Source: a virus | Taxonomy: Duplodnaviria > Heunggongvirae > Uroviricota > Caudoviricetes | IMG/VR virus record: IMGVR_UViG_3300043410_001642 | Location: 41,120 to 105,119 of that record | DNA: 64,000 nt | Strand: one strand, 5' to 3' | Part shown: piece after piece, positions 1 through 64,000 of the stretch | How the letters are laid out: each line of letters opens with the position of its first letter | Numbering within the stretch: the stretch's first letter is position 1 | Notes under the pieces: generated by a model | The model's database searches: none | What the model was told of the DNA's origin: nothing | What the model saw: only the letters and a program-made list of their open reading frames with translations | Position numbers and translations under genes: made by a program

Positions 1-3
1 TAA

Positions 4-846
4 ATGAATATGTTCTATGGTTATGAATTGTTCTATGTAAATGGAACATCTTATACGGAGGGTGGAGGTTTAGAAGAGCCTGAAAGAGTTGGGGAAGAGG
101 GTTCGGTATATCGTTTCTATAAAGAAATATATAACACCCCTAAATGGAATTCTCGTACTGAAGTAAACTATGGTGCCCGTTTGAGTGAGGAGTTGGAAAT
201 TCCTTGCGTTAATGAGGCACAAAGTGGTGGAAGTTGTGAGAGGATGGTAAGGATGACATATAACTTCTTATGGGAGAATTGGTATCGTAAGGATAGATTA
301 TTCCTTATTTTAGAGAACCCTGATGGTAGTAGAGGAGAAGTGTTTTATAGAGGTAATAAATCCCATTACATCGTTAATTCTATTATGAATGATAAGGGTG
401 ATGAACAAATTTTTTCTTATGCCACCAGAGGGTATTTTAATAAGGAAACCGAAAAGGAGGACTATGAATTACAACCCCTTTTTAAGAATTGGTATGAAAA
501 TCACTTTGGGATTAGGGAGAATTGGTTAAAGAGTGAGATGGGATTTGTAGGACTATATTCGTTTTGTAAGATGAATGGAATAAGGGTGTTCGTTCAGAAT
601 GCAAATAATATCATTTTCAGAGATACCTTCAGAGAAGAAGATATAATTAAATTTGGAAATGATGAAAAAAATTACGATATTAGTAGTTGGGCACATGATA
701 ATAACCACACCATAAAGGATGAAACCAATGGTTTATCTTCAGATGGTCATTGTGGGTATTATGGTAATATTGAATATGCTAAATTATTAAAAGGATTTTT
801 GGAAAAAAAGTTTACGAAAAAAGAAAAACAAAAAACAATTATATGA
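4..846 (+). CDS. hypothetical protein
   Basis: 280-aa ORF; stop overlaps next start (ATGA at 843); part of same-strand compact array. Confidence 0.5.
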   Translation: MNMFYGYELFYVNGTSYTEGGGLEEPERVGEEGSVYRFYKEIYNTPKWNSRTEVNYGARLSEELEIPCVNEAQSGGSCERMVRMTYNFLWENWYRKDRLFLILENPDGSRGEVFYRGNKSHYIVNSIMNDKGDEQIFSYATRGYFNKETEKEDYELQPLFKNWYENHFGIRENWLKSEMGFVGLYSFCKMNGIRVFVQNANNIIFRDTFREEDIIKFGNDEKNYDISSWAHDNNHTIKDETNGLSSDGHCGYYGNIEYAKLLKGFLEKKFTKKEKQKTII

Positions 847-1451
847 AAAAATTGATAGAAAAATTTACTTCATTATTTAGAAAAAGAAGTAAAAGTTTAG
901 ATGAATCAAAGGATATGGCGGAATGGTTTAGTGGGTTGAATGAAGAAAAGAAAGCCCGTTATATGCATACCGCTGGAATTAAAACTGCATCGGCAGATAT
1001 GCAGAAAAAATGGTTAGATGATAGAATTAAGAAAGAAGAAGAGCAGAAGAATCAAATGATTAAGAAAATGATGAATGCTAAACCAATTACAAAACCTGCT
1101 AATATAGATACAACATTTTCCGATGCTACATTAGGATATACTGCTAATGAACTTAGGTCTGGAATTAATATAAACAATTTAGAACAAAGATTAGAAAGAG
1201 AAAGAAAGCAGGCAGAGAAGGATTTCCAATTGAAAAAGGATATTGATTTTCAATCACTTCCATTTAGTAGAATAACAAATGAAACTAAAGCTAAAATTGC
1301 AGAGTTAGTTAGAGAAGATATTAAGAATCAGGCAGCGGAAAAATCAAAGTTATTTCCAGAACCTGAATTAAGTGATAACGATAAATTTGTAATGAGTTTA
1401 TTTGATGAAAAAAATGATGTTATAGTTAAGAAATCAAAAAAGAAAAAATAA
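843..1451 (+). CDS. hypothetical Lys/Glu-rich coiled-coil protein
   Basis: 202-aa ORF, charged low-complexity, translationally coupled to upstream ORF. Confidence 0.5.
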   Translation: MKKLIEKFTSLFRKRSKSLDESKDMAEWFSGLNEEKKARYMHTAGIKTASADMQKKWLDDRIKKEEEQKNQMIKKMMNAKPITKPANIDTTFSDATLGYTANELRSGININNLEQRLERERKQAEKDFQLKKDIDFQSLPFSRITNETKAKIAELVREDIKNQAAEKSKLFPEPELSDNDKFVMSLFDEKNDVIVKKSKKKK

Positions 1452-1452
1452 A

Positions 1453-1608
1453 ATGAAACAATTGATTGAAAAGATTCGTAAGTTCTTTGGTATTAAAACT
1501 AAAGCGGAAAAGGAAAAGGAAAAGAGAAGAGCTGAATTAGAAGCGGAATTCCAAAAGAAATTAGAAGAATTAAGAAAGAGAGATCCATTCGTATATCACA
1601 ATAGATAA
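1453..1608 (+). CDS. small hypothetical protein (51 aa)
   Basis: ATG 2 nt after upstream stop; N-terminus MKQLIEKI resembles upstream ORF N-terminus MKKLIEKF; not in ORF track (below 60 aa). Confidence 0.3.
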   Translation: MKQLIEKIRKFFGIKTKAEKEKEKRRAELEAEFQKKLEELRKRDPFVYHNR

Positions 1609-1609
1609 T

Positions 1610-2407
1610 ATGAAAAGAAAAGCAATCGCTACTTTAATACGAACTTCCGAACCAGGAGGAAATCAATGGTTTAATAGAATTGTTTATGTTAGGAATGAAT
1701 CTATTAAACGAAATCTTAAAGTAGATAGTAATAATGTAGATTTTATTTTCTTTCATGAAATTGGTTTTAGAGAAGAAGATAAAAAAGATTTATTAAGAGA
1801 TTTAAGGAGTAGAGAAATTCATAATAAAGTTAAATTTATAGAAGTTGGTGATTTCAAACCAACTACTGAAAAATTTAATTCTATAAAGAATGATTTGATA
1901 GATGAAAACATAATACATACAGGTTATTCTTCTATGTGTAGATTTTGGTCATATGGATTTATGAAGTATTTGGATGAATATGATTATGTAATTAGAATAG
2001 ATGATGATTGTATAGCACTTTCTGATGTAAATCTTATTTTTGATGAATTAGAAACTAGATACATATCATTTCCTTATTTATCCGGAGAAAATTTTAGACC
2101 AAATTTAAAGGAATTTATTAAATCTTATTTTACAAAAACATACCCAGATAGAGAGTTTGAAGAAAGTGAAAGAATAAGAGTTCCTTATACAAATTATTGT
2201 GGATTTAATTTGAATTTAATCAAACAAAATGAAATAATAATGAATTTTTTCAAACTTATAGAACAACGAGATTACATATATAAGTACACTTGGCAAGATA
2301 CTCAATTATGGGGGTTGATTATTAAATATATGCTTACATTAGACGATTGGAGTGAGAATAAAAAAGTTAAATATATTCACATGTCTCATTTATCTTATGT
2401 AAATTAA
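1610..2407 (+). CDS. putative glycosyltransferase-like protein
   Basis: 265 aa; DxD-like motif (YVIRIDDDC); weak assignment. Confidence 0.3.
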   Translation: MKRKAIATLIRTSEPGGNQWFNRIVYVRNESIKRNLKVDSNNVDFIFFHEIGFREEDKKDLLRDLRSREIHNKVKFIEVGDFKPTTEKFNSIKNDLIDENIIHTGYSSMCRFWSYGFMKYLDEYDYVIRIDDDCIALSDVNLIFDELETRYISFPYLSGENFRPNLKEFIKSYFTKTYPDREFEESERIRVPYTNYCGFNLNLIKQNEIIMNFFKLIEQRDYIYKYTWQDTQLWGLIIKYMLTLDDWSENKKVKYIHMSHLSYVN

Positions 2408-2462
2408 ATTTGGAAAATAGAAAAATAGTTAGTATATTTGTTAAAACTTAAAAAATAAAATT

Positions 2463-2684
2463 ATGGCAAAGTATTTCGAAGTATCCGTATCAGTTAATCA
2501 CGAAGTAGATGGTGGTAAAGGCGGAGTTAAAATCAAAAAAGTAAAAGAAAATTATTTAGTAGATGCTATGACTGTTACTGAAGCAGAAGCAAGAGTAGTT
2601 AAACAATTTGAAGAATCTGGTGTTCAATTAGATTATGAAGTTACCGGTGCAAGAGAATCTAAAATCATTCAAGTAATTGATTAA
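2463..2684 (+). CDS. hypothetical protein
   Basis: 73-aa ORF in operon-like array. Confidence 0.4.
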   Translation: MAKYFEVSVSVNHEVDGGKGGVKIKKVKENYLVDAMTVTEAEARVVKQFEESGVQLDYEVTGARESKIIQVID

Positions 2685-2935
2685 TGAATACGGAAATTAA
2701 AGAAGAATATACAACGATTCTTAAAAGAGTTCCGCCAGGTGATAGATGGGTATTTGCTGATGGTAATCCATCTGCTCTAATATATCCATCTCTTACTGAT
2801 GGTTTAGAAGGATGGTTTCAATCTAAAGGTGATACACAATTCTATATTGATGCTAAGAAAGGAATTGTTCAAATAGTTAAAAGAGAAGAAGTAGAAAAAC
2901 CGGTTACAAAGTATTCTTTATATGGAGAAGACTAA
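2684..2935 (+). CDS. hypothetical protein
   Basis: 83-aa ORF; TAATG overlap with upstream. Confidence 0.4.
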   Translation: MNTEIKEEYTTILKRVPPGDRWVFADGNPSALIYPSLTDGLEGWFQSKGDTQFYIDAKKGIVQIVKREEVEKPVTKYSLYGED

Positions 2936-3377
2936 GATATTAGTTATATGTAGTGGATATTTCAATCCTGTTCATAAAGGGCATATTGAATATCTGAAGA
3001 AAAGTAAAGAAGCGGGAACATACCTCTATGTAATTGTTAATAACGATTTACAAAGAGAAATGAAAGGTTCTGCACCATTTATGGAAGCTGAAGAAAGAAA
3101 GTTAATCATTGAATCACTTAAATTTGTAGATGAAGCAATGGTTGCGATTGATGATGATAGAATGGTTAATAGAAGTATTAAATGGATAATGGCCAAAATG
3201 GGTCATCAATTTGATTTAGTATATTTTGCAAATGGTGGAGACCAAAATAAAGATACAATTGGAGAAACTGAAATGTGTAACCAATTGGGTATTCAGTTAT
3301 TAGATAATTTAGGAGATAAAATTCAATCTTCATCATGGTTAATAAAAGATTCAAATGAGTTTCATAATAGGAAATAA
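2922..3377 (+). CDS. cytidylyltransferase-fold nucleotidyltransferase (HxGH family; RfaE domain II / TagD / NMNAT-like)
   Basis: N-terminal motif ICSGYFNPVHKGHIEYL...YVIVNNDL matches (T/H)xGH nucleotidyltransferase signature. Confidence 0.6.
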   Translation: MEKTKILVICSGYFNPVHKGHIEYLKKSKEAGTYLYVIVNNDLQREMKGSAPFMEAEERKLIIESLKFVDEAMVAIDDDRMVNRSIKWIMAKMGHQFDLVYFANGGDQNKDTIGETEMCNQLGIQLLDNLGDKIQSSSWLIKDSNEFHNRK

Positions 3378-3672
3378 ATGTATTGGATGTGTAGATGGTT
3401 CTTGTTTAAAAGTATGTCCAATAGATTGTATCCATGGGCCTATTTATATTGATAATATGGGTAGGGAATTGGAATCCGTTAGAAATGAAGGTGGAGTAGA
3501 AGGATTACAACTTTATATAGACCCAAAGGAATGTATTAATTGTGGTGCTTGTGTTCCGGAATGTCCAGTGGATGCTATTTATTCAACGGAAAAAGAAGCA
3601 ATTGCATTGGGAGATGAAAAATCAGTACATGATAATTATGAATTCTTCGGTATGAGTTATACGAAAAAATAA
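3355..3672 (+). CDS. 2x[4Fe-4S] ferredoxin
   Basis: Two CxxCxxCxxxCP motifs (CIGCVDGSCLKVCP; CINCGACVPECP). Confidence 0.75.
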   Translation: MSFIIGNKCIGCVDGSCLKVCPIDCIHGPIYIDNMGRELESVRNEGGVEGLQLYIDPKECINCGACVPECPVDAIYSTEKEAIALGDEKSVHDNYEFFGMSYTKK

Positions 3673-3708
3673 TATATTTATATTTAAATTTAACCTAAAC
3701 AAACAATT

Positions 3709-3972
3709 ATGAGCACAATCATTTTGGTAGTCGTTATTTTAGCAGTTGCTGGATTCGTTGGATACACTTTGACTAAAAAGGGTGTAATTAAAGACGAAAA
3801 CAACAACAACATTCCTGATGTAATTGAAGAAAAAATCAATGAAGTTGAGAAAGCTGTTGAAGTAGTTAAAACTACCGCAAAAAGAGCTAAAAAAGTAGCT
3901 AAAGAAGTAACTGAAGTTGCTGAAGTAGTAGCTAAACCTAAAAGAGGTAGAAAACCTGCTTCTCAAAAGTAA
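3709..3972 (+). CDS. membrane-anchored Lys-rich hypothetical protein
   Basis: N-terminal hydrophobic helix then K/E/V-rich tail. Confidence 0.4.
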   Translation: MSTIILVVVILAVAGFVGYTLTKKGVIKDENNNNIPDVIEEKINEVEKAVEVVKTTAKRAKKVAKEVTEVAEVVAKPKRGRKPASQK

Positions 3973-3991
3973 TAAGAAACATTAGAAGTTT

Positions 3992-4741
3992 ATGATTATC
4001 ACTCCTATATTGGAAAAATATACGGATACAAAATCCCTATATAATGAGTTCATTTCAAATGGGCCATTTCCTAATATAGAAATTCCTAATTTTCTTAACG
4101 ATGAATTGGTAATTAACATGAAAAATGAAATTACCGATTCCTATCGTAAACACAACCATCTTCTTAAGAATTTTACTAGAAATGGTTCTCACATGGTGGA
4201 GTTGTGTGAAGCAGGAGACATTTGTCCACTTGCTCACCAACTTATCGGTGATTTACATTCCAAATACTTTTTGGATTTCTTAGAAAAGGTAACGGGTATT
4301 GATGGATTAATTCCTGACCCCTGGTTAGTTGGAGCATCTTATATGAGATGTTATAGAGGAGATTCTCTTCAAGTTCACACTGATTTCAATTGGAACGAAA
4401 AATTAAAATTACATAGAGCACTAACATTAGTTATTTATCTGAATCCTATATGGGATGAAAGATGGAATGGTGATATACAATTGTGGGATAAAGATAGAAC
4501 ACGATGTGTTAAAAAATATTATCCTATGAGTGGTAATATGGTATTATGGGAATATAATAAACAGGCATTCCATGGCCACCCAAAACCATTAAATTGCCCA
4601 GAACATATTACGAGAGATGGTATTAGATTATTTTATTATACATCTGATGCTGAACATAAAAAAGATGACCCTCCACATCGTTCTCTATATTGGTATGATG
4701 AAAAAACTAAAGAATCCTTTGATAAAAGAGAAGAGTTCTAA
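3992..4741 (+). CDS. 2OG-Fe(II) oxygenase superfamily protein
   Basis: HxD...H arrangement (VHTDFN ... FHGHPKP) typical of prolyl-hydroxylase-like dioxygenases. Confidence 0.45.
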   Translation: MIITPILEKYTDTKSLYNEFISNGPFPNIEIPNFLNDELVINMKNEITDSYRKHNHLLKNFTRNGSHMVELCEAGDICPLAHQLIGDLHSKYFLDFLEKVTGIDGLIPDPWLVGASYMRCYRGDSLQVHTDFNWNEKLKLHRALTLVIYLNPIWDERWNGDIQLWDKDRTRCVKKYYPMSGNMVLWEYNKQAFHGHPKPLNCPEHITRDGIRLFYYTSDAEHKKDDPPHRSLYWYDEKTKESFDKREEF

Positions 4742-4750
4742 TACTTATTT

Positions 4751-4933
4751 TTGATGAGACGATTTTTCAGAACAAAAGATGAAAAGCGAGTATTCGGAGT
4801 TTGTGGTGGTTTATCATGTTATACCAACACTGACCCACTTATATGGAGATTAGTTTTCTTAGGGCTATTCTTTACTCCATTTCCGATTATCTCTGTCTAT
4901 ATTTTAACCACTATATTATCGGAATCCAAATGA
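4751..4933 (+). CDS. PspC-domain membrane protein
   Basis: RVFGVCGGLSCYTNTDPLIWRLVFL followed by a TM helix, matching the PspC N-terminal domain pattern. Confidence 0.55.
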   Translation: MMRRFFRTKDEKRVFGVCGGLSCYTNTDPLIWRLVFLGLFFTPFPIISVYILTTILSESK

Positions 4934-5130
4934 AAAAGATTCTACAATTGTTAATATATTGTGGATAACTTAAATTTGTAAATATGAAATATTATTCTTA
5001 CATTTGTTACATGAATTTAATTTTAGGGAATTATACAAACTTTTTAATATACGAATAGAAGTAATAGGTGAGGCGGCATCCTCGCCTATTTTTTTATATA
5101 AACAAAACAAAAACAAAAAAACAAACAATT

Positions 5131-7674
5131 ATGAAAAAAGCAGGATTATTGTTATCGGCTCTATTTGTTACCTTTGTTTCCTTCGGGCAAATTAAGGGTA
5201 GAGTAGTTGACGGAACAACAAAAGAAGTGCTAGTTGGTGCAACAATTAGTAATGGAAAAGGCGGCGTTACTTCAGGATTAGATGGAACTTTTGAATTTAA
5301 ATCAGCGAAAGTTGGTGATAAATTGAAAGCATCATTCGTAGGATATGCGCAAAAGGAAATAGTTGCGGCTAATGATATCACAATTGAATTACAATCAACT
5401 TCAATCGGTTTGAAAGAAGTAGCTGTAATTGCATCTTATGGTATCGATAGAAAAACACCAGCGGCTATCTCATCAATTTCAACAAAGTTTGCAGTTGAAA
5501 ACTTAGGTTCACAAGAATTACCTGAATTAGTAAAAATCACTCCATCTGCATTTATTACAAAAGGTGGTGGTGGAACTGGTGATTCTCGTATTAACATTAG
5601 AGGATTTGACCAAAAGAATGTGGCAATCTTAATTAATGGTGTGCCAGTAAATGATATGGAGAGTGGTTGGGTTTATTTCTCAAACTGGGCAGGTATCGGT
5701 GATGCATTAAAACAAATGCAAGTTCAAAGAGGTTTAGGAGCATCTAAATTAGCAATTCAATCAGTTGGTGGTACAATGAATATTATCACTAAAACTACTG
5801 ATGCTGAAAAGGGTGGTTCTATCCAACAATCATTAACTGATTATGGTATGAGTAAAACTACATTATCATTATCAACTGGTAATACTAAATACGGAGCATT
5901 TTCTTTCGTAGGTAGTAGAACTTTTGGTAATGGATATATTGATGGAACTTATACAAAAGCATATTCTTATTTCTTATCTTATGCCAAAGATTTAGGTAAG
6001 AATCATAAAATTCAATTCACTGCAATTGGAGCTCCACAAGAGCATGGCCAAAGAACATCTCGTTTAACTCCGGTAGAATATACAAAGTATGGTTTGAAAT
6101 ATAACAAGGATATCTACACTATCAATGGAGAACAAAACAATATCGCAACAAACTATTATCACAAACCAATTTTCAGTTTAAATCACTATTGGACAATTTC
6201 TCCAAAGACGACTTTAAATACTTCAGCTTATGCTTCAATTGGTCATGGTGGTGGTAGTGGTGCAATTGGTTCTTATGCTTCTACAATTGTTAGAGATGCA
6301 GAAGGTCATTTAGTATTAGACCCTCAAGTTGCAATTAACGCAGCATCTACAACGGGTTCTAAATATGGTATCCGTAACTCAATCAATAACCACACATGGT
6401 ATGGTGTGTTATCAACTTTAAATCATGATTTAACTGATAACTTAAACTTAACATTAGGTGTTGATGCGAGAACTTACAAAGGAACTCACTTCAGAGAAAT
6501 GAGAGATTTAATTGGTGGTTCTTATTACAAAGATATCTTTGTAACAAAAGCAACTGTTGACCCGAATGCAAGTGATTATATTGATATCACAAAGATTACT
6601 CCTGAAAATAATCGTGTTGCTTATGACAACGATGGTTTGGTTGATTACGAAGGTACATTCGGACAATTAGAGTATTCAAAAGATAAATTATCAGCATTCG
6701 TACAAGGTGCAATTTCTCAAACTCAATATCAAAGAGCAGATAGATATTATGCTAATCAAGTAGAACATTTATCAGAGAAAGTAAATATCACAGGATACAA
6801 CTATAAAGGTGGATTTAATTACAACTTTGATGGTAAAAACAATATCTTTGTTAATGCTGGTCAATATAGTAGAGCACCTTACTTCTCATTCATCTTCAAC
6901 GGAGCATCGCCAACTTCTGCTACTGCAATCAATAGTGGTAATGTGGTAAACTCTAACATTAAGAATGAAGAAGCAACTGCATATGAAGTAGGATATGGTT
7001 TCAGAAGTAGAGCATTCCGTTTCAAAGCAAATGCATACTATACCGATTTCGCAAATCGTTCTTTAACTTCTCCGTTATTAACAAATGCAGATGGAACACA
7101 ATATAGAGCTTTAATTACAGGTCAAGGTGCATTACACCAAGGTTTAGAATTTGAAGCGGCTGTTAAAGTAACTTCTAAATTAGACATCAATGGTTTCGCA
7201 TCATTTGGTGATTGGAAGTGGAAAGGTAATGCATCAGCAGTTATCAGAGATGAAGTTAAAAATACTGATGTTAAAACAAACATTTATTCCGATGGATTAT
7301 ATGTAGGTGACCAACCACAAACACAATTAGGTGCTTACGCAAGATATCAAGTAACGAAAGGATTGGATGTATCGGCAACTTATACTTACAATGATAAGTA
7401 TTTTGCTTACTATGACCCAACTTCTCGTACTAATCCTGCAATCACTGCACAACCTTATCAATTACCTGCATTTGGTGTAACTGATGCAAGAGTTGGATAT
7501 AAATTTAAATTAGGTAAGTATGAAACATATGCACAATATCAAGTGTATAACTTATTTAATGAAGATTATTGGGTTGAAGCAAATGATGCCGGCGGTACTG
7601 CAGTAGGTACATTAGGTAGTGGTTTCAAAGGATGGGGAATTAACCAAAACTTTAGTTTGAAAGTTAGTTTCTAA
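5131..7674 (+). CDS. TonB-dependent receptor-like outer membrane protein (SusC/CarbopepD_reg type)
   Basis: Signal peptide MKKAGLLLSALFVTFVSFGQ; N-terminal carboxypeptidase-regulatory-like domain (IKGRVVDG...); plug-like region; 868 aa track ORF ends in terminal F (KVSF). Track start 5068 is a GTG; ATG at 5131 preferred. Confidence 0.7.
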   Translation: MKKAGLLLSALFVTFVSFGQIKGRVVDGTTKEVLVGATISNGKGGVTSGLDGTFEFKSAKVGDKLKASFVGYAQKEIVAANDITIELQSTSIGLKEVAVIASYGIDRKTPAAISSISTKFAVENLGSQELPELVKITPSAFITKGGGGTGDSRINIRGFDQKNVAILINGVPVNDMESGWVYFSNWAGIGDALKQMQVQRGLGASKLAIQSVGGTMNIITKTTDAEKGGSIQQSLTDYGMSKTTLSLSTGNTKYGAFSFVGSRTFGNGYIDGTYTKAYSYFLSYAKDLGKNHKIQFTAIGAPQEHGQRTSRLTPVEYTKYGLKYNKDIYTINGEQNNIATNYYHKPIFSLNHYWTISPKTTLNTSAYASIGHGGGSGAIGSYASTIVRDAEGHLVLDPQVAINAASTTGSKYGIRNSINNHTWYGVLSTLNHDLTDNLNLTLGVDARTYKGTHFREMRDLIGGSYYKDIFVTKATVDPNASDYIDITKITPENNRVAYDNDGLVDYEGTFGQLEYSKDKLSAFVQGAISQTQYQRADRYYANQVEHLSEKVNITGYNYKGGFNYNFDGKNNIFVNAGQYSRAPYFSFIFNGASPTSATAINSGNVVNSNIKNEEATAYEVGYGFRSRAFRFKANAYYTDFANRSLTSPLLTNADGTQYRALITGQGALHQGLEFEAAVKVTSKLDINGFASFGDWKWKGNASAVIRDEVKNTDVKTNIYSDGLYVGDQPQTQLGAYARYQVTKGLDVSATYTYNDKYFAYYDPTSRTNPAITAQPYQLPAFGVTDARVGYKFKLGKYETYAQYQVYNLFNEDYWVEANDAGGTAVGTLGSGFKGWGINQNFSLKVSF

Positions 7675-7699
7675 TTTAAGAAATAAAAATAATAAAAAA

Positions 7700-7726
7700 C
7701 CCTCACTTATTGTGGGGGTTTTTATT
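7700..7726 (+). terminator. rho-independent terminator after TonB-dependent receptor gene
   Basis: CCCTCAC-TTATT-GTGGGGG hairpin + TTTTTATTTT. Confidence 0.6.
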
Positions 7727-7833
7727 TTAATGGTAATAGTCAAAGTTACAACTTCTATATTTATAGATGGTTATTTAAATTTTGTTTTGTAAATTGTTAT
7801 ATATTTGAGTTTTAAAAAAAAATATTTCGTTTT

Positions 7834-8484
7834 ATGAAACAAGCAGCATTACATTTAAAAAACAATATAGGAGATTACTTAGGTAAAGGATTTCTTATAT
7901 TAGTAGGGTTTTGGATATTATTTGCCCTATGTTTTCAATTATTCTTTGTTTATCTACATTTTTCTGGCAATGATGATTTAGGAACTAAAATTTCTAATGA
8001 AATTATGTGGAAAATTGATGGAACATTCAAAAATAATCCAGGTAACATTTGGTATAATGCCGAAGAGCATATTTGGGTTGAATCGGTAACCAATCAAGTT
8101 AAAATAGGAAAATTAGCCGGAAATAGAAATTTAGAATTCGGTTTAAAAAATATATTAGAAGAGTTTTTACAAGAGAAAGGTTTGGATTTAGCTCCAGATG
8201 CTACTCAAAAATTAAAAGTGGACATCGTTTATTTAGATGTTCTGACTACAAAAAAGAATATATCAGTATTCCACTCTAATGAGGAGGAAGTTGTTATCCG
8301 TTTAAGAGGAACACTCTATAAAAATGGTAAAAAAGACAAAGAGGTTATGGTTGAAGAAAGTTCATCGGAAATCTCTATGGCAACTTTGATAGTAGATGAG
8401 GGTGGTGGTTTCAACCAAACTTCCTTAAGTAATGCACTTAAGAAAGGTTGTGGAAAACTTGTAACCAAATTACTAGAAAAGTAA
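7834..8484 (+). CDS. hypothetical membrane protein
   Basis: 216 aa; hydrophobic N-terminal segment; TAnnTTTG box about 25 nt upstream. Confidence 0.4.
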   Translation: MKQAALHLKNNIGDYLGKGFLILVGFWILFALCFQLFFVYLHFSGNDDLGTKISNEIMWKIDGTFKNNPGNIWYNAEEHIWVESVTNQVKIGKLAGNRNLEFGLKNILEEFLQEKGLDLAPDATQKLKVDIVYLDVLTTKKNISVFHSNEEEVVIRLRGTLYKNGKKDKEVMVEESSSEISMATLIVDEGGGFNQTSLSNALKKGCGKLVTKLLEK

Positions 8485-8485
8485 A

Positions 8486-10174
8486 ATGAAAAAAATCTTA
8501 TTATTTTTAGGGGTATTGATGGTATCCCTATCATCGTTTGGTCAATTAACTATTAATAGAACGATATCACCAATATCTACAACATACAAAGTTGGTGATA
8601 CATTGACCGTAAAATATGTTATAGATAAAGGAACAAATCCTGTAACGACACCTCGTTATTTTTGGTTAAGATATCAGTATAGTAATAAATCATTATTATT
8701 ATTACCGAACTCTACAACTTATGGACAAGGAACTTCGGTGCAAACTTACAACACTGAATGGGCTAATTACAAATTCACTTCAAATTCAACTAAACCTGCG
8801 ACATCTTTATATGAGCAATATTTGGCATCACCATGGAGTTTTGTTGTAAATTCAGATTGGAATGTTGGACAATTGACTGTTCAGAGAACTGATGCATCTA
8901 TTAATGGTGAATTGGCATCTCAAAAATTTATTATTAAAGATAACCTATCTTATACTGATATTCATAGTTTAATATTAGCATATTCAATTGATGCAACTTC
9001 TGCGTATATTTCACCTATTACAACAACCGGTGATGTAATATCATTGGGTAATGTAAAAGGTGGTTCTTCATCGTTTAAAGTTAAAGTGGCATTCCCATCA
9101 ACTTATACTACAATCACCGACCATAATGTTCAATTGATGAGATTGAAAACGGATGGTAGTGGAACGATAGATTGGTCACAGCAACCTATCACAACTGCTC
9201 CATTGGATGCAAGCGGTGAGGCTACATTTACTACATTAAAGATTGGAGATTCAGTTGGTGTATTTGTCGCACCTGCATATCAAAAGACTTGGATGAATAA
9301 TGTTGTGACAGTATCAGATGCATATAAAGCATTCTTAGCAATTTCACAAGTTGATATTAATGGTAATCCTACATATTTCACATATCCTAATTTGGAAAAG
9401 AAAGTTGGTATAATTACAAAGAACAAAATGGCATTTAGTGAAAGTGATGGATATTATTTATTTTCTCATGTAATGGGAATTAATGTAGATTCAAATGCAA
9501 TGATTCCAACTGCAACTTCAACATCAGTTAGATGGTATAGTGGTTTATTGAATCAAGGCTGGTTAGATGGAACACCTACAAATAAAGTGGTAATAACTGC
9601 AAACACACAAACTGCTAATGCGGTATTTGCATGGGGTGGTGATTTAAACTGGTCACATTCAACTGATCCAGCGGTAGTTGCACAAAACATTTCAACTAAT
9701 ACAAATGTAACTAATTCAGTAAAATCATTAGGATTGATAACAATGAATATTAAAACTGCTGAAGCATCAGTTGGTGCAGCAGTTGGTGCATATCAAGTAG
9801 CTGAAAATCCAAAAGCAACTCTAAGTGTAAATTCATCATTGGTAGATGGTAAAGTAGTATTAACTACAACTTTAACAAAAGAAGGATTAGCTGGTTTAGA
9901 AGTAATTATGAATTATGATGATAGTAAATTAACTTTGGATAATGTAATATTTGATGCAGGTTCTACTATTACAAATTTCTCTACACATGATAATGGTAGA
10001 TTAACATTTGGTTCTATTGACCAATTGAAAACGGCAAGAATTAAAATAGGAACTCCATATAAATTAATATTTACTCCTAAGACATCTTTAACGAACACCG
10101 CAGGTTTATTCTACTTTGTATTATCAGATGCGGTAGATGCATCAGGAAATAAAATAGACTTAATTGTTGAATAA
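8486..10174 (+). CDS. secreted hypothetical protein
   Basis: 562 aa; signal peptide MKKILLFLGVLMVSLSSFGQ; T/S/N-rich beta-type composition. Confidence 0.45.
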   Translation: MKKILLFLGVLMVSLSSFGQLTINRTISPISTTYKVGDTLTVKYVIDKGTNPVTTPRYFWLRYQYSNKSLLLLPNSTTYGQGTSVQTYNTEWANYKFTSNSTKPATSLYEQYLASPWSFVVNSDWNVGQLTVQRTDASINGELASQKFIIKDNLSYTDIHSLILAYSIDATSAYISPITTTGDVISLGNVKGGSSSFKVKVAFPSTYTTITDHNVQLMRLKTDGSGTIDWSQQPITTAPLDASGEATFTTLKIGDSVGVFVAPAYQKTWMNNVVTVSDAYKAFLAISQVDINGNPTYFTYPNLEKKVGIITKNKMAFSESDGYYLFSHVMGINVDSNAMIPTATSTSVRWYSGLLNQGWLDGTPTNKVVITANTQTANAVFAWGGDLNWSHSTDPAVVAQNISTNTNVTNSVKSLGLITMNIKTAEASVGAAVGAYQVAENPKATLSVNSSLVDGKVVLTTTLTKEGLAGLEVIMNYDDSKLTLDNVIFDAGSTITNFSTHDNGRLTFGSIDQLKTARIKIGTPYKLIFTPKTSLTNTAGLFYFVLSDAVDASGNKIDLIVE

Positions 10175-10175
10175 T

Positions 10176-12482
10176 ATGAAAAGAATTGTTACACTTTTAT
10201 TCTTATTAACATCTTATTTTGGGTTTGGTCAGAGTGTATCTGCACCAGACCCTATTGTATTTACACAATCCACAAACGGACAAGATGCTAGTGGATTTGT
10301 ATTAAGTGGATTTAGTTCAACTGCAACTTTACTAACATCAATCAGTTTGGTAAATCCTCCAACTGGTACTACATTCTACCTAACTACAACAGCAGGATTA
10401 GCTGCAGCAAGTGGTTTTACATTGAGTGGTAATAAAACTCGTTTAGTATTTACTGGTACAATGGAAAACATTAACATTGCGTTAAATTCTTTGAAAGTAA
10501 ATACTGGTGTAACAAAAGGAGAAGTTAAATTATCAGTAGCAGCAACTGTCAATCCAACGGGATATTATTACAATGGTGTAAATGGACACTTCTATAAACC
10601 CGTAACAAACGGAAATACATATACGGGTGCAAGAGCAGCAGCCGAAGCAACAACATTCAAAGGGCAAACGGGATACTTAGTAACAATTACTTCTTCCGAT
10701 GAAGATGCTTTTATATATAACAATGTACCTCAATCACAAATATGGTTCGCATTAACCGATGAGGTTGTAGAAGGTAGATGGGTAATTGATGCTGGACCTG
10801 AAAAGGGAACTTTAATCAAAACATCAAACGGACAAACTGCGGGAAACATAGCTGGGCAATATAACAACTGGGCAGGTGGAGAGCCAAATAATAGTGGTAA
10901 TGAAGATTATGCAGTAACTAAATGGAATGGAACTCAATGGAACGATTTACCAAATGGATATTATTGTCCATATGTAATTGAATATGGAACTTGGTCCAAT
11001 CCCGATGATGCAACATTTACGGAGTTTTATACGAATTCAGTTTCTCATTCAAACGGACAAAGTTTAAGAGTTCAATTTAATTTTGATTTTGGCAATAATG
11101 TAGATGAAACAAAGTTTGCTACAAAAATGTACACAACTTCGGATTATGTAAACTATTCACCGGCAACAAACGCAGGATACAAATCACTAAATGGTTTGGG
11201 TAAAGTTGATATGAGTGCGGATATGGATACTGTAAAAGCAGCTACTGGGTTATATAAAGCAACTACAATTGGTGGACAAGCAGAATGGTGTGTAATATAC
11301 GATTATGATTTAACAAACCATAGATATAGAGTTGGTATTGATAGTAGAGAATTTATAGGTAGTTCTATAACTCCGAGTCAAATTTCTATTTTACAATTGT
11401 TTGATTTATATTATGGCAATGCTGAATTTGTATCATATGATCCAAATGGATGGGCTGAATATTATATCAATACAAATGTTGAATTTAATTTTGACCAATC
11501 AACATATGGAACTTATATTAGAAATGGTGGTTGGTATCGTGCGTTGAAAGCAGAGTTTTCATTTAGTGAATATTTGGCATATAAACAACATGATTTATTA
11601 TTTCAAGCATATAATGAAACTCAATTAGGTGCATTATATGGTCAAATAGTAACAGTATCGGATGTGTATTTAGCATTTAAGGAATTATCAAATAGTGGTA
11701 TATTTGGAAACCAAACCGGTAATGAATTTGCATATGGTATTCAATATGATAATGCTGATGTAAATGATGATGGATATTTTAACGAAACTGATACATATCT
11801 TTTATTGCAACACCTAACAGGTACAGGTACAAATCCTTTAGTAGCAGCAAATGTATTACCATATATGATGAAATTAGTACCACAAGAAACATATAACGAA
11901 ATTGGCAAGTCTAATTGGAACACTTTTCCATCTTTTCAGAGAGCAAAGTACCCAATTACATTTAATCCAACATCATTAAATGCATATAATGTAAGTGTAA
12001 CTTGGAAAGGAGATGTTAATTTATCACATTCAGCGATACCATCTGGAATTAATGCTACAAATTCAATTAATAATCAATTATCTCAAATAAAATCAATGTC
12101 GGTAACTACTAATTCAATTGGTGATGTAGAAGCTGATATTATGATGGAGAAAGTTGGTGATAGTGTTATTGCAACAATTAATTTAAATGCAAATGGAAAT
12201 CAGATAGGAGCTACACAATTTAATGTATTTTTTGATAATTCAGTTTTAGATTTTGTTAAAACGGAATATACTAATACAAAATCAACTAACTTTGGTAAAA
12301 ACAATGGTACATTCATTAGCGTGGGTTCATTAAATACATCAGGAGGTTCGGTTGATACTATTGGATATAAAATAACATTTAAACCAAAAGCAACTATTAC
12401 AAATATATTAGGATTGATTTCAGTGACAAGTGTTGAAACATTGGGAACTAACTTAAATAAATTAAATGTAAAGATACTATAA
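10176..12482 (+). CDS. secreted C-type lectin domain protein
   Basis: Signal peptide; WFALTDEVVEGRWV ... NNWAGGEPNN ... WNDLPNGYYC matches C-type lectin fold signature; track start 10164 is TTG, ATG at 10176 preferred. Confidence 0.6.
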   Translation: MKRIVTLLFLLTSYFGFGQSVSAPDPIVFTQSTNGQDASGFVLSGFSSTATLLTSISLVNPPTGTTFYLTTTAGLAAASGFTLSGNKTRLVFTGTMENINIALNSLKVNTGVTKGEVKLSVAATVNPTGYYYNGVNGHFYKPVTNGNTYTGARAAAEATTFKGQTGYLVTITSSDEDAFIYNNVPQSQIWFALTDEVVEGRWVIDAGPEKGTLIKTSNGQTAGNIAGQYNNWAGGEPNNSGNEDYAVTKWNGTQWNDLPNGYYCPYVIEYGTWSNPDDATFTEFYTNSVSHSNGQSLRVQFNFDFGNNVDETKFATKMYTTSDYVNYSPATNAGYKSLNGLGKVDMSADMDTVKAATGLYKATTIGGQAEWCVIYDYDLTNHRYRVGIDSREFIGSSITPSQISILQLFDLYYGNAEFVSYDPNGWAEYYINTNVEFNFDQSTYGTYIRNGGWYRALKAEFSFSEYLAYKQHDLLFQAYNETQLGALYGQIVTVSDVYLAFKELSNSGIFGNQTGNEFAYGIQYDNADVNDDGYFNETDTYLLLQHLTGTGTNPLVAANVLPYMMKLVPQETYNEIGKSNWNTFPSFQRAKYPITFNPTSLNAYNVSVTWKGDVNLSHSAIPSGINATNSINNQLSQIKSMSVTTNSIGDVEADIMMEKVGDSVIATINLNANGNQIGATQFNVFFDNSVLDFVKTEYTNTKSTNFGKNNGTFISVGSLNTSGGSVDTIGYKITFKPKATITNILGLISVTSVETLGTNLNKLNVKIL

Positions 12483-12838
12483 TGAAGTGGATTAGAATTA
12501 TATTATTGTGTTGTGTGGTATTTATGATTTCTTGTCATAAAGAAGAAATATTGCCAGTAACACCTCCGATAGCTAGAGTAGATGTATTTACTCAATCCGA
12601 TAATAGTGTATCTAATGGAGATGAAATTATGTTCAAACTAACATCTGATAGCACTTATATATTAAAGTTGGTAGATAAGGCTACAAATCAGGTAATAAGT
12701 AAAGAAAAGATAGTTGGTAAGATAGGAGAAAATAAACTTAATATATATACGAAATCAATACAAAGTAAATATTTATATTTGATTTTAGAGTCAATTGATA
12801 AAAAGGAAATAAAGAAAACAACAATAAACATAAATTAA
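12482..12838 (+). CDS. lipoprotein
   Basis: Lipobox-like MISCHKEE after signal peptide; C-terminal region resembles Bacteroidetes T9SS sorting domain. Confidence 0.45.
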   Translation: MKWIRIILLCCVVFMISCHKEEILPVTPPIARVDVFTQSDNSVSNGDEIMFKLTSDSTYILKLVDKATNQVISKEKIVGKIGENKLNIYTKSIQSKYLYLILESIDKKEIKKTTININ

Positions 12839-12839
12839 A

Positions 12840-13208
12840 ATGAAGAAATTATTGGTATTATTAGGAAGTGTTATGTTATTAGTTGCTTGCCATAAGGAAG
12901 ATTTACCATCTCCTGCGGTAAATGTAGCTGAAGATTTAAAGATAGCAAGTTCTACTGGTATCAAATTACAATCATCTTTCGTAACTTCAGAAGTTGCAAT
13001 GAATGTAAAAGCAGAAGTAGCAGGAAGTGTATCTATCAAAATATTAGATATTGCTAATAGAGTAGTATCAAAGGAAACGATGAATGTAAGTGCGGGTGAT
13101 AATGTATTAAAAGTATATACAACTGCATTACCTAAATCAGCATATAGAATTGCTTTATATAATTCTAATGGTTCTCTATTAGGAATTACAGATTTTAATA
13201 AGTTATAG
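12840..13208 (+). CDS. lipoprotein
   Basis: LLVACHKED lipobox; C-terminus (VSIKILDIANRVV...YRIALYNSNGSLLG) resembles T9SS C-terminal sorting domain. Confidence 0.45.
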   Translation: MKKLLVLLGSVMLLVACHKEDLPSPAVNVAEDLKIASSTGIKLQSSFVTSEVAMNVKAEVAGSVSIKILDIANRVVSKETMNVSAGDNVLKVYTTALPKSAYRIALYNSNGSLLGITDFNKL

Positions 13209-13236
13209 TAAAAACAACTAAAAAAACAAAAACAAA

Positions 13237-13554
13237 ATGGCAGAAGAACAAGAAGAATCAACTGGAAAATCCTTTAAGGGTATTTTAATTGGTTTAGCAA
13301 GCACAATCACTTTGGGAGTTGGTGGTTTCATCACTAACAAATTAACAGGTGGTGAAGAAAAGGAAACACCGGTTCAACAAGCGGCTCCGGTAATTAATAT
13401 CCAAAATACACAACAACAATCAGCGGGTAAGACTGTAATTGTAAATGGTGGTGGAAATGGTGGTGCAACTGCAAAACCAGCAGAGGCAAAACCAGCGGCA
13501 CCGGTTAAGAAAAAAGAAGGAGACGAATTCAAAGAGAAACCAGCTCAATGGTAA
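13237..13554 (+). CDS. hypothetical membrane protein
   Basis: 105 aa; one TM segment; Ala/Pro/Lys-rich tail. Confidence 0.4.
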   Translation: MAEEQEESTGKSFKGILIGLASTITLGVGGFITNKLTGGEEKETPVQQAAPVINIQNTQQQSAGKTVIVNGGGNGGATAKPAEAKPAAPVKKKEGDEFKEKPAQW

Positions 13555-13645
13555 TCTATGGATTGGTATAAAATAGGGGTTACGGGATTTTTTATATTGT
13601 TCTTTATTGGAACAATGTATATAGCAATAAAACAAAGAGAGAAAA

Positions 13646-14272
13646 ATGAGTAATCAACAACAACCGCCGAGTGGTTTCAAAGACCTATTAAATAAAATGA
13701 TGGCCAGAAGATGGTATATCACTGCATTAGTATTAGGTTCATTTGTAATAATTATCGGTGGTATATTTGCAGCAATTACTTCCAAAACACCTGCATCAGC
13801 AGAATGGAAGGAACTTTTATTATTAATGTTAGGTGCTTTCATTGGTTCTTATGGTAAAATCATTGACTATTGGTTTAGTGATACTGATAAGGATAAGATG
13901 TTAGTTCAAAAAATGGATGAAGAAGATGGTGTTACCCTTTCACATACAAATGATATGAAAGAAAGTAACAAAGAAATCGGACCAACCATTCCAGACGCAT
14001 TTATTAAAGCAGCTGAAAAAGCACAATCTGAACCAATTTTAAATGATACATTTCAACAAGTTCCTGCTACTCCAAAAGTAGAAGCAAAGAAAGGTGTTGA
14101 AATAGATGAGGATGGAGATGGTGTAATGGATGGTATTGATATTGATGGGGATGGTAAAATCGATGAATACTTTGCACATAGACAATGTGAGCATGTTTGG
14201 GGTGATGCTGATGGAGATGGACACGAAGAATGTCAAAAGTGTGGTTTGTTGAGAGAACAATATAACGGATAA
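13646..14272 (+). CDS. membrane protein with Asp-rich Ca-binding-like repeats
   Basis: TM helix then DEDGDGVMDGIDIDGDGKIDE and DADGDGHEEC repeats with CxxC. Confidence 0.4.
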   Translation: MSNQQQPPSGFKDLLNKMMARRWYITALVLGSFVIIIGGIFAAITSKTPASAEWKELLLLMLGAFIGSYGKIIDYWFSDTDKDKMLVQKMDEEDGVTLSHTNDMKESNKEIGPTIPDAFIKAAEKAQSEPILNDTFQQVPATPKVEAKKGVEIDEDGDGVMDGIDIDGDGKIDEYFAHRQCEHVWGDADGDGHEECQKCGLLREQYNG

Positions 14273-14316
14273 ATTAGTTACGGAATTGTTATAGTTAAAT
14301 GTTTAAATAAGAAACT

Positions 14317-14592
14317 ATGGGATTCTTTAAAGATTTAGTTAGTGATGAAAATCACATTAATGAAAAATCATTCATTGGTATTTGCTCATTCGGAGTAATG
14401 GTATTATGTATGATTGTTGATTTAGTAACAGGAGCACTTAACAAACCACTTTTAATTAATGAGTTTGTTTTTGATGCTTTTATGTATTTAACATTAGGGG
14501 CTTTTGGTATAGCTTCAGTGGATAAATTTATTAATAAAAAATCAATCACCGACAAAGCAAAAATAGATGCCGGTGTTGAAGAAGAAGGATAA
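14317..14592 (+). CDS. small membrane protein (holin-like candidate)
   Basis: 91 aa with two hydrophobic segments, upstream of the endolysin region. Confidence 0.35.
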   Translation: MGFFKDLVSDENHINEKSFIGICSFGVMVLCMIVDLVTGALNKPLLINEFVFDAFMYLTLGAFGIASVDKFINKKSITDKAKIDAGVEEEG

Positions 14593-14599
14593 TTAAATT

Positions 14600-15370
14600 A
14601 TGTATAAAGTAAGAGGATATTACAAACCGGAAGATTCTTTCCATACTATTAAAGAATGGGAAGAAATTTCTAAGCAATTTTTAGATTTAGAAAAGCAAGG
14701 GTTTGATACCAGAGGTGGAAACATTGATGGTAATCCTCAACTTATACAATTAATTCATAAGTATTTTGGATACCAACTTTATATTGAAACTGAACAATTT
14801 CCTTCTTTGACTAGAAAGAAAGTATTAGATTTTATTGAAGATTTTACTAATCATAGAGTATGGTCTATCAGAGATGAATTCAAAGATTATTTAGTTAATA
14901 TAGATAACGATAAGATTGCATTTTTCAACTCAAGAGATAATATAGAACCATATGTTCTTTTAGATGAACAATTTACAACTGATTTATATGGAAAAACTGA
15001 TTCTGAATTAGTAACATTCCATTGGACAGATAAAGCGGGATTAATTAATATAATAGATTCGGTAAAGAACGGATATAAATTTGAAATATCAACTTTCACA
15101 ACACAGGCAAAGGAATTTTTCAGACCAGAACAAAATGTGTTAGTTAAATTAAAAGGTGATTTAGTTGCAGCTTTCAAATCAGATGCAAAAACATATACAA
15201 CTGATAGAGGTAAGAAAGCGGCTAATATGTATAGATTGGGTTATCCGGAAGGTGAAAGTAATTTGTGTAGAAATCCAAATGATTGCACACAAAATAAAAC
15301 ATCATTATGGAATGAAATAATAATCAAACCAAAAGAGGTTATGGCATACAAAGAAATAAAAAAATATTAA
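14600..15370 (+). CDS. hypothetical protein
   Basis: 256-aa ORF ending 1 nt before the endolysin start. Confidence 0.45.
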   Translation: MYKVRGYYKPEDSFHTIKEWEEISKQFLDLEKQGFDTRGGNIDGNPQLIQLIHKYFGYQLYIETEQFPSLTRKKVLDFIEDFTNHRVWSIRDEFKDYLVNIDNDKIAFFNSRDNIEPYVLLDEQFTTDLYGKTDSELVTFHWTDKAGLINIIDSVKNGYKFEISTFTTQAKEFFRPEQNVLVKLKGDLVAAFKSDAKTYTTDRGKKAANMYRLGYPEGESNLCRNPNDCTQNKTSLWNEIIIKPKEVMAYKEIKKY

Positions 15371-15371
15371 A

Positions 15372-16208
15372 ATGTTATTAAAAAGAGGTGATAACAATGA
15401 AAGTGTAAAATTGTTACAAACAAAATTACATTTAGAACCAATAGGTAACTTTGGCCCTAAAACGGAAGATGCGGTTAAAGTATGGCAAGCGGCTCATGGT
15501 TTAACAGCAGATGGTATCGTAGGTGATAAGACATGGGCGATGATTATGGGAGATGAAGAGCACGAAGAAGTTAAACAACAAGTAGCGGCAGTAGCATCTT
15601 CAACTGGATTAAACTTAGCTAAATTAAAAGGGCATGTGCCGGATGCAGTAATTGCTATGATTCCTGATACGGCAGCTAAATTCCAAATCAATACTCCATT
15701 GAGATTAGCACACTTCTTAGCACAATGTGGTCATGAGAGTGGTGGGTTTAGAGTAACATCTGAAAACTTAAACTATTCTGCAAAGGGATTAAATGGTATA
15801 TTCAAAAAGTATTTCCCAACTGAAGCTGCAGCAGCGGCTTATGCTAGAAACCCACAAAAGATTGCTAACAAAGTATATGCAAATAGAATGGATAACGGAA
15901 GTGAAGCAAGTGGTGATGGATACAAATTCAGAGGAAGAGGATATATCCAATTGACAGGTAGAGCAAACTATACATTATTCGGTAAAGCAATCGGAGAAGA
16001 TATAGCAAACAATCCTGATTCAGTTAGTGGTAAGCATGCTTTATTATCAGCGGCATGGTTCTGGTCTAAAAACGGATTGAACAAATTAGCTGATGGAGGT
16101 GCTGGTGATTCAGTGGTAACATCTATTACTAAGAGAGTAAATGGTGGAACTATCGGATTAGCAGATAGAATTAAACATTTTAAAGAGTATTATTCTTTAT
16201 TATCATAA
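15372..16208 (+). CDS. endolysin: peptidoglycan-binding domain + glycoside hydrolase family 19-like lysozyme
   Basis: N-terminal PG_binding_1-like repeat (KLLQTKLHLEPIGNFGPKTEDAVKVWQAAHGLTADGIVGDKTW); catalytic region GHESGGFRV...YKFRGRGYIQLTGRANY typical of GH19 lysozyme/chitinase. Confidence 0.75.
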   Translation: MLLKRGDNNESVKLLQTKLHLEPIGNFGPKTEDAVKVWQAAHGLTADGIVGDKTWAMIMGDEEHEEVKQQVAAVASSTGLNLAKLKGHVPDAVIAMIPDTAAKFQINTPLRLAHFLAQCGHESGGFRVTSENLNYSAKGLNGIFKKYFPTEAAAAAYARNPQKIANKVYANRMDNGSEASGDGYKFRGRGYIQLTGRANYTLFGKAIGEDIANNPDSVSGKHALLSAAWFWSKNGLNKLADGGAGDSVVTSITKRVNGGTIGLADRIKHFKEYYSLLS

Positions 16209-16213
16209 TTTAA

Positions 16214-16241
16214 AAGGGAGAACATAGTTTTCCCTTTTTTT
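16214..16241 (+). terminator. rho-independent terminator after endolysin
   Basis: AAGGGA-GAACATAGTT-TTCCCTT + TTTTT. Confidence 0.55.
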
Positions 16242-16265
16242 ATATTTATACAAAACAAACAAACT

Positions 16266-17303
16266 ATGGGTAACATATTTGGTGATATAGGTGGTTGGAT
16301 TGATGATAACATTGTAAAACCAATTGATAATAACATCATAAAACCAATTGATGATGGTGCAAAGGATGTAATCCATATCGTAGTTGATGGGACGGTTCAA
16401 ACTTACAATGATGCTACAAAAGTAGTAAATGATGCTGGTAATTTTGTTGTTGATATTTCGAAAGATACATACAACTATTCAGTAGCATTTGCAATGGATA
16501 CCGCATATAGAACGGCAGATGCTGGTTCATATGTTGCAAGAAATACTGAAGATTTTAGTAAAGCGGGATTAGATGTAACTCAAAAGGAGTTTATCAATTT
16601 ATCTAAACAAGCAGAAACACAAATCATAAATGGAGTTGAAGTAATTAAATATGGTTTTGATTATGCATATAATTGGTTAGATGAAAATGCTTGTAGAATT
16701 GGATTAACTGCGGCTATCTCTATGGGATTTGTTGCAGCATTTTCACCATCAAATCCACAAGGTGCGGCTAAATCCACAAGTATTTCTGCTATGGTTATCA
16801 CAGCAGTTGAAAGTGCTGGTTCTGCGGCTAAGAAAACAGCAGTTAATACTGCATTAGCATATGCAGTAGCATTGGCAATAATTGAACCTATTTGGGCTAT
16901 TCCTGGAGTTGGAGGTTGTTGTGATAAAACATTATTAACGAATTGTATTTCAAATGCAATTTATTATTCATTTGATGTTAGTATGGAATTATGGATGTCC
17001 GGTGCGGGAGTTTGTATTGCATTAGGTGCAGCAGTTGCTCCAATCATCGCTACATACATTTGTACAAGAACGATGCCTAATGGATTTTCAAAAGCAATTA
17101 CTGATCCACATAGTAACGCAAATTCGTTGGAAACGCTTACACAATCCATTAAAAGTAGTGAAAAATGTTACAATAACTTACCAGTGGGTTGGTCTTCAAA
17201 AGCACCAAAAGGAGTGATGTATAGTTCAAATATGCCACCGGCTGGATATAAGTGGGTATATGGGCCAAAAAATGAAAGAGAAAAAGCTAGAATAGATTGT
17301 TAA
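16266..17303 (+). CDS. hypothetical membrane protein
   Basis: 345 aa with several Ala/Gly-rich hydrophobic stretches. Confidence 0.4.
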   Translation: MGNIFGDIGGWIDDNIVKPIDNNIIKPIDDGAKDVIHIVVDGTVQTYNDATKVVNDAGNFVVDISKDTYNYSVAFAMDTAYRTADAGSYVARNTEDFSKAGLDVTQKEFINLSKQAETQIINGVEVIKYGFDYAYNWLDENACRIGLTAAISMGFVAAFSPSNPQGAAKSTSISAMVITAVESAGSAAKKTAVNTALAYAVALAIIEPIWAIPGVGGCCDKTLLTNCISNAIYYSFDVSMELWMSGAGVCIALGAAVAPIIATYICTRTMPNGFSKAITDPHSNANSLETLTQSIKSSEKCYNNLPVGWSSKAPKGVMYSSNMPPAGYKWVYGPKNEREKARIDC

Positions 17304-17325
17304 ATTAATTAAATGAAAAAAGTAT

Positions 17326-18048
17326 ATGAAAAAATTGTTGGTATTTTTAAGCTTATTTTTATTAAGCAGTGTTGCGGTTGTTGCTCAAACGATAGGAAGC
17401 GTAAAAACGGAACAGTTCAAAGCATCATTCGAAACTAAATCAGATATTACTAAATTTTTAGATTATGATGGCCCTCAAATTCCGATACAAATTCTCAAAT
17501 GTGGCATCGGTGATGAGGTTTATGAGCAATATCCAGAGCTCAAGGAAAAGAAAGTGGGTTTGGGTGTGGCTAATATCACGCTTGAATATTTGGATAATCT
17601 TGGTAGATTTACATTTACGGAAGATAAAACAGAAATTAAAAATAGAATGGTAAAGCAATTCCAAGCATCTCAAGCAGGAATTTCTCAGGATAAATTAGAT
17701 GGTAGAGGTAAAATCCGTTTAGCTCATTACTTTGTTGAAATAGAAGTATATGATTATTCAGTATCGGAAGATGAAAGTATTAGTATGAAAGATGGTATTA
17801 AGGATAATATGGTAACTCGTATCGGTTTGCAAGTTAGATTTACTGATGCTGAAAATGGAACTATTATAGCAGCATCTGGATTAGGAGAAGCTACGACAAA
17901 TAGACAATTAACTTTATTATCAGATGCAACTGTGGATCCAATCAAATTTAATCAATCAACTATATCAATCTCTACTAAAAAAGCATTGGATATAGCTTGT
18001 GCGAATATATTATCTAAAATGGTTAAAAAAGGTGTATTCACTAAATAA
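17326..18048 (+). CDS. secreted hypothetical protein
   Basis: Signal peptide MKKLLVFLSLFLLSSVAVVAQ. Confidence 0.45.
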   Translation: MKKLLVFLSLFLLSSVAVVAQTIGSVKTEQFKASFETKSDITKFLDYDGPQIPIQILKCGIGDEVYEQYPELKEKKVGLGVANITLEYLDNLGRFTFTEDKTEIKNRMVKQFQASQAGISQDKLDGRGKIRLAHYFVEIEVYDYSVSEDESISMKDGIKDNMVTRIGLQVRFTDAENGTIIAASGLGEATTNRQLTLLSDATVDPIKFNQSTISISTKKALDIACANILSKMVKKGVFTK

Positions 18049-18052
18049 ATTA

Positions 18053-18160
18053 TGGCAAACAAAAAGAGTAAAAAAAGAGCTATGAGAAGTGTTAAATCTG
18101 GAGTGAAAACTTTAGAGTTAATAAAAAAGAATCAAGAAATATTAAATAAGTATAGATAAT
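18053..18160 (+). CDS. small basic protein (35 aa)
   Basis: MANKKSKKRAMRSVKSG...; short ORF not in track; low confidence. Confidence 0.25.
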
Positions 18161-18240
18161 TTCTTAATAATTTGTTAATATAAAAGTAACAAATTTAGAA
18201 CAATACTTTCCTACTTATTGTTGAACACAAAAACAACATA

Positions 18241-21200
18241 ATGAGGAAAGTATTTTTATTTATGATGATGTTAGTTTCTTTAACATCGTTTTCACAAATT
18301 ACAAACTCGAACATTTCGGGTAGAATTAAAGATAAAAAGGGAGAATCTATCCCTGGCACAACAATCCAACTAATCTTAAAATCAAATGGTGTAAAATACA
18401 ATACATCTACTGATGGCAGTGGTATTTATCATATCTACAATGCAAATGTAGGTGGGCCATATTCAATTAAGATTACATCAATTGGATTCAAACCTTATGA
18501 GAAATCTAATTTAGAATTCAATTTAGGTGATAACATTTTAGATGTAACATTAGAAGAAGAAAATACACAATTGAAAGAGGTTGTGGTAGTTGCACAAAGA
18601 AATGGTATTAAGGGTAGTGGTATGGTATTAGGAGAACAAAAAATAAGTTCTATACCAACTCTATCTCGTTCAATTACGGATTTCACAAAATTAGTTCCAC
18701 AATCAATAAATAACTCTTTTGCAGGAACAAACTTTCGTTACAACAATGTAACTATTGATGGAACAATTAATAATGATGCTATTGGGTTCTCTCCATCATT
18801 AGGTGGGCAAGCGGGAACATCTGGTATGCCTGGTTCATCAACTAGAACATCACCAATATCATTGGATGCAATACAAGATATACAAGTTTATGTTGCACCA
18901 TTTGATGTTAAGGTAGGTAACTTTTTAGGTGGTTCAATCAACGCAATTACAAGAAGTGGAACAAACGATGTAAAAGGTTCGGTATATGTTTATGGAAGAA
19001 ATAGTTCATTAGCAGGATTCAATACAACAAATGAATTCCATGATTATCAGACTGGATTCAGAATTGGATTACCATTAAAGAAAGATAAATTATTCTTATT
19101 CACATCGGGTGAAATTACAAATAGAAATGAACCTGTATTCTATGGTTCTAATAGTGGTGGATTAGTTTCTGATTCATTAGCAAATGTTATTTCTACATTT
19201 ACAAAAACTAAATACGGATACAATGTAGGTGATTACAAAGATTACTCAATCTATTCAAAATCACAAAAGATATTCAATAGATTAGATTGGAATATCAACT
19301 CTCATAATCAATTAACATTGAGAAACAACACTGTCTTTTCTGAAGCAACAAATTTAGAAAGAGATTTGGGTAATTTTCGTTTTGGTTCTATGGACTTCAA
19401 ACAAAACAATAACCAATCTTCAACAGTCGCAGAGTTAAGAACAAATGTAGGTAAAATATCAAATTCATTAATCATAGGTTATTCTAATATCAAAGATTTT
19501 AGAACTCCTTTATCTGAAAACATTTCATTCCCACAAACTGAAATTGCATACAATGGTGGAACTATCTTTATAGGAAACGAAAGAGAGGCTACCATATTTA
19601 ATATGAAACAAAAGACAACTGAATTTACTGATAATTTCAATTTTTCAGTTGGTACGCATAATATCTTAATTGGAACTCATAATGAATTTTACGATTTATC
19701 TTATGGGTTTGTGAATAGTTGGAATGGTAGAATTTCTTACAAATCAGTTGGAGATTATTTAGCAGGAAAAGTAAATAGAGTTAGAGGATTTTATTCATTT
19801 GGTAATAATGATAGAGATTACATATTTGATAATCCATATGCAAACTACAAAGTAAATTTATATAGTGGTTACTTACAGGATGAGATATTATTAGGTGATT
19901 TCAGAGTAACACCAGGTATTCGTTTTGACTATACTGGATTACCAAACAAACCAAACATATCTTCACAGGCACCAACACAATACACAAACGATTATTTCAA
20001 CAACTTAAACATATCACCAAGAATTGGATTTACATATAAAAACAATGGATGGAATATCAAAGGTGGTAGTGGTGTATTCGTAGGTAGAATTCCTTTTGCT
20101 TGGTTAGGATATGCATACTACAACGATGGTGTTGGATTTGGTTCATTTGATTTGAATAATAGAGCAACACTTACAAATGTTGGTGACCCAATTAAAGATG
20201 GTTCAAAAGTATGGGCATTCAATAACGGACAAAAGAATTTAGTTCAAATGGATATAATTGATAATGGATTTAAGATGCCGAAAGTATGGAGAAGTAATTT
20301 TGGTATTGATAAAACAATTGAAGGATATAAAATCGGAATAGAAGGATTATATACACAGGTTCTTACTGATTTGAAATTCCAACAAATAAATATCATAACT
20401 GATAATCCAACTTATTATTCATTTGATACTCAAAAGGAAATGCCAATTTATAGTGGAGCAAAAGTAAATTCAAATTTATCAAATGCTTACTTATTATCAA
20501 ATACGGATAAAGGATATAGATATCAAATTACAACTACATTAAATAAAAGATACCCATTTGGTTTAGATGTATATGGTGCATACACTTATGGTGTTGCAAA
20601 AGATGTAACAAATGGTATCAGAAATTCAATGGAATCAAACTGGCAGTTAAATCAATCCCTAACTCCAAATGACCCTCAATTATCATATTCAAACTTTGAT
20701 GTTAGACATAGAATCATTTCAACACTAACATATAGATTAAAAACAACACAAGTAACTATGGTATTAAACTCACAAAGTGGAGTACCATTTACTTGGGGAT
20801 TGGTAAATGGAACATTACAAAACAACCCACAATCTGCAGGATTAGTTTATATCTTTAAAGATAATGAGGTTAGTAAATACATAACAAACCCAACACAATC
20901 AACTGCATTTACGGAGTTCGTAAATGGTAATGAATATTTGAGTAGTAGAAAAGGAAGTTTCACCGAAAGAAATGGTGGAAGAACCCCATGGAGCACAACA
21001 TTGGATATGAAGATTACTCAAAATGTTGGAAAACATCTACAATTCACAGCTGATTTGTTTAACCTAACAAATCTATTAAATGAAGAGTGGGGGAAGATAT
21101 ACTTCGTATCAAATACATTCAATTCAACATCATCAGTTGGATTATCAAAAGTAAGTGGTGAGGTATTCAGTTTTACAAAACCAACTCAAACTCCATATTC

Positions 21201-21258
21201 AATAGACCCGATAAATAGTAAGTGGCAAGTTCAAATGGGAGTTAGATATAATTTTTAA
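18241..21258 (+). CDS. TonB-dependent receptor (SusC-like)
   Basis: Signal peptide; N-terminal CarbopepD_reg-like domain (ISGRIKDKKGESIPGTTIQL); plug-like region; 1005 aa; terminal F (VRYNF). Confidence 0.7.
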   Translation: MRKVFLFMMMLVSLTSFSQITNSNISGRIKDKKGESIPGTTIQLILKSNGVKYNTSTDGSGIYHIYNANVGGPYSIKITSIGFKPYEKSNLEFNLGDNILDVTLEEENTQLKEVVVVAQRNGIKGSGMVLGEQKISSIPTLSRSITDFTKLVPQSINNSFAGTNFRYNNVTIDGTINNDAIGFSPSLGGQAGTSGMPGSSTRTSPISLDAIQDIQVYVAPFDVKVGNFLGGSINAITRSGTNDVKGSVYVYGRNSSLAGFNTTNEFHDYQTGFRIGLPLKKDKLFLFTSGEITNRNEPVFYGSNSGGLVSDSLANVISTFTKTKYGYNVGDYKDYSIYSKSQKIFNRLDWNINSHNQLTLRNNTVFSEATNLERDLGNFRFGSMDFKQNNNQSSTVAELRTNVGKISNSLIIGYSNIKDFRTPLSENISFPQTEIAYNGGTIFIGNEREATIFNMKQKTTEFTDNFNFSVGTHNILIGTHNEFYDLSYGFVNSWNGRISYKSVGDYLAGKVNRVRGFYSFGNNDRDYIFDNPYANYKVNLYSGYLQDEILLGDFRVTPGIRFDYTGLPNKPNISSQAPTQYTNDYFNNLNISPRIGFTYKNNGWNIKGGSGVFVGRIPFAWLGYAYYNDGVGFGSFDLNNRATLTNVGDPIKDGSKVWAFNNGQKNLVQMDIIDNGFKMPKVWRSNFGIDKTIEGYKIGIEGLYTQVLTDLKFQQINIITDNPTYYSFDTQKEMPIYSGAKVNSNLSNAYLLSNTDKGYRYQITTTLNKRYPFGLDVYGAYTYGVAKDVTNGIRNSMESNWQLNQSLTPNDPQLSYSNFDVRHRIISTLTYRLKTTQVTMVLNSQSGVPFTWGLVNGTLQNNPQSAGLVYIFKDNEVSKYITNPTQSTAFTEFVNGNEYLSSRKGSFTERNGGRTPWSTTLDMKITQNVGKHLQFTADLFNLTNLLNEEWGKIYFVSNTFNSTSSVGLSKVSGEVFSFTKPTQTPYSIDPINSKWQVQMGVRYNF

Positions 21259-21260
21259 GG

Positions 21261-21287
21261 AAAGGGAGTTAAACTCCCTTTTTTTAT
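21261..21287 (+). terminator. rho-independent terminator after second TonB-dependent receptor
   Basis: AAGGGAGTT-AA-AACTCCCTT + TTTTTT. Confidence 0.65.
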
Positions 21288-21316
21288 ACTTATATGTGTA
21301 ACAAAATAAAACACAT

Positions 21317-21553
21317 ATGAAATACTTAATATTCTTTGTATTCTTATTTTTGGTAAGTTGCACACCCTCTAGAATTGTAAATGTATCATCTAGACACAAT
21401 TATTACAATAGACATAGAGCGGAAACCTTCACAAGACCAATGTGGATTCCTGGTCATGGAATAGTGTTATATACTGAAATTGCACCTAATTATCGTTTTT
21501 ATCAACCTCGTTATGCTCAACCACAAATTAGAGTTAGAAGAGGAAGACATTAA
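21317..21553 (+). CDS. small lipoprotein
   Basis: FLFLVSCTPS lipobox; Arg/Tyr-rich. Confidence 0.35.
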   Translation: MKYLIFFVFLFLVSCTPSRIVNVSSRHNYYNRHRAETFTRPMWIPGHGIVLYTEIAPNYRFYQPRYAQPQIRVRRGRH

Positions 21554-23046
21554 TGAAAAAATGGTTGTTATCACTTATTGTAATTGTTATTTCACTATTC
21601 GCTGAAAATGCGATAGGGCAAACATATACTCAAACATATGTAGATAAATGTAGTGGAGAAATTAAAATAGCTACAACTACAATGGTAAATGGAAATGCAA
21701 TAGTTTCTTTCTATAATGAAGTAAGAACATTTACACCCTTCGAAGTTCAGGCAGGAGCAATGAAAGTTTGGTTAGATGCAACATATCTTAAATACCAAAC
21801 TATGGGTTGTCCAACTAATATAGTAGTTCAACAAACTGTCCAACAAACCGTGAATACAGCCGTAACACAGGCGGCTTCAGCAGCGGCAACACAAGCAGCA
21901 AGTTCAGCAGCTTCGGCAGCAGCAAGTTCAGCGGCATCAACTGCGGCTTCATCAGCAGCTAGTAATGCAGCTTCTTCATCCGCATCTACGGCAGCGAGTA
22001 ATTCAGCGAGTTCAGCGGCTTCTTCATCTGCAAGTTCTGCATCATCAACTGCGGCAAGTAGTGGTGCATCGGCTTCAACATCATCTACATCTTCTGCACC
22101 GCCAGCAAGTAGTAGTTCATCATCTTCATCATCTAATAGTAGTAGTTCATCATCTAATAGTAATTCGTCTTCATCTGGAGAGAGTAAATCAGAAAGTAGT
22201 AGTTCAACCTCGTCTGAATCAAAATCGGAGACCAAATCGGAAACTAAGAGTGAATCTAAATCCGAAAGTAAATCAGAGGAAAAGAAATCAGAATCTAAAT
22301 CTGAAGAAAAGAAAGAAGAGAAGAAATCTGAAGAAAAGAAAGAAGAGAAGAAAGAGGAAAAGAAGGAAGAGAAGAAACAAAAGGCTCAAAATATGAATCC
22401 TTTGTTAATAGCATCGGATTTAACAACTGCTGAAAATGCAGATGGAACATATAATGCAATAGCTTCAGTTGGTGTTAGTAGAAGTTCAATGGCAGGTGAT
22501 ATATCATATTCATTAAACTCTATGATATGGAGTTCATTAGACCAATTTGCTCTAAGTGGGGGTGTAACTAAAATGAATTTTGAAGAAGGTAAATTAAATT
22601 CTATAAATTCTTATTCGGTAACATCTGCATACTTAAAAGGTAATTGGATGACATTGGCTGGATACACATGGATTAAACCACATCCTAAATACGGAGTATA
22701 TGGATACAATGTTGGAACAGTAATGTTAATGATGCCAGGTAGTGAGCAAAAATGGGATATATCACTATCTACATCAGCAGTAGCATTTTGGACTAAACCA
22801 TTTCAGTATAGTAAAAAATTAACTCTTTCTCCTCAAACATTTGTGATGTATTCACCATTAGGATATAATACATTTACAGGTAATACCGCGGTTGGAAGAC
22901 ACTTTGGATTTTTAGTGGGAAGTTCTTTTGATTACAAAATCAGTAAAAGATTCGGATTCAGTTTTAACTATAAGTTAAATATGAATACAATGCCTGGAAG
23001 TAAATTTACCAGTAACTTTTTGATTGGAACAAGAATGATGCTTTAA
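21553..23046 (+). CDS. secreted Ser/Ala-rich protein with C-terminal beta-rich domain
   Basis: Signal peptide; long AASSAAS and SKSE(T/S)K low-complexity repeats; about 230-aa C-terminal domain. Confidence 0.45.
   Translation: MKKWLLSLIVIVISLFAENAIGQTYTQTYVDKCSGEIKIATTTMVNGNAIVSFYNEVRTFTPFEVQAGAMKVWLDATYLKYQTMGCPTNIVVQQTVQQTVNTAVTQAASAAATQAASSAASAAASSAASTAASSAASNAASSSASTAASNSASSAASSSASSASSTAASSGASASTSSTSSAPPASSSSSSSSSNSSSSSSNSNSSSSGESKSESSSSTSSESKSETKSETKSESKSESKSEEKKSESKSEEKKEEKKSEEKKEEKKEEKKEEKKQKAQNMNPLLIASDLTTAENADGTYNAIASVGVSRSSMAGDISYSLNSMIWSSLDQFALSGGVTKMNFEEGKLNSINSYSVTSAYLKGNWMTLAGYTWIKPHPKYGVYGYNVGTVMLMMPGSEQKWDISLSTSAVAFWTKPFQYSKKLTLSPQTFVMYSPLGYNTFTGNTAVGRHFGFLVGSSFDYKISKRFGFSFNYKLNMNTMPGSKFTSNFLIGTRMML
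21840..22380. repeat. imperfect tandem coding repeats (Ala/Ser and Lys/Glu/Ser low-complexity tracts)
   Basis: Reiterated GCAGCnAGTTCAGCGGC-type and GAAGAAAAGAAAGAAGAGAAGAAA units inside CDS 21553-23046. Confidence 0.5.
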
Positions 23047-23316
23047 GAAAGCACATTCTTATCAATATCCAATGGTTCAGTATGTTGTCTTTGTTTTCTG
23101 AAACCATATTCAGTTGTTGTTTTTGAAATTACTGCTCCAAATGAGCTACACATTAAAAAGATTGCAATTATTAAGTTTATCATATATTATATTATTTTAA
23201 TATATATATTGACGGAAATAGTAAAAAACTAATAAAAATAGGATTTTCCCAATAAGTTGATGAAAGTTCTTTAAATTATACAAAACAATATTTATAGACA
23301 TAAATTATACAAACAT

Positions 23317-23697
23317 ATGAAATATATAAAAAATATCATATTAGTTGTTCTTATTGCTTTGGTAGGGTATAATATCTTTACCAACAATGGTATCCGTACC
23401 GATGTTGAAGCATATAACCGCAAAATTGATTCTCTACAAAATGAGATAGATTCGGTTGAAAATGCAAATGTGGTATTGGATGGTCACATTGATAAAGTAG
23501 ATAAAGAAATAACTCACATAGAAACAAAAGTAACAAAGATACAAGAAAACATAACTGAAATTAAAATCAATACACATGAAAAAGTTAATGCTGTTAATAA
23601 CTATACTGCTAACGACCTTATCTGGTTTTTCACAAACAGATACGAAAACGGACTCGATAGTACCATTAAAAGTACCGATAGCAAAATTAGTCATTAA
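23317..23697 (+). CDS. hypothetical coiled-coil protein
   Basis: 126 aa; N-terminal TM then heptad-like region; 3' end overlaps next ORF by 120 nt in another frame. Confidence 0.35.
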   Translation: MKYIKNIILVVLIALVGYNIFTNNGIRTDVEAYNRKIDSLQNEIDSVENANVVLDGHIDKVDKEITHIETKVTKIQENITEIKINTHEKVNAVNNYTANDLIWFFTNRYENGLDSTIKSTDSKISH

Positions 23698-23986
23698 GGA
23701 TATCCTTAGTGGTGATGGTGCTAAAGCAGAGTTGAAGGAAGTATATAAAATGTTAGATGAGAAGAATACTCAAATCGGTCTATATAAACAAAAGGATAGT
23801 TTGAAGGATGAAAAGATAACTAATCTTAATGTTATTATAGATAAGAAAGACCAACAATTTGCTTTAGAGAGAGAAAAATCAAATAGCCTACTAAAAGAAC
23901 TTAAGGTTCAGAAGTTTAAAACGGCTGTATATAAAGCAGGTTCTGGTATCGCTGTATTAATGACCATATTATTCTTAGTTAAATAA
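23576..23986 (+). CDS. secreted hypothetical protein
   Basis: Signal peptide MKKLMLLITILLTTLSGFSQ; C-terminal hydrophobic anchor. Confidence 0.4.
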   Translation: MKKLMLLITILLTTLSGFSQTDTKTDSIVPLKVPIAKLVIKDILSGDGAKAELKEVYKMLDEKNTQIGLYKQKDSLKDEKITNLNVIIDKKDQQFALEREKSNSLLKELKVQKFKTAVYKAGSGIAVLMTILFLVK

Positions 23987-24636
23987 TGAAGAAATACTTA
24001 GAAATAAAAAACATTATTATTGCGGTTTTAGTGATATTATTATCATTAGTATCATTTGACCCATTTGGTGTAATGCCCAATAGAAATAAAATTATTAAAA
24101 AGATAGTTAAAATTGACGGTCAATCTTTACATCCAATTCATGATACAATACCATTAGAAGTACCCGTTGATGTTCCTGTTCCTTATGAAGTTGAGAAACC
24201 AATACCATATGCGGTGCATGATACAATTCAGGCGGTAGTAGATACAAACTCTATTGTAAAACAATATTTGAGTAATATTAATGTATTTACAAACACATAT
24301 AAGTTTGATAAGAAACAAGGTTCAATTACAATAATCGATACTATAAGTAATAATAAAATAATAGGTAGAAAATATACAACTAAAATAACACCTAGAATAG
24401 ATACTCTTAGAATACCCGAACCTTTTAAAACAAAAGTATTTTTTGGGCTTGAAGGTGGATTTAGTAAAACCGATGTGGTATCTCATATAGGAACAGGATT
24501 TATACTAACTACCAAAAATGATAAATTATTTCATATTGGAGTTGGTGTTGCTAATAGAGTATTAGATGGAACAAATGGTGAGTTTACTCCATATGTAAAT
24601 GGTGGAGTGTATTGGAAAATTAAATTAAAAAAATAA
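23986..24636 (+). CDS. secreted hypothetical protein
   Basis: 216 aa; N-terminal hydrophobic signal/anchor; terminator hairpin follows. Confidence 0.4.
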   Translation: MKKYLEIKNIIIAVLVILLSLVSFDPFGVMPNRNKIIKKIVKIDGQSLHPIHDTIPLEVPVDVPVPYEVEKPIPYAVHDTIQAVVDTNSIVKQYLSNINVFTNTYKFDKKQGSITIIDTISNNKIIGRKYTTKITPRIDTLRIPEPFKTKVFFGLEGGFSKTDVVSHIGTGFILTTKNDKLFHIGVGVANRVLDGTNGEFTPYVNGGVYWKIKLKK

Positions 24637-24657
24637 TATAAATTATCAAAGAATTAA

Positions 24658-24689
24658 ATGGCTACTTCGAAGGTAGCCATTTTTTTTTA
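24658..24689 (+). terminator. rho-independent terminator
   Basis: ATGGCTAC-TTCGAAG-GTAGCCAT + TTTTTTTTT. Confidence 0.7.
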
Positions 24690-24749
24690 CTTTATACATA
24701 TTTATACCGAAATGAAAGGTTATATTAAGAGAATAATAAGAAAAGAAAT

Positions 24750-24899
24750 ATGTTAGACAAACTAAACAAAATTTTAATTGCATTAGAAGATGCAGTAGAT
24801 TCGGAGGATTGGACATTGGTTCAACACGCAATCGGTAAATTAGAAGAACTTTACGAAAAGATTGAAATGGAAGATCAATTCGGAGAATACGAAGACTAA
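24750..24899 (+). CDS. small acidic protein (49 aa)
   Basis: MLDKLNKILIALEDAVDSEDW...; not in ORF track. Confidence 0.3.
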   Translation: MLDKLNKILIALEDAVDSEDWTLVQHAIGKLEELYEKIEMEDQFGEYED

Positions 24900-24904
24900 T
24901 ACAA

Positions 24905-26089
24905 ATGAATAAAGGGTTAATTGTTACAAGAAAAAAATATCTGATTGGGTTATTGAATAACTCTAAAGTTATTAATAGTATAAAAGCAGACTCAATAGAT
25001 TTTGTAAATTTAGTGCAACTATTACCTCCTAATGTAAAATACATAGAATCATTAGGAAAATCTCCAGAAGAATTACGAAGTGAAATACATACTCATGATT
25101 ATGATTTTATCATATTCGATGAATTATCAATGTATGATTCAGCATTAGAACGAACTAATTTTTATTTTATTCCACCTATTGAATTTAATATAACTGACCC
25201 TTATATAAATGAGATATTTAAAATACCACATGAATTTAATGCACCTGCTATAAATTGGTGTAATGAAACTCATAAGAATTTATTCTTCTTAACTTCAACT
25301 ATGTTAGATATCCCTAACAATATAGTTGACTTATCTCTTATACTTAATCTAAATAACACATCTGAATTATGGGGTAAGTATCATTACTCTGCTAAAGATT
25401 TATTTTTATGCTCACCAAGAAAGCAAAGAAGATTAGATTATACATTTAGAGAAGTAAAAAAAGAAAATAGAGTTAGATTATTTTTGGATTTAATAAATGA
25501 ATTAACTGATTCCGAATTAAACAAAATAAAACTAAGTTGTCATTCTGGATTTTTAACTGATAAAGATTTATATGTTCAAACCCGAAGTTTTTTTGAATCT
25601 AAAAATGAATTGAGTTTATTTTTAGAATTGGAAAAGGTGGATGAAAAATTTCTAAGTTCAGATGAATTGGAGAATCATACACCTGGATATAATGCTTGGG
25701 TATTGAACAAAGTTTTCAATCATACTTTTTCATCGGATATATCAATTTATTTTGAAAGTGGTAGAGACGTAAAAGAAATCAGAAATACGATGAGTGATAT
25801 GATAACGGAAAAAACTATCGATAACATAACGATAGGAAAACCATTCATTCATTTAAGTCCGGTAGTTGATAGATTCTTAAAAAGGTTTGGATTCAAAAAC
25901 TATAATGTTGAGGTATTCGATAAAATAGATACAAATAAGGTTACTCTGATAAAGAAGATATTAGGGTATAATTACATACAATATGATATGATGGTTAAAC
26001 AACTGGATGGGTTACGAAATGAGAACCTGGCAGTGATGAATCGTTACTATAAAAACAACACATTCCTATATAATTTAATACATAACTGA
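24905..26089 (+). CDS. hypothetical protein
   Basis: 394-aa ORF. Confidence 0.45.
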   Translation: MNKGLIVTRKKYLIGLLNNSKVINSIKADSIDFVNLVQLLPPNVKYIESLGKSPEELRSEIHTHDYDFIIFDELSMYDSALERTNFYFIPPIEFNITDPYINEIFKIPHEFNAPAINWCNETHKNLFFLTSTMLDIPNNIVDLSLILNLNNTSELWGKYHYSAKDLFLCSPRKQRRLDYTFREVKKENRVRLFLDLINELTDSELNKIKLSCHSGFLTDKDLYVQTRSFFESKNELSLFLELEKVDEKFLSSDELENHTPGYNAWVLNKVFNHTFSSDISIYFESGRDVKEIRNTMSDMITEKTIDNITIGKPFIHLSPVVDRFLKRFGFKNYNVEVFDKIDTNKVTLIKKILGYNYIQYDMMVKQLDGLRNENLAVMNRYYKNNTFLYNLIHN

Positions 26090-26122
26090 TTGATTTTCAA
26101 TATCAATAAAAAATAATTCATA

Positions 26123-26180
26123 AAAGGCTTGTTTTTCTCAATTATTTTTCATAATTTAGTGATATAAAGATTGAGAGTTA
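26123..26180 (+). promoter_or_regulatory. 58-bp promoter/leader repeat, copy A (upstream of vWA gene)
   Basis: AAAGGCTTGTTTTTCTCAATTATTTTTCATAATTTAGTGATATAAAGATTGAGAGTTA; 57/58 identical to copy B. Confidence 0.5.
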
Positions 26181-28288
26181 TGAAAACACACAACACAAAA
26201 AATTACCATTCATCATTTTGGTATGATGATAACCAATTGGATGAGACCATTGTATTCTCATCAATGTCTGATAAAGCAGTAGATACCTTAAAAAAGTATC
26301 GATTATCTTCTGCTCGTAAAGCCATTTCAAATTTCGTATCAATTACAACTGGAAAAAACATTCCGGTTACATTTGCTACTAACAACTCCTTTACCGATGG
26401 TAAGACAGTTGTTATCAGTGGTGATATTGATAACCCAGAAAAATTTGATGTGGGTGTAGGTTTGGCTTTGCACGAAGGTTCTCACATTTTATTATCCGAT
26501 TTTGAAATCTTACACAAACTAAATAGTTTGATTCCTGCTTCTACTATGGTAAATGCTGAAAATAAGGGATTGAATCGTTATGAGGTTATTGATATGATTA
26601 AGAATCTTAATAACATTGTTGAAGATAGAAGAATTGATAATTACATTTACAAAAATGCTCCCGGTTATAGAGAGTATTATTTGAAATTATACAATCACTA
26701 CTTTGGTGATAAGGTAATTGAAAAGGGATTGGAAAGTGATGACTATAAGATTGAGAATGTTGAATCTTATATGTTCCGTTTAATTAACTTAATGAATGTG
26801 AAATCTGATTTAACTTCATTAAAAGGTTTAAGAAAGATTTATCAGATTTTAGATTTAAAAAACATCGATAGGTTAAAAAGTTCAAACGATGCATTGAATG
26901 TGGCAATTGAAATTGCTGATACTATCATTGATAGTATTGATGCGGTTGAAACTCCAAAAGATGGTAATAAATCTAATTCTGGCACTGAAGGTGAAAGTGG
27001 TGAGGGTTCTGAAGGTGAGAATGGAAATGCTAACGGAATGAATGGTGATTCATCTGAAGATAATAATGGTGGCCCTTCTATGAGTTCTGAAGGTGGAGAT
27101 GGTGAAAATGAGAGTGGCAGTGGTGAGGGTGATGCAACCGATGGTGAAGGTAGTGGTGAAGGTGAAGAAACTGAATCAACTTCCGATAATGCAGGAGGTA
27201 ATGGTAATCAACTTTCAGATGCTAATAAAAAGAAGTTAAAAAGAGTTTTAGGTAAGCAAAAGGATTTCTTAAATGGAGATACTCAAAAGAAAAAGATAAC
27301 TAAAACAATGGCTGAAGAAATTAAGGCCGCTGAATCTCAAGGTGCTGAAATTGTGAATGTTGCTGAAAACTTCAACGAAAGAGGTGCAAAAGGAACTAAT
27401 GTTCTTATCATCAAAAATCTTACTAAACAAATGTTGATGGATGATGAGTTTCATATGAGTTATTGTTATACTGATTACAAATCAAATGAGAAGAAATTAA
27501 GAGAGGCACTTAATGCTAATGAAATCTCTACTGCTGAAATGATGGGAACTATGTTAGGTAAGAAATTGCAAGTTCGTAATGAAAGTAGAGATACAATATT
27601 CAACCGCCAGAAGAATGGTAAGATTGATGGTAGAATGATTGCTTCTTTAGGATTTGATAATGAGAATGTTTTCTCTCAAATCTTCACTGATAAATTTAAG
27701 AAAGCTAACATTCACTTAAGTATTGATGCGAGTGGTTCGATGGGTGGAACTAAATGGAGACAAACGATGATAAATGCAATTGCTTTGGCAAAGGCAACAT
27801 CTATGATTTCTAACTTAGAGATGCAAATCACATTCCGATATTCGGATAATAACTTACCGATTATCATCTTTGCTTATGATAGTAGAAAAGATTCTTATCA
27901 GAAAGTAAAAAGTATTTTCCCTTACTTAAGAGAAACGGGAACTACTCCAGAGGGATTAACATTTGAAGCGATTTCAAAGATGTTAGTGCCAGCAGGTAAT
28001 GATATGGATTCGTTCTTTGTGAATATATCAGATGGTGAGCCGGCTTTTCAAAATAAAGATATCTACTACACAGGCCAACCAGCGGCTGAACATACGAGAA
28101 AGCAAGTTGAGAAAATTAAGGCCAATGGTATTGGAGTTCTTTCTTACTTCGTATCAGATAGTAGTTACGGAGCAGGTTCATCTATGGAACGATTTAAGAG
28201 AATGTATGGAGCAAATGCTAAGTTCATTGATATCAATTCAATCGGTGAAGTAACGAATACCTTAAATAAAATGTTCCTTACTAAATAG
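26180..28288 (+). CDS. von Willebrand factor A domain protein (CobT-like)
   Basis: MIDAS motif HLSIDASGSMGG; central acidic G/E/S linker; track start 26171 is TTG, ATG at 26180 preferred. Confidence 0.7.
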   Translation: MKTHNTKNYHSSFWYDDNQLDETIVFSSMSDKAVDTLKKYRLSSARKAISNFVSITTGKNIPVTFATNNSFTDGKTVVISGDIDNPEKFDVGVGLALHEGSHILLSDFEILHKLNSLIPASTMVNAENKGLNRYEVIDMIKNLNNIVEDRRIDNYIYKNAPGYREYYLKLYNHYFGDKVIEKGLESDDYKIENVESYMFRLINLMNVKSDLTSLKGLRKIYQILDLKNIDRLKSSNDALNVAIEIADTIIDSIDAVETPKDGNKSNSGTEGESGEGSEGENGNANGMNGDSSEDNNGGPSMSSEGGDGENESGSGEGDATDGEGSGEGEETESTSDNAGGNGNQLSDANKKKLKRVLGKQKDFLNGDTQKKKITKTMAEEIKAAESQGAEIVNVAENFNERGAKGTNVLIIKNLTKQMLMDDEFHMSYCYTDYKSNEKKLREALNANEISTAEMMGTMLGKKLQVRNESRDTIFNRQKNGKIDGRMIASLGFDNENVFSQIFTDKFKKANIHLSIDASGSMGGTKWRQTMINAIALAKATSMISNLEMQITFRYSDNNLPIIIFAYDSRKDSYQKVKSIFPYLRETGTTPEGLTFEAISKMLVPAGNDMDSFFVNISDGEPAFQNKDIYYTGQPAAEHTRKQVEKIKANGIGVLSYFVSDSSYGAGSSMERFKRMYGANAKFIDINSIGEVTNTLNKMFLTK

Positions 28289-28294
28289 TTGATT

Positions 28295-28336
28295 ATCAAC
28301 GACATATAAGTCGTTGATTTTCAATAAAAAATTTTG
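28295..28336 (+). terminator. palindromic hairpin/terminator after vWA gene
   Basis: ATCAACGAC-ATATAA-GTCGTTGAT followed by TTTCAATAAAAAATTTT. Confidence 0.5.
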
Positions 28337-28350
28337 AAAAATATTTGGTT

Positions 28351-28408
28351 AAAGGCTTGTTTTTCTCAATTATTTTTCCTAATTTAGTGATATAAAGATT
28401 GAGAGTTA
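28351..28408 (+). promoter_or_regulatory. 58-bp promoter/leader repeat, copy B (upstream of MoxR-like ATPase gene)
   Basis: Near-identical to 26123-26180. Confidence 0.5.
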
Positions 28409-28438
28409 AACAATTTAAAAATAGAGTTATGAAAAACC

Positions 28439-29646
28439 CAAAAAATGTTCCTTTAGAAATTGCACCTAATGAGGTTTGCAAAGTAGTTATGGTTGGTAAT
28501 AAGTTCCATATGGTTACATCCAATGGTACTGATATCGGATTCGGTGGTGCTAATACGGCCACTCGTAAAAAGGCTTATGATTCTAATAAGGCCTTAAAAA
28601 ATCAGTTAAATAAAGGTGGTAAATCTCAATGGAGACAAGTTGAGATGAATGAGTATAATATGCTCGTTCAACCTTTGAAAGAAAATGGTGAGGTGAATTT
28701 AGAACCTGCCAATTCTCATGATGAAATTAAAAAAATCATCCACGAAGATTCTATCAAATTAAAACCGGAGAGTTTAGTAATCAAAGATATCAAATGGAAA
28801 TATTTGATTCGTTCTGCGGTGCGTGGTAAAAATATTATGATGACAGGGCCTGCTGGTTGTGGTAAAACAATGGCGGCTAAGTTCTTAGTTACTCAATTAG
28901 AACGACCTGATTTCTACTTCAACTTAGGTTCTACGCAAGACCCGAGAGCAACTTTGGTTGGTAATACCCAATTCAACAAAGAGAGTGGAACTTACTTCTC
29001 TGAATCGGCTTTCGTTAAGGCAATCAAAACTCCTAAAGCAATCATCTTATTAGATGAGTTGAGTAGAGCTCACCCTGATGCTTGGAATATCTTAATGACG
29101 GTGTTAGACCAAAACCAACGATACCTTCGTTTGGATGAGGCTGAAGGTTCTCCAATTGTTAAGGTTGCTGAAGGTGTTACATTCATCGCAACTGCCAACA
29201 TCGGTAATGAATACACTGCGACAAGGGTGTTGGATAGAGCTATCTTAGACCGTTTCGTAATGATTGAGATGGATGTGTTGAATAGTGAAGAAGAGTTTGG
29301 ATTACTTAAGAAGATGTATCCAGAGGTTGTTGAAGATGATTTGAAAGCGGTTGCTGAGATTGCTCATCACTCAAGAGAGGTGAGCCGTTCAGAGGTTGCT
29401 AAATTAAGTAACATGATTTCAACGAGAGCTTCGGTTGAGATGGCTGGGTTGTTATATGATGGGTTCTCATTGATGGAGGCCGCAGAGGTTGCTATCTTAC
29501 CTTTCTTCTCTAACGATGGAGGTTTGGAAAGTGAAAGAACTTATGTGAAGCAGTTGGTTCAGAAATATATTAAGACAACTGATGATAATCTCTTCAACGA
29601 AATAAAAGAAGAAGAGAAAGAAAACGAAGAAACAATTGTTTGGTAA
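28439..29646 (+). CDS. MoxR/CbbQ-like AAA+ ATPase (CobS-like)
   Basis: Walker A MMTGPAGCGKTMAAKF; Walker B ILLDELSRA; sensor region TANIGNEYTATRVLDRA; ATG at 28439 preferred over track TTG 28399. Confidence 0.75.
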
Positions 29647-29709
29647 AATTTTCATAACTCGGGAGGTAGGGGGGAGCAATCCCCTCTTCTCTTATCTTAA
29701 ACCTAACCA

Positions 29710-30312
29710 ATGATTAAAAAAACTAAAAAAGAATTAGAATTCATTCAATTTGTAAAGGATGAATGTAAAAAATACGGAGTGAAATGCTCATTAAGAAATG
29801 TAAATTATGTAAAGTTAAGTGGTAATATTAAATGCAGTGGATGGTTCGATGAGACCGTTCCGGAGTTAGTATGTGCATTAAATAGGCCTGATTGGATTGA
29901 AATTCTTGCACATGAGTATTCACATTTAACACAATGGGTAGAAGGAATTGATTTGTGGAAGAAGTGTATGATATCAATGCCAAAAGTAGATGAATGGCTG
30001 GGAGGAAAGAATATCAGAAACATAGACAAGTATTTGAACGATAGTAGAGATTTAGAATTGGATAATGAAAAGAGAGCGGTTAAGTTGATTAAGAAATGGG
30101 AATTAGATGTTGATACTGACCATTACATTCAGAAAGCAAATGCTTATGTGCAGTTCTACAATTGGATGAAAGAAACCCGTAGATGGGCAACTCCTAAAAA
30201 TTCTCCATATCGAAATGAAACAATTATTTCATCAATGCCAAAAAAGTTCAATATGAACTATGAAATAATGGGAGAGAAATATCGCAAACTATATAAATCA
30301 GAAGGAATATAA
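29710..30312 (+). CDS. hypothetical protein with HExxH motif
   Basis: AHEYSHL motif; possible metallopeptidase fold. Confidence 0.4.
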   Translation: MIKKTKKELEFIQFVKDECKKYGVKCSLRNVNYVKLSGNIKCSGWFDETVPELVCALNRPDWIEILAHEYSHLTQWVEGIDLWKKCMISMPKVDEWLGGKNIRNIDKYLNDSRDLELDNEKRAVKLIKKWELDVDTDHYIQKANAYVQFYNWMKETRRWATPKNSPYRNETIISSMPKKFNMNYEIMGEKYRKLYKSEGI

Positions 30313-30313
30313 T

Positions 30314-30967
30314 ATGAATATCAAATATACAATTAAAGAAGTTAAACCTAATATCTTTGCAGTAATCGTTCCGGATGATTATCATAGACCTATGTTATTT
30401 TGTAGAGTGCAGGAATATTATGAATCTCCTAACAAAGCATTCAATCGTAGAGAGTTTAGTATATGGAATTTCATAGAATGGTATAGTAGAAAGAATTCGG
30501 ATTCATTTACATATGCATTTGATTGGGGTGGTTTCAATATTCCGTTTGATATAATGGAAGAGTGTATTACGACAACCGCATTTGAATCTCCATATGATAG
30601 TATAATGTTTAACATATATGCTGAAATTAAACTGATGAAGGGTGAAGGAAATGCATATGTAATTGGTGCGGATAATATGGAGAGTGAAACATTCTATCAT
30701 GAAGTTTGTCATGGTTTATATTCTACTAATCCTTTATATAAAAAATTAGCAGATGAAATCACTCAAACTATTCCAACTAAATTATATAAAAAATTAGTTG
30801 ATAACCTAATTGATTATGGATATTCAATGGAAGTAATGGATGATGAGATTCAGGCATTCCTAATGACAAATTGGTTTAGCACTAATATCACTAAGAAAAC
30901 TAATTTGAATGAAGTAAAGAAATTCAGTAATCTATATAAACAAACGCTTAATTCTTTTTTAAAATAA
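30314..30967 (+). CDS. hypothetical protein with HExxH motif
   Basis: FYHEVCHGLYS motif. Confidence 0.4.
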   Translation: MNIKYTIKEVKPNIFAVIVPDDYHRPMLFCRVQEYYESPNKAFNRREFSIWNFIEWYSRKNSDSFTYAFDWGGFNIPFDIMEECITTTAFESPYDSIMFNIYAEIKLMKGEGNAYVIGADNMESETFYHEVCHGLYSTNPLYKKLADEITQTIPTKLYKKLVDNLIDYGYSMEVMDDEIQAFLMTNWFSTNITKKTNLNEVKKFSNLYKQTLNSFLK

Positions 30968-30980
30968 AATATAAAACAAA

Positions 30981-31268
30981 ATGGGTAAAATTAAAAAGTA
31001 TCAAAAACAAATCTTCACATTCATAACAATCTTTTTGTTATTAGAATTCGGAGTATTTCCGTGTTTAACAATGGCTAATACATTTGCCAATATAATAGGA
31101 GCAGTTGCTCTTTTGGTATTGATATTGTGGGGCGGATTAGAATTGTATGATTATGTTAAAAATTCAGATGGGTTCGTTGATAAAAAAGAATTATCCGAAG
31201 CTGAACAAAAATGGAAAGAAAAAGTAGAAGCTAAACCAAAAAGAAAATACACTAAAAAAACAAAGTAA
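30981..31268 (+). CDS. small membrane protein
   Basis: Two hydrophobic helices, Lys-rich C-terminus. Confidence 0.4.
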   Translation: MGKIKKYQKQIFTFITIFLLLEFGVFPCLTMANTFANIIGAVALLVLILWGGLELYDYVKNSDGFVDKKELSEAEQKWKEKVEAKPKRKYTKKTK

Positions 31269-31269
31269 T

Positions 31270-31548
31270 ATGAAAGTATTTTTATTTAGTATAGTATTAT
31301 TATTTACCGCATGTAATTGTGTAGATACAAAAGAAAAGAGTGCTCAATACAAATATGAATTGGGTGATGTAGTATTAGTAAAGCCCGATTCAATGAAAGC
31401 AACTATAAATAGTAGATACTATTATGGAGCTGATGGGAGTGGTGATAATGGAATCCGTTACGAAATCCAATATTATGATAAGGATGGAGACCAACGGAGT
31501 GATTATGTAAAGGAATTTCAAATTTTTTCAAAACAAAACAATTATTAA
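31270..31548 (+). CDS. small lipoprotein
   Basis: LLFTACNC lipobox. Confidence 0.4.
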   Translation: MKVFLFSIVLLFTACNCVDTKEKSAQYKYELGDVVLVKPDSMKATINSRYYYGADGSGDNGIRYEIQYYDKDGDQRSDYVKEFQIFSKQNNY

Positions 31549-31549
31549 T

Positions 31550-32494
31550 ATGGCTACATTTGACAGATACAATTACCGATATGATGAATATGGTAATCGT
31601 AGAACGGAAGAACAATTACAACAATTAGAAAACGAATTCAATTTAAACGAACAATTAAAAATTAAAAAAATGATTAAAACAATCGGAGCAGGTATAGTAG
31701 GTTTTTTCCTATTAATCTTTTTATTCAAATCTTGTGAAAGAATTGATGCAGGGCATGTGGGTGTTAAAGTAAATCTTTATGGTGATAACAAAGGTGTAAG
31801 TGATGTAACTGAAGTAACTGGTATTGTGTTTTACAATCCATTTACACATAACATCTATGAATTTCCAACCTTTATTCAACACAAAGAATATACCGGAGAA
31901 AATTCATTCGTAGTAAATTCAAAAGATGGTAGTGAGTTCCATGTATCTCCTATTGTGAATTATTCAGTAAAGAGAGAGAAAGTTCCATACATCTTTGCTA
32001 AATATCGTAGAAGTTTAGAGCAAATCGAAGAAGGTTTCTTAAAGACCGCAGTGTATGATGCGTTCAGATTAGCAACTAACAAATATACGGCCGATGAATT
32101 GATTAGTAATAGAGCACAATTCGAAATCGAAGTTCGCAGATTATTAGAAGGGCAATTAATGAATGAAGGATTTATCGTTAATCAATTTACATCTAACTTA
32201 ATCTATCCCGAATCATTTAAGAACGCAATTAATGCTAAGAACAATGCAGTTCAGGCGGCATTAATGGCTGAGAATAAAGTTAAGCAGGCTGAAGCTGAAG
32301 CTAAAATTAAAGTGGCAACTGCCGAAGGTAACGCACAGGCATTACTTACTCAATCTAAAGCAGAAGCTGAAGCAAACCGAATGAAGCAGGCTACCTTAAC
32401 GGCATTGTTAATTCAACAACAATATATTGAGAAATGGAATGGAGTTTTACCACAATACGGACAAGTTCCAACATTGTTCAAAAACATCCAATAG
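31550..32494 (+). CDS. SPFH/band-7 (prohibitin/HflKC-like) domain protein
   Basis: N-terminal TM; IDAGHVGVKVNLYG core; Ala/Glu/Lys coiled coil (AENKVKQAEAEAKIKVATAEGNAQALL). Confidence 0.6.
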   Translation: MATFDRYNYRYDEYGNRRTEEQLQQLENEFNLNEQLKIKKMIKTIGAGIVGFFLLIFLFKSCERIDAGHVGVKVNLYGDNKGVSDVTEVTGIVFYNPFTHNIYEFPTFIQHKEYTGENSFVVNSKDGSEFHVSPIVNYSVKREKVPYIFAKYRRSLEQIEEGFLKTAVYDAFRLATNKYTADELISNRAQFEIEVRRLLEGQLMNEGFIVNQFTSNLIYPESFKNAINAKNNAVQAALMAENKVKQAEAEAKIKVATAEGNAQALLTQSKAEAEANRMKQATLTALLIQQQYIEKWNGVLPQYGQVPTLFKNIQ

Positions 32495-32518
32495 TATATA
32501 ATAAAATACTAATATGAA

Positions 32519-32544
32519 AGGGGGTAGAAATACTCCCTTTTTTG
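32519..32544 (+). terminator. rho-independent terminator after SPFH gene
   Basis: AGGGGGTA-GAAA-TACTCCCT (GNRA-like loop) + TTTTTGTTT. Confidence 0.65.
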
Positions 32545-32600
32545 TTTGGAAAAATCAACAATTTTTAGTATATTTGAAACATAAACAATAAAGCAATAAT

Positions 32601-32888
32601 ATGAGACCAGCAAACAATTTCAACATCGTAACATTCGATTTATTGAACTTTCAACCCCACCCAATGGGATATGGTAAACAATGTATAGTACAATTTCCAA
32701 ATGGTTATGGTGCTAGTATTGTACAAGGGCCATACACTTATGGAGGGGATAAAGGGTTATATGAATTAGCAGTATTTGGTAAGGATGGTAACATTACATA
32801 TGATACTCCTATTACTAACGATGTAGAGGGAAATTTGAGTGAATCTGATGTAGAATCTTTATTAACACAAATTAAAGGGTTGGTTTAA
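32601..32888 (+). CDS. hypothetical protein
   Basis: 95-aa ORF after terminator. Confidence 0.4.
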   Translation: MRPANNFNIVTFDLLNFQPHPMGYGKQCIVQFPNGYGASIVQGPYTYGGDKGLYELAVFGKDGNITYDTPITNDVEGNLSESDVESLLTQIKGLV

Positions 32889-32931
32889 TGAGGATGGTAC
32901 ATTCCGAATTGAATTAGTAAACTAATAAACT

Positions 32932-33315
32932 ATGACACTAAGAGAGTTAAAAGAAAGAATAGCACTTATTGATGAACGATATGATGATATAGAAGTATGT
33001 ATTCCAAACAATAAAGTTGGTATGGGTGGAACATCTGTAACATCCGTAAGACAAGCAGCAAGAGGTATTGATTGGGATGGTGGTAAGTTCATTCTATGGC
33101 CTGAAACGGAAATGATTGAAAGAACAAAGGATGATATTATAGATAAAGAAAAGTTAAGGGAAGAAGCTAAAAAGCACGCTGAACTTTGGAATAAACTATT
33201 CCCACCAAAACATCCAAATCTTTCAGATGATGAATTGGATAGATTAAAAGATGTTGCATTGGGTAGTCATTACAACGGATATATACAGGGATATGAGAAC
33301 GCCAAAAATAAATAA
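32932..33315 (+). CDS. hypothetical protein
   Basis: 127-aa ORF. Confidence 0.4.
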   Translation: MTLRELKERIALIDERYDDIEVCIPNNKVGMGGTSVTSVRQAARGIDWDGGKFILWPETEMIERTKDDIIDKEKLREEAKKHAELWNKLFPPKHPNLSDDELDRLKDVALGSHYNGYIQGYENAKNK

Positions 33316-33316
33316 T

Positions 33317-33811
33317 ATGGCTAAATATAACAAATATAGATGGTGGACACAGGGCAGACCTAATAAACCCCTTAAATCCGATGCTCCTCTCCTTTTAAAG
33401 ATTAGGAATGGGGATTTTGATTACTCTTATATGTTCAACGAAGCCAGGGGTGTTAGAGAGGATTCTAGGAGGGTTTATGAACAAACCTATAAGAACTATG
33501 GGGGAACGGATGAAAAGAATCGTAATGAGGCCGCATTGGAGGCCAGCAGGATGAGGAGATTAACTGCTATTAAGTTGGAGTTAGAAGCGGATAAGAATGA
33601 GAAAATGATACTATGGAGAATCCAAAATGAACTTAAAAAGGAGTTCGGTAAGGATTTGTGGGAAAAATCATTGGAAAGACAGAGAGGTAAAGGAGGATTG
33701 GAAGATTTATATTGGTGGTATAAAAAACAGGTAAAACAGGGAACTACTAAATCGGAGATGGATATCCAACTTAAGAGAGCTAATACTAAAGGATTTGAAT
33801 ACTTATTTTAA
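33317..33811 (+). CDS. hypothetical protein
   Basis: Start moved to internal ATG (MAKYNKYRWW) 1 nt after upstream stop. Confidence 0.4.
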   Translation: MAKYNKYRWWTQGRPNKPLKSDAPLLLKIRNGDFDYSYMFNEARGVREDSRRVYEQTYKNYGGTDEKNRNEAALEASRMRRLTAIKLELEADKNEKMILWRIQNELKKEFGKDLWEKSLERQRGKGGLEDLYWWYKKQVKQGTTKSEMDIQLKRANTKGFEYLF

Positions 33812-34368
33812 TGAGAATATTAGTATATAGTGGAGAAAGAACCGGTTCATATTCACTTTGTAAATGGATATCATCTGAATTGGGATTAAAATTTCTAACT
33901 GAATTGGAAGAATGGAATCCGGAAATGGATGAAGTGGTAGTAAAAAGAAGTGTCTATTTCAGAAACAATCCTGATTATTTTGATATACATTCTTCATTTC
34001 AGCATTTTGATAAGATAGTATTGTTATATAGAAATGATGTAGTTGCTCAATCAGAAAGCACTATATTTGCTGAAAGAAGAAAGAAATGGCATCATACTAA
34101 TGATATGGAGTTAGATGGATATTATACAATAGATAATACCTTTCTGAAAGAAAATGAAAGGGATATAGTAGCATTATCATATAAATTGGAAAAGGATAAA
34201 GATTTCATAACCGGATTGGATTATGGATTGAAAATAACATATGAAGAATTATATGGAACGAAAGCGGGTGAATTGAAAATGTATAAATATTTGGATATCA
34301 TTCCTACACTTAGATTAAATAACCCAGAATTAAAATTAAGAAAGGAAGCGGATAAAAAAATGATATAA
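33811..34368 (+). CDS. hypothetical protein
   Basis: 185-aa ORF, ATGA overlap. Confidence 0.4.
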   Translation: MRILVYSGERTGSYSLCKWISSELGLKFLTELEEWNPEMDEVVVKRSVYFRNNPDYFDIHSSFQHFDKIVLLYRNDVVAQSESTIFAERRKKWHHTNDMELDGYYTIDNTFLKENERDIVALSYKLEKDKDFITGLDYGLKITYEELYGTKAGELKMYKYLDIIPTLRLNNPELKLRKEADKKMI

Positions 34369-34723
34369 ATATTTGTTTTGGATACTTATAGAAAATAGGT
34401 TACACTACTAACGAAACCAACATAATATGGACGAAGGTGGCAGTAAAAAAAGCTCTACAAAAATTACAAAACAAAGAGACGAGGTTGATGTTATACAAAG
34501 ATATGGCATTAATGTTAGCTCTATTCTTCAATCCTTTTGGGTTCGATGCCGTTCAATTTTCCCTAATACTACTGACAGGAAGTTTATGGAAGGCGAACTT
34601 CGTATTGTATTGTATTGCGGGATTCTTTTTTGGATTCTACATTTACTTTTCCAGATTGTTAAGTAGGAAAACCTAATATCATTGTATTTATTAAAAATTA
34701 TTGTTTTACTAAAAGGTACTTAA

Positions 34724-34996
34724 ATGGAAAATGTTACCAATAGACATGGTGATGAGAGAACCATAGAACGAATCTCTCATGAAAGAATTAGAATTATGGG
34801 TAATTCTAAATTCATCAGAAAATCTTCAGATAGTGAAGGTTTAACAATGTTCGACTTTGAAGGAGGTCCTTGTTTAAATGTGGGTGGAAAAATTAAGTTT
34901 GAAAAAATGGATTGGTATATTCATGGAATCGAACAAGAAAACACAACTTACCCAGATTTCGCATCAGTTCAATTATTTGTATCACCGATTTATTAA
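34724..34996 (+). CDS. hypothetical protein
   Basis: 90-aa ORF opening the glycan island. Confidence 0.35.
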   Translation: MENVTNRHGDERTIERISHERIRIMGNSKFIRKSSDSEGLTMFDFEGGPCLNVGGKIKFEKMDWYIHGIEQENTTYPDFASVQLFVSPIY

Positions 34997-35013
34997 TCAC
35001 AATTTAATTTCAG

Positions 35014-36036
35014 ATGAGAGAGGTAGTATGTGCAGGTTGCTCATTTACCAATTTTAATACATTGGATAAAGATATGGCCTACAATGGTATAACACCCGAA
35101 GTGGATGGTGTTAAACCGATGGGATCATATCCTGAAGCAATTCATAGAAATTTTAAGAATAAGGTATATAATTTAGGAATGGCAGGTAATAACATTGCCA
35201 CATCCGTATTATCTCTTATTGCAACTGCTGATAGATTGTTGAAAGAAAAGAAGAATATATTTCTTATTCTTCAATGCACCGAATTCACAAGAAAAAGTTT
35301 TTATCTACCATCTTCTTTTCAAATACGAAAGAACATTGGAATAGATGATGCGGTTAGAAATAACAATTATCTATTTGATGAAGGCGGTAGTGGATTTTTT
35401 CAATTCGGAACATTGTCCGGAGCAAGAGATGGATTCTCTGCAATTGAATCTATAAAGAATATAGCAAAGAGTTATTCAGAACATGCTTATTCTATTGAGA
35501 GTGGATATATTGATTCCATTACTCACATCTTATTATTACAAAACTATTGTAAGGTAAATAACATTCCCTATAAAATATTTTTAAAAACGGAATCATTTAG
35601 TATTCCATTCCATCCCCTATTCAATATACCAAATGAAAAAGCGGGAATGGAAGATATATTTGATGCAATATTTGTAAGAAAGAAACTATTCAGAAAGAAT
35701 CCTTTAACATTTGTAAATTCTGACCCGTATATCAAAAACTTATTTGGTATGTTAGATTTAGATTCCTTTTGGTTCTTAGATGATGTTGATTGTAGATATG
35801 GTGGTATAACCGAATGGGTTTATGTTCGTAATCAATATAATAATGGTGATAAAACTTATATACCATTAGTTGTAGAAGATATAGACGAGCAACCTATTAA
35901 ACATACATACCAATACCCAATTGAGAGAGCAAAGGAAAAGATTAAGAATGGAACTTTTGATCCAAACGGGCATCCATCTTATTATTATTGGGATTTATTT
36001 GTTCAAAATGAAATGAGTAAATGGGGATTTCTATAA
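35014..36036 (+). CDS. hypothetical protein (distant SGNH-like paralog?)
   Basis: N-terminus VVCAGCSFTNF resembles degenerate GDSxT block of downstream paralogs. Confidence 0.35.
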   Translation: MREVVCAGCSFTNFNTLDKDMAYNGITPEVDGVKPMGSYPEAIHRNFKNKVYNLGMAGNNIATSVLSLIATADRLLKEKKNIFLILQCTEFTRKSFYLPSSFQIRKNIGIDDAVRNNNYLFDEGGSGFFQFGTLSGARDGFSAIESIKNIAKSYSEHAYSIESGYIDSITHILLLQNYCKVNNIPYKIFLKTESFSIPFHPLFNIPNEKAGMEDIFDAIFVRKKLFRKNPLTFVNSDPYIKNLFGMLDLDSFWFLDDVDCRYGGITEWVYVRNQYNNGDKTYIPLVVEDIDEQPIKHTYQYPIERAKEKIKNGTFDPNGHPSYYYWDLFVQNEMSKWGFL

Positions 36037-37166
36037 ACATATTGCCAGTATTATATGATGAAGGAACTGATGTAAAGTTTTCTCCTATAAAAGATTTCAA
36101 ACAAAGAGAATGGTTGGAAGGGAACAACTATTGGTTTAAGGAATTTGAAAAGCTAACTGGTGTAACTTTAAATTATTCTGAAACTGATACAACTCTTTTG
36201 ATATTATACAATGGACAATTAGAACCTATAATAACTGAAGGGAATTATTTCAAAGAGATTAAGAGAAAGATTGATATAGGAACATACAAAAAAGTTATAC
36301 TATATCAGAATGAAGTGAATTGGGATACATTTGAAAGATTATTAGATATAGAGGATTTCTTCTATGATATTTTTAGAAATGATAAACGATTCCTTTTTGT
36401 AAGAAATATATTTCAAAGTAGATTCAATTTTACAAAGATAAATTCTGAATTTACATTTGGTTGTTTTCCATTTCAAATACTTCATAACTTTAATGAAACG
36501 AATGATATCAATTGGGGTGTTGAAAAGAAACATTATCTATTTTCCGCTAATTGTAATGTTAAAGAAGAGAGATTACATTTCTATGAGTTTTTAGAAAAAG
36601 GAAACTATTGGGATAAATGTAATGTTTCATTCTTTTTACCATTGATGGGTATTCAGACAAAGAGATTTGTTCCATCGGAATACATAGGTAATTTGGGCAA
36701 ATTAGACTTGGATATACAATACTTGCCAAAGAAATTGAAATATGATGATGAGTTGAATGTAAAGAAGCTACCGATAAAAGATAGTTTAGAATGCTTATTT
36801 CAGATGATATTTGAAACTCGTTATCATTCACATTGTGGCATAGTATTAAGTGAGAAGTTATTCAAAGGATTTATGTATAGAACTCCTTTCATAGTATATG
36901 GACAACATGGTATATTGAAACTATTAAAAGAAAAAGGATTTAAAACTTTTGATTGGTTGATAGATGAGAGTTATGATTGGGAGATTGATAATATAAAAAG
37001 ATTAGAAATGGTTTTGAAAGAGATTGATAAATTATTAAACACTCCATTTGAAGCCATAGAACGATTGATAACACAACATCAACAGGATTTGGTTCATAAT
37101 AGATATTGGGCAGAAGAATTTGCTAAAACTGAAATTAATAAACTAAAAGAAATAATAACTAAATGA
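36021..37166 (+). CDS. glycosyltransferase, GT10 (fucosyltransferase)-like
   Basis: Paralog of 40563-41777; C-terminal FETRYHSHCGIVLSEKLFKGF...PFIVYG pattern resembling the FucT motif. Confidence 0.45.
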   Translation: MGISINILPVLYDEGTDVKFSPIKDFKQREWLEGNNYWFKEFEKLTGVTLNYSETDTTLLILYNGQLEPIITEGNYFKEIKRKIDIGTYKKVILYQNEVNWDTFERLLDIEDFFYDIFRNDKRFLFVRNIFQSRFNFTKINSEFTFGCFPFQILHNFNETNDINWGVEKKHYLFSANCNVKEERLHFYEFLEKGNYWDKCNVSFFLPLMGIQTKRFVPSEYIGNLGKLDLDIQYLPKKLKYDDELNVKKLPIKDSLECLFQMIFETRYHSHCGIVLSEKLFKGFMYRTPFIVYGQHGILKLLKEKGFKTFDWLIDESYDWEIDNIKRLEMVLKEIDKLLNTPFEAIERLITQHQQDLVHNRYWAEEFAKTEINKLKEIITK

Positions 37167-38422
37167 TAAACAAAGATACATTTTGTATTTTACCTTTTAT
37201 CCATCTATCGGTTTTCCAAGATGGTAAGGTGAAACCATGTTGTATGGCGGATTCATTTATTAAAGAAAACTATAATGATAGTGAAGGGTTTGAAGAATTC
37301 TTTCAAAATGAATCATACCAAAAATTAAGAGATGATTTAAAAAATGGAGTTAAGAATTCACTATGTGATGTTTGTTGGAAGAAAGAAGATTTAGGTGGTA
37401 GAAGTTTTAGACAAGAGAAGAATGCACACTTCAAAAAACAATATGATAAGTTTCTAAAAGATGAAGAGAGTAATCCGGAGTTAGTATTTTTGGATATACG
37501 ATTCTCTAACCAATGTAACTTTAAATGTAGAATGTGTGGTGAGAGAGATTCTACATCTTGGTATGAAGAGAGAGAAACATTTTGGAATGACGAGTGTGTA
37601 AAGCCGGTTTTAGAGAAATTGGTTAAAGGTGGAGGAGACCCAAAGGATTTATACAATTATATAAAACCATTTGATTCTAAAAAATTACACATCTTAAGAA
37701 AACAATTTACCGAACAGGAATTGAATGAATTAGAGTATGTGTATATAGCAGGTGGAGAACCATTGTATGCTAAAATGGTATGGGATTTTATAGAAAAGAT
37801 ACCACATCCAGAAAATGTAACACTCCAATTTCAGACAAACTTTTCATTGTTGGAATACAAAGATAAATCCATCTTTGAATTTACTAAAAACTTTAAACAA
37901 GTAGTCTATTCAATATCATTAGACGGATTGTTTGAAGTAGGAGAGTTTCAGAGAACTAATTTTAAAACCGATGTATTCTTAGCTAATCTTAATAGATTGA
38001 ACGAAGAGATTAAAACTAATTCAAACATTAGTTATGATTTCACCTATACTACATCATTGATAAATGTATTTAGTTTCTTTGAAACATTTGATTACTTAAT
38101 AGAGAATGGATATATAGAAGATTATTCTAACATTCGTCTTCAGATAGTTCAATGGCCTAAACATTTGGATGCAAAGAATTATCCACTATCAAATAGAATA
38201 AAGAAATATTATAGTAGAACAAATATAAAAGGTATCCATAAGAATCCTTTTTTAAAGGGAGATATTGATAACTTAATAAGGCATGTTGAACAAGGAATAG
38301 AAGGAGATTTGAATGAACATTTATTTGAATTGACACGAATGATACGATTCTCTTCTGAATACAACAATCTTACAATACCAGAGAACTTAAAAAATTTAGA
38401 TAACTTAAAAAAAATAATTTAA
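37163..38422 (+). CDS. radical SAM domain protein
   Basis: CxxxCxxC motif (FSNQCNFKCRMCGE) with additional Cys clusters; ATGA overlap with upstream. Confidence 0.55.
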   Translation: MINKDTFCILPFIHLSVFQDGKVKPCCMADSFIKENYNDSEGFEEFFQNESYQKLRDDLKNGVKNSLCDVCWKKEDLGGRSFRQEKNAHFKKQYDKFLKDEESNPELVFLDIRFSNQCNFKCRMCGERDSTSWYEERETFWNDECVKPVLEKLVKGGGDPKDLYNYIKPFDSKKLHILRKQFTEQELNELEYVYIAGGEPLYAKMVWDFIEKIPHPENVTLQFQTNFSLLEYKDKSIFEFTKNFKQVVYSISLDGLFEVGEFQRTNFKTDVFLANLNRLNEEIKTNSNISYDFTYTTSLINVFSFFETFDYLIENGYIEDYSNIRLQIVQWPKHLDAKNYPLSNRIKKYYSRTNIKGIHKNPFLKGDIDNLIRHVEQGIEGDLNEHLFELTRMIRFSSEYNNLTIPENLKNLDNLKKII

Positions 38423-38423
38423 A

Positions 38424-38837
38424 ATGGAAAGAAAGTATTTGCCAACATTAGCTGAATTAATTGATAGATTAAGCATCACTCAATTAAAAGAGGTATTCAT
38501 CACTGACCACAAAGAAGAATATTCAAAAGAGATAGCAGATATTGTGCATGATATTGATGTTATATTACAAGAAAGAGTGGATATTCAAGGAGGTGATATT
38601 ACAGGTGAAACTATTAGAGCAATCATAGTATTGGCACAAATGAATTTACACATCTGGCATAATGAATCAAATGTTAGAAATGGCAGTGAAGGTCCGAATG
38701 CATTGGCATTAACTCATGGATTGAATGGAATCCGTAATACTGCTAAGAATAGAATACAAGAAGTTGTGGGTGGTAGAAAAGATTACAAAATAGATTGTTT
38801 AGCAGCAGATTTCAAAGATTGGGAAATCAGTTGGTAA
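38424..38837 (+). CDS. hypothetical protein
   Basis: 137-aa ORF. Confidence 0.4.
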   Translation: MERKYLPTLAELIDRLSITQLKEVFITDHKEEYSKEIADIVHDIDVILQERVDIQGGDITGETIRAIIVLAQMNLHIWHNESNVRNGSEGPNALALTHGLNGIRNTAKNRIQEVVGGRKDYKIDCLAADFKDWEISW

Positions 38838-38860
38838 GATATATATCATAAAGAAGGTTT

Positions 38861-39595
38861 ATGAAAATTTTAGTTATAGGAGATAGTTGCACTGATATAT
38901 TCATCTATGGTAATGTAAATAGATTATGTCCAGAAGCACCCGTTCCAGTATTTGAACCATCAAGAACAATTACAAATGATGGTATGGCAGGTAATGTTAG
39001 AGCAAATTTGGAATCATTGGGGGCAAGAGTAGAACTTATTACCAACAAAGAACAAATCACAAAGACAAGATATGTAGATGGTAAATCTAATCAAATGTTT
39101 ATCAGAGTTGATACATTGGATAAGGTTAAATCTGCATTTGATATTAATAGAGTAGATTGGAATGTAGATGCGGTAATCGTATCAGATTATGACAAGGGAT
39201 TCTTAACTGAAGATGATATTCATCAGATAAGTAAAAAACATCCACTCACATTTATTGATACAAAGAAACCAATAAACTTACAAACATTTTCCGATTACAC
39301 TTATATCAAAATGAATGAGTGGGAATGGGAATTGTGTGAGAGAAAGGGTGCTAAATACGAAGATTGGGCAGACAAACTTATTATTACAATGAGTGAAAGA
39401 GGATGTTTATATCAGAACAAAGTGTATCCTGTAAATAGAGATATTGAGGTAAGAGATTTAAGCGGTGCAGGTGATACATTTATGGCATCATTGGTATTCA
39501 AATATATTGAAACCAAAAACTTAATAGAATCAATTAAATTTGCTAACGATTGTGCAACTAAGGTTGTGCAAAAAAGAGGAGTTACTACAATATGA
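38861..39595 (+). CDS. PfkB-family sugar kinase, HldE/RfaE domain I-like
   Basis: ILVIGDSCTDIF...PEAPVPV motif and C-terminal GAGDTF anion-hole motif. Confidence 0.65.
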   Translation: MKILVIGDSCTDIFIYGNVNRLCPEAPVPVFEPSRTITNDGMAGNVRANLESLGARVELITNKEQITKTRYVDGKSNQMFIRVDTLDKVKSAFDINRVDWNVDAVIVSDYDKGFLTEDDIHQISKKHPLTFIDTKKPINLQTFSDYTYIKMNEWEWELCERKGAKYEDWADKLIITMSERGCLYQNKVYPVNRDIEVRDLSGAGDTFMASLVFKYIETKNLIESIKFANDCATKVVQKRGVTTI

Positions 39596-40566
39596 ATGTA
39601 ATAGATTTCTTTGGGTGTAGTTTTACTGAAGCACCTAAACTTCCATACAAACCATCAGTTGATAAATTTGATATAGAATTATATTCTATGCATTGTCATG
39701 TAACGAAACCTATGAGCGGATTTTTGGAATTTGATATGGCATATAATAATTGTAATGATTATCAAATAAACAATTATGGTAAGGGAAGTTTTGGTAACTT
39801 TACTATAAAGAATGTAATATCCAATAAGGTAAAGAAATTAAATAAAGAAGATAATAATATTGCAATAGTTCAATTATCAGCCTTATTAAGAAACGAACAT
39901 AGTTGGGAATGTATTCAAGAAAAGGGGAGATATCAAAACGAAGATAAGGAAGTATTTGATATAGATTTCAATGCGGTTAAACCGGATTATATAGTAGAGG
40001 TTTCATCTATGGAAGAATATTATCAATCACATATTGATAATCTAAAATCTATACTTAGTTTATTAAAAGAAAACTATAATAGATATATTATATTTTTTGG
40101 ATGGGATGTATCAACTAAAGAATTTGCGAAAGTGGCAAATGAAGTTGGATTGTATGATGAGATATTAAACTACATATATGATTATCCATTATCCAAAAGA
40201 GAATACTTTGAGAATAATGATTCGTTCAACGATTTCATAAAAAGATGTAGAGGTAAGAGAGGAGGATTGTTGGAATATTCAGCCAATAAACTTCCTGAAG
40301 AAATTAGATATGCCGGTGAGAGAGACCATCATCCATCTTATTTTTCAAACAAAGTATTCTATGAAGAAGTAATAAAACCATTTTTAACTACTGATATAAA
40401 ATTAGATAAGGAATACTTCAATGAAGATGTAGTTGTTCAGTTTGAAGAATTTTTAAAACAATTGTGTGCAAAGAAATTAAAAGGTGGTGATTGGGAAGAA
40501 TATAACTATTCACAACTACAAATGGAATCAATTGGATATGTTAGAAAAACAATATTAAAGAAATGA
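39592..40566 (+). CDS. hypothetical protein (distant SGNH-like paralog?)
   Basis: N-terminus FFGCSFTEAP; ATGA overlap. Confidence 0.35.
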   Translation: MNVIDFFGCSFTEAPKLPYKPSVDKFDIELYSMHCHVTKPMSGFLEFDMAYNNCNDYQINNYGKGSFGNFTIKNVISNKVKKLNKEDNNIAIVQLSALLRNEHSWECIQEKGRYQNEDKEVFDIDFNAVKPDYIVEVSSMEEYYQSHIDNLKSILSLLKENYNRYIIFFGWDVSTKEFAKVANEVGLYDEILNYIYDYPLSKREYFENNDSFNDFIKRCRGKRGGLLEYSANKLPEEIRYAGERDHHPSYFSNKVFYEEVIKPFLTTDIKLDKEYFNEDVVVQFEEFLKQLCAKKLKGGDWEEYNYSQLQMESIGYVRKTILKK

Positions 40567-41777
40567 AAAATTTAGTTTTTTATAGATACTTTTCTAATCA
40601 TAAAAGAGAAGTTGAGTTTGAAGATTTTAATATAGATTCGGAATACTTTGCTGAAAGGGAATTATTCTCATTAAGAAAGAATTATTTTTTCACAACACTA
40701 AGTGATTACAATATTGTTACAAACGAATCTGATGTAAATGGATTAAATGATTTCACTCTATTGATTGGGTTTGACCCTTCATTCAAAGAAATGTTTGAAT
40801 TGATTGAGAGAGAAGATTTTAATAACATAATAGACCAGAATATATCAAAGATAAAAAAGATTATATTTTGGGAAATGGATACAGGATGGACAAACTATTC
40901 TTACAATGAATATCAATCTTTATCAGTTCCATTTAAACAATGGTTCAGTGATAAGAACATAGAGATTGAAATATTCACAAATGCTATGTCATTTAAGTAT
41001 GATGAAGAAGTTAAGTATTGGCCTTCACATAACTCAATGGTAATAGAAAGATTAGTTAGAGAATTGGAAAAGGCTAACTATTATGATATGGAGTTTGATA
41101 GAACTAAATACTTCTATGCAACTTCCAATTCATTGAATGTAGATAGATTACACTTCTACAAATATATGCATGATAATAAGATTTGGGAAAAGAATAACAT
41201 TGCTTTATTCTCTACATTTAGAAATAGTGAGCATGATGGAGGATTCCCTTACTCATATGTTAGAGAGATAAGAGGTAATTGTGGATTGGATGATATTGGA
41301 GATGATTACATATTCTATCCAAAACCATTCAAAGATGAAAACTTTCAAACTATGAATTATTCGGTATTATCAAATATTCAGAAGTTAAGAGAATGTTATT
41401 TTGAAATGGTGTTTGAAACGATATACGAAGCAAATGAAAATATGATAATCCAAACATCGGAAAAGACATGGAAACCTTTGGCTCAAAAGATACCATTTAT
41501 TACATTCTCATATGGTGATGTATTGAAAGAGTTTAAGAAATTAGGATTTAAAACATTTGATTTCATATTTGATGAGAGTTATGACAATGAAAGAAATACT
41601 CATAAAAGATTGTATAAAGTATTAGAGCAAATCGGAAAGGTTTGTAATATGAGTTTAGATGAGTTAAAGGAATATGAAAGTGAAATAAAAGCGGTAACGG
41701 ATTACAATTTTAATAACTTAAAAGAGGTCTTTTCTCTATGGAGAAATAGACTAAGAGATGCAGTTTATTATGAGTAA
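40563..41777 (+). CDS. glycosyltransferase, GT10 (alpha-1,3-fucosyltransferase)-like
   Basis: FETIYEANENMIIQTSEKTWKPLAQKIPFITFSYG resembles FucT FENS...ITEKLWK...VPVV motif; paralog of 36021-37166. Confidence 0.5.
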   Translation: MKNLVFYRYFSNHKREVEFEDFNIDSEYFAERELFSLRKNYFFTTLSDYNIVTNESDVNGLNDFTLLIGFDPSFKEMFELIEREDFNNIIDQNISKIKKIIFWEMDTGWTNYSYNEYQSLSVPFKQWFSDKNIEIEIFTNAMSFKYDEEVKYWPSHNSMVIERLVRELEKANYYDMEFDRTKYFYATSNSLNVDRLHFYKYMHDNKIWEKNNIALFSTFRNSEHDGGFPYSYVREIRGNCGLDDIGDDYIFYPKPFKDENFQTMNYSVLSNIQKLRECYFEMVFETIYEANENMIIQTSEKTWKPLAQKIPFITFSYGDVLKEFKKLGFKTFDFIFDESYDNERNTHKRLYKVLEQIGKVCNMSLDELKEYESEIKAVTDYNFNNLKEVFSLWRNRLRDAVYYE

Positions 41778-42477
41778 GATGATTTTTTTAGGTGATAGTT
41801 TCACTTGGGGACAGGGTCTTTATTTCTATAAATGGAGAGATGAAGGTAGAAAATTTGAAGGTGAATTGGGTGGTATGTATGATTCTCATTCAAACTATGT
41901 AACTCCTGAAGATGTTATATATAAAGATAATCTATCATACACAGGATTGGTATCAAGTTATTACAATACATCTCAATTCAAACGAACAAGAAACGGAGGA
42001 AGTAATACTGATATAGTGTTGGATATGATTCCTATGATAGATAGAGAAAACAATGATATAGATAAATTGGTATTTCAATTTACTACTATATCAAGATACT
42101 TCTTCAGAGATTTGAATATGTCTCATATTGAAATTGTATATAAAGATGGAGAGAATAGGTATATTGATGATATTATTCAAGAAAGAGCTAGAAATTTCTT
42201 TAACTATATAGATGGGATATTAACATATTTTTCAAACCTGTATAAGTTTGAATATTGTTATTTAGATTGGTTGGGAGATTTTTATCAATTCAACCCCGAT
42301 AAGTTTGTAACATATAATGTAAATGAAAAGGAATATAAACATTTCCATCCGTTCTTAGAACAATATAAAATAGATATGTTTGTGGATAATAGAGCGATAA
42401 TAGATTTACATCTAAACAAAGAGGGGCAACAAATTTTATCAAGAGGAATAATAAATCATTTTAATGGCAAGGGATAA
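41758..42477 (+). CDS. SGNH/GDSL hydrolase-like protein
   Basis: Block I FLGDSFTWGQG. Confidence 0.5.
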   Translation: MQFIMSKMIFLGDSFTWGQGLYFYKWRDEGRKFEGELGGMYDSHSNYVTPEDVIYKDNLSYTGLVSSYYNTSQFKRTRNGGSNTDIVLDMIPMIDRENNDIDKLVFQFTTISRYFFRDLNMSHIEIVYKDGENRYIDDIIQERARNFFNYIDGILTYFSNLYKFEYCYLDWLGDFYQFNPDKFVTYNVNEKEYKHFHPFLEQYKIDMFVDNRAIIDLHLNKEGQQILSRGIINHFNGKG

Positions 42478-43261
42478 ATACATACTATTTTTAGGTGATA
42501 GTTTCACTTGGGGGCAGGGATTATATCTACCATCTTGGGTTGAAAGAAAACCAGAAGTTCTCCATCAGTTTTTAGAAACTCATAAAGGAAGTGCATATGA
42601 AATTGCTATGCAATGGGTTGAGCAAGAACCTCATTTTGATTTGGAAGATGCTAAAATAAAAGAAAAGTTATCCTTTACCGGAATAGTGGGGCATAGATTA
42701 GATAGAAAGGTTATTAAAAAGGCAAATAATGGAGGTTCTATAACTACAAATTTAGTTCAATTGAATAATAAAGTATTCCCATATTATATAAATGATGATA
42801 TGGAAATAGGGTATATTGATTTGTATGATAGATTCCTACCAAAAGATTGTATTATAGTTTTCCAATTTTCATCAGTAGGGAGAGAAGATTTTGATAATTT
42901 AACTGAAGAAGAAATGAATATGGTATTTGAAACATCTAAATCTTTCAAAGATATTATATATGATAGAATAAAAGGATTGTTTGACAAAGTTGATTCTAAA
43001 TTAATGGAAATTGAGAAAAAGTATGGATTCAAATATTATTATTTAGATTGGTTAGGAGATTTCTATGATTTTAAGCCAGAGAAATTCATAACTATAAATG
43101 GTCATCATTATTTCAATACGATGACTGCTACAAATTACATAAAAGTTCCATATAAGGATAAGTTTGTATGCGATGGACATATAAATGAATATGGTAATAT
43201 GATAATTGCTAAAAACATCTTAAAAAAAATAAATGAAGATAATTTGGATAATTCCAAATAA
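42464..43261 (+). CDS. SGNH/GDSL hydrolase-like protein
   Basis: Block I FLGDSFTWGQG; paralog of upstream gene (shared YYLDWLGDFY motif). Confidence 0.5.
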   Translation: MARDKYILFLGDSFTWGQGLYLPSWVERKPEVLHQFLETHKGSAYEIAMQWVEQEPHFDLEDAKIKEKLSFTGIVGHRLDRKVIKKANNGGSITTNLVQLNNKVFPYYINDDMEIGYIDLYDRFLPKDCIIVFQFSSVGREDFDNLTEEEMNMVFETSKSFKDIIYDRIKGLFDKVDSKLMEIEKKYGFKYYYLDWLGDFYDFKPEKFITINGHHYFNTMTATNYIKVPYKDKFVCDGHINEYGNMIIAKNILKKINEDNLDNSK

Positions 43262-43289
43262 TTTTGTATATTTGTAAAAACAATAAATC

Positions 43290-43586
43290 ATGATAGAGTT
43301 CATCAAAAAACATTACGGAAAAATTGGAATGAGTTTTGCATTAGTTATGTTGGTTATTAACTATTTTCAAAGACAAGAATTAGCAGAATTAAGAGCTAAA
43401 GTAAATACGGAAGTAGTTGTGGGCGGTGATATTCAAAAAGCGGAAGTAATTGATTCATTAGAAAATGAAGTATTCAATTTACAAACAATCAATGGTAGGT
43501 ATGAAATGGCTTTGGAAATCTTAAAAGAAGATGATAAGAAAGCTGCCGATAAATTTGAATTAATATTATCAACACAAACCGAATAG
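43290..43586 (+). CDS. hypothetical protein
   Basis: 98 aa, TM + coiled-coil. Confidence 0.35.
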   Translation: MIEFIKKHYGKIGMSFALVMLVINYFQRQELAELRAKVNTEVVVGGDIQKAEVIDSLENEVFNLQTINGRYEMALEILKEDDKKAADKFELILSTQTE

Positions 43587-43712
43587 AGTTATGAAAAACT
43601 TATTAGAAAAAATCGAATTATGGTTCGATATTCATGTTGTTTATTTTTTATTCAACGGAAATAAACAAAATCGTTATTATGATTATTTGAGAAAAAAGTG
43701 GGGAAATAAATT

Positions 43713-44204
43713 ATGAGAAAGGAAAAGATTTTTTTGTATTTGGATGATGTAAGAACTCCAACTGATGAAGGATGGCAAGTAGTTAGAAATTATGATGAGT
43801 TTGTAGCACATATTAGATTAAACGGAATAGAAAACTATGAAGTAATTTCTTTGGATCATGATTTAGGAGAAGCAGCAATGGTTGAGTATTATACTAATGT
43901 AAAACCAAACTATGAATTGGATTACAATAGAATAGACGAAAAGACTGGGTATGATTGTGCTAAGTTTTTAGTTGCAGAAGCAATGACTAAGAACATACCA
44001 CTACCTGCAATCTATGTTCATTCTGCTAATCCAATTGGTTCAGCTAATATGATGGGATATATTAACAACTATTATAGAAATCATAAAATGCCAGAAGTAT
44101 GCACAAAGGTAAATATTGAACATACTTATGCACCCGAAGTTGTATTAACACCGGAGGAAAGAAATGCTAGATGGAATATTATGAAAGATGCTCGTAAAAA
44201 GTAA
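43713..44204 (+). CDS. hypothetical protein
   Basis: 163-aa ORF. Confidence 0.4.
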   Translation: MRKEKIFLYLDDVRTPTDEGWQVVRNYDEFVAHIRLNGIENYEVISLDHDLGEAAMVEYYTNVKPNYELDYNRIDEKTGYDCAKFLVAEAMTKNIPLPAIYVHSANPIGSANMMGYINNYYRNHKMPEVCTKVNIEHTYAPEVVLTPEERNARWNIMKDARKK

Positions 44205-44207
44205 TCT

Positions 44208-44507
44208 ATGACAGAAAAGAAAAAAGAAGCAGAATTTCACATTGGAGATGGAAAACATTTAACTGTAAAAAGTTCAACAACTGCATTAATGAAAGACCAA
44301 TTGAAATTAATGATTGGTGATGGAAAGAGTATTACATTAGATGTAGAAATTAAAGCTGATTTTGAAAAAATACCAACTGAATATCATTACTTATTCATAC
44401 AAATGATGCAGGTTAGATATGGAAGTATAATAAACTTATGGGATAATACCCAACCATTTGCTAAACCAGATGTTAAGAAAAAGAAATGGTATCAGTTTTG
44501 GAAATAA
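44208..44507 (+). CDS. hypothetical protein
   Basis: 99-aa ORF. Confidence 0.4.
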   Translation: MTEKKKEAEFHIGDGKHLTVKSSTTALMKDQLKLMIGDGKSITLDVEIKADFEKIPTEYHYLFIQMMQVRYGSIINLWDNTQPFAKPDVKKKKWYQFWK

Positions 44508-44517
44508 AAAATAGTAT

Positions 44518-44769
44518 ATGGAATTTATATTAGCAGTATTGGTATTAACTATAATTTTTGGAATAGGTTATTTAGTTGGTGCTAAACAAGAAGGTAAAAA
44601 GATTGAAAAGCATTTCTACAATGCAAAAGCAAAAGAAATTTGCGAAGAAGTGGATTCAATAGTAGTTCAAACATTAGTTGAAATGGCTAAGCAAACACCT
44701 TCTAAAAAGAGAAAGAAAAAGACCGTCCAACAATGGGAAGAAGAAATTGATTTGGGTGGTAATGAATAA
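44518..44769 (+). CDS. hypothetical membrane protein
   Basis: 83 aa with N-terminal TM. Confidence 0.35.
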   Translation: MEFILAVLVLTIIFGIGYLVGAKQEGKKIEKHFYNAKAKEICEEVDSIVVQTLVEMAKQTPSKKRKKKTVQQWEEEIDLGGNE

Positions 44770-44805
44770 GAATTTTTATTAACAATTTAAACATGGAGAA
44801 AAACT

Positions 44806-45039
44806 ATGAAGTGTATTAAGTGTATCAAAGTAGCCAAAGGTTATGAATTAGATGAAATCCGTAGAGTTGATGATGTAGAAGCGGAAGAAAGAGTTAAAGG
44901 TGGATATTGGAAATTTGTTCCAAAATCAGAATGGAAAGCAACCAAATCTCCTGCTAAAAAAGTAGAAGATAAAGTTGAAGTAGATGTAGAAGTATCGGTA
45001 AAAGAACCGAAGGAAAAGAAAAAGAAAAAAGATAAATAG
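44806..45039 (+). CDS. hypothetical protein
   Basis: 77 aa, CxxC at N-terminus, Lys/Glu-rich. Confidence 0.35.
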   Translation: MKCIKCIKVAKGYELDEIRRVDDVEAEERVKGGYWKFVPKSEWKATKSPAKKVEDKVEVDVEVSVKEPKEKKKKKDK

Positions 45040-45069
45040 TAATATATTTATATCAAAATAAAATAGTAT

Positions 45070-45471
45070 ATGGCGTATTCAGATAAGGTATTAGACCATT
45101 ATAGTAATCCCAAAAATGTTGGAACTCTGGATAAGAGTAAAGATAATGTAGGAACTGGATTGGTAGGAGCACCTGAATGTGGAGATGTTATGAGGTTACA
45201 AATAGAAGTAAACGACGGTATAATAACCGATGCCAAATTCAAAACATTTGGTTGTGGTTCAGCTATCGCCGCTTCTTCTCTTGCAACCGAATGGTTAAAG
45301 GGTAAGAGTGTGGAGGAAGCCATCACAATTGATAATATGGATTTGGTAGAAGAACTAAACCTACCACCTGTTAAGATTCATTGTTCAGTATTAGCGGAAG
45401 ATGCTATAAAATCTGCTATTAATGATTATAGAATTAAAAACGGAATGGAGGAATTGGTTTTTGAAAACTAA
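45070..45471 (+). CDS. iscU: Fe-S cluster assembly scaffold IscU
   Basis: Near full-length match to IscU signature (MAYSDKVLDHYSNPKNVG...GAPECGDVMRLQI...FKTFGCGSAIASS...PPVKIHCSVLAEDAIKSAI); three conserved Cys and LPPVK motif. Confidence 0.85.
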   Translation: MAYSDKVLDHYSNPKNVGTLDKSKDNVGTGLVGAPECGDVMRLQIEVNDGIITDAKFKTFGCGSAIAASSLATEWLKGKSVEEAITIDNMDLVEELNLPPVKIHCSVLAEDAIKSAINDYRIKNGMEELVFEN

Positions 45472-45478
45472 ACCCTAA

Positions 45479-46114
45479 ATGAAAAAATTGTTAATGGTGG
45501 CTACCTTATTGTGTGTAATGGTAGTAGTAAAGGCACAAGATGTAGTTGAATTAAAACATATCAACTACACAACACACTTCAGTAAATCAAAGAAATATCC
45601 TGTAATGGTAGAGTGGTGGGAAACCAAAATAAAAATTGGTTGTGAAACACCATTACCTAGAAAGGATAACTTCAAACCAGACCCATTATTACCAAACGAA
45701 ACTAACATTGGTCAGGATTATGTAAATAGTGGATATGATAGAGGTCACTTAATGCCGGCAAAATCAAACCAATGCCAAACTACTGCGGTGCAAGATGAAT
45801 GTTTCTATTATTCTAATATGGCTGCACAAACACATAGATTAAATGCAGGTGATTGGAAATCATTAGAAACTTTAACACGAGAATTAGCAGTTAAAGAAGA
45901 TTCGGTTCATGTTTGGGCTGGTAATGTTGGTGAGATTAAAAAGATAGGTACAACATCAGTTCCAAAACAATGTTGGAAAGTTGTTCATATTAAGAAAACA
46001 AATGAGTGGATGTTCTTCTTATTTGAAAATGATTTATCAGCACCGGATGGTATTAATAACAATAAGGTGTTAAGAGAAGATATAGAAAAATTAACAGGTT
46101 TTAAATTTAATTAA
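45479..46114 (+). CDS. secreted DNA/RNA non-specific endonuclease (Serratia NucA / EndoG family)
   Basis: Signal peptide; active-site motif GYDRGHLMPA. Confidence 0.7.
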   Translation: MKKLLMVATLLCVMVVVKAQDVVELKHINYTTHFSKSKKYPVMVEWWETKIKIGCETPLPRKDNFKPDPLLPNETNIGQDYVNSGYDRGHLMPAKSNQCQTTAVQDECFYYSNMAAQTHRLNAGDWKSLETLTRELAVKEDSVHVWAGNVGEIKKIGTTSVPKQCWKVVHIKKTNEWMFFLFENDLSAPDGINNNKVLREDIEKLTGFKFN

Positions 46115-46115
46115 A

Positions 46116-46439
46116 ATGATTACCGTCACTGAAACGGCTAGTAAAAAAATACAAACTCTTGTAGAAGAAAGTGGTTATACTACTCCTTATTTAAGAGTTG
46201 CAGTTAAAGGAGGAGGTTGTAGTGGATTATCATACGACCTCTCCTTTGATACTGATATGAAACCATCTGATATGTTATTTGAAGACAAAGATGTAAAAGT
46301 ATTAGTAGATAATAAATCCCTTCTTTATTTATTTGGAACTGAATTAGATTATTCTGATGGCTTAAATGGTAAAGGATTTGAGTTTAAGAATCCAAATGCA
46401 TCCCGAACTTGTGGATGTGGAGAAAGCTTTGCGGTATAA
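46116..46439 (+). CDS. iscA: Fe-S cluster A-type carrier (IscA/ErpA/HesB family)
   Basis: ITVTETASKKI...VKGGGCSGLSYDL...C-terminal TCGCGESF, the three conserved Cys of A-type carriers. Confidence 0.8.
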   Translation: MITVTETASKKIQTLVEESGYTTPYLRVAVKGGGCSGLSYDLSFDTDMKPSDMLFEDKDVKVLVDNKSLLYLFGTELDYSDGLNGKGFEFKNPNASRTCGCGESFAV

Positions 46440-47305
46440 TGAAACAATTTGACACAATTTATATAAACGGAAGTAGTTTAAGTTGTGGAGGTGGATTGGA
46501 ACCTGATTCTCCACCATACAAACATTATGTTTATACTGAAAATATTAAACAATGGTCTAATAGTAAAAGTGTATCATATGGTAATGTATTGGGTGATATG
46601 TTAGGAAAAGAAGTTATCAATGAATCCAAACAGGGCGGAGGATTAGATAGACTTATCAGAAAAACATATGATTTTATATTAAACACTCCAATTGATAAAT
46701 TAGAAAAAATATTATTTCTTTTTGATATACCCCTACAACCTACTAGAATAGAAATATATTCTAATCAATATGAAGATTATTTAGTGTGTTCAGTTGCATT
46801 AGATTCTAATGGTAATCAATCGACCGTTGAGGTTAGAAGTGAAGGGAAATGGTGGGATTCTAAATTATCAATATCAAGAGGGTTTTTCAGACCAGAATTG
46901 AGAATACCTTATGTTGAGTATGTAAAACACGATAAGATATTAAATGATTACATAACTGGATACTACAATAAAGAAATAGAAATAAGAAGAATGATGAGAG
47001 AACTTACAATGTTCTATTCATTTATGGATTCATTTAAGTTGAATTATGTTAGAGATAGCACTGATAATTTGTTTGCAGCATCTTCTAATATAAATGATGA
47101 GAAACTAAAAATGGATTACTTAAAAAGAATGGAAGAGCATGCAAGTTTTAATCCTAATGTAATAGATTGTCAATCTATATGGGGATTATCCCAAAAAATG
47201 AAATGGACTATTGCCGATGAAACTCCTATAAATGATGCTCACTTAGGATATTATGGAAATAAAAAATACGCCGAATATCTCTTTGAAAAAATTAAATATT
47301 TATAG
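46439..47305 (+). CDS. hypothetical protein (distant SGNH-like paralog?)
   Basis: ATG at 46439 (MKQFDTIYINGSSLSCGGG) preferred over track TTG 46409; ATGA... overlap with iscA stop. Confidence 0.4.
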   Translation: MKQFDTIYINGSSLSCGGGLEPDSPPYKHYVYTENIKQWSNSKSVSYGNVLGDMLGKEVINESKQGGGLDRLIRKTYDFILNTPIDKLEKILFLFDIPLQPTRIEIYSNQYEDYLVCSVALDSNGNQSTVEVRSEGKWWDSKLSISRGFFRPELRIPYVEYVKHDKILNDYITGYYNKEIEIRRMMRELTMFYSFMDSFKLNYVRDSTDNLFAASSNINDEKLKMDYLKRMEEHASFNPNVIDCQSIWGLSQKMKWTIADETPINDAHLGYYGNKKYAEYLFEKIKYL

Positions 47306-47322
47306 AATATAATTCTATAAAA

Positions 47323-47427
47323 ATGGCACTAACAAAAAGAGAAAAAGTAAATGCAAATCGTAAAAAGATTGCAAAAAAGACTCGTAAAGAGCAGCAAAGA
47401 GCGGGTATCTTTAAGAAAAAAACTTAA
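47323..47427 (+). CDS. small basic protein (34 aa)
   Basis: MALTKREKVNANRKKIAKKTRKEQQRAG...; followed by strong terminator; not in track. Confidence 0.3.
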   Translation: MALTKREKVNANRKKIAKKTRKEQQRAGIFKKKT

Positions 47428-47446
47428 CCCCTTGCATCCCAACTAA

Positions 47447-47472
47447 CCCTCTACAAAATAGAGGGTTTTTTA
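47447..47472 (+). terminator. rho-independent terminator
   Basis: CCCTCTA-CAAAA-TAGAGGG + TTTTTTATTT. Confidence 0.7.
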
Positions 47473-47518
47473 TTTGGAAATGTCACAAATTTTTACTATA
47501 TTTGTTAAAAATGATTTT

Positions 47519-48028
47519 ATGGCAAAATTTATACCTACAATTGATGAATCTGGTAATACAACTTATTTTACGGATCAGGTTCGTAAAAGAGGATTGGAAC
47601 TAGAAGATAGAGTTGATTCTTATTTAAAATCCATGCATATTCAATATAAAAGAAATCGCCAAAATGGTATAGATTTTGTTATAGAAGGTCATATGTATAT
47701 GGATTGTGTGGCACAAGGAGTAGCGGGTAGCATAGGTGATAAATTGCCAACTAAATGTTTTAAATATATTAAACGATATTCGTTAAAACAAATTTATATA
47801 TTACATCCATATTGTCCAATTAGTCAAACAGTAGCAGAACATTTAGAACATCTTGAAAAAACATTAGATTGTGTAATTCATATATTAGATTGGGCTGATT
47901 TTACATATCTAATGAATGGTGGTAAATTTGAAAAACGAAAGGCATATAATCCTGTTAGAGATAATGTTAGTGTCATAAACTCTAAAACAAATACTATTAA
48001 ATTAAATAAATTTTTTAAGTTCAAATAG
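47519..48028 (+). CDS. hypothetical protein
   Basis: Track ORF 47474-48028 begins inside the terminator T-tract; internal ATG (MAKFIP) preferred. Confidence 0.4.
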   Translation: MAKFIPTIDESGNTTYFTDQVRKRGLELEDRVDSYLKSMHIQYKRNRQNGIDFVIEGHMYMDCVAQGVAGSIGDKLPTKCFKYIKRYSLKQIYILHPYCPISQTVAEHLEHLEKTLDCVIHILDWADFTYLMNGGKFEKRKAYNPVRDNVSVINSKTNTIKLNKFFKFK

Positions 48029-48031
48029 AAT

Positions 48032-48289
48032 ATGGCTAAGCAAGAACCCTCTATGAAGGATAAACCTAGAAAATTCCAACATGTCTATAAAGATGCGGAT
48101 GGAACGGAAGCGGTATGGAAATACGATTTAGACAAGTTTCCTAACGGCCCAATATCAGTTGAAATAAAATACCCACCTTACTATGAAAAGGCTCTTAAAA
48201 AGCAACAAAAGGAGGCCAAATTGGAAAGGAGCAAATCAACATTAGAATTGGCTAAAGAAGGTAAATTAAAAGAAAGAAAGTTTTGGTAA
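48032..48289 (+). CDS. hypothetical protein
   Basis: 85-aa charged ORF. Confidence 0.4.
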   Translation: MAKQEPSMKDKPRKFQHVYKDADGTEAVWKYDLDKFPNGPISVEIKYPPYYEKALKKQQKEAKLERSKSTLELAKEGKLKERKFW

Positions 48290-48328
48290 TATCAAATATT
48301 TTTCGTATCTTTACCAAAATATAATAAT

Positions 48329-48466
48329 ATGAAATTCTATTTAATCGGATTATTGTTAAGTTTTGTGATAATAGCGTATGAAATATACACTGCACCATTA
48401 ATGGATGAGAATGGTAGAATTATTAAAGAAGGTAAAAAGTTAAAAGATTTATTCAAACGAAAATAA
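48329..48466 (+). CDS. small membrane protein (45 aa)
   Basis: MKFYLIGLLLSFVIIAYEIY...; TAATG overlap with next gene; not in track. Confidence 0.3.
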   Translation: MKFYLIGLLLSFVIIAYEIYTAPLMDENGRIIKEGKKLKDLFKRK

Positions 48467-49101
48467 TGAAAGTAGAAATTAAAGATACATTCTTTGAGAG
48501 TGTAGAGAAATTAATTTGGTATGATACTAAACTATGGAAAGTATGGGAATTTATTAGAAGAGGTATTCCAACATTTTTTGGAAACATTTGGCGTTTCCGT
48601 AAAGAGTTATATTCACATCAATGGTGGGATTATCGTTTCACATTAGAAATGTTATATCGTTCTATTTCTATTATGGAAAAGGGGATAAGTGAAAGAGGTA
48701 TTGAAGTAGATGGTTCTCGTGGTAAGAAAGTAGAGGCAATGAGGAGAGTATTGGAATTGCTGAAACATAAATTAGATGATGATTATATTGAAAGAGCTGA
48801 AGAGAAATTTGGATCACTGAATTTAAGAGAGTGGGAATTTGAAGCAATTGAAGGAAGTGATGGATATAGATTAGTTGATAATGATACTCCACAAGAAAAG
48901 GCACATCATAGAAAAATATTCAACTATGCTAAAAGATTAGAAGATAAAGAGTGGAGAGAAATTTGGGGAATAATAAAAGGAAACCAAAATGATAGTGATT
49001 GGAAAAAAATAATTAAATCTCTTACACCTGAAGAAAGGTATTCACATGATGTTTATACTAAATGGTTTAATGGTTCAGATATGAGAGGTTGGTGGGATTA
49101 A
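48466..49101 (+). CDS. hypothetical protein
   Basis: 211-aa ORF. Confidence 0.4.
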   Translation: MKVEIKDTFFESVEKLIWYDTKLWKVWEFIRRGIPTFFGNIWRFRKELYSHQWWDYRFTLEMLYRSISIMEKGISERGIEVDGSRGKKVEAMRRVLELLKHKLDDDYIERAEEKFGSLNLREWEFEAIEGSDGYRLVDNDTPQEKAHHRKIFNYAKRLEDKEWREIWGIIKGNQNDSDWKKIIKSLTPEERYSHDVYTKWFNGSDMRGWWD

Positions 49102-49102
49102 T

Positions 49103-49573
49103 ATGAAAAGAATAATAATACTATGGATATGTGTGTTATGGGCATATTTTGTAAATGCACAAACTGCTGAAAATGGATTCAATGATGTAATCACAACTGA
49201 TACTACATTGAATAACTTTATGACACATTGGATGCGAAAGCCATATAAATTGGGAGGAAGCACTGAAAGAGGTATTGATTGCTCACAATTCACAAAGAGA
49301 TTGTATATGGATGTATATAATAAACAATTGGCGAATGTAGCGTATAAACAATGGAATCAAACTGAAAGAGTTAAAAAGGATAGTTTGGTAGTTGGAGATT
49401 TAGTATTCTTCAGAAGCAAAGTATCACCATCGGGGTGGCATTGTGGATTGTATATTGGTAATACATATTTTATTCATGCCTCCAACAAAATTGAAGGTGT
49501 AAAGATTAGTAGTTTAAACGAACCCCGATATAAACGGGCATATAAAGGAGCAGGAAGATTAAAAGATAAATAA
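49103..49573 (+). CDS. secreted NlpC/P60-family cell-wall peptidase
   Basis: Signal peptide; catalytic Cys in GIDCSQFT and His in HCGLYIGNTYFIHAS. Confidence 0.6.
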   Translation: MKRIIILWICVLWAYFVNAQTAENGFNDVITTDTTLNNFMTHWMRKPYKLGGSTERGIDCSQFTKRLYMDVYNKQLANVAYKQWNQTERVKKDSLVVGDLVFFRSKVSPSGWHCGLYIGNTYFIHASNKIEGVKISSLNEPRYKRAYKGAGRLKDK

Positions 49574-49574
49574 A

Positions 49575-49751
49575 ATGGAATACATACCAGTTTTTTTAAT
49601 AATGGGTTTGGTGGTTGGAATAATATCATGGAGATGGGTAGTGGGTATTGATTATATGCAAAAGAATCATCCGGATTACAAAGCAGATGATTGGTTAAAT
49701 TGGAATAACGATAAGGAAGAAAACGATAACGATAAAACACAAATACTATAA
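49575..49751 (+). CDS. small membrane protein (58 aa)
   Basis: MEYIPVFLIMGLVVGIISW...; fills gap between flanking genes; not in track. Confidence 0.3.
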   Translation: MEYIPVFLIMGLVVGIISWRWVVGIDYMQKNHPDYKADDWLNWNNDKEENDNDKTQIL

Positions 49752-49752
49752 T

Positions 49753-50085
49753 ATGAAAAGAAACATTATTGTTGATTACATTGATTACTCATTAACGGAT
49801 GATAGAGTATTCGTTGAGAATGAAAAGGTAGCATACCAAATCAAAGATGCAACCGGTAGAGAATACTTTGCAATCGGCGAAATTGGAAATTTACAGGGTT
49901 CAATGGTTGAAAAGATTTGGTCTATTGAATCAGAAGAAGATTTAACCGATTCTATCTTTCCAGAAGGAGTAGAATATGATGATGAGTATTACAAATCAAA
50001 TTATCATCCAACTATTGAGGAAGAAGAAGCGGCTAGAAAATTATTTGAAGAATTAGAAAACACTGAACAAAATGGAGGAAACTAA
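49753..50085 (+). CDS. hypothetical acidic protein
   Basis: 110-aa ORF. Confidence 0.4.
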   Translation: MKRNIIVDYIDYSLTDDRVFVENEKVAYQIKDATGREYFAIGEIGNLQGSMVEKIWSIESEEDLTDSIFPEGVEYDDEYYKSNYHPTIEEEEAARKLFEELENTEQNGGN

Positions 50086-50254
50086 TTATTACCCACTTGA
50101 AGTGTTGCAAAAAGCAGAATCAGTATTGATGCAACGAATCCGTAAAATGAAGGATGGAGAACCTAAATATGCAGCATCTGAAAGATTGAGAGATATCAGA
50201 AATGTAATGAATGTTGTAAAGAAGCAATGTATTCCTGCACTATCCCAAAATTAA
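50072..50254 (+). CDS. hypothetical protein
   Basis: 60-aa ORF overlapping upstream stop. Confidence 0.35.
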   Translation: MEETNYYPLEVLQKAESVLMQRIRKMKDGEPKYAASERLRDIRNVMNVVKKQCIPALSQN

Positions 50255-50303
50255 CCTATAATAATTTTTCTAATATTTATATACTAAAAGATATAATTAA
50301 ATT

Positions 50304-51164
50304 ATGGAGTTAATCACTGAATTAAAGAATATTGAAAATCTATCTGAAGAGATTAGTTTAATAGAAAGTGCTATTATGGCACAATTAATGGTAGAAGGGG
50401 TAGATGATCCTGGTATCTTAAAATGTATCTTTATGGCAGGTGGTCCTGGTAGCGGTAAATCATTCGTTGCACAGGAGTTATTCGGTATAGATAAACAATT
50501 AAAATCATCATTTGGTGCAGCAGGATTAAAGGTAGTAAACTCTGACCCTGCATTTGAGAACCAATTAAAGAAGAATGGTATAGACCCAAAGGATTTAGGA
50601 AGAATTGAAAAGGAAGACCCTAAATTATGGGATTTCATTACTAAATCAAAAGGTGGCCCTAGAGATATAGCTAAACAACAAATGGTTATGTTGAAAGGAT
50701 TTTATGAAGCTGGTAGATTGGGTATGATTATTGATGGAACTGGTGATGATTTCGATAAAATTCAGAGACAAAAGAAAGAAGCAGAAACATTGGGATATGA
50801 TACATATATGGTATTCGTTAATACATCTTTGGAAGTTGCTTTAATTAGAAATGCTGAAAGAGATAGAACTCTACCAGAAGATTTAGTAACTGGGAGTTGG
50901 AAAGAATGTCAGGAGAATATGGGTAAATTCCAATCTCTATTTGGAGGTGGTAAATTTACAATTGTAGATAACACTGAATATAAAAAGGGTGATTATGTTT
51001 TCAAACATAAAAAAACCGGTAAGACAGTTTCTGCATCAATGCCATTACAACCTCAAGTTAGAAAAGCAATTCAACAATTTATAGCTAAACCATTGTATAA
51101 TGCAATTGGTAAAAAATGGATTGAAACTGCTAGAAAGTTAAAAAACGCAAACATAATTAAATAA
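50304..51164 (+). CDS. P-loop NTPase / nucleotide kinase-like protein
   Basis: Walker A FMAGGPGSGKSFVAQE; downstream MIIDGTGDD (Walker B-like). Confidence 0.5.
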   Translation: MELITELKNIENLSEEISLIESAIMAQLMVEGVDDPGILKCIFMAGGPGSGKSFVAQELFGIDKQLKSSFGAAGLKVVNSDPAFENQLKKNGIDPKDLGRIEKEDPKLWDFITKSKGGPRDIAKQQMVMLKGFYEAGRLGMIIDGTGDDFDKIQRQKKEAETLGYDTYMVFVNTSLEVALIRNAERDRTLPEDLVTGSWKECQENMGKFQSLFGGGKFTIVDNTEYKKGDYVFKHKKTGKTVSASMPLQPQVRKAIQQFIAKPLYNAIGKKWIETARKLKNANIIK

Positions 51165-51499
51165 TGTTTAAGTTAAATAATTTATTAAAATCATTTGTTT
51201 TCCCAATATTATTAGTTGCGGATTATTCATGGATGTTAGGATTCAGTTCAATAAGTTTATTATCATTTATTGCATTAATAGTAATAGGATTTGTTTTAAT
51301 AGGTTATTCAGCCGGTATTAAAAAAAGTAAGTATTTAGTATTATTGTCATTGATATTGGGAAACGCTTCTTTAATGATTCATGAATTATTTGAAGTGAGA
51401 TGGATAAACTTTTCAGCAATATCAATGTTTTTCTTTACCATAGGATTATTCTTATCAATTAGATTAATAGTAGATTCCATAGAAGAATTTAATAATTGA
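51164..51499 (+). CDS. hypothetical membrane protein
   Basis: 111 aa, three hydrophobic helices. Confidence 0.4.
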   Translation: MFKLNNLLKSFVFPILLVADYSWMLGFSSISLLSFIALIVIGFVLIGYSAGIKKSKYLVLLSLILGNASLMIHELFEVRWINFSAISMFFFTIGLFLSIRLIVDSIEEFNN

Positions 51500-51549
51500 T
51501 AACTCATTGATTATCAATACATAAGAAATTTTTTAAAAATATTTTGAAA

Positions 51550-51578
51550 AAGGCTTGGATTTTCCAAGCCTTTTTTGT
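51550..51578 (+). terminator. rho-independent terminator
   Basis: AGGCTTGGA-TTT-TCCAAGCCT + TTTTTT. Confidence 0.65.
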
Positions 51579-51607
51579 AGTTTTACTATGTAATAAAAGA
51601 TGAGAAT

Positions 51608-51976
51608 ATGGAAAATCTAATTGGTAAAATGGTTCATGTAGTGGTTTCCAAAGATGGTAAAAAGGGAACTAAATTTCTTAAAGTTTGTAAGGTTAAGGCT
51701 CGTTCAGTTCTATTCATTGAAGTGGATAGAGAAAATCGTAAAAACATCTTCCGTAAGGTTGCTAAAAAGGATATTACACCCATTGGGTTGATTGGTGATT
51801 CTCCTGCGTTTTCTATTAAAGATGGCGTGTTGCCTGATAAATGGGAATCCGAATGGGATGCAATTTCAACGAATCCAGTCAAAATGAGTCCGTATGGTAG
51901 ACAATCACTCACTAGATATTCAAGTTATATGAAACCTTCAACTACAAATTCATCCGTTGGATTTCCAATGGTATAA
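51608..51976 (+). CDS. hypothetical protein
   Basis: 122-aa ORF preceded by conserved leader TTTACTATGTAATAAAAGAT. Confidence 0.4.
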   Translation: MENLIGKMVHVVVSKDGKKGTKFLKVCKVKARSVLFIEVDRENRKNIFRKVAKKDITPIGLIGDSPAFSIKDGVLPDKWESEWDAISTNPVKMSPYGRQSLTRYSSYMKPSTTNSSVGFPMV

Positions 51977-51987
51977 AATACAAAGTT

Positions 51988-52200
51988 ATGAAAATCACAA
52001 AAATCAGTCAATTAACAGGCATTGAACACACTATGGATATTGATGTTGATCAATATCAAATGATACGAATAGAAAATCGTTATCATAGTAAAGAGTTGAT
52101 TCAGAATATTGTTCCTAACTTAACTATGGGTGAAAGAGAGTTCTTAATGACAGGTATTACTGAAGAGGAGTGGAATAATACCTTTGGAGAAAATGATTAA
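51988..52200 (+). CDS. hypothetical protein
   Basis: 70-aa ORF. Confidence 0.35.
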   Translation: MKITKISQLTGIEHTMDIDVDQYQMIRIENRYHSKELIQNIVPNLTMGEREFLMTGITEEEWNNTFGEND

Positions 52201-52221
52201 TAAAATTTAAAATATAAAATT

Positions 52222-52482
52222 ATGGATATTAGACAAAAAATGAGAGAGCGAGCTATTGAATTCGCTAATGATTGGAAAAATGAATTTCCAGAAGTAACGG
52301 AACATAATATTGATATTATGGTTTCAATTATGGCGACAAGAGACAAGAGTTCCTATCCTGGAGGTGGGTTTGTTGAAGCAGTATGTGAGAATAACCTATA
52401 TCAGGCAATAACAAGGGCAGATTCATCCAATCTTAAGGTATTGAAGTTGTTGGTATTATGCCATCGTAATTGTTTTCTATAA
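52222..52482 (+). CDS. hypothetical protein
   Basis: 86-aa ORF. Confidence 0.35.
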   Translation: MDIRQKMRERAIEFANDWKNEFPEVTEHNIDIMVSIMATRDKSSYPGGGFVEAVCENNLYQAITRADSSNLKVLKLLVLCHRNCFL

Positions 52483-52586
52483 CTCATTGATTTTCAATAA
52501 AAAAATACTGAAAATAATTGATTAAATGCTTGGAAAATTCAAACTTATTTACTACCTTTATTAAGTAATCAAAAGAGATAATAATT

Positions 52587-52946
52587 ATGAGCTTACCATT
52601 TAATTTGAACGCTGTTTATGAATCTTCTAAATTAGTAGAAGGTTGGGTTAAAATCGCAAGTGCTTTCCCTGTGGAAGGTAGATTTACCAAAAGGGTTATT
52701 ACTTATTCAGAGGCCGTTTTTGAGGCTCTAAATGATGTTGCTGAAGATTATTCAGATTGGCCTGAAGACCAGGGGTTTGGTAGTTCAGATATGACTTATG
52801 TTCGTAAATCGTTCATAGATTCAATGATTTCTTTGGCGAATCTTAATGGATATTATGATACGGCGTTTCAACCTTACTTAAAAGTGGTTGAGTATTCGGA
52901 GTATGATAAGGAAGAATATGATTTGAGAAGAGAACAAGGATTGTAA
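52587..52946 (+). CDS. hypothetical protein
   Basis: 119-aa ORF. Confidence 0.4.
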   Translation: MSLPFNLNAVYESSKLVEGWVKIASAFPVEGRFTKRVITYSEAVFEALNDVAEDYSDWPEDQGFGSSDMTYVRKSFIDSMISLANLNGYYDTAFQPYLKVVEYSEYDKEEYDLRREQGL

Positions 52947-52976
52947 TTTAAACTATAAAATATAAAATTTAATACT

Positions 52977-53351
52977 ATGGGATGCTTCAGTTTTATTTGT
53001 AAAGAGAGTGGTTTGCCAGTTGCTTCATCTTCATTTGATGGTGATGCTTGTAGAATGTATCTATTGAAAGATGGTAAAGTAATTGAAGAAATGCGTGGGC
53101 ATTATGATTCGTATGGTAGAGTGTTTACGGATTCTACTTATGAAGATTCGTTTGAGTGGAAAATGGATTGGCATGAAGTAGTTGATTTGATGTTCCATAA
53201 GGATGAAAGTAATGGAATTGCGGTGATATTAGAAAAATATTTCACTGGCAATATTCCAACAACTCGAAGTGAGGGTGATCCGAATCAAGGTTGGGGAAAG
53301 CGTAATGGTGGTAGAAAGAAAATCAAAGCACCAATTCATTTAGTATATTAA
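52977..53351 (+). CDS. hypothetical protein
   Basis: 124-aa ORF. Confidence 0.4.
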   Translation: MGCFSFICKESGLPVASSSFDGDACRMYLLKDGKVIEEMRGHYDSYGRVFTDSTYEDSFEWKMDWHEVVDLMFHKDESNGIAVILEKYFTGNIPTTRSEGDPNQGWGKRNGGRKKIKAPIHLVY

Positions 53352-53376
53352 TCATTAAAATTTAAAAGATAAAGTT

Positions 53377-53835
53377 ATGGGATTAGACATGTATTTGTAT
53401 AAAAAGAATTACATTTGGCAAGGTGATTGGATTAAAGAAGAAGCCAAACAAGAAGTAATTGTTAAGAAGGGTGGTGAGGTTGATACCAAAATCAAACCCG
53501 AAAGAGTTAAGTATGTAGTGGAAGAAGTTGGTTATTGGCGTAAAGCTAACCAAATTCATAAATGGTTTGTTGATGTAGTACAAGAAGGCAACGATAATTG
53601 TGGGAACTACTATGTGAGTAGAGATACTTTGGAAGAGTTGCTAGATATTTGTAAGCAAATTAGAGATGACCATTCTAAAGCAGACAAGTTATTGCCAACT
53701 CAAAGTGGATTCTTCTATGGTGGTACTGAATATGATGAATGGTACTTCACTGATATTGATAACACAATCAAAATTATTGAAGAGTGTTTAGAAGATGAAA
53801 ATGCGGATGAGTTTGAATATAGTTCTTCTTGGTAA
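53377..53835 (+). CDS. hypothetical protein
   Basis: 152-aa ORF. Confidence 0.4.
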   Translation: MGLDMYLYKKNYIWQGDWIKEEAKQEVIVKKGGEVDTKIKPERVKYVVEEVGYWRKANQIHKWFVDVVQEGNDNCGNYYVSRDTLEELLDICKQIRDDHSKADKLLPTQSGFFYGGTEYDEWYFTDIDNTIKIIEECLEDENADEFEYSSSW

Positions 53836-53961
53836 TATGAGGGTATATGATTTTTGGGATTATTCAGTTGTAGCAGTTGAAGTAATCCATTTTGCTTGTT
53901 TGCTGGGGGTAGCAGCATTTATGTTCTACCTATTAAATAACGAAATAAAAAAGTTCAAATA

Positions 53962-55059
53962 ATGAAACGAATAATAACATCATTCTGCATCCTGACAATG
54001 TTGGGATGTAGTAAAGATGATATCATAACTCCAAACCCAATTGAGACAATTGTAGGATATAAAAATCAAACTACAAATTCAATCAGATTACAATCTAAAG
54101 TTTGGCAATGGTATAATGAGAATACATCTTTTTATGCTGATATAAATTTGGATGGTAAGGAAGAAGTTTTTATTGCAAATGAAAATTCAAAACCAATAGT
54201 AATGTGGAATGATAATACATCTACAACTATTTCAGATGGTCTTAATATCTTTCCTCGTTCAATTATAGGAAATGATTTTAATGGAGATGGTTATATTGAT
54301 TTCGTAGTAATGGTTCATAACAATGAGCAACTACAACCAAACCCAGGAGAAATACCAAACTTATATTTGAATGATAAGAAAGGTGGATTCATAGTAAGCA
54401 AGTTAAATCTAAAATCAGCATTTTGGCATTTAGGATCATCTGCGGATATTGATAAGGATGGTGATATAGATTTAGTAGTATGCACTGCCGGTTCAGTTAA
54501 TATAATGATTAACGACGGCAAAGGTGGATTTACATTAGATAATAGTAGAATACCTTCAACATATACAAACTCACATTATATAGGAGGAATGTTGGAGGAT
54601 ATCAACGGAGATGGTTATATAGATTTATTGGTATATGGAGCAGAGTTTAATTCATTACCTAATAACACCGGTTTCGGCAAAGATAATCCATCTAAAACAA
54701 GAATACTATGGGGTAATAGTTCATTCAGCTACACCGAAGCAAATTCTATGATATTGCCAAATGATTCAGATGGATTTGGATTGATAATAGATGCCGTTTG
54801 TGTTGATTTAAATGATGATGGGAAGAAAGAAATTATATTGGATAGAACCGGTGACCCATTAAACTTTACATTCTATAAAGGATATAAGATTCAAATATTA
54901 ACGGAAGGCAATGATGTAACTAATAACTTTATTTCAAATGCTAGTTCAAAGACTGATGATTGGATTGTTTGGTTGAAAGTTATGGATGTTAATGGTGATT
55001 ACAAAAAAGATGTATTGGAAGGTAATAAAAGAAGAGTAAAATATTTTTTACAAAAATAG
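53962..55059 (+). CDS. FG-GAP/VCBS-repeat lipoprotein (beta-propeller-like)
   Basis: Lipobox LTMLGCSKDD; six DxNxDGxxD-type repeats (DINLDGKEEVF, DFNGDGYIDFVV, DIDKDGDIDLVV, DINGDGYIDLLV, DLNDDGKKEIIL, DVNGDYKKDVL). Confidence 0.55.
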   Translation: MKRIITSFCILTMLGCSKDDIITPNPIETIVGYKNQTTNSIRLQSKVWQWYNENTSFYADINLDGKEEVFIANENSKPIVMWNDNTSTTISDGLNIFPRSIIGNDFNGDGYIDFVVMVHNNEQLQPNPGEIPNLYLNDKKGGFIVSKLNLKSAFWHLGSSADIDKDGDIDLVVCTAGSVNIMINDGKGGFTLDNSRIPSTYTNSHYIGGMLEDINGDGYIDLLVYGAEFNSLPNNTGFGKDNPSKTRILWGNSSFSYTEANSMILPNDSDGFGLIIDAVCVDLNDDGKKEIILDRTGDPLNFTFYKGYKIQILTEGNDVTNNFISNASSKTDDWIVWLKVMDVNGDYKKDVLEGNKRRVKYFLQK

Positions 55060-55133
55060 TTAATTTTTTATCGTTTTGTAAAATTACTTTATATATATCT
55101 ATATACAAATATATAATAGAAAAAAATAATTGA

Positions 55134-55180
55134 AAAATTATTAGGAAATGTGAAAATCATTTCGTATATTTGTAAAACAA
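55134..55180 (+). promoter_or_regulatory. promoter-like direct repeat copy 1 (TATATTTG -7 box) upstream of initiator tRNA
   Basis: ATTAGGAAATGTGAAAATCATTTCGTATATTTGTAAAACAA; matches Bacteroidetes TAnnTTTG -7 consensus. Confidence 0.5.
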
Positions 55181-55207
55181 TAAGGAAATAAGTTCTTTAA
55201 CATATAT

Positions 55208-55279
55208 CGCGGGGTAGAGCAGTGGTAGCTTGGTGGGCTCATAACCCATAGGTCGGTGGTTCGAATCCATCCTCCGCAA
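55208..55279 (+). tRNA. tRNA-fMet (CAT), initiator-like
   Basis: C1xA72 unpaired acceptor end, three consecutive G-C pairs in anticodon stem, loop CTCATAA, T-arm GGTGGTTCGAATCCATC. Confidence 0.8.
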
Positions 55280-55284
55280 CTAAA

Positions 55285-55340
55285 AAAATATTACAAATAA
55301 TTAGGAAATGTGAAAATCATTTCGTATATTTGTAAAACAA
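55285..55340 (+). promoter_or_regulatory. promoter-like direct repeat copy 2
   Basis: AAATATTACAAATAATTAGGAAATGTGAAAATCATTTCGTATATTTGTAAAACAA. Confidence 0.5.
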
Positions 55341-55445
55341 AATGAGATAGTGGTTGAAGCCAACATCTAATAAAACCGAATGTGTGACTACTTCCTCCAT
55401 ATGCAGGGGGTTAAATAAAGCCGGATATCACTAAAACATTTTGTA

Positions 55446-55498
55446 AAAAATATTACAAATAATTAGGAAATGTGAAAATGTTTTCGTATATTTGTAAA
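55446..55498 (+). promoter_or_regulatory. promoter-like direct repeat copy 3
   Basis: Same repeat with 3 substitutions (…AAAATGTTTTCGTATATTTGTAAAG). Confidence 0.5.
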
Positions 55499-55608
55499 GT
55501 TGACCAGAAGTAGGAAGGCAATATAGTCTAAACAATGCTACTCTCCCACTATTGGAGAGATGAGTATAAAAAGGATATCCGAAAATGTTCAACAAAAAAA
55601 AGATAAAA

Positions 55609-55662
55609 AATATTTAAAGAAATATTTGGAAATGTGAAAATCATTTCGTATCTTTACGAAGT
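55609..55662 (+). promoter_or_regulatory. promoter-like direct repeat copy 4 (diverged -7 region)
   Basis: AAATATTTGGAAATGTGAAAATCATTTCGTATCTTTACGAAG directly upstream of ORF-free 1.5 kb segment. Confidence 0.4.
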
Positions 55663-55664
55663 AA

Positions 55665-57184
55665 TTATGAAACTCATAGGTGATGAAAGATACTCGGTAT
55701 TCATAATAACAAAAAAGTTCTTTAAAAGATTGAAATTATATTCTATATAGTAACCTTGTGTTACATAATAGAGTGGCCGCATATGGTCGTTAAATAAACT
55801 ACGAAAGTAGGATAAAGTGGAATGGTTTGGTTTAATCATTCTGCGGCTTTTCACCCGTAAGGGAGTTGAGCTCAAGTATGCAAGTGAGATATCGCTTTGG
55901 CTTTGTAGGTGGGGGTAACACTATCATCGAAGAGTTGGAGTGACTGGGCAAATGTAGATTGTTCAGTTGAGTTGGGAACAACAATAAGAATAACTCATAG
56001 AATTTATGCAAGAAGTTGAAACTTAATCCCTTTCAATCATTGCGTGATTCAATACAAAAGTGGTCTTAACATCAAATTGGGGAAACCCTTTAAGATAAGA
56101 CTGTGTACAGGTGGTGCTGTTACTATCCTTTTATAGAGTTTACCAAAACCTATAAATGAAGATGACTTGAAGTATGATGATAGGGATATCATATCGGGTA
56201 GTAAAGTATTCCGTTGTTCAAAAGATAGCGGAGCTTATGGCAAACCACTACCTGAAACCATCTACAAAACCAAACTCATTTGCATTTGGATTGCAAAATC
56301 ATAAAATCAAGTAAGAAAAAGAGTTTGCCAGTTGTATCCGAAAGGTGTCTACATAGTAATGAGATGTTCATTGCCACAAACCTCCTCAAGGGGAATGTGA
56401 TTCATCTGAAAGGTTTCTAACACCGCAAGTGTGAATTAGCTCGGCAGAGTTGAAGAAAATAAGTATGGTGAGAGTAGGATATAACTCTAAGATTGGTTGG
56501 CTATACCGACCGACATTGAATTGGTACTTCTCAAAAGGAAGTGGAAACGAAAGGAACTAATAATCTTTCTAAAGCTGGTTCACAATATGGAGTATTCTCA
56601 TCCTTATTTTATTATCTAAATGGTTAAAGTTGGTTCGATTCCAATATAGATAACTTCGTAGTGGTTTAACGGCAGAAAAATAGATGTACCTTCTAGAGAC
56701 TGAAAGTTCCACTTAAATAAAATCGACAAATATATGATGGTATGGTTTTCCGTAGGGGATTTTTACCTTAAACAATCTCAACCAATGCGAATTAGTGTTG
56801 ATGGTAACAACGGCTGTAGCTAGGCCATTTGAAAGAACCACCCTACAAAATCTTTCTTTTTAGCTAAAGTGAAAGTAGTTTAATGAGGCTTATATTAACC
56901 GGTGCATGACACGACGTGGCGTATTTTGAAATTAAATTACTTTTTTTATTATTAAAAAAAATATTGTTATACTTATTATAGAAAACTAAAGATGAAAACT
57001 TTAACATTACATACAATCAATCAACTGCCAACACAAAGATGTGAATGGACGGGGATTCGTATGTTTAGTGTGATAGCGAATCCGGCAACCTTGAATTTTG
57101 GCAAGGTGGATTATATTAGCACGAAGATGTTAGAGGATACTGATGTAGGATAAAATGTAACAATTTTAGAACAATATTGAAAAA
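55665..57184 (+). ncRNA. candidate large non-coding RNA (ORF-free, promoter-to-terminator segment)
   Basis: No + strand ORF of 60 aa or more over about 1.5 kb in an otherwise coding-dense region; promoter repeat at 5' end, terminator at 57185-57215; internal hairpins and a tRNA T-arm-like GGTTCGATTCC at 56632. Confidence 0.4.
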
Positions 57185-57215
57185 CCTCTAACTCACAAAG
57201 TTAGGGGTTTTTTAG
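57185..57215 (+). terminator. rho-independent terminator
   Basis: CCTCTAACT-CACAA-AGTTAGGGG hairpin followed by TTTTTT. Confidence 0.6.
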
Positions 57216-57224
57216 TTTTTATAT

Positions 57225-57296
57225 GTTGGTGTAGCTCAATGGTAGAGCAACGGACTGTTAATCCGTAGGTTGTAGGTTCGAATCCTTCCACCAACG
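57225..57296 (+). tRNA. tRNA-Asn (GTT)
   Basis: Perfect 7-bp acceptor GTTGGTG/CACCAAC, anticodon loop CTGTTAA, T-loop TTCGAAT (one T-stem mismatch). Confidence 0.8.
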
Positions 57297-57328
57297 CAAG
57301 AAAGGTTCTTTGACATTATGGGAAAAGC

Positions 57329-57402
57329 AGGAGATTAGCTCAGTCGGTTAGAGCATCGCCCTTACATGGCGAGGGTCATAGGTTCGAATCCTATATCTCC
57401 TA
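57329..57402 (+). tRNA. tRNA-Val (TAC)
   Basis: Acceptor AGGAGAT/ATCTCCT, D-arm TAGCTCAGTCGGTTAGAGC, anticodon loop CTTACAT, T-arm ATAGGTTCGAATCCTAT. Confidence 0.85.
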
Positions 57403-57498
57403 CTAATGTGGTAATCACTCCATAGAAATATGGTAAGCATCCGATAGTAACATCGGACTGGCAATGTGGTTATTAAGAGGTAAGGAAAAGACTAAATT

Positions 57499-57578
57499 GG
57501 GAGTATCGCATAGCGGCAATTGCGGCTGACTGTAAATCAGCTCCTTCGGGTTCAGTGGTTCGAGTCCACTTACTCCCA
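57499..57578 (+). tRNA. tRNA-Tyr (GTA), class II with long variable arm
   Basis: Acceptor GGGAGTA/TACTCCC, anticodon loop CTGTAAA, variable arm CTCCTTCGGGTTC, T-arm GTGGTTCGAGTCCAC. Confidence 0.85.
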
Positions 57579-57583
57579 CAATT

Positions 57584-57656
57584 GGAGGTGAAGCTAACTT
57601 GGTAGAAGCGCTGGACTGAAAATCCAGAGGAAGTGGTTCGATTCCACTCACCTCCA
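57584..57656 (+). tRNA. tRNA-Phe (GAA)
   Basis: Acceptor GGAGGTG/CACCTCC, anticodon loop CTGAAAA, T-arm AGTGGTTCGATTCCACT. Confidence 0.85.
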
Positions 57657-57662
57657 CACAAT

Positions 57663-57737
57663 GAATCCGTAGCTCAGTTGGTTTAGAGCACCTCACTTTT
57701 AATGAGGGAGTCAATGGTTCGAGTCCATTCGGGTTCA
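57663..57737 (+). tRNA. tRNA-Lys (TTT)
   Basis: Acceptor GAATCCG/CGGGTTC, anticodon stem-loop CCTCA-CTTTTAA-TGAGG, T-arm AATGGTTCGAGTCCATT. Confidence 0.85.
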
Positions 57738-57792
57738 CATAGTAGTTTTGAGGTTGGCGAATTCTACTTTAAAAAAATAATCCATCCACCAA

Positions 57793-57868
57793 CGGAATGT
57801 AGAGGAGTCCGGTCTATCTCGCCACATTTGGGATGTGGAGCACGCAGGTTCGAATCCTGCTATTCCGA
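57793..57868 (+). tRNA. tRNA-Pro (TGG)
   Basis: Acceptor CGGAATG/TATTCCG, anticodon stem-loop CCACA-TTTGGGA-TGTGG, T-arm GCAGGTTCGAATCCTGC. Confidence 0.8.
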
Positions 57869-57915
57869 CAGATATGGTTCGCACTAGACAATGCGTGAAA
57901 ATAGGAAGTGCAAAT

Positions 57916-57989
57916 TGGTAGTTAGCTCATTTGGTTAGAGCATCTCGCTGATACCGAGAAGGTGGCAGGTTCGAATCCCGCACTACCAA
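57916..57989 (+). tRNA. tRNA-Ile (GAT)
   Basis: Acceptor TGGTAGT/ACTACCA, anticodon stem-loop TCTCG-CTGATAC-CGAGA, T-loop TTCGAAT (one A-C mismatch in T-stem). Confidence 0.8.
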
Positions 57990-58067
57990 CAATACGAATC
58001 AACCGGGTGGCTGAAACCTGACTAGTAGTGGAGAATACCCACAACCCGGTCAATGTTCGTATTAATT

Positions 58068-58138
58068 ATCTCTTTGGTGCAATGGTAGCATATCGGTCTC
58101 CAAAACCGCAGATGAAAGTTCGAATCTTTCAGGGGGTG
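58068..58138 (+). tRNA. tRNA-Trp (CCA), acceptor stem with three G-U pairs
   Basis: Body aligns to bacterial tRNA-Trp (GGTCTCCAAAACCG anticodon arm, T-arm GAAAGTTCGAATCTTTC); 5' strand ATCTCTT pairs with AGGGGGT only via wobbles. Confidence 0.55.
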
Positions 58139-58152
58139 CAAAATGTAAAACT

Positions 58153-58443
58153 ATGAAAAAAGTATTATTAGGATTAATGATGGTAGTTAGTTTGAATGGT
58201 TATTCACAAATTCAATCAGATTCGGTTAGAATAAATCAAATCGATAGTACATTGAGAGAATATGGTAAACAACAAACGATAGCTAATAAGATTACATTGG
58301 TAAGTATTGGAACAATTGTAATCGGTACTGCAATAGGAATACCAGCAGCACCTTTGTTGATTGTAAATACGATAGCTGATTTAACCACTATAATCATAAG
58401 TGGAAAATCTAATAGAAGATTAGCAAAACATAAAAGTAAGTAA
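58153..58443 (+). CDS. hypothetical membrane protein
   Basis: 96 aa with two TM segments, inside tRNA island. Confidence 0.35.
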   Translation: MKKVLLGLMMVVSLNGYSQIQSDSVRINQIDSTLREYGKQQTIANKITLVSIGTIVIGTAIGIPAAPLLIVNTIADLTTIIISGKSNRRLAKHKSK

Positions 58444-58493
58444 ACTATGAAACAATTATTTGACAAACATTAGGTAAACAAACCTAATGTAAA

Positions 58494-58691
58494 ATGACAA
58501 ACAAAGAAAGAAAAGTAAAAGAAATGAATGAAACATATTGTTATTGTTTCATTTGTAACAAAAGAAATGGAAGTTGGTATTACGATTGTCATCCATCATC
58601 ATTCAGTGCAAAAAGACATGGTAATGGTAAAATCGTAAATCAAAGAGAGTGTAGAAGTTGGAAACACAACCGAAAGACTCAATGGAAATAA
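58494..58691 (+). CDS. hypothetical Cys-rich small protein
   Basis: 65 aa, CYCFICNKRNGSWYYDCH zinc-ribbon-like. Confidence 0.3.
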   Translation: MTNKERKVKEMNETYCYCFICNKRNGSWYYDCHPSSFSAKRHGNGKIVNQRECRSWKHNRKTQWK

Positions 58692-58697
58692 AAGGAT

Positions 58698-58769
58698 GGC
58701 TCTATGGTGTAATGGATAGCACCTTTGACTACGGATCAAAAAGTAAGGGTTCGAATCCTTTTGGAGCTA
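58698..58769 (+). tRNA. tRNA-Arg (ACG)
   Basis: Acceptor GGCTCTA/TGGAGCT (2 G-U), anticodon stem-loop TTTGA-CTACGGA-TCAAA, T-arm AAGGGTTCGAATCCTTT. Confidence 0.8.
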
Positions 58770-58776
58770 CAAATAA

Positions 58777-58847
58777 GGTCGGTTGTCCGAGCGGCTAGGT
58801 GGAGCACTGCAAACGCTTTTAGATAGGTTCAACTCCTATACTGACCT
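58777..58847 (+). ncRNA. degenerate tRNA-like element (no canonical anticodon arm)
   Basis: 7-bp acceptor GGTCGGT/ACTGACC, D-arm TCCGAGCGGCTAGGTGGA, T-arm ATAGGTTCAACTCCTAT, but the 19-nt middle segment cannot form a 5-bp/7-nt anticodon stem-loop. Confidence 0.3.
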
Positions 58848-58918
58848 CAACCGGTGAAGGATACTGGATGTATCGCCTGGCATTAGAGCTGGGAAAGTGG
58901 TTCGATTCCACATTTTAT

Positions 58919-58986
58919 TGCGGGGAGAGAGGTTTCCCACCGGTCTCATAAGCCGAGTGTTCTAGGTTCGATTCCTAGCCCCGCAA
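58919..58986 (+). tRNA. tRNA (CAT), short D-arm; Met or Ile2(lysidine)
   Basis: Perfect acceptor TGCGGGG/CCCCGCA, loop CTCATAA, T-arm CTAGGTTCGATTCCTAG; only 68 nt. Confidence 0.55.
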
Positions 58987-58991
58987 CATAT

Positions 58992-59063
58992 GGTGTTTAT
59001 TGTGTAAGGGTAGCACGACAGATTGTGGTTCTGTTAGTATGGGTTCGAATCCCATTATTCACC
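58992..59063 (+). tRNA. tRNA-His (GTG) with G-1
   Basis: Anticodon stem-loop ACAGA-TTGTGGT-TCTGT, T-arm ATGGGTTCGAATCCCAT, discriminator C; acceptor GTGTTTA/TATTCAC has two T-T mismatches. Confidence 0.6.
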
Positions 59064-59069
59064 CCAAAT

Positions 59070-59159
59070 AGAGAGTTACCCAAGTTGGTGAAGGGGCCTC
59101 ATTGCTAACGAGGTAGGTCGGATAAAACCGGCGCAAGAGTTCGAACCTCTTACTCTCTA
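59070..59159 (+). tRNA. tRNA-Ser (GCT), class II
   Basis: Acceptor AGAGAGT/ACTCTCT, anticodon stem-loop CCTCA-TTGCTAA-CGAGG, long variable arm, T-arm AAGAGTTCGAACCTCTT. Confidence 0.85.
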
Positions 59160-59167
59160 CTGAAAAT

Positions 59168-59241
59168 GTCCGTATGGCGTAATTGGCAACCGCACTGGTC
59201 TTAGAAACCAGTTTGTGTAGGTTCGAATCCTACTATGGACA
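59168..59241 (+). tRNA. tRNA with Leu anticodon TAG but class-I (short variable arm) architecture
   Basis: Acceptor GTCCGTA/TATGGAC, anticodon stem-loop CTGGT-CTTAGAA-ACCAG, 5-nt variable region TTTGT, T-arm GTAGGTTCGAATCCTAC, discriminator A. Confidence 0.6.
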
Positions 59242-59279
59242 CTTAAAAACGAAATTGTTAATATGTAAAAATAAAGTAT

Positions 59280-59735
59280 ATGGAATACAAAAGGCTATAC
59301 GATGGAGAAAAAGTAAATCTAATACAATATGTAGGGGATTACTTAACAACAAAAGAAAATGTAGAAATACTGATTGGTTGTGATTCACAAAACTTTTCCG
59401 ATAAAACTATCTATGCCATTGTTGTAGCCCTATACGATAAAGGTAAAGGAGCACATGTTTTATATAAGAAATGGAAAACTGATAGAGAATGGACAAGAAA
59501 TATCAGATTACTAAACGAAGTGTGGTATGCAGTAGAAGTTGCAGAGGCAATGAAAGCAGCAGGATTACCAAAAGTTAAATGGATTGATATTGATATTAAC
59601 CCAGACCCAAGATACAAATCAAATGAAGTGTTAAGACAAGCAGTTGGTATGGTAGAAGGAATGGGATATAAAGTGAGATACAAAACATTAGGCCCAATTG
59701 CAACATATTGTGCTGACCATTTGGTAAAATTATAG
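59280..59735 (+). CDS. hypothetical protein
   Basis: 151-aa ORF between tRNA groups. Confidence 0.4.
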   Translation: MEYKRLYDGEKVNLIQYVGDYLTTKENVEILIGCDSQNFSDKTIYAIVVALYDKGKGAHVLYKKWKTDREWTRNIRLLNEVWYAVEVAEAMKAAGLPKVKWIDIDINPDPRYKSNEVLRQAVGMVEGMGYKVRYKTLGPIATYCADHLVKL

Positions 59736-59756
59736 AGAAAAGTTTTGGATATATCA

Positions 59757-59782
59757 GATAATTTTCGTATATTTGTAATGTT
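59757..59782 (+). promoter_or_regulatory. partial copy of promoter repeat (TTTTCGTATATTTGTAATG) immediately upstream of ATG 59783
   Basis: Shares TCGTATATTTGTAA core with 55.1-55.7 kb repeats. Confidence 0.4.
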
Positions 59783-60208
59783 ATGAGAATAAAAGGTTGG
59801 GATAAATTAAGATATCAATTTGTAGCAGTTGCTGGTGCTAAATTAGTTATTGATTCAACCTGGTCGGTAGATAATAGTGAAGACAAAAAGGTTACTTATG
59901 TTTTAACTCTATGTGATTCTGATAATGTTGGAGAAGATTTAATAAAGGTAATGTTGGCAGAAGGGATTGGGGATGAATTTCATATGACAGTGGAATTGCT
60001 TCCTCAACAAATAACACCAAACATTAAAAGGGTCTTTAGAAGAAAAGACCTGATAGATATGAGAGGATTTTTGAATGATATGTTAGTGGAATTGAGTAAA
60101 AATGGTATGATATATAGTTATCTATCATTGGTTGGGGATATTCAGACACAAAGGGTGATGAATGCTCCTTCTATGAATACATTTTCATCTCATTCATTTA
60201 ATCCATAA
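59783..60208 (+). CDS. hypothetical protein
   Basis: 141-aa ORF. Confidence 0.4.
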   Translation: MRIKGWDKLRYQFVAVAGAKLVIDSTWSVDNSEDKKVTYVLTLCDSDNVGEDLIKVMLAEGIGDEFHMTVELLPQQITPNIKRVFRRKDLIDMRGFLNDMLVELSKNGMIYSYLSLVGDIQTQRVMNAPSMNTFSSHSFNP

Positions 60209-60210
60209 TT

Positions 60211-60282
60211 GCAGCTATGGACTAGGGGTTAGGTCACATCCCTTTCACGGATGTAGCACGGGTTCGAATCCCGTTAGCTGTA
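60211..60282 (+). tRNA. tRNA-Glu (TTC)
   Basis: Acceptor GCAGCTA/TAGCTGT, anticodon stem-loop CATCC-CTTTCAC-GGATG, T-arm ACGGGTTCGAATCCCGT. Confidence 0.85.
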
Positions 60283-60380
60283 CAAGACATACATCACATT
60301 CGGTCAAGCCACATTGAGCCGTTAGTGTATGGAATAGGTAAGAGAGAGGTGGTGGCTGGAACATCTCTCTTACTACAACT

Positions 60381-60453
60381 GCCGGAGTAGCTCAATTGGT
60401 AGAGCAACTGATTTGTAATCAGTAGGTTGCGGGTTCGAGTCCCATCTCTGGCT
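60381..60453 (+). tRNA. tRNA-Thr (TGT)
   Basis: Acceptor GCCGGAG/CTCTGGC, anticodon stem-loop ACTGA-TTTGTAA-TCAGT, T-loop TTCGAGT. Confidence 0.8.
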
Positions 60454-60524
60454 CAAGTGGATTCATCAGTTGATGAAAACCAATCGGGGGTTGTCCCACT
60501 AGAATGGAAACATCCCCTGCAACC

Positions 60525-60598
60525 GGTGCTTTGGTGTAGAGGCCTAACATGCTTCCCTGTCACGGAAGAGACCACGAGTTCGAATCTCGTAAGCACCG
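60525..60598 (+). tRNA. tRNA-Asp (GTC)
   Basis: Acceptor GGTGCTT/AAGCACC, anticodon stem-loop CTTCC-CTGTCAC-GGAAG, T-arm ACGAGTTCGAATCTCGT. Confidence 0.85.
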
Positions 60599-60611
60599 CA
60601 GTATTTTTTTT

Positions 60612-60685
<74 letters not shown>

Positions 60686-60704
60686 CTAACCAAATGTTAT
60701 ATTT

Positions 60705-61106
60705 ATGAGTTTTATTAACTTTCTATTTGTAATTAATTTGTTTATTCCGAATGAAACTGGCGAAGGAGCAGATTTCACTGATTCGTATGAAGTAATGGAA
60801 GTAACCGCTACAACATACACTCCTTCAGTAAGAGAAACGGATTCAACACCATTAGTTACTGCAAGTGGATTTAAGATTAACCCAAAGAGAGCAAAGCAAC
60901 ATCGTATTATTGCGGTGAGCAGAGATTTGAAACGAAAGTATAAGTTCGGAACAAGGGTTAAAATCAGTGGTGCAGGAAAGTACAGTGGGGAGTATGTAGT
61001 GAGAGATGTAATGAATAAAAGATACAAAAAAAGAATTGATATCTTAATTGGTAGAAAAGATAAACAAACTAAATTTAAGAATGTAAAAATTCGTAAGGTT
61101 AGTTAA
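60705..61106 (+). CDS. 3D-domain (MltA/YuiC-like) protein
   Basis: N-terminal hydrophobic segment; TATTYTPSVRETDSTPLVTASG...IAVS...GTRV...GEYVVRDV resembles 3D-domain double-psi barrel proteins. Confidence 0.45.
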   Translation: MSFINFLFVINLFIPNETGEGADFTDSYEVMEVTATTYTPSVRETDSTPLVTASGFKINPKRAKQHRIIAVSRDLKRKYKFGTRVKISGAGKYSGEYVVRDVMNKRYKKRIDILIGRKDKQTKFKNVKIRKVS

Positions 61107-61112
61107 TCTAAT

Positions 61113-61197
61113 AGGCGTGTGGCGTAATGGTAGCCGCGAGAGACTTAAAATCTCTTGTTCAGTAATGAGCGTGCCGGTTCGAATCCGGCCATGCCTA
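61113..61197 (+). tRNA. tRNA-Leu (TAA), class II
   Basis: Acceptor AGGCGTG/CATGCCT, anticodon stem-loop AGAGA-CTTAAAA-TCTCT, long variable arm, T-arm GCCGGTTCGAATCCGGC. Confidence 0.85.
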
Positions 61198-61305
61198 CTA
61201 AAAAACATGGAAGGTGTAATGAAGTGCATTGCCTAACATCGTTAGGAGGAGTAGGTTTGATTCCTACAAAATGTTTTTTTATTTTCAACTCATTAATAAA
61301 TTAGT

Positions 61306-61875
61306 ATGTTAAGAGAATTTAAATTAAATTGGACATTAGATTCTAACTTAAATGATGTAGATGAAAAGGATAAAATCATATATCAGTTGATTGAAGAAAC
61401 TGCTAACGATTCAAATTCATCTAAATTTAGAGAAGATGTTACTAAATGGATTGTTGGATTGGAAGCATCTGAAGGTAAACATGGATATGATGATGATTTT
61501 GAAGCAATTGAAGTAAAGCCGAAAAACTTTACTGGAAAAACAAAATTAAATGGAGGTGGTCAATTTACTGATTTTACTTGGAAAAGAGATGAAAAATATT
61601 CTAATGATAAAGTTGTAATGATGGTTAGTGGATTTTGTTATGGTAAATTAGTGTTCGTAGTTGAATTTAAATATGAAGATATTAAAAGTAAAATACAATC
61701 TAAATTAAGCAGAATTCTTCCAGATGGAGATTTGCCAAATAGATATGTTCGTTCTGCTAGTTTTTCATATTTAGATTGGAAGAATTCATTTGAATTGAAA
61801 TATATTTCACCAAATTTTGAATCATTCAAACATAGTATGGTAGTTGGATTATATAATTTATTAAGTAACAAATGA
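61306..61875 (+). CDS. hypothetical protein (possible partner of downstream methyltransferase)
   Basis: 189-aa ORF overlapping MTase start by 4 nt. Confidence 0.4.
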   Translation: MLREFKLNWTLDSNLNDVDEKDKIIYQLIEETANDSNSSKFREDVTKWIVGLEASEGKHGYDDDFEAIEVKPKNFTGKTKLNGGGQFTDFTWKRDEKYSNDKVVMMVSGFCYGKLVFVVEFKYEDIKSKIQSKLSRILPDGDLPNRYVRSASFSYLDWKNSFELKYISPNFESFKHSMVVGLYNLLSNK

Positions 61876-62882
61876 TAGAGAAATTTTTAAATATAAAAAA
61901 TAGTTTAAGAAATTTATCGGAAGAAGAATTTGAATCATTGTTGCCGATATTAGCAAATGAATTAGAATCCGTAAATTATATACCAATATTTTCTGACAAA
62001 GATTTATATGATGATTGGATGAAATTAGTTGGGTGGAATTCAAATGTGAACTCAATTGCATCTGCTCAAAGAATTGGTATGAAATTATGTGAACATTTTT
62101 TTCCTAATTTCTATGATATAGAGAATAAAAAAGGAGATTCTTTTAAAACACTATGGAAATCTGATAAATTAGGTAAAATATTAAAATGGAATCGTAGCTC
62201 ACATACAACTCCATATCTTTCAGAGTTAAAGCGTGGTATATATTTTAATTATGGGTTAGCAAAATCAACTATGTATAGACCACAAATGGCTAAAATGGTT
62301 GTTAGTAATTTGGGAGCAAAGAGAGTATTAGACCCTTGTGCTGGTTGGGGTGGTAGAATGTTAGGAACAATTTCAGCTGGGGCTGAATATGTAGCATTTG
62401 AACCAAATACCGAAACATATAAAGGTTTATTGAGATTGGTAAAGTTTTTGAATATAGAAGATAAAGTAAGAATTGTAAATGATTCTGCTTTGGAAATGAA
62501 TAAATATGATATTGGTGAATTTGATTTGGTATTAACATCACCACCATATTTTGATTTAGAAGTTTATTCTCATGAAGATACTCAATCGGTAAAAGGATGT
62601 GATACTTATTCAATGTGGGTTAATAATTTTCTAAAACCATTGATTGAATTGGCAATATCACATATGAAAGAAGATGGTTGGAGTTGCTGGAATGTTCATA
62701 ATGTTGGTAAAATGAAAATGATTGATGATATAAAAGAAATACACGATGAATACAAAACTCAAAGAGTATTTTCAATAACATCATCAAAAAGACAGACAAA
62801 CCAAACTGATTCCGAAAAAAAGAATAAAGATGTAACAATATGTTATTCTAAATCGGAGAAAAGAGAAAATATATTTTTTTAA
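61872..62882 (+). CDS. DNA amino-methyltransferase (N6-adenine or N4-cytosine)
   Basis: AdoMet motif I VLDPCAGWGGRMLG and catalytic motif IV LTSPPYFD. Confidence 0.7.
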   Translation: MIEKFLNIKNSLRNLSEEEFESLLPILANELESVNYIPIFSDKDLYDDWMKLVGWNSNVNSIASAQRIGMKLCEHFFPNFYDIENKKGDSFKTLWKSDKLGKILKWNRSSHTTPYLSELKRGIYFNYGLAKSTMYRPQMAKMVVSNLGAKRVLDPCAGWGGRMLGTISAGAEYVAFEPNTETYKGLLRLVKFLNIEDKVRIVNDSALEMNKYDIGEFDLVLTSPPYFDLEVYSHEDTQSVKGCDTYSMWVNNFLKPLIELAISHMKEDGWSCWNVHNVGKMKMIDDIKEIHDEYKTQRVFSITSSKRQTNQTDSEKKNKDVTICYSKSEKRENIFF

Positions 62883-62884
62883 AT

Positions 62885-62958
62885 GGGGATGTAGTTCAGT
62901 TGGCTAGAACGCTTGATTTGCATTCAAGAGGTCGTGGGTTCGACTCCCTCCATCTCCA
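62885..62958 (+). tRNA. tRNA-Ala (TGC)
   Basis: Acceptor GGGGATG/CATCTCC with G3-U70, anticodon stem-loop CTTGA-TTTGCAT-TCAAG, T-loop TTCGACT. Confidence 0.8.
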
Positions 62959-63139
62959 CATATGCCAGAGTGGCGGAAAGAATAGTTTGAATTCGAATAA
63001 AAACTATTAGACGTCCCGTAATTCTAGAAAGGTGGTGTATCCGAAATGGACATCGTGTGAGTAACCAATCTCTCCTCTGGCACCTTATTTATCGTTGAAA
63101 GAAACGATAAAGTTAATTATCGTTAATATTAACGATTAA

Positions 63140-63213
63140 GGGCTTGTAGCTCATTCGGTTAGAGCAACGCACTCATAATGCGGAGGTAATAGGTTCGATT
63201 CCTATCTGGCCCA
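63140..63213 (+). tRNA. tRNA (CAT), elongator Met or Ile2
   Basis: D-arm TAGCTCATTCGGTTAGAGC, loop CTCATAA, T-arm ATAGGTTCGATTCCTAT; acceptor GGGCTTG/CTGGCCC with one mismatch. Confidence 0.7.
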
Positions 63214-63291
63214 CAAACTAAGTGGTTAAAATAGTGGGCATCCGATGGAGTGCCGAAAAGAGAATAGGTGTTTTCTATCCATCATTTTTAA

Positions 63292-63363
63292 GCAGATGTC
63301 GTATAATGGTCATTACTCCTTCCTTCCAAGTAGGAGACGTAGGTTCGATTCCTATCATCTGCT
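63292..63363 (+). tRNA. tRNA-Gly (TCC)
   Basis: Acceptor GCAGATG/CATCTGC, anticodon loop CTTCCAA (stem CCTTC/GTAGG with one T-T), T-arm GTAGGTTCGATTCCTAT. Confidence 0.6.
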
Positions 63364-63444
63364 CAACTCAAGTACCCATACCGCTAACGATGGGCTAAGT
63401 AAGATACAATTCCGTACTGCGGGGAGTAGAATGCTTGAGATTAT

Positions 63445-63515
63445 TGCCCGATGGTGTAGCGGTAGCACAAATGTTTTTGGTGCATTTAGGGTTGGTTCGA
63501 ATCCAGCTCGGGTAA
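63445..63515 (+). tRNA. tRNA-Gln (TTG)
   Basis: Acceptor TGCCCGA/TCGGGTA, anticodon stem-loop AATGT-TTTTGGT-GCATT, T-arm GTTGGTTCGAATCCAGC. Confidence 0.7.
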
Positions 63516-63629
63516 CATTTCCCATAAGTCATTGATTCTTAATGACATATTTCATTAAAATAACTTCATTTTTATTTGGAAAATTCAAATGTTTTTCCTA
63601 TCTTTACTATGTAATAAAAGATAAGAAAT

Positions 63630-63956
63630 ATGAATAACATTAATTGGATTAATTCCGAAGAAATCCTTAAAGAAGTATCGGAGATTGGTAATTTCAAAGG
63701 TAGTATTGATAATATGTCTGGCACTTTGGAATGGTATGATAAAGAAAGAGAACTTAGTATTTACGCCACTCCAAATTGGGATGGTAATGATGGAGAAGTT
63801 CCGTTTGATGTGATGTATGGTGATGATGATTATCACGTTTGTACAATTAAAATGGTGAAGGGTAGTAAATCCGAACAATATATTCACTATTTGAATGTAT
63901 TGATGATGATTATGAATCACTACAATGGATATCCAAAGTATGAACCAAAATACTAA
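63630..63956 (+). CDS. hypothetical protein
   Basis: 108-aa ORF preceded by the same conserved leader as 51608. Confidence 0.4.
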   Translation: MNNINWINSEEILKEVSEIGNFKGSIDNMSGTLEWYDKERELSIYATPNWDGNDGEVPFDVMYGDDDYHVCTIKMVKGSKSEQYIHYLNVLMMIMNHYNGYPKYEPKY

Positions 63957-64000
63957 TTGAAATGAGAACTGATATAAGTAAAGAATTAAGACAACTACAA

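Follow-up and report, generated by a model that had tools for sequence, protein, structure and literature searches.

We found that four direct repeats in a 64-kb stretch of DNA from an uncultured jumbo phage (64,000 nt; hereafter, the window) are probably paralogous copies of one strong promoter of the host type (Bacteroidota sigma-A). All four are directed rightward and head an island of untranslated RNA, which contains an initiator tRNA, three small units (Units A, B, and C), and a GOLLD RNA. Most likely, the island is a non-coding operon with tandem promoters and boxA protection, from which the downstream tRNA array is fed as well; we put the probability of this whole explanation at roughly 0.75. 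The features are summarized in Table 1. The promoter array alone is an ordinary promoter stack; the interest lies in the RNAs that it heads.

Table 1 Features of the RNA island, in coordinates of the window.
Feature	Position	Strand	Details and basis
Promoter copy 1	55121–55188	+	A/T-rich tract upstream; −33 TTAG, 55141–55144; −7 TATATTTG, 55165–55172; predicted +1 ~55177
boxA-like element GTTCTTTAACA	55192–55202	+	Within the tRNA-fMet leader; kept ahead of tRNA-fMet in relatives
Initiator tRNA-fMet, anticodon CAT	55208–55280	+	ARAGORN; Rfam tRNA, 60.8 bits
Promoter copy 2	55281–55348	+	−33, 55301–55304; −7, 55325–55332; predicted +1 ~55337
Unit A, 106-nt three-way-junction small RNA	55338–55443	+	Covariation; model search; no Rfam match
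Promoter copy 3	55443–55510	+	−33, 55463–55466; −7, 55487–55494; predicted +1 ~55499
Unit B, ~95-nt conserved non-coding unit, GUUGA...CAGAAGUAGGAAG...GAAAAUGUUCAAC, complementary ends	55499–55593	+	Homologues; MFE
Promoter copy 4	55605–55672	+	−33 TTTG, 55625–55628; −7 TATCTTTA, 55649–55656; predicted +1 ~55661
Unit C, promoter-proximal leader hairpin	55664–55707	+	Core in 85 viral contigs; stem covariation
boxA GTTCTTTAAAA	55717–55727	+	GOLLD leader
GOLLD RNA	55772–56604	+	5′ domain from 55772; conserved 3′ domain, 56194–56604; Rfam RF02032
Terminator-like hairpin and T-run	57176–57216	+	Its end lies 8 nt 5′ of tRNA-Asn, which opens the array
22 further tRNA genes	57225–63516	+	ARAGORN
Third boxA-like element GGTTCTTTGACAT	57305–57313	+	Between tRNA-Asn and tRNA-Val

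A repeat search grouped the four 68-nt copies into one family. The other copies were 72–82% identical to copy 1, and the start-to-start distances were 160, 162, and 162 nt. The 29-nt core of the repeat, GGAAATGTGAAAATCATTTCGTATATTTG, gave four matches at two or fewer mismatches and none elsewhere in the 64 kb, as compared with an expectation of 0.00 from 100 shuffles. Four direct repeats bearing a Bacteroidetes −7 box had been described in an earlier sequence-only reading; they were confirmed here as copies of about 68 nt, and the search across the window confined their core to these four sites.

The −33 consensus of Bacteroidota promoters is TTTG. In keeping with the sigma-A pattern of this phylum, the repeats carried a −7 box of the TAnnTTTG type and a −33 element within 19–21 nt upstream; the spacer was 20 nt in all four. 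The sequence TTAG occupied the −33 position in copies 1–3 and TTTG in copy 4. The −7 box was identical in copies 1–3, and that of copy 4 agreed with TAnnTTTG at seven of eight positions, its last base being A and not the consensus G. In Flavobacterium psychrophilum, the sigma-A −7 box sits at −12 to −5 (PMC9723704), and the predicted +1 positions in Table 1 were placed by this location. The helices that close Units A, B, and C begin 1, 0, and 3 nt, respectively, after the +1 predicted for copies 2, 3, and 4.

The promoter motif matched 21 sites in the window, while 9.1 ± 3.3 were expected. An extended form, ATTTGG..N..TCGTATMTTTG, was located just 5′ of the ATGs of protein genes at 2409, 43243, 47473, and 48282, and the motif at 32545 and 47473 lay directly 3′ of terminator-like hairpins. 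Over 325 sites in related loci the −33 consensus was ATTTGG; the selection pattern had fixed both boxes beforehand, so this consensus is informative at the flanking and spacer positions only. The promoter type and the lack of Shine-Dalgarno sequences suggest a Bacteroidota host. An identical 24-mer was present in three of the four promoter sites here, whereas relatives had three differing promoter sequences at those sites. Thus, the near-identity of the copies looks like the result of recent intragenomic copying or gene conversion.

The first repeat is followed by an initiator tRNA-fMet, as the sequence-only reading had proposed: the tRNA-Met(CAT) gene carries the bacterial initiator identity elements, namely A11:U24, a mismatch at C1xA72, and an anticodon stem closed by three G-C pairs (G29-31:C39-41). 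Units 2 and 3 (Units A and B), said to be free of ORFs, indeed contained none of 30 aa or more on the plus strand.

Unit A was predicted to fold into a three-way junction, in which P1 pairs 55338–55359 with 55422–55443, P3 is ACAT/ATGT, and P4 is a variable hairpin. Comparison with homologous phages, proposed earlier as a check of this unit, revealed compensatory changes at all 16 tested pairs; 88.6% of the cells were paired, as compared with 30–48% when the partner strand was slid. Four strands were near-invariant: UGAAGCCA, (C)UAAUAAAACCGA, GUGA, and AAAGCCGGAY. Unit A was detected in at least 165 IMG/VR viral contigs, many lacking a nearby tRNA or GOLLD. It was found beside GOLLD and tRNA-fMet and, in other phages, between gp32-like and RecA/UvsX-like genes. 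Its core was absent from 50,697 phage records searched by blastn and tblastn, and a text search of the literature with the conserved core strings returned unrelated papers only, presumably as chance matches.

Units A, B, and C matched no family of Rfam 15 and gave only chance-level hits of 17 bits or less; the permissive scans (E up to 10) covered 54900–57300, 55281–55775, and one Unit A copy of another phage. The idea that Unit A is a riboswitch serving a single class of genes was rejected, as the downstream genes vary (RecA/UvsX, radical-SAM-like, unknown small proteins, or none). It was also compared with the consensus sequences of hammerhead, twister, pistol, and c-di-GMP-I; the resemblance was unconvincing and the Rfam models gave no match. 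When the conserved single strands of Units A, B, and C were compared with the rest of the island (55101–57300, GOLLD included), complementarity was limited to 7–8-mers at chance level.

Unit B had homologues in eight IMG/VR contigs besides the window copy, and its 5′ and 3′ blocks were kept. Its MFE z-score was −2.96, and covariation support was lacking. The sequence-only reading had described hairpin-bearing segments of about 100 nt after repeats 2 and 3. They are structured units, but the hairpin it had cited, CTCTCC-CACTATT-GGAGAG, belongs to an extra segment that is specific to the window and absent from seven aligned homologues.

Unit C is a hairpin whose variable stem, ATTATGA/TCATAAT, encloses 30 nt (AACUCAUAGGUGAUGAAAGAUACUCGGUAU) consisting of 3–4 more pairs and a near-invariant loop of about 21 nt. 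Compensatory changes were observed at 10 of 13 pairs, and 90.9% of the cells were paired versus 16–46% after sliding. Among 37 distinct contexts, the promoter motif lay 10–14 nt 5′ of the hairpin in 32, and a boxA followed within 60 nt 3′ in 24; in 11 of the other 13, another promoter came next. The downstream neighbours were GOLLD or tRNAs. An exact scan of 185,579 species genomes with the core of Unit C gave five matches, all without the stem and loop context; having no true copy there, Unit C was rejected as a host rRNA-leader element. Mimicry of a Shine-Dalgarno sequence by the loop AGGUGAU, which is complementary to the 16S 3′ end, was considered a weak case, since the dinucleotide that follows AGG is free to vary (UG, CG, CA, UA, AG, or AA).

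BoxA elements ahead of non-coding arrays are documented, Bacteroidetes included (PMC7665894, PMC7862264). The element preceding tRNA-fMet matched boxA motifs in the supplement of PMC7665894, and that in the GOLLD leader was an exact copy of the experimentally active CRISPR boxA of L. pneumophila str. Lens (PMC7862264). The third, inside the tRNA array, was near-identical to the boxA of a Bacteroidia CRISPR leader, AGTTCTTTGACATG (PMC7665894). A boxA is just 9–11 nt long. The sequence GTTCTTTRA occurred five times in the window as compared with 2.4 expected, which is not a significant enrichment, and three of the five lay inside the RNA island. The weight of these elements comes from their conserved position. 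The sequences are GYTCTTTRANA-like, and the two in the leaders occupy promoter-proximal sites in a predicted long untranslated transcript and are conserved in relatives.

GOLLD is among the largest bacterial and phage RNAs, and its solved structure is a 14-mer nanocage. The sequence-only reading had the fourth repeat heading an ORF-free segment of 1.5 kb. The repeat does head this segment, which is not anonymous but contains a GOLLD RNA (307.5 bits with RF02032, whose gathering score is 150; E = 4e-87), with a full-length model match over the conserved 3′ domain. The assignment agrees with the variable 5′ domain, the phage setting, the tRNA-Met upstream, and the array of 22 tRNAs downstream. 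Its 5′ end could be aligned by eye to the start of the env-38 cryo-EM construct (PMC12286853). A position of GOLLD 3′ of tRNA-Met and near tRNA islands has been published (PMC12286853), and co-transcription with tRNAs was suggested earlier (PMC5737381). A tRNA remnant (56605–56655) directly follows GOLLD.

We scanned 54900–57400 for strong terminator-like sites, and only the hairpin preceding tRNA-Asn was found. The next motif of the promoter class after the island was at 59744; the four promoters probably supply at least some of the transcription of the tRNA array.

The relatives of this locus were IMG/VR contigs of 65–290 kb and the 635-kb LR745206, in which tRNA-fMet, promoter-headed small units, GOLLD, and a tRNA array formed a module. 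In most relatives a tmRNA was located upstream of the module. Among 50,697 phage records (blastn and tblastn), relatives were uncultured huge-phage assemblies only. The units were reordered in relatives, and the promoters stood about 103–380 nt apart. Thus, the period of about 160 nt is not a design feature, and the even layout to which the sequence-only reading had attached meaning is incidental. Its suggestion of individually promoted small RNAs fared better, being supported by the match of the repeats to the sigma-A promoter, by the same promoter preceding the same units in relatives, by the covariation of Units A and C, and by the fit of the predicted +1 positions to the helices. The idea of a cassette array held in so far as the units are probably individually promoted; with no intrinsic terminator between them, the transcripts are probably nested, co-directional products of one operon rather than separate cassettes. 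The array also differs from a CRISPR array, as the repeats are 68 nt long and the "spacers" of about 95 nt are structured RNAs that different phages have in common and conserve; no CRISPR family was detected when the window was scanned with Rfam.

We propose the following model for the operon. Copy 1 would start a 31-nt leader with boxA, followed by the initiator tRNA-fMet; copies 2 and 3 would start Unit A and Unit B, respectively; and copy 4 would start a leader composed of the Unit C hairpin and the second boxA, followed by the GOLLD RNA of about 830 nt. As there is no intrinsic terminator between the units, transcripts from the upstream sites probably extend past GOLLD and into the tRNA array. 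By recruiting NusB/NusE of the host, the boxA elements would make RNA polymerase resistant to Rho while it transcribes this long untranslated RNA, just as they do in rRNA operons and CRISPR arrays. Beside boxA, Unit C may be the counterpart of the hairpin found in nut and rrn leaders; alternatively, it could lie outside any antitermination signal and function as a small RNA in its own right or as a stabiliser of the 5′ end. The tRNAs and the small RNAs would subsequently be cut free by host nucleases, RNase P and RNase Z among them, and Units A, B, and C may act in trans.

The repeats might be promoters for a phage-encoded RNA polymerase or sigma factor, with the spacer GGAAATGTGAAAAT.ATTTCG serving as a phage recognition element or as the operator of a regulator that times the RNA island. 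Conservation does reach beyond the host boxes into ATTTGG, TCGTAT, and the spacer, where copies 1, 2, and 4 contain an imperfect dyad (GAAATG-N7-CATTTC). This is also a large phage with many unannotated proteins, and jumbo phages often encode their own RNA polymerases. We nevertheless consider the possibility improbable, since the two blocks of highest information coincide exactly with the −33 and −7 elements of the host, at host spacing, and PHROG annotation of ten large ORFs turned up neither a phage RNA polymerase nor a sigma factor. The same annotation did not place the phage in a lineage. By inspection, the dyad was not kept by compensating changes in relatives, and it was rejected as an operator on this ground. 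The other explanation that takes the repeats as protein-binding sites, as iterons or operators of a replication origin or partition site in which the −7-like box is incidental, is a very remote one. Four direct repeats in an A/T-rich, ORF-free stretch superficially resemble an origin, but the GC skew does not turn here and the cumulative skew rises monotonically. Moreover, the spacing of about 160 nt is far above that of typical iterons and varies in relatives, the same motif class stands singly before protein genes, and each copy keeps a fixed distance from the 5′ end of a conserved RNA.

The variation in order and content of the units between related phages, together with the occurrence of Unit A in unrelated contexts, could be read as mobility, each promoter and RNA unit moving as a MITE- or integron-like cassette with the repeats as its ends or target sites. 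This is hardly credible, as the units lack flanking inverted terminal repeats, neither flanking target-site duplications nor an adjacent transposase or integrase gene was seen, and every copy is a direct repeat running in the same orientation as the RNAs; recombination between promoter copies accounts for the reshuffling more simply. It is highly improbable, too, that tandem duplication of a promoter and tRNA left units 2 and 3 behind as spacers or decaying tRNA genes, with only tRNA-fMet and GOLLD being functional. Their tRNA-like size, their place in a tRNA region where a tRNA remnant exists, and the few homologues and lack of covariation of Unit B would fit this view. However, both units failed to score as tRNAs, and the 5′ and 3′ blocks of Unit B were retained across eight other contigs. 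For Unit A, decay is refuted by the covariation at 16 of 16 pairs, the occurrence in at least 165 viral contigs, and the near-invariant junction strands.

The boxA-protected operon that we favour shares its arrangement with several known systems. In the tRNA cluster of phage T4, the small stable RNAs species 1 and 2 (rnaC and rnaD) are embedded, co-transcribed, and processed with the tRNAs. Small non-coding RNAs likewise lie inside a phage tRNA cluster here, which is a likeness of arrangement; unlike the T4 cluster, each small RNA has its own promoter copy, and GOLLD and boxA leaders are present. The rRNA promoters rrn P1/P2 are arranged in tandem and have UP elements. The present array resembles them in stacking strong co-directional promoters with A/T-rich upstream tracts before a stable-RNA operon, but it has four near-identical copies instead of two, and each would also set the 5′ end of a separate small RNA. 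As in the boxA leaders of rRNA operons, lambda nut, and CRISPR, a strong promoter is followed within about 60 nt by a hairpin and boxA, and these head what is probably a long, untranslated, processed RNA. In contrast to those leaders, boxA is phage-borne here and heads tRNA and GOLLD genes, and no N-like protein was identified; the near-invariant Unit C loop of about 21 nt also differs from lambda boxB. The locus is like known GOLLD loci, among them env-38 GOLLD downstream of tRNA-Met (PMC12286853), in that a bona fide GOLLD lies 3′ of tRNA-Met beside a phage tRNA island; its 5′ end can be aligned with the env-38 construct. The promoter array, the leader with Unit C and boxA, and Units A and B are not mentioned in the accessible parts of the GOLLD literature (PMC12286853, PMC5737381).

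This locus and its relatives suggest a route of GOLLD expression in aquatic Bacteroidetes-type phages, consisting of a host-type promoter, a leader with hairpin and boxA, and an untranslated operon shared with an initiator tRNA and a tRNA array. The companions of GOLLD here are small structured RNAs without a match in Rfam. If boxA acts in antitermination as proposed, the phage would be turning the rRNA-type Nus system of its host to the transcription of its own island of non-coding RNA, and this in a phylum whose phages have been little studied for their control of transcription.

A further proposal, which we regard as speculative and rather unlikely, is that Unit A is the founder of a phage RNA class that is widespread but so far undescribed. 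The junction core of Unit A, UGAAGCCA / UAAUAAAACCGA / GUGA / AAAGCCGGAY, would then carry out a defined biochemical task, for example self-cleavage, processing, or the binding of a ligand or protein, and the island, together with the leader of Unit C and boxA, would contain functional partners of GOLLD. If true, this would offer a starting point for working out the role of the GOLLD nanocage. Near-invariant junctions combined with freely covarying stems, as observed in Unit A, are a pattern typical of ribozymes and aptamers; this pattern and the breadth of its occurrence in viral contigs make Unit A a concrete and cheap target for biochemistry.

A repeat search of the window returned one family of four 68-nt copies, with 72–82% identity to copy 1 and start-to-start distances of 160, 162 and 162 nt. 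Thus, the four evenly spaced direct repeats noted in the sequence-only reading are real. The search for the repeat across the 64 kb, which that reading had suggested, placed the 29-nt core GGAAATGTGAAAATCATTTCGTATATTTG at the four array sites (≤2 mismatches) and nowhere else, with zero matches in 100 shuffles. The consensus of every copy is TT(A/T)G - 20 nt - TA(T/C)(A/T)TTT(G/A). The −33 element of Bacteroidota sigma-A promoters is TTTG. The −7 box is TAnnTTTG, which PMC9723704 places at −12 to −5 for Flavobacterium psychrophilum. All four copies match this type of box, as had been claimed, and the −33 element as well. The +1 was set five nt past the −7 box, after PMC9723704.

Features of the predicted promoter array and its surroundings (window coordinates)
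Feature	Position	Predicted +1	Remark
Repeat copy 1	55121–55188	55177	repeat search
Repeat copy 2	55281–55348	55337	repeat search
Repeat copy 3	55443–55510	55499	repeat search
Repeat copy 4	55605–55672	55661	repeat search
Unit 1, GTTCTTTAACA	55192–55202		within 31-nt leader
Unit 1, tRNA-fMet	55208–55280		ARAGORN, tRNA-Met(CAT)
Unit 2 (Unit A)	55338–55443		closing helix starts at predicted +2
Unit 3 (Unit B)	55499–55593		terminal GUUGA...UCAAC pairing starts at predicted +1
Unit 4, Unit C hairpin	55664–55707		
Unit 4, GTTCTTTAAAA	55717–55727		followed by a further hairpin
Unit 4, GOLLD	from about 55772		conserved 3′ domain 56194–56604
Terminator-like site, weak	57088–57107		
Terminator-like site, strong	57176–57216		hairpin and T-run
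Third boxA-like element	57305–57313		
Promoter-class motifs, intergenic, before protein genes	2409, 32545, 43243, 47473, 48282, 59744, 63575		ATTTGG-N-TTTnnGTATATTTG
Region with 365-aa ORF	53962–55120		
tRNA 3′ remnant	56605–56655		T-arm GTTGGTTCGATTCCAAT
Block E	56660–56865		
Block F	56866–56940		~70 nt
53-codon ORF	56992–57153		
Weak tRNA match	58919–58986		34.2 bits

The pattern TT[TA]G-N19-21-TAnnTTT[GA] matched 21 times in the window versus 9.1 ± 3.3 in first-order Markov simulations, and the + strand matches form one recognizable class, ATTTGG...TTTnnGTATATTTG. An ATG lies roughly 15–25 nt downstream of the motifs at 2409, 43243, 47473 and 48282, and those at 32545 and 47473 are immediately 3′ of terminator-like hairpins. 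Shine-Dalgarno sequences were absent from the leaders inspected, as expected for Bacteroidota (PMC6847099). Because the class also precedes protein genes, the four repeats are predicted members of a phage-wide promoter class, far more alike than the other members; this class is useful for annotating the transcription units of the phage. Related phages have three different promoter sequences ahead of tRNA-fMet, Unit A and Unit C/GOLLD. The 24-mer GGAAATGTGAAAATCATTTCGTAT is common to copies 1, 2 and 4 and contains CA where copy 3, and mostly the exact-pattern matches of the relatives, have GT. The near-identity of the copies therefore probably arose by recent intragenomic copying or gene conversion.

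The tRNA behind copy 1 carries bacterial initiator marks read from its sequence (C1xA72, A11:U24 and an anticodon stem closed by three G-C pairs), in agreement with the earlier assignment as initiator tRNA-fMet. ARAGORN called 23 tRNA genes in the window; a 24th, weak match came from the Rfam tRNA model only. The window has a G+C content of ~31%, and 36 of 36 ORFs of at least 200 aa are on the + strand. Few of its proteins are recognizable, and these resemble phage proteins; the closest relatives are assemblies of uncultured huge or jumbo phages. Neither ARAGORN nor Rfam reported a tmRNA in the window. A tmRNA is located upstream of tRNA-fMet in seven close relatives (loci L003–L009); the window carries instead a 365-aa ORF in which three ~36-nt repeats encode DxDxDG-like motifs, possibly FG-GAP/calcium-binding.

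IMG/VR was scanned for the promoter core and then for the unit cores, and more than 250 loci were gathered. Close relatives (contigs of 65–290 kb and the 635-kb LR745206) have in common a module of tRNA-fMet, promoter-headed small units, GOLLD and a tRNA array. The order of units is shuffled, with A then C in some phages and B then C in others; still others have an additional unit (D) or, between Unit C and GOLLD, a second promoter. Unit D, absent from the window, is a conserved, promoter-headed unit of ~95 nt, caaagtaatcagaa...ggttgaaatctgattac, with complementary ends (about 3072–3170 in L006 and about 7689–7780 in L007). Successive promoter copies in the relatives are about 103–380 nt apart, so the 150–165 bp periodicity noted earlier reflects three ~100-nt units in the window and is not a conserved property. 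The CTCTCC/GGAGAG hairpin described behind the repeats is present in Unit B, but as part of a window-specific extra segment, through which alone this unit attains ~100 nt.

A covariance model of Unit A built from 15 sequences had matches with E < 1e-11 in 41 of 99 loci. Together with the loci from a pattern leaving the 5′ junction free, Unit A is present in at least 165 loci of IMG/VR viral contigs. The proposed covariance analysis against homologous phages used 77 distinct sequences, with the variable hairpin left out of the anchoring. Compensatory changes were found at 16 of 16 tested pairs (12 in P1 and 4 in P3), P3 was paired in 100% of the sequences, each position showing two to four kinds of pair, and 88.6% of cells were paired versus 30–48% with partners slid by 1–3 columns. 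The third arm, P4, is variable in length and sequence and folds better than shuffles (mean z = −2.3, 88 unique regions). Nearly invariant strands join the helices: U(G/A)AAGCCA, (C)UAAUAAAACCGA, GUG(A) and AAAGCCGGA(Y). The search patterns had left several positions in them free. Judged from these comparisons, Unit A is a genuine structured RNA and is widespread. Ribozymes, aptamers and specific protein-binding RNAs characteristically combine near-invariant junctions with stems that covary freely, and Unit A may be any of the three. No family in Rfam 15 matched it, its core was in no cultured phage searched, and a literature search for the core string returned nothing relevant.

Among the matches listed for the 165 loci, GOLLD was located ≤3 kb downstream of Unit A in 49, tRNA-fMet ended ≤70 nt upstream in 34, and neither GOLLD nor a tRNA was nearby in 81. 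The Unit A core followed tRNA-fMet by 12–16 nt with no promoter between them in 23 of 80 first instances examined. In ~46–49 of the matches listed, Unit A is flanked by a gp32-like SSB gene (PF08804) and a RecA/UvsX gene (PF00154); it begins at most a few nt from the stop codon and ends ~20–30 nt before an SD and ATG. The neighbor genes differ in the remaining loci, which argues for an autonomous module and rules out a regulator of one gene class. Loci outside GOLLD islands include L119, L123, L126 and L202.

The fourth repeat does head the 1.5-kb ORF-free segment noticed previously. This segment is not anonymous, as it contains GOLLD, a giant phage/bacterial RNA, whose 3′ domain scored 307.5 bits against Rfam RF02032 (gathering score, 150). 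A by-eye alignment matches the GOLLD 5′ end to the start of the env-38 cryo-EM construct of PMC12286853, where env-38 GOLLD is downstream of tRNA-Met and GOLLD is generally phage-encoded near tRNA islands. Thus, both the RNA and its context are already known.

The 18-nt core of Unit C, ATGAAAGATACTCGGTAT, was found in 85 viral contigs. It occurred only five times in 185,579 species (one genome each), in all cases without the stem and context, and these matches were rejected as chance. The stem showed compensatory changes at 10 of 13 pairs (45 distinct sequences), with 90.9% of cells paired versus 16–46% when slid, and encloses a near-invariant ~21-nt loop, (Y)NANAGGYRAUGAAAGAUACUC. In 32 of 37 distinct contexts, the promoter motif ends 10–14 nt before the loop, indicating that the hairpin begins at about +1. 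A GTTCTTTRA-like boxA, the Nus-factor antitermination element, follows within 60 nt in 24 of the 37; of the 13 contexts lacking it, 11 continue with another promoter. Further 3′ are tRNAs or GOLLD, the latter at a near-constant ~520–550 nt to its 3′ domain. The window GTTCTTTAAAA is identical to the CRISPR boxA of L. pneumophila str. Lens, whose insertion in the leader raised pre-crRNA about 10-fold (PMC7862264). AGTTCTTTGACATG and its relatives are listed boxA motifs upstream of CRISPR arrays, including those of Bacteroidetes, and boxA shields long non-coding transcripts from Rho (PMC7665894). Hairpin and boxA are arranged as in rrn leaders, just past a strong promoter, whereas lambda nut sites have the reverse order. 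By this analogy, Unit C and boxA would form a leader for antitermination or processivity; the hairpin may just as well stabilize the 5′ end or act as a separate small RNA. Unit C is not in Rfam 15.

A terminator scan of 54900–57400 detected one strong and one weak site. Only 8 nt separate the end of the strong one from tRNA-Asn, with which a series of 22 further tRNA genes begins, and this short distance suggests that the tRNA array starts without its own promoter; the next promoter-class motif downstream is that at 59744. In the simplest model, the four promoters would fire co-directionally, and nested transcripts would extend through GOLLD and across the first 14 tRNAs or more. boxA would keep the polymerase Rho-resistant, and host nucleases would cut the products from the nested transcripts. 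In 10 related loci, the DNA sequence of the 53-codon ORF preceding the strong hairpin is conserved.

The conservation extending into the promoter spacer and flanks would suit recognition of the repeats by a phage-specific polymerase or regulator; however, it is the host boxes, spaced as in the host, that hold the most informative positions, and we regard this explanation as unlikely. It is quite improbable that units 2 and 3 are junk or decayed tRNAs, which is refuted for Unit A by covariation and may hold for Unit B, with only 8 homologues besides the window copy and no covariation. Iterons or a replication origin have a slim chance, given the monotonic GC skew, the non-conserved repeat spacing and the single occurrence of the motif before genes. 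The least probable is a mobile cassette of promoters and RNA units: there are no terminal inverted repeats and no transposase was seen, which also speaks against the repeats being the terminal repeats of a mobile element. A CRISPR-like array was excluded, as the "spacers" are conserved structured RNAs. The promoter match, the conserved units and the covariation of Units A and C largely support the proposed cassette array of individually promoted small RNAs.

The repeat array itself is ordinary, a stack of near-identical promoters, and GOLLD adjoining tRNA-Met is already known. The novelty lies in the predicted expression architecture of four tandem host-type promoters with a hairpin/boxA leader, and in the companion RNAs. 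Chief among these are Unit A, a three-way-junction RNA that is widespread in phages and has a near-invariant core, and Unit C, a putative phage-specific leader hairpin.

Several minor elements were observed near GOLLD. In L003, L004, L006, L007 and L009, a full-length tRNA-like sequence takes the place of the tRNA remnant found directly 3′ of GOLLD. Block E, a conserved ORF-free element without an Rfam match, is also present in L006, L007, L014, L053, L075, L118 and L130; its 3′ ~100 nt have a GTAGGGG/CCCTAC closure and a covarying hairpin (GGC/GCC, GGA/TCC, GAA/TTC, AAA/TTT). Block F was found in 24 other loci, about 50–500 nt and in most ~55 nt 3′ of the GOLLD 3′ domain, and may be a GOLLD 3′ extension or a separate element. 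In the Unit C loop, AAAGATAC (55686–55693) is the reverse complement of GTATCTTT (55648–55655), which lies in the −7 box of copy 4 and is also common as the −7 region of related phages; this 8-nt complementarity may be chance or a hint of promoter mimicry.

Follow-up and report, generated by a model that had tools for sequence, protein, structure and literature searches.

The 1.5-kb gene-free stretch at positions 55665-57215 of the window (the entire 64,000-nt stretch of viral DNA analysed here) is a composite of several elements, not a single RNA. We consider it very probable (about 90%) that a phage transcription unit occupies this segment and chiefly yields a GOLLD RNA of 830 nt (55775-56604), closely related to env-38. 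The initial annotation had portrayed the segment as devoid of plus-strand ORFs above 60 aa, bracketed by a promoter-type repeat and a terminator, and adjoining a tRNA island, all of which is borne out: the longest plus-strand ORF encodes 53 aa (56992-57153), the sole ORF of at least 60 aa is a 73-aa one on the minus strand (55654-55875), the fourth copy of a 68-nt repeat ends at 55672, an 18-pair hairpin followed by a T-run (57176-57216) closes the segment, and ARAGORN places a 22-gene tRNA array from 57225 onwards. The minus-strand ORF, which runs across the leader and into the beginning of the GOLLD 5' domain, was rejected as a real gene. The elements distinguished in and around the segment are the following:

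55605-55672, plus strand: fourth copy of the promoter-type repeat (repeat family D1)
55665-55706, plus strand: leader hairpin, in a boxB-like position just upstream of the boxA-like motif (minimum free energy fold of 55665-55774)
55717-55725, plus strand: boxA-like motif GTTCTTTAA (context AGTTCTTTAAAAG), at a conserved position upstream of GOLLD
55740-55774, plus strand: variable leader hairpin abutting the GOLLD 5' end (from folding)
55775-56193, plus strand: GOLLD 5' domain (nhmmer homologues, covarying helices 1-21 of alignment A1, identity to env-38)
56194-56604, plus strand: GOLLD 3' domain, including an A-rich, unstructured linker (RF02032 match, covariation in helices 22-37 of A1)
56612-56653, plus strand: tRNA-like minihelix with a 7-bp acceptor-like stem (TTATCTA/TAGATAA) and a canonical T-arm (TTGG-TTCGATT-CCAA), supported by covariation
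56654-56861, plus strand: conserved non-coding block of about 208 nt with a T-run at its end (22 distinct versions aligned)
56874-56949, plus strand: long hairpin AGTAGTTTAAT / ATTAAATTACT, its interior conserved and its outer stem covarying, followed by TTTTTTT
56992-57153, plus strand: small protein gene, 53 aa (MKTLTLHTINQLPTQRCEWTGIRMFSVIANPATLNFGKVDYISTKMLEDTDVG), with the ORF intact in homologues
57176-57216, plus strand: intrinsic terminator (18 pairs and a T-run)

The assignment of positions 55775-56604 to GOLLD is virtually certain. A large ornate non-coding RNA had been guessed for the segment, with GOLLD the first class named, and the check proposed there, an Infernal search against Rfam, returned a full-length match to GOLLD (RF02032, model positions 1-416 of 416, 56194-56604 on the plus strand, E 4e-87) whose 307.5 bits are twice the gathering score of 150 bits. 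The 5' domain (420 nt) lies upstream of the Rfam match; nhmmer finds matches to it in 18 distant loci and over 25 close ones, every match beginning at 55775, and homologues of both domains were retrieved from 19 loci of IMG/VR or GenBank and from over 25 loci of metagenomes. In the 15 sequences of alignment A1, compensatory changes are seen in 134 of the 210 predicted pairs (27-46 in slid controls) and 96.8% of cells are paired, values which none of 500 shuffles reached. The E value of the Rfam match, and the fact that the entire region is conserved across dozens of contigs from viruses and metagenomes, establish that it is no product of chance. ROOL, HEARO, group I and II introns, RNase P, tmRNA and 6S RNA gave no Rfam match within 55000-57400 at E up to 10, and none window-wide at the gathering threshold.

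It could be argued from the lack of a long ORF, and from the promoter-like repeat and the terminator that bracket the region, that the whole 1.5 kb is one giant non-coding RNA of a new class, or else decayed coding DNA. Both versions are extremely improbable and were rejected on the strength of the GOLLD match, the homologous loci, the conserved ORF and the covariation: a known family accounts for 830 nt, the remaining modules are gained or lost independently among relatives and the last of them is a conserved ORF, and indels of 1-2 nt together with compensatory pair changes are unlike decaying coding sequence. The initial annotation was thus right about the presence of a large structured RNA but not about its extent, as GOLLD fills only 830 of the 1550 nt, and its alternative of "a new class" has to be abandoned for the large RNA. 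GOLLD being a known class found in its usual setting beside phage tRNAs, the locus adds another member and not a new class; only the flanking elements are possibly new.

A BLAST search against GenBank phages, also suggested at the outset, found nothing close, its sole matches being LR745206.1 (5' domain, 70%) and a tRNA-Asn match. The first scan of the collection (GTATT..TTCAAAAGA..AGC) yielded 22 loci, all of them chance matches without any Rfam hit, and a MAFFT alignment of the window tail with locus L023 was uninformative; a short motif shared by these two sequences, TTCGTAGTGGTT, led to the close relatives. Other GOLLD lineages (L024-L042 in IMG/VR, LR745206.1 from a 634-kb phage, and the published GOLLDs of Streptococcus agalactiae and Mycolicibacterium) resemble the window in the conserved 3' domain, in a 5' domain homologous to its own, in the boxA-like motif of the leader and in the initiator-like tRNA-Met upstream; unlike the window, they have no 208-nt block and stop at a strong intrinsic terminator some 10 nt beyond the last hairpin. 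Some GOLLDs in the literature carry a tRNA in the linker, whereas ARAGORN finds none inside the 3' domain in the window. ROOL is likewise a large ornate RNA encoded beside phage tRNA islands and forming an RNA-only cage (PMC12286853), but it is unrelated to GOLLD in sequence and fold and has no match in the window at E up to 10.

The closest structural reference is env-38 (RF02032; PDB 9MEE; PMC12286853), to which the window GOLLD is about 83% identical over its full length, an approximate value given that the env-38 copy used was 17 nt short. The two RNAs measure 833 nt (env-38) and 830 nt (window), and the 5' and 3' boundaries of the latter equal those of the cryo-EM construct. They have in common the two-domain architecture, the linker, the extended P11a GAAA hairpin (at 56069-56094 of the window 5' domain, aligned to env-38) and a phage-like tRNA context with a tRNA-Met upstream; they differ in source, env-38 coming from a marine GOS scaffold and the window from a jumbo-phage-like lineage of a freshwater or other metagenome. 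By cryo-EM, env-38 self-assembles without protein into a closed RNA cage of 14 subunits with D7 symmetry, in which the 5' domain forms the cap and the 3' domain the ring, and the disordered linker faces the cage interior (PMC12286853). In the window, the inter-subunit bridge loops (the GAAA of the extended P11a hairpin, L11a, and CCGCAAG and CGGCA of P21a/b), placed by their position in the Rfam structure rather than by atomic coordinates, are conserved: GGGGAAACCC, CCGCAAG and CUCGGCAG are identical or nearly so to env-38 in the pairwise alignment. L21a has a GC/CG core, and L023 carries its CG variant. GOLLDs have a variable linker behind the first hairpin of the 3' domain; in the window, the A-rich linker (approximately 56256-56329) aligns to unpaired model positions 63-136 of RF02032 and to the env-38 linker. 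By analogy with env-38, the window GOLLD probably adopts the same cap-and-ring fold and likewise assembles by itself into a closed D7 cage of 14 subunits, whose interior the A-rich linker would be facing. Expression that rises in the course of phage lysis is a further trait of the class. According to published ideas, such cages enclose or sequester cargo, for instance tRNAs or ribosomes, while the phage grows lytically.

Upstream of the RNA, the 68-nt repeat occurs in four copies (at 55121, 55281, 55443 and 55605) spaced by 160-162 nt. The Bacteroidetes promoter consensus consists of TTTG and TAnnTTTG (-33/-7). In the fourth copy, TTTG (55625-55628) is separated by 20 nt from TATCTTTA (55649-55656), and in the homologous loci TTTG-N20-TATCTTTG precedes GOLLD at the corresponding place; the elements at 55625-55656 presumably represent the Bacteroidetes -33/-7 form. 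A transcript initiated from this Bacteroidetes-type promoter (-7 box at 55649-55656) would start near 55660-55665.

The leader of such a transcript would contain the sequence GTTCTTTRA, which is present no more than 160 nt upstream of the GOLLD start in all 23 distinct loci, against a background of 0.02 per 160 nt. The case for a boxA rests on this position and on its conservation across loci, since the window-wide count of GTTCTTTRA is not significant (5 versus 2.4 expected); the motif also occurs before tRNA-fMet (55192) and within the tRNA array (57305). Outside the enterobacteria, boxA conforms to a broader, UGUUCUUUGA-type consensus. Seven of nine positions of AGUUCUUUA agree with the Escherichia coli rrn boxA, UGCUCUUUA (PMC2724277). 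In bacteria, Bacteroidetes included, boxA protects non-coding CRISPR transcripts (PMC7665894). The boxA of rRNA operons and CRISPR arrays is likewise a promoter-proximal, U-rich motif close to UGCUCUUUA, with a hairpin before it, in the leader of a long transcript that is not translated; the GOLLD-leader motif has the form GUUCUUURA and is a putative NusB/NusE site. It is a candidate rrn-type antitermination site, and we rate antitermination at this motif as slightly more likely than not. The hairpin at 55665-55706, which has a non-significant folding z-score and counterparts between promoter and motif in distant GOLLD loci, is a weakly supported candidate for a boxB-like element. At 55740-55774, relatives have different hairpins or none; the folding energy of the leader hairpins is not significant and by itself lends no support to structure. 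The literature searched holds no prior description of a boxA-like motif or antitermination in connection with GOLLD, nor of GOLLD with an initiator tRNA, and no usable consensus for the boxA variant.

In distant loci the 3' hairpin of GOLLD is followed within about 10 nt by a strong terminator, whereas in the window and its clade a tRNA-like element takes that place. In the window this is the 42-nt minihelix, which contains the exact T-loop motif GGTTCGATTCC (56632-56642) correctly spotted by the initial annotation; this copy lies outside every called tRNA. All 11 pairs form in 10 distinct sequences, and five of the seven acceptor pairs show compensatory changes (0-1 in slid controls). The minihelix lacks both the D-arm and the anticodon arm and is not called a tRNA by ARAGORN or by the Rfam tRNA model; it has no encoded CCA, and a 2-nt spacer separates the T-stem from the acceptor strand. 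Relatives L045, L064 and L056 have at this place a 73-nt cloverleaf-like version with an 8-nt anticodon loop, for which ARAGORN reports a tRNA-??? with a 4-base anticodon.

An acceptor stem and a T-arm make up the minimal recognition unit of tRNA end-processing enzymes, and tRNA-like punctuation of 3' ends is known from mammalian MALAT1-mascRNA, from tRNA spacers in rRNA operons and from mitochondrial transcripts. As in the MALAT1-mascRNA type of system, a long structured non-coding RNA has a tRNA-like acceptor/T-arm module immediately on its 3' side, where an RNase P cut would create the mature 3' end; in contrast to such systems, the module of the window clade is usually cut down to the 42-nt minihelix and its cleavage is only predicted. 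We rate at slightly below even the chance that the minihelix is a processing signal for RNase P and/or RNase Z that would set the 3' end of GOLLD. A less likely arrangement, to which we still give some weight, is that minihelix and block stay uncut as a clade-specific 3' extension, so that each cage subunit would bear an additional domain and, covalently attached, a tRNA-like module. In a comparable way, some GOLLDs have tRNAs embedded in their linker, and a shielding of such tRNAs from maturation has been proposed for the Mycolicibacterium GOLLD (PMC12990946; PMC12286853); the block is found only directly after GOLLD and the tRNA-like element (about 29 of 29 loci reaching that far), and the minihelix, with its spacer and without anticodon arm or CCA, may be a poor processing substrate. 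On the other hand, most other GOLLD lineages end at a terminator some 10-45 nt past the last hairpin, the env-38 cage forms without any extension, and selection has kept exactly the unit recognized by the processing enzymes, the remainder of the tRNA being lost.

The block itself is strongly conserved, with a mean column identity of 86% across the 22 versions and indels of 1-2 nt only. Its predicted helices are 97% paired and contain 8 compensatory pairs (1-4 in slid controls); its two long-range helices, being invariant, give no evidence either way, and the region 56605-56935 folds no better than shuffled sequence (z-score +2.3). The block has no Rfam match at E up to 10, being absent from Rfam 15, and is missing from 19 more distant GOLLD loci; a scan of genome contigs produced five chance matches only and no prophage or host locus. 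Its ending in a stem and T-run would also suit a cis-acting leader, attenuator- or riboswitch-like, controlling read-through into the small ORF, which follows the block in most relatives (after only about 60 nt in L077). GUAGUGG (56658) and GUAGGGG (56753) could each pair with CCACCCUAC (56840), and GAAAG with UUUUC or a downstream CUUUC, to give alternative structures; covariation supports neither alternative pairing, as both are invariant. Such a leader is improbable, however: in two lineages (L051/L063/L065/L066 and L054/L070) the genes that come after the block are unrelated ones, whereas GOLLD always precedes it, and block and ORF are usually set apart by an AT-rich spacer and a second hairpin with a T-run. 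This second hairpin (56874-56949) is likely to be an intrinsic terminator or a 3' stabiliser of the RNA unit. Its outer stem varies on both sides among relatives (AGTAACT/GTTACT; CTAATCC/GGATTAG) with the T-run kept; a counterpart is missing in L077.

From the arrangement of these elements, we infer a synthesis in the style of rRNA operons, with boxA antitermination followed by tRNA-like punctuation that would fix the GOLLD 3' end. Like the boxA of rRNA operons and CRISPR arrays, the leader motif would recruit the Nus antitermination complex of the host, and the long untranslated transcript could therefore escape Rho. In the clade of the window, cleavage at the minihelix by RNase P and/or RNase Z, and not a terminator, would then define the end of GOLLD and free a second conserved RNA of about 208 nt, bounded by T-runs and the hairpin at 56874-56949. 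A more speculative extension, which we consider doubtful, is that in this jumbo-phage clade a boxA-led, minihelix-punctuated precursor yields GOLLD and the new RNA as a possible cage partner or cargo, in which case the strict upstream synteny with an initiator-type tRNA-fMet and the RNA at 55341-55442 would mark a multi-RNA module aimed at host translation.

GOLLD is among the largest non-coding RNAs of bacteria or phages, and its RNA-only cage is larger than the ribosome. The locus adds a member very close to the structurally solved one, from a phage lineage that is sampled by dozens of metagenomic contigs and hence offers a good comparative set. The boxA-like motif, the tRNA-like 3' element, the tightly linked 208-nt RNA and the constant initiator-type tRNA synteny provide ways to test how GOLLD is produced and what accompanies it; if confirmed, they would narrow the hypotheses on its biogenesis and partners and leave the nature of GOLLD unchanged.

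The final 225 nt of the segment belong to a small protein gene, separate from the rest and equipped with a terminator of its own. The start codon (ATG) and stop codon of the 53-aa ORF are intact in 19 distinct homologues, indels occur in frame only and the other two frames contain 3-7 stops; codon pairs differing at one base give 842 synonymous versus 845 nonsynonymous changes. The protein has no Pfam or PHROG match. Two hairpins offered earlier as signs of a non-coding RNA, GGATTCG/CGAATCC (~57054-57086) and CCTTG..CAAGG (57088-57107), do exist, but both lie inside this ORF, and the pairing of the former is not maintained in more distant homologues. A conserved small ORF had been named as evidence against an RNA; as the two hairpins fall in a frame kept open across the 19 homologues, that objection holds for the last 225 nt, whereas the RNA part is unaffected by it. 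The folding z-score of 56936-57220 is -4.8.

The tRNA-island context of GOLLD is documented (PMC12286853, PMC12990946). ARAGORN identified 23 tRNAs in the window, namely the 22 of the downstream array and a tRNA-Met upstream at 55208, to which Rfam adds one. The array begins 620 nt downstream of GOLLD with tRNA-Asn (57225), after the terminator, and its gene order is the same as in relatives, viral contigs from IMG/VR that reach 288 kb in length. The tRNA-Met, 495 nt upstream of GOLLD, is of the initiator type and is found on the same strand in the window and most relatives. Another conserved small RNA is located upstream, at 55341-55442. Finally, the motif GTTCRAWTC is strongly over-represented in the window, with 21 matches versus 2.4 expected.

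The ORF-poor segment of about 1.5 kb at 55665-57215 is an ordinary GOLLD locus, of which some flanking features merit attention. Scans for ORFs, repeats and hairpins bore out the initial annotation, which had described an ORF-poor stretch preceded by a promoter-type repeat and closed by a terminator. The longest + strand ORF has 53 aa and the sole ORF of at least 60 aa (73 aa) lies on the minus strand at 55654-55875; a 68-nt repeat is present in four copies (55121, 55281, 55443 and 55605; spacing 160-162 nt), the fourth immediately preceding the region, and a tRNA array runs from 57225 onwards. The T-loop motif and two hairpins reported earlier are likewise present at the positions named. In order to assess the proposal of a large ornate ncRNA, with GOLLD named first, the suggested Infernal search was run against all 4227 Rfam families, and GOLLD (RF02032) was matched at 56194-56604 (+; 307.5 bits, double the gathering cutoff of 150; model 1-416 of 416; E 4e-87), the single non-tRNA Rfam match anywhere in the window. 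The proposal was correct both on the kind of RNA and on its class. A permissive Rfam scan (E up to 10) of 55000-57400 returned no ROOL, HEARO, intron, RNase P, tmRNA or 6S. Contrary to what had been supposed, the 1.5 kb does not make up a single RNA: comparison among relatives splits it into modules, listed here with the promoter.

Features of the GOLLD locus (window positions)
55625-55656, +, putative promoter, TTTG-N20-TATCTTTA within the 68-nt repeat
55665-55706, +, leader hairpin (fold)
55717-55725, +, boxA-like motif GTTCTTTAA
55740-55774, +, variable leader hairpin (fold)
55775-56604, +, GOLLD RNA, full length 830 nt
56612-56653, +, tRNA-like minihelix with a 7-bp acceptor-like stem and a canonical T-arm
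56654-56861, +, conserved block, 22 distinct versions
56874-56949, +, hairpin with T-run, outer stem varying on both sides between relatives
56992-57153, +, small ORF of 53 aa, open in 19 distinct homologues
57176-57216, +, terminator, an 18-pair hairpin with T-run closing the region

The Rfam model spans the conserved 3' domain of GOLLD only. GOLLD loci were gathered from IMG/VR by a degenerate pattern derived from that model, and one GenBank match, LR745206.1 (a 634-kb uncultured phage, confirmed as GOLLD with 287 bits), was added. With nhmmer, both the 3' domain of the window and the 420 nt 5' of it were homologous to these loci, with a sharp start at 55775 (GGCCGC...) and an end at 56604; the 610 nt downstream of 56604 had no counterpart in these more distant loci. 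An alignment of the full 830-nt RNA (15 sequences, 71% mean column identity) yielded 210 pairs with RNAalifold. On this structure 96.8% of cells are paired, a figure inflated by deriving the structure from the alignment being scored; the excess of compensatory pairs nevertheless remains large, with two-sided changes in 134 pairs versus 27-46 when the 3' partners were slid by 1-3 columns, and none of 500 shuffles reached the observed values.

We further compared the window with env-38, the sequence of which was taken from Supplementary Table 4 of PMC12286853 and the cryo-EM structure of which is a 14-subunit D7 cage (PDB 9MEE; PMC12286853). Over 55775-56604 identity is about 83%, a value that is approximate as 17 nt of the env-38 sequence are missing, and the ends are the same. 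Both RNAs possess the linker, the extended GAAA-loop hairpin and two loops, CCGCAAG and CGGCA, that make kissing contacts between subunits of the env-38 structure (PMC12286853). Given this identity and the shared ends and loops, the GOLLD encoded in the window is full-length and belongs to the env-38 subclade, and all defining GOLLD features testable in sequence were found. Members of the family have separate 5' and 3' domains and assemble into an RNA-only cage of 14 (env-38) or 12 (streptococcal member) subunits, with the linker pointing inward and tRNAs, ribosomes or others as suggested cargo (PMC12286853, PMC12990946). From sequence identity, we infer that the window RNA would fold and assemble likewise.

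Three probes were scanned against IMG/VR and metagenomes, the first being TTCGTAGTGGTT, a short motif just 3' of the T-loop common to the window and LR745206.1. About 35 loci conserving the entire region, tail included, were recovered, several of them on contigs of 103-288 kb with the downstream tRNA order of the window; they are relatives within one large-phage lineage. The GOLLD locus of the window was not found among GenBank phages; loci of its type are abundant in metagenomes. What is potentially new are the flanks, namely the boxA-like leader, the tRNA-like punctuation and the block, for which we found no prior description with GOLLD in the open-access literature.

The promoter presumably fits the Bacteroidetes -33/-7 consensus, promoters of this type being ones for which a sigma-70 scan is uninformative; distant GOLLD loci carry TTTG-N20-TATCTTTG at the equivalent position. 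In all 23 distinct upstream regions, GTTCTTTRA is found in the 160 nt preceding the GOLLD start, at a distance of 20-128 nt, against a background rate of 0.02 per 160 nt, and the leader motif GTTCTTTAA resembles the rrn boxA UGCUCUUUA (PMC2724277). This anatomy suggests that the GOLLD unit is produced in the manner of rRNA operons: Nus factors would load at a boxA-type site and allow the 1.2-kb untranslated transcript to escape Rho. Such boxA-based escape has been shown for CRISPR arrays, Bacteroidetes included (PMC7665894), and we give boxA-type antitermination of the GOLLD transcript a probability of roughly 0.55. The boxA-like motif (GTTCTTTAA / GTTCTTTGA) is also present at 55192-55200 (+), preceding tRNA-fMet, and at 57305-57313 (+), between tRNA-Asn and tRNA-Val inside the array, and relatives carry it at matching places, which suggests that a single antitermination signal may serve the entire RNA-gene island.

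In the minihelix, an 11-nt D-loop-like remnant links stem and T-arm. All 11 pairs form across 10 distinct sequences, and five of the seven acceptor pairs show compensatory changes (0-1 in slid controls). Three related loci hold in this slot a 73-nt cloverleaf-like element (L045 4635-4707, L064 2368-2440, L056 926-998), reported by ARAGORN as tRNA-??? with a four-base anticodon (gtga) in an 8-nt anticodon loop; other relatives hold a different degenerate tRNA-like sequence. The minihelix of the window appears to descend from the 73-nt element, which may itself be a tRNA that reads quadruplets or one that does not decode. More distant GOLLD loci end at a strong terminator about 10 nt past the last GOLLD hairpin; the tRNA-like element therefore holds the place of the terminator in the clade of the window. 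RNase P and/or RNase Z might recognise the acceptor/T-arm module, and cleavage there would generate the 3' end of GOLLD and release a 208-nt RNA. We regard this processing as tentative, at slightly less than even odds; its main rival, in which the extension stays attached to GOLLD, seems somewhat less likely.

The block always lies directly 3' of GOLLD and the tRNA-like element, and is absent from more distant GOLLD loci. Mean column identity across its versions is 86%, and its indels are of 1-2 nt only; it is therefore non-coding. Pairing reaches 97% in its predicted helices, and 8 pairs are compensatory versus 1-4 in slid controls, two long-range helices being uninformative because they are invariant. 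Folding energy is unremarkable, and no Rfam family matched the block in a permissive scan (E up to 10). The block might act as a cis-regulator of the small ORF, but since other genes follow it in two lineages it is not bound to that ORF, and we consider this role improbable.

Homologues of the small ORF differ by in-frame indels only, the other two frames containing 3-7 stops, and 842 of their one-base codon differences are synonymous versus 845 that are not (chance, about 1/4 synonymous). The product belongs to no Pfam or PHROG family. Both hairpins that the initial annotation had cited as RNA evidence fall within this conserved ORF; in distant homologues the pairing of the first is lost and the peptide kept. 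The hairpin element at 56874-56949 is missing from one homologous locus (L077). In several relatives the hairpin element is followed by TTTTTAGCTAA, the sequence that comes after the block in the window (56857-56867), which suggests that the hairpin module was inserted or duplicated at the block junction.

A position beside a phage tRNA island, 3' of tRNA-Met, is the textbook setting of GOLLD. Here, an initiator-like tRNA-Met (55208-55280, +) lies upstream on the same strand, with a C1 x A72 (or U72) mismatch, a CGCGGGG start and GGG/CCC beside the anticodon loop (GG/CC in relatives). The same gene precedes GOLLD in L023, L025, L028, L029, L032, L035-L038, L040, L045, L048, L058, L064, L075 and L078, and this synteny is kept in most GOLLD loci examined; no link between GOLLD and initiator tRNA was found in the open-access literature. 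A separate elongator-type tRNA-Met lies at 63140-63214. To the 23 tRNAs that ARAGORN detects in the window, Rfam adds one at 58919-58986 (+; 34 bits, CAT anticodon, reduced D-arm), just 5' of which is an unannotated tRNA-like stretch with an extra T-loop motif at 58900, the two together lying in 58851-58986.

A stretch of about 100 nt flanked by promoter repeats two and three (55341-55442, +) is conserved, always between tRNA-fMet and GOLLD, in 10 or more distinct relatives. This element, which had no Rfam match, comprises a closing stem, a variable hairpin and the invariant core GUUGAAGCCAACAUCUAAUAAAACCGAAUG...AAAGCCGG; it may be a small RNA transcribed from a promoter of its own. The third repeat would drive a further unit of about 100 nt, free of ORFs (55500-55604, +), with a homologue in L078 only. 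A tmRNA (tag ...FADAMAFVGADLAVAA) lies upstream of the tRNA-fMet/GOLLD module in L045 (2364-2738) and L048 (9410-9780); none was found in the 64-kb window. In L023 (LR745206.1 417436-423672), GOLLD is flanked by unusually long insert-bearing tRNA-like genes (2401-2492 and 3846-4124); one upstream matches the tmRNA model weakly, and one downstream is called as a tRNA-Pro(agg) of 90 nt. A 286-aa protein (50304-51161, +), encoded some 4 kb upstream of the island, matches AAA_33 / Zeta-toxin-type P-loop kinases and a polynucleotide-kinase PHROG, and is possibly an enzyme of RNA repair or a tRNA-related one. The product of the final protein gene before the island (53962-55059, +) has 365 aa, FG-GAP repeats and an N-terminus resembling that of a lipoprotein (MKRIITSFCILTMLGC).
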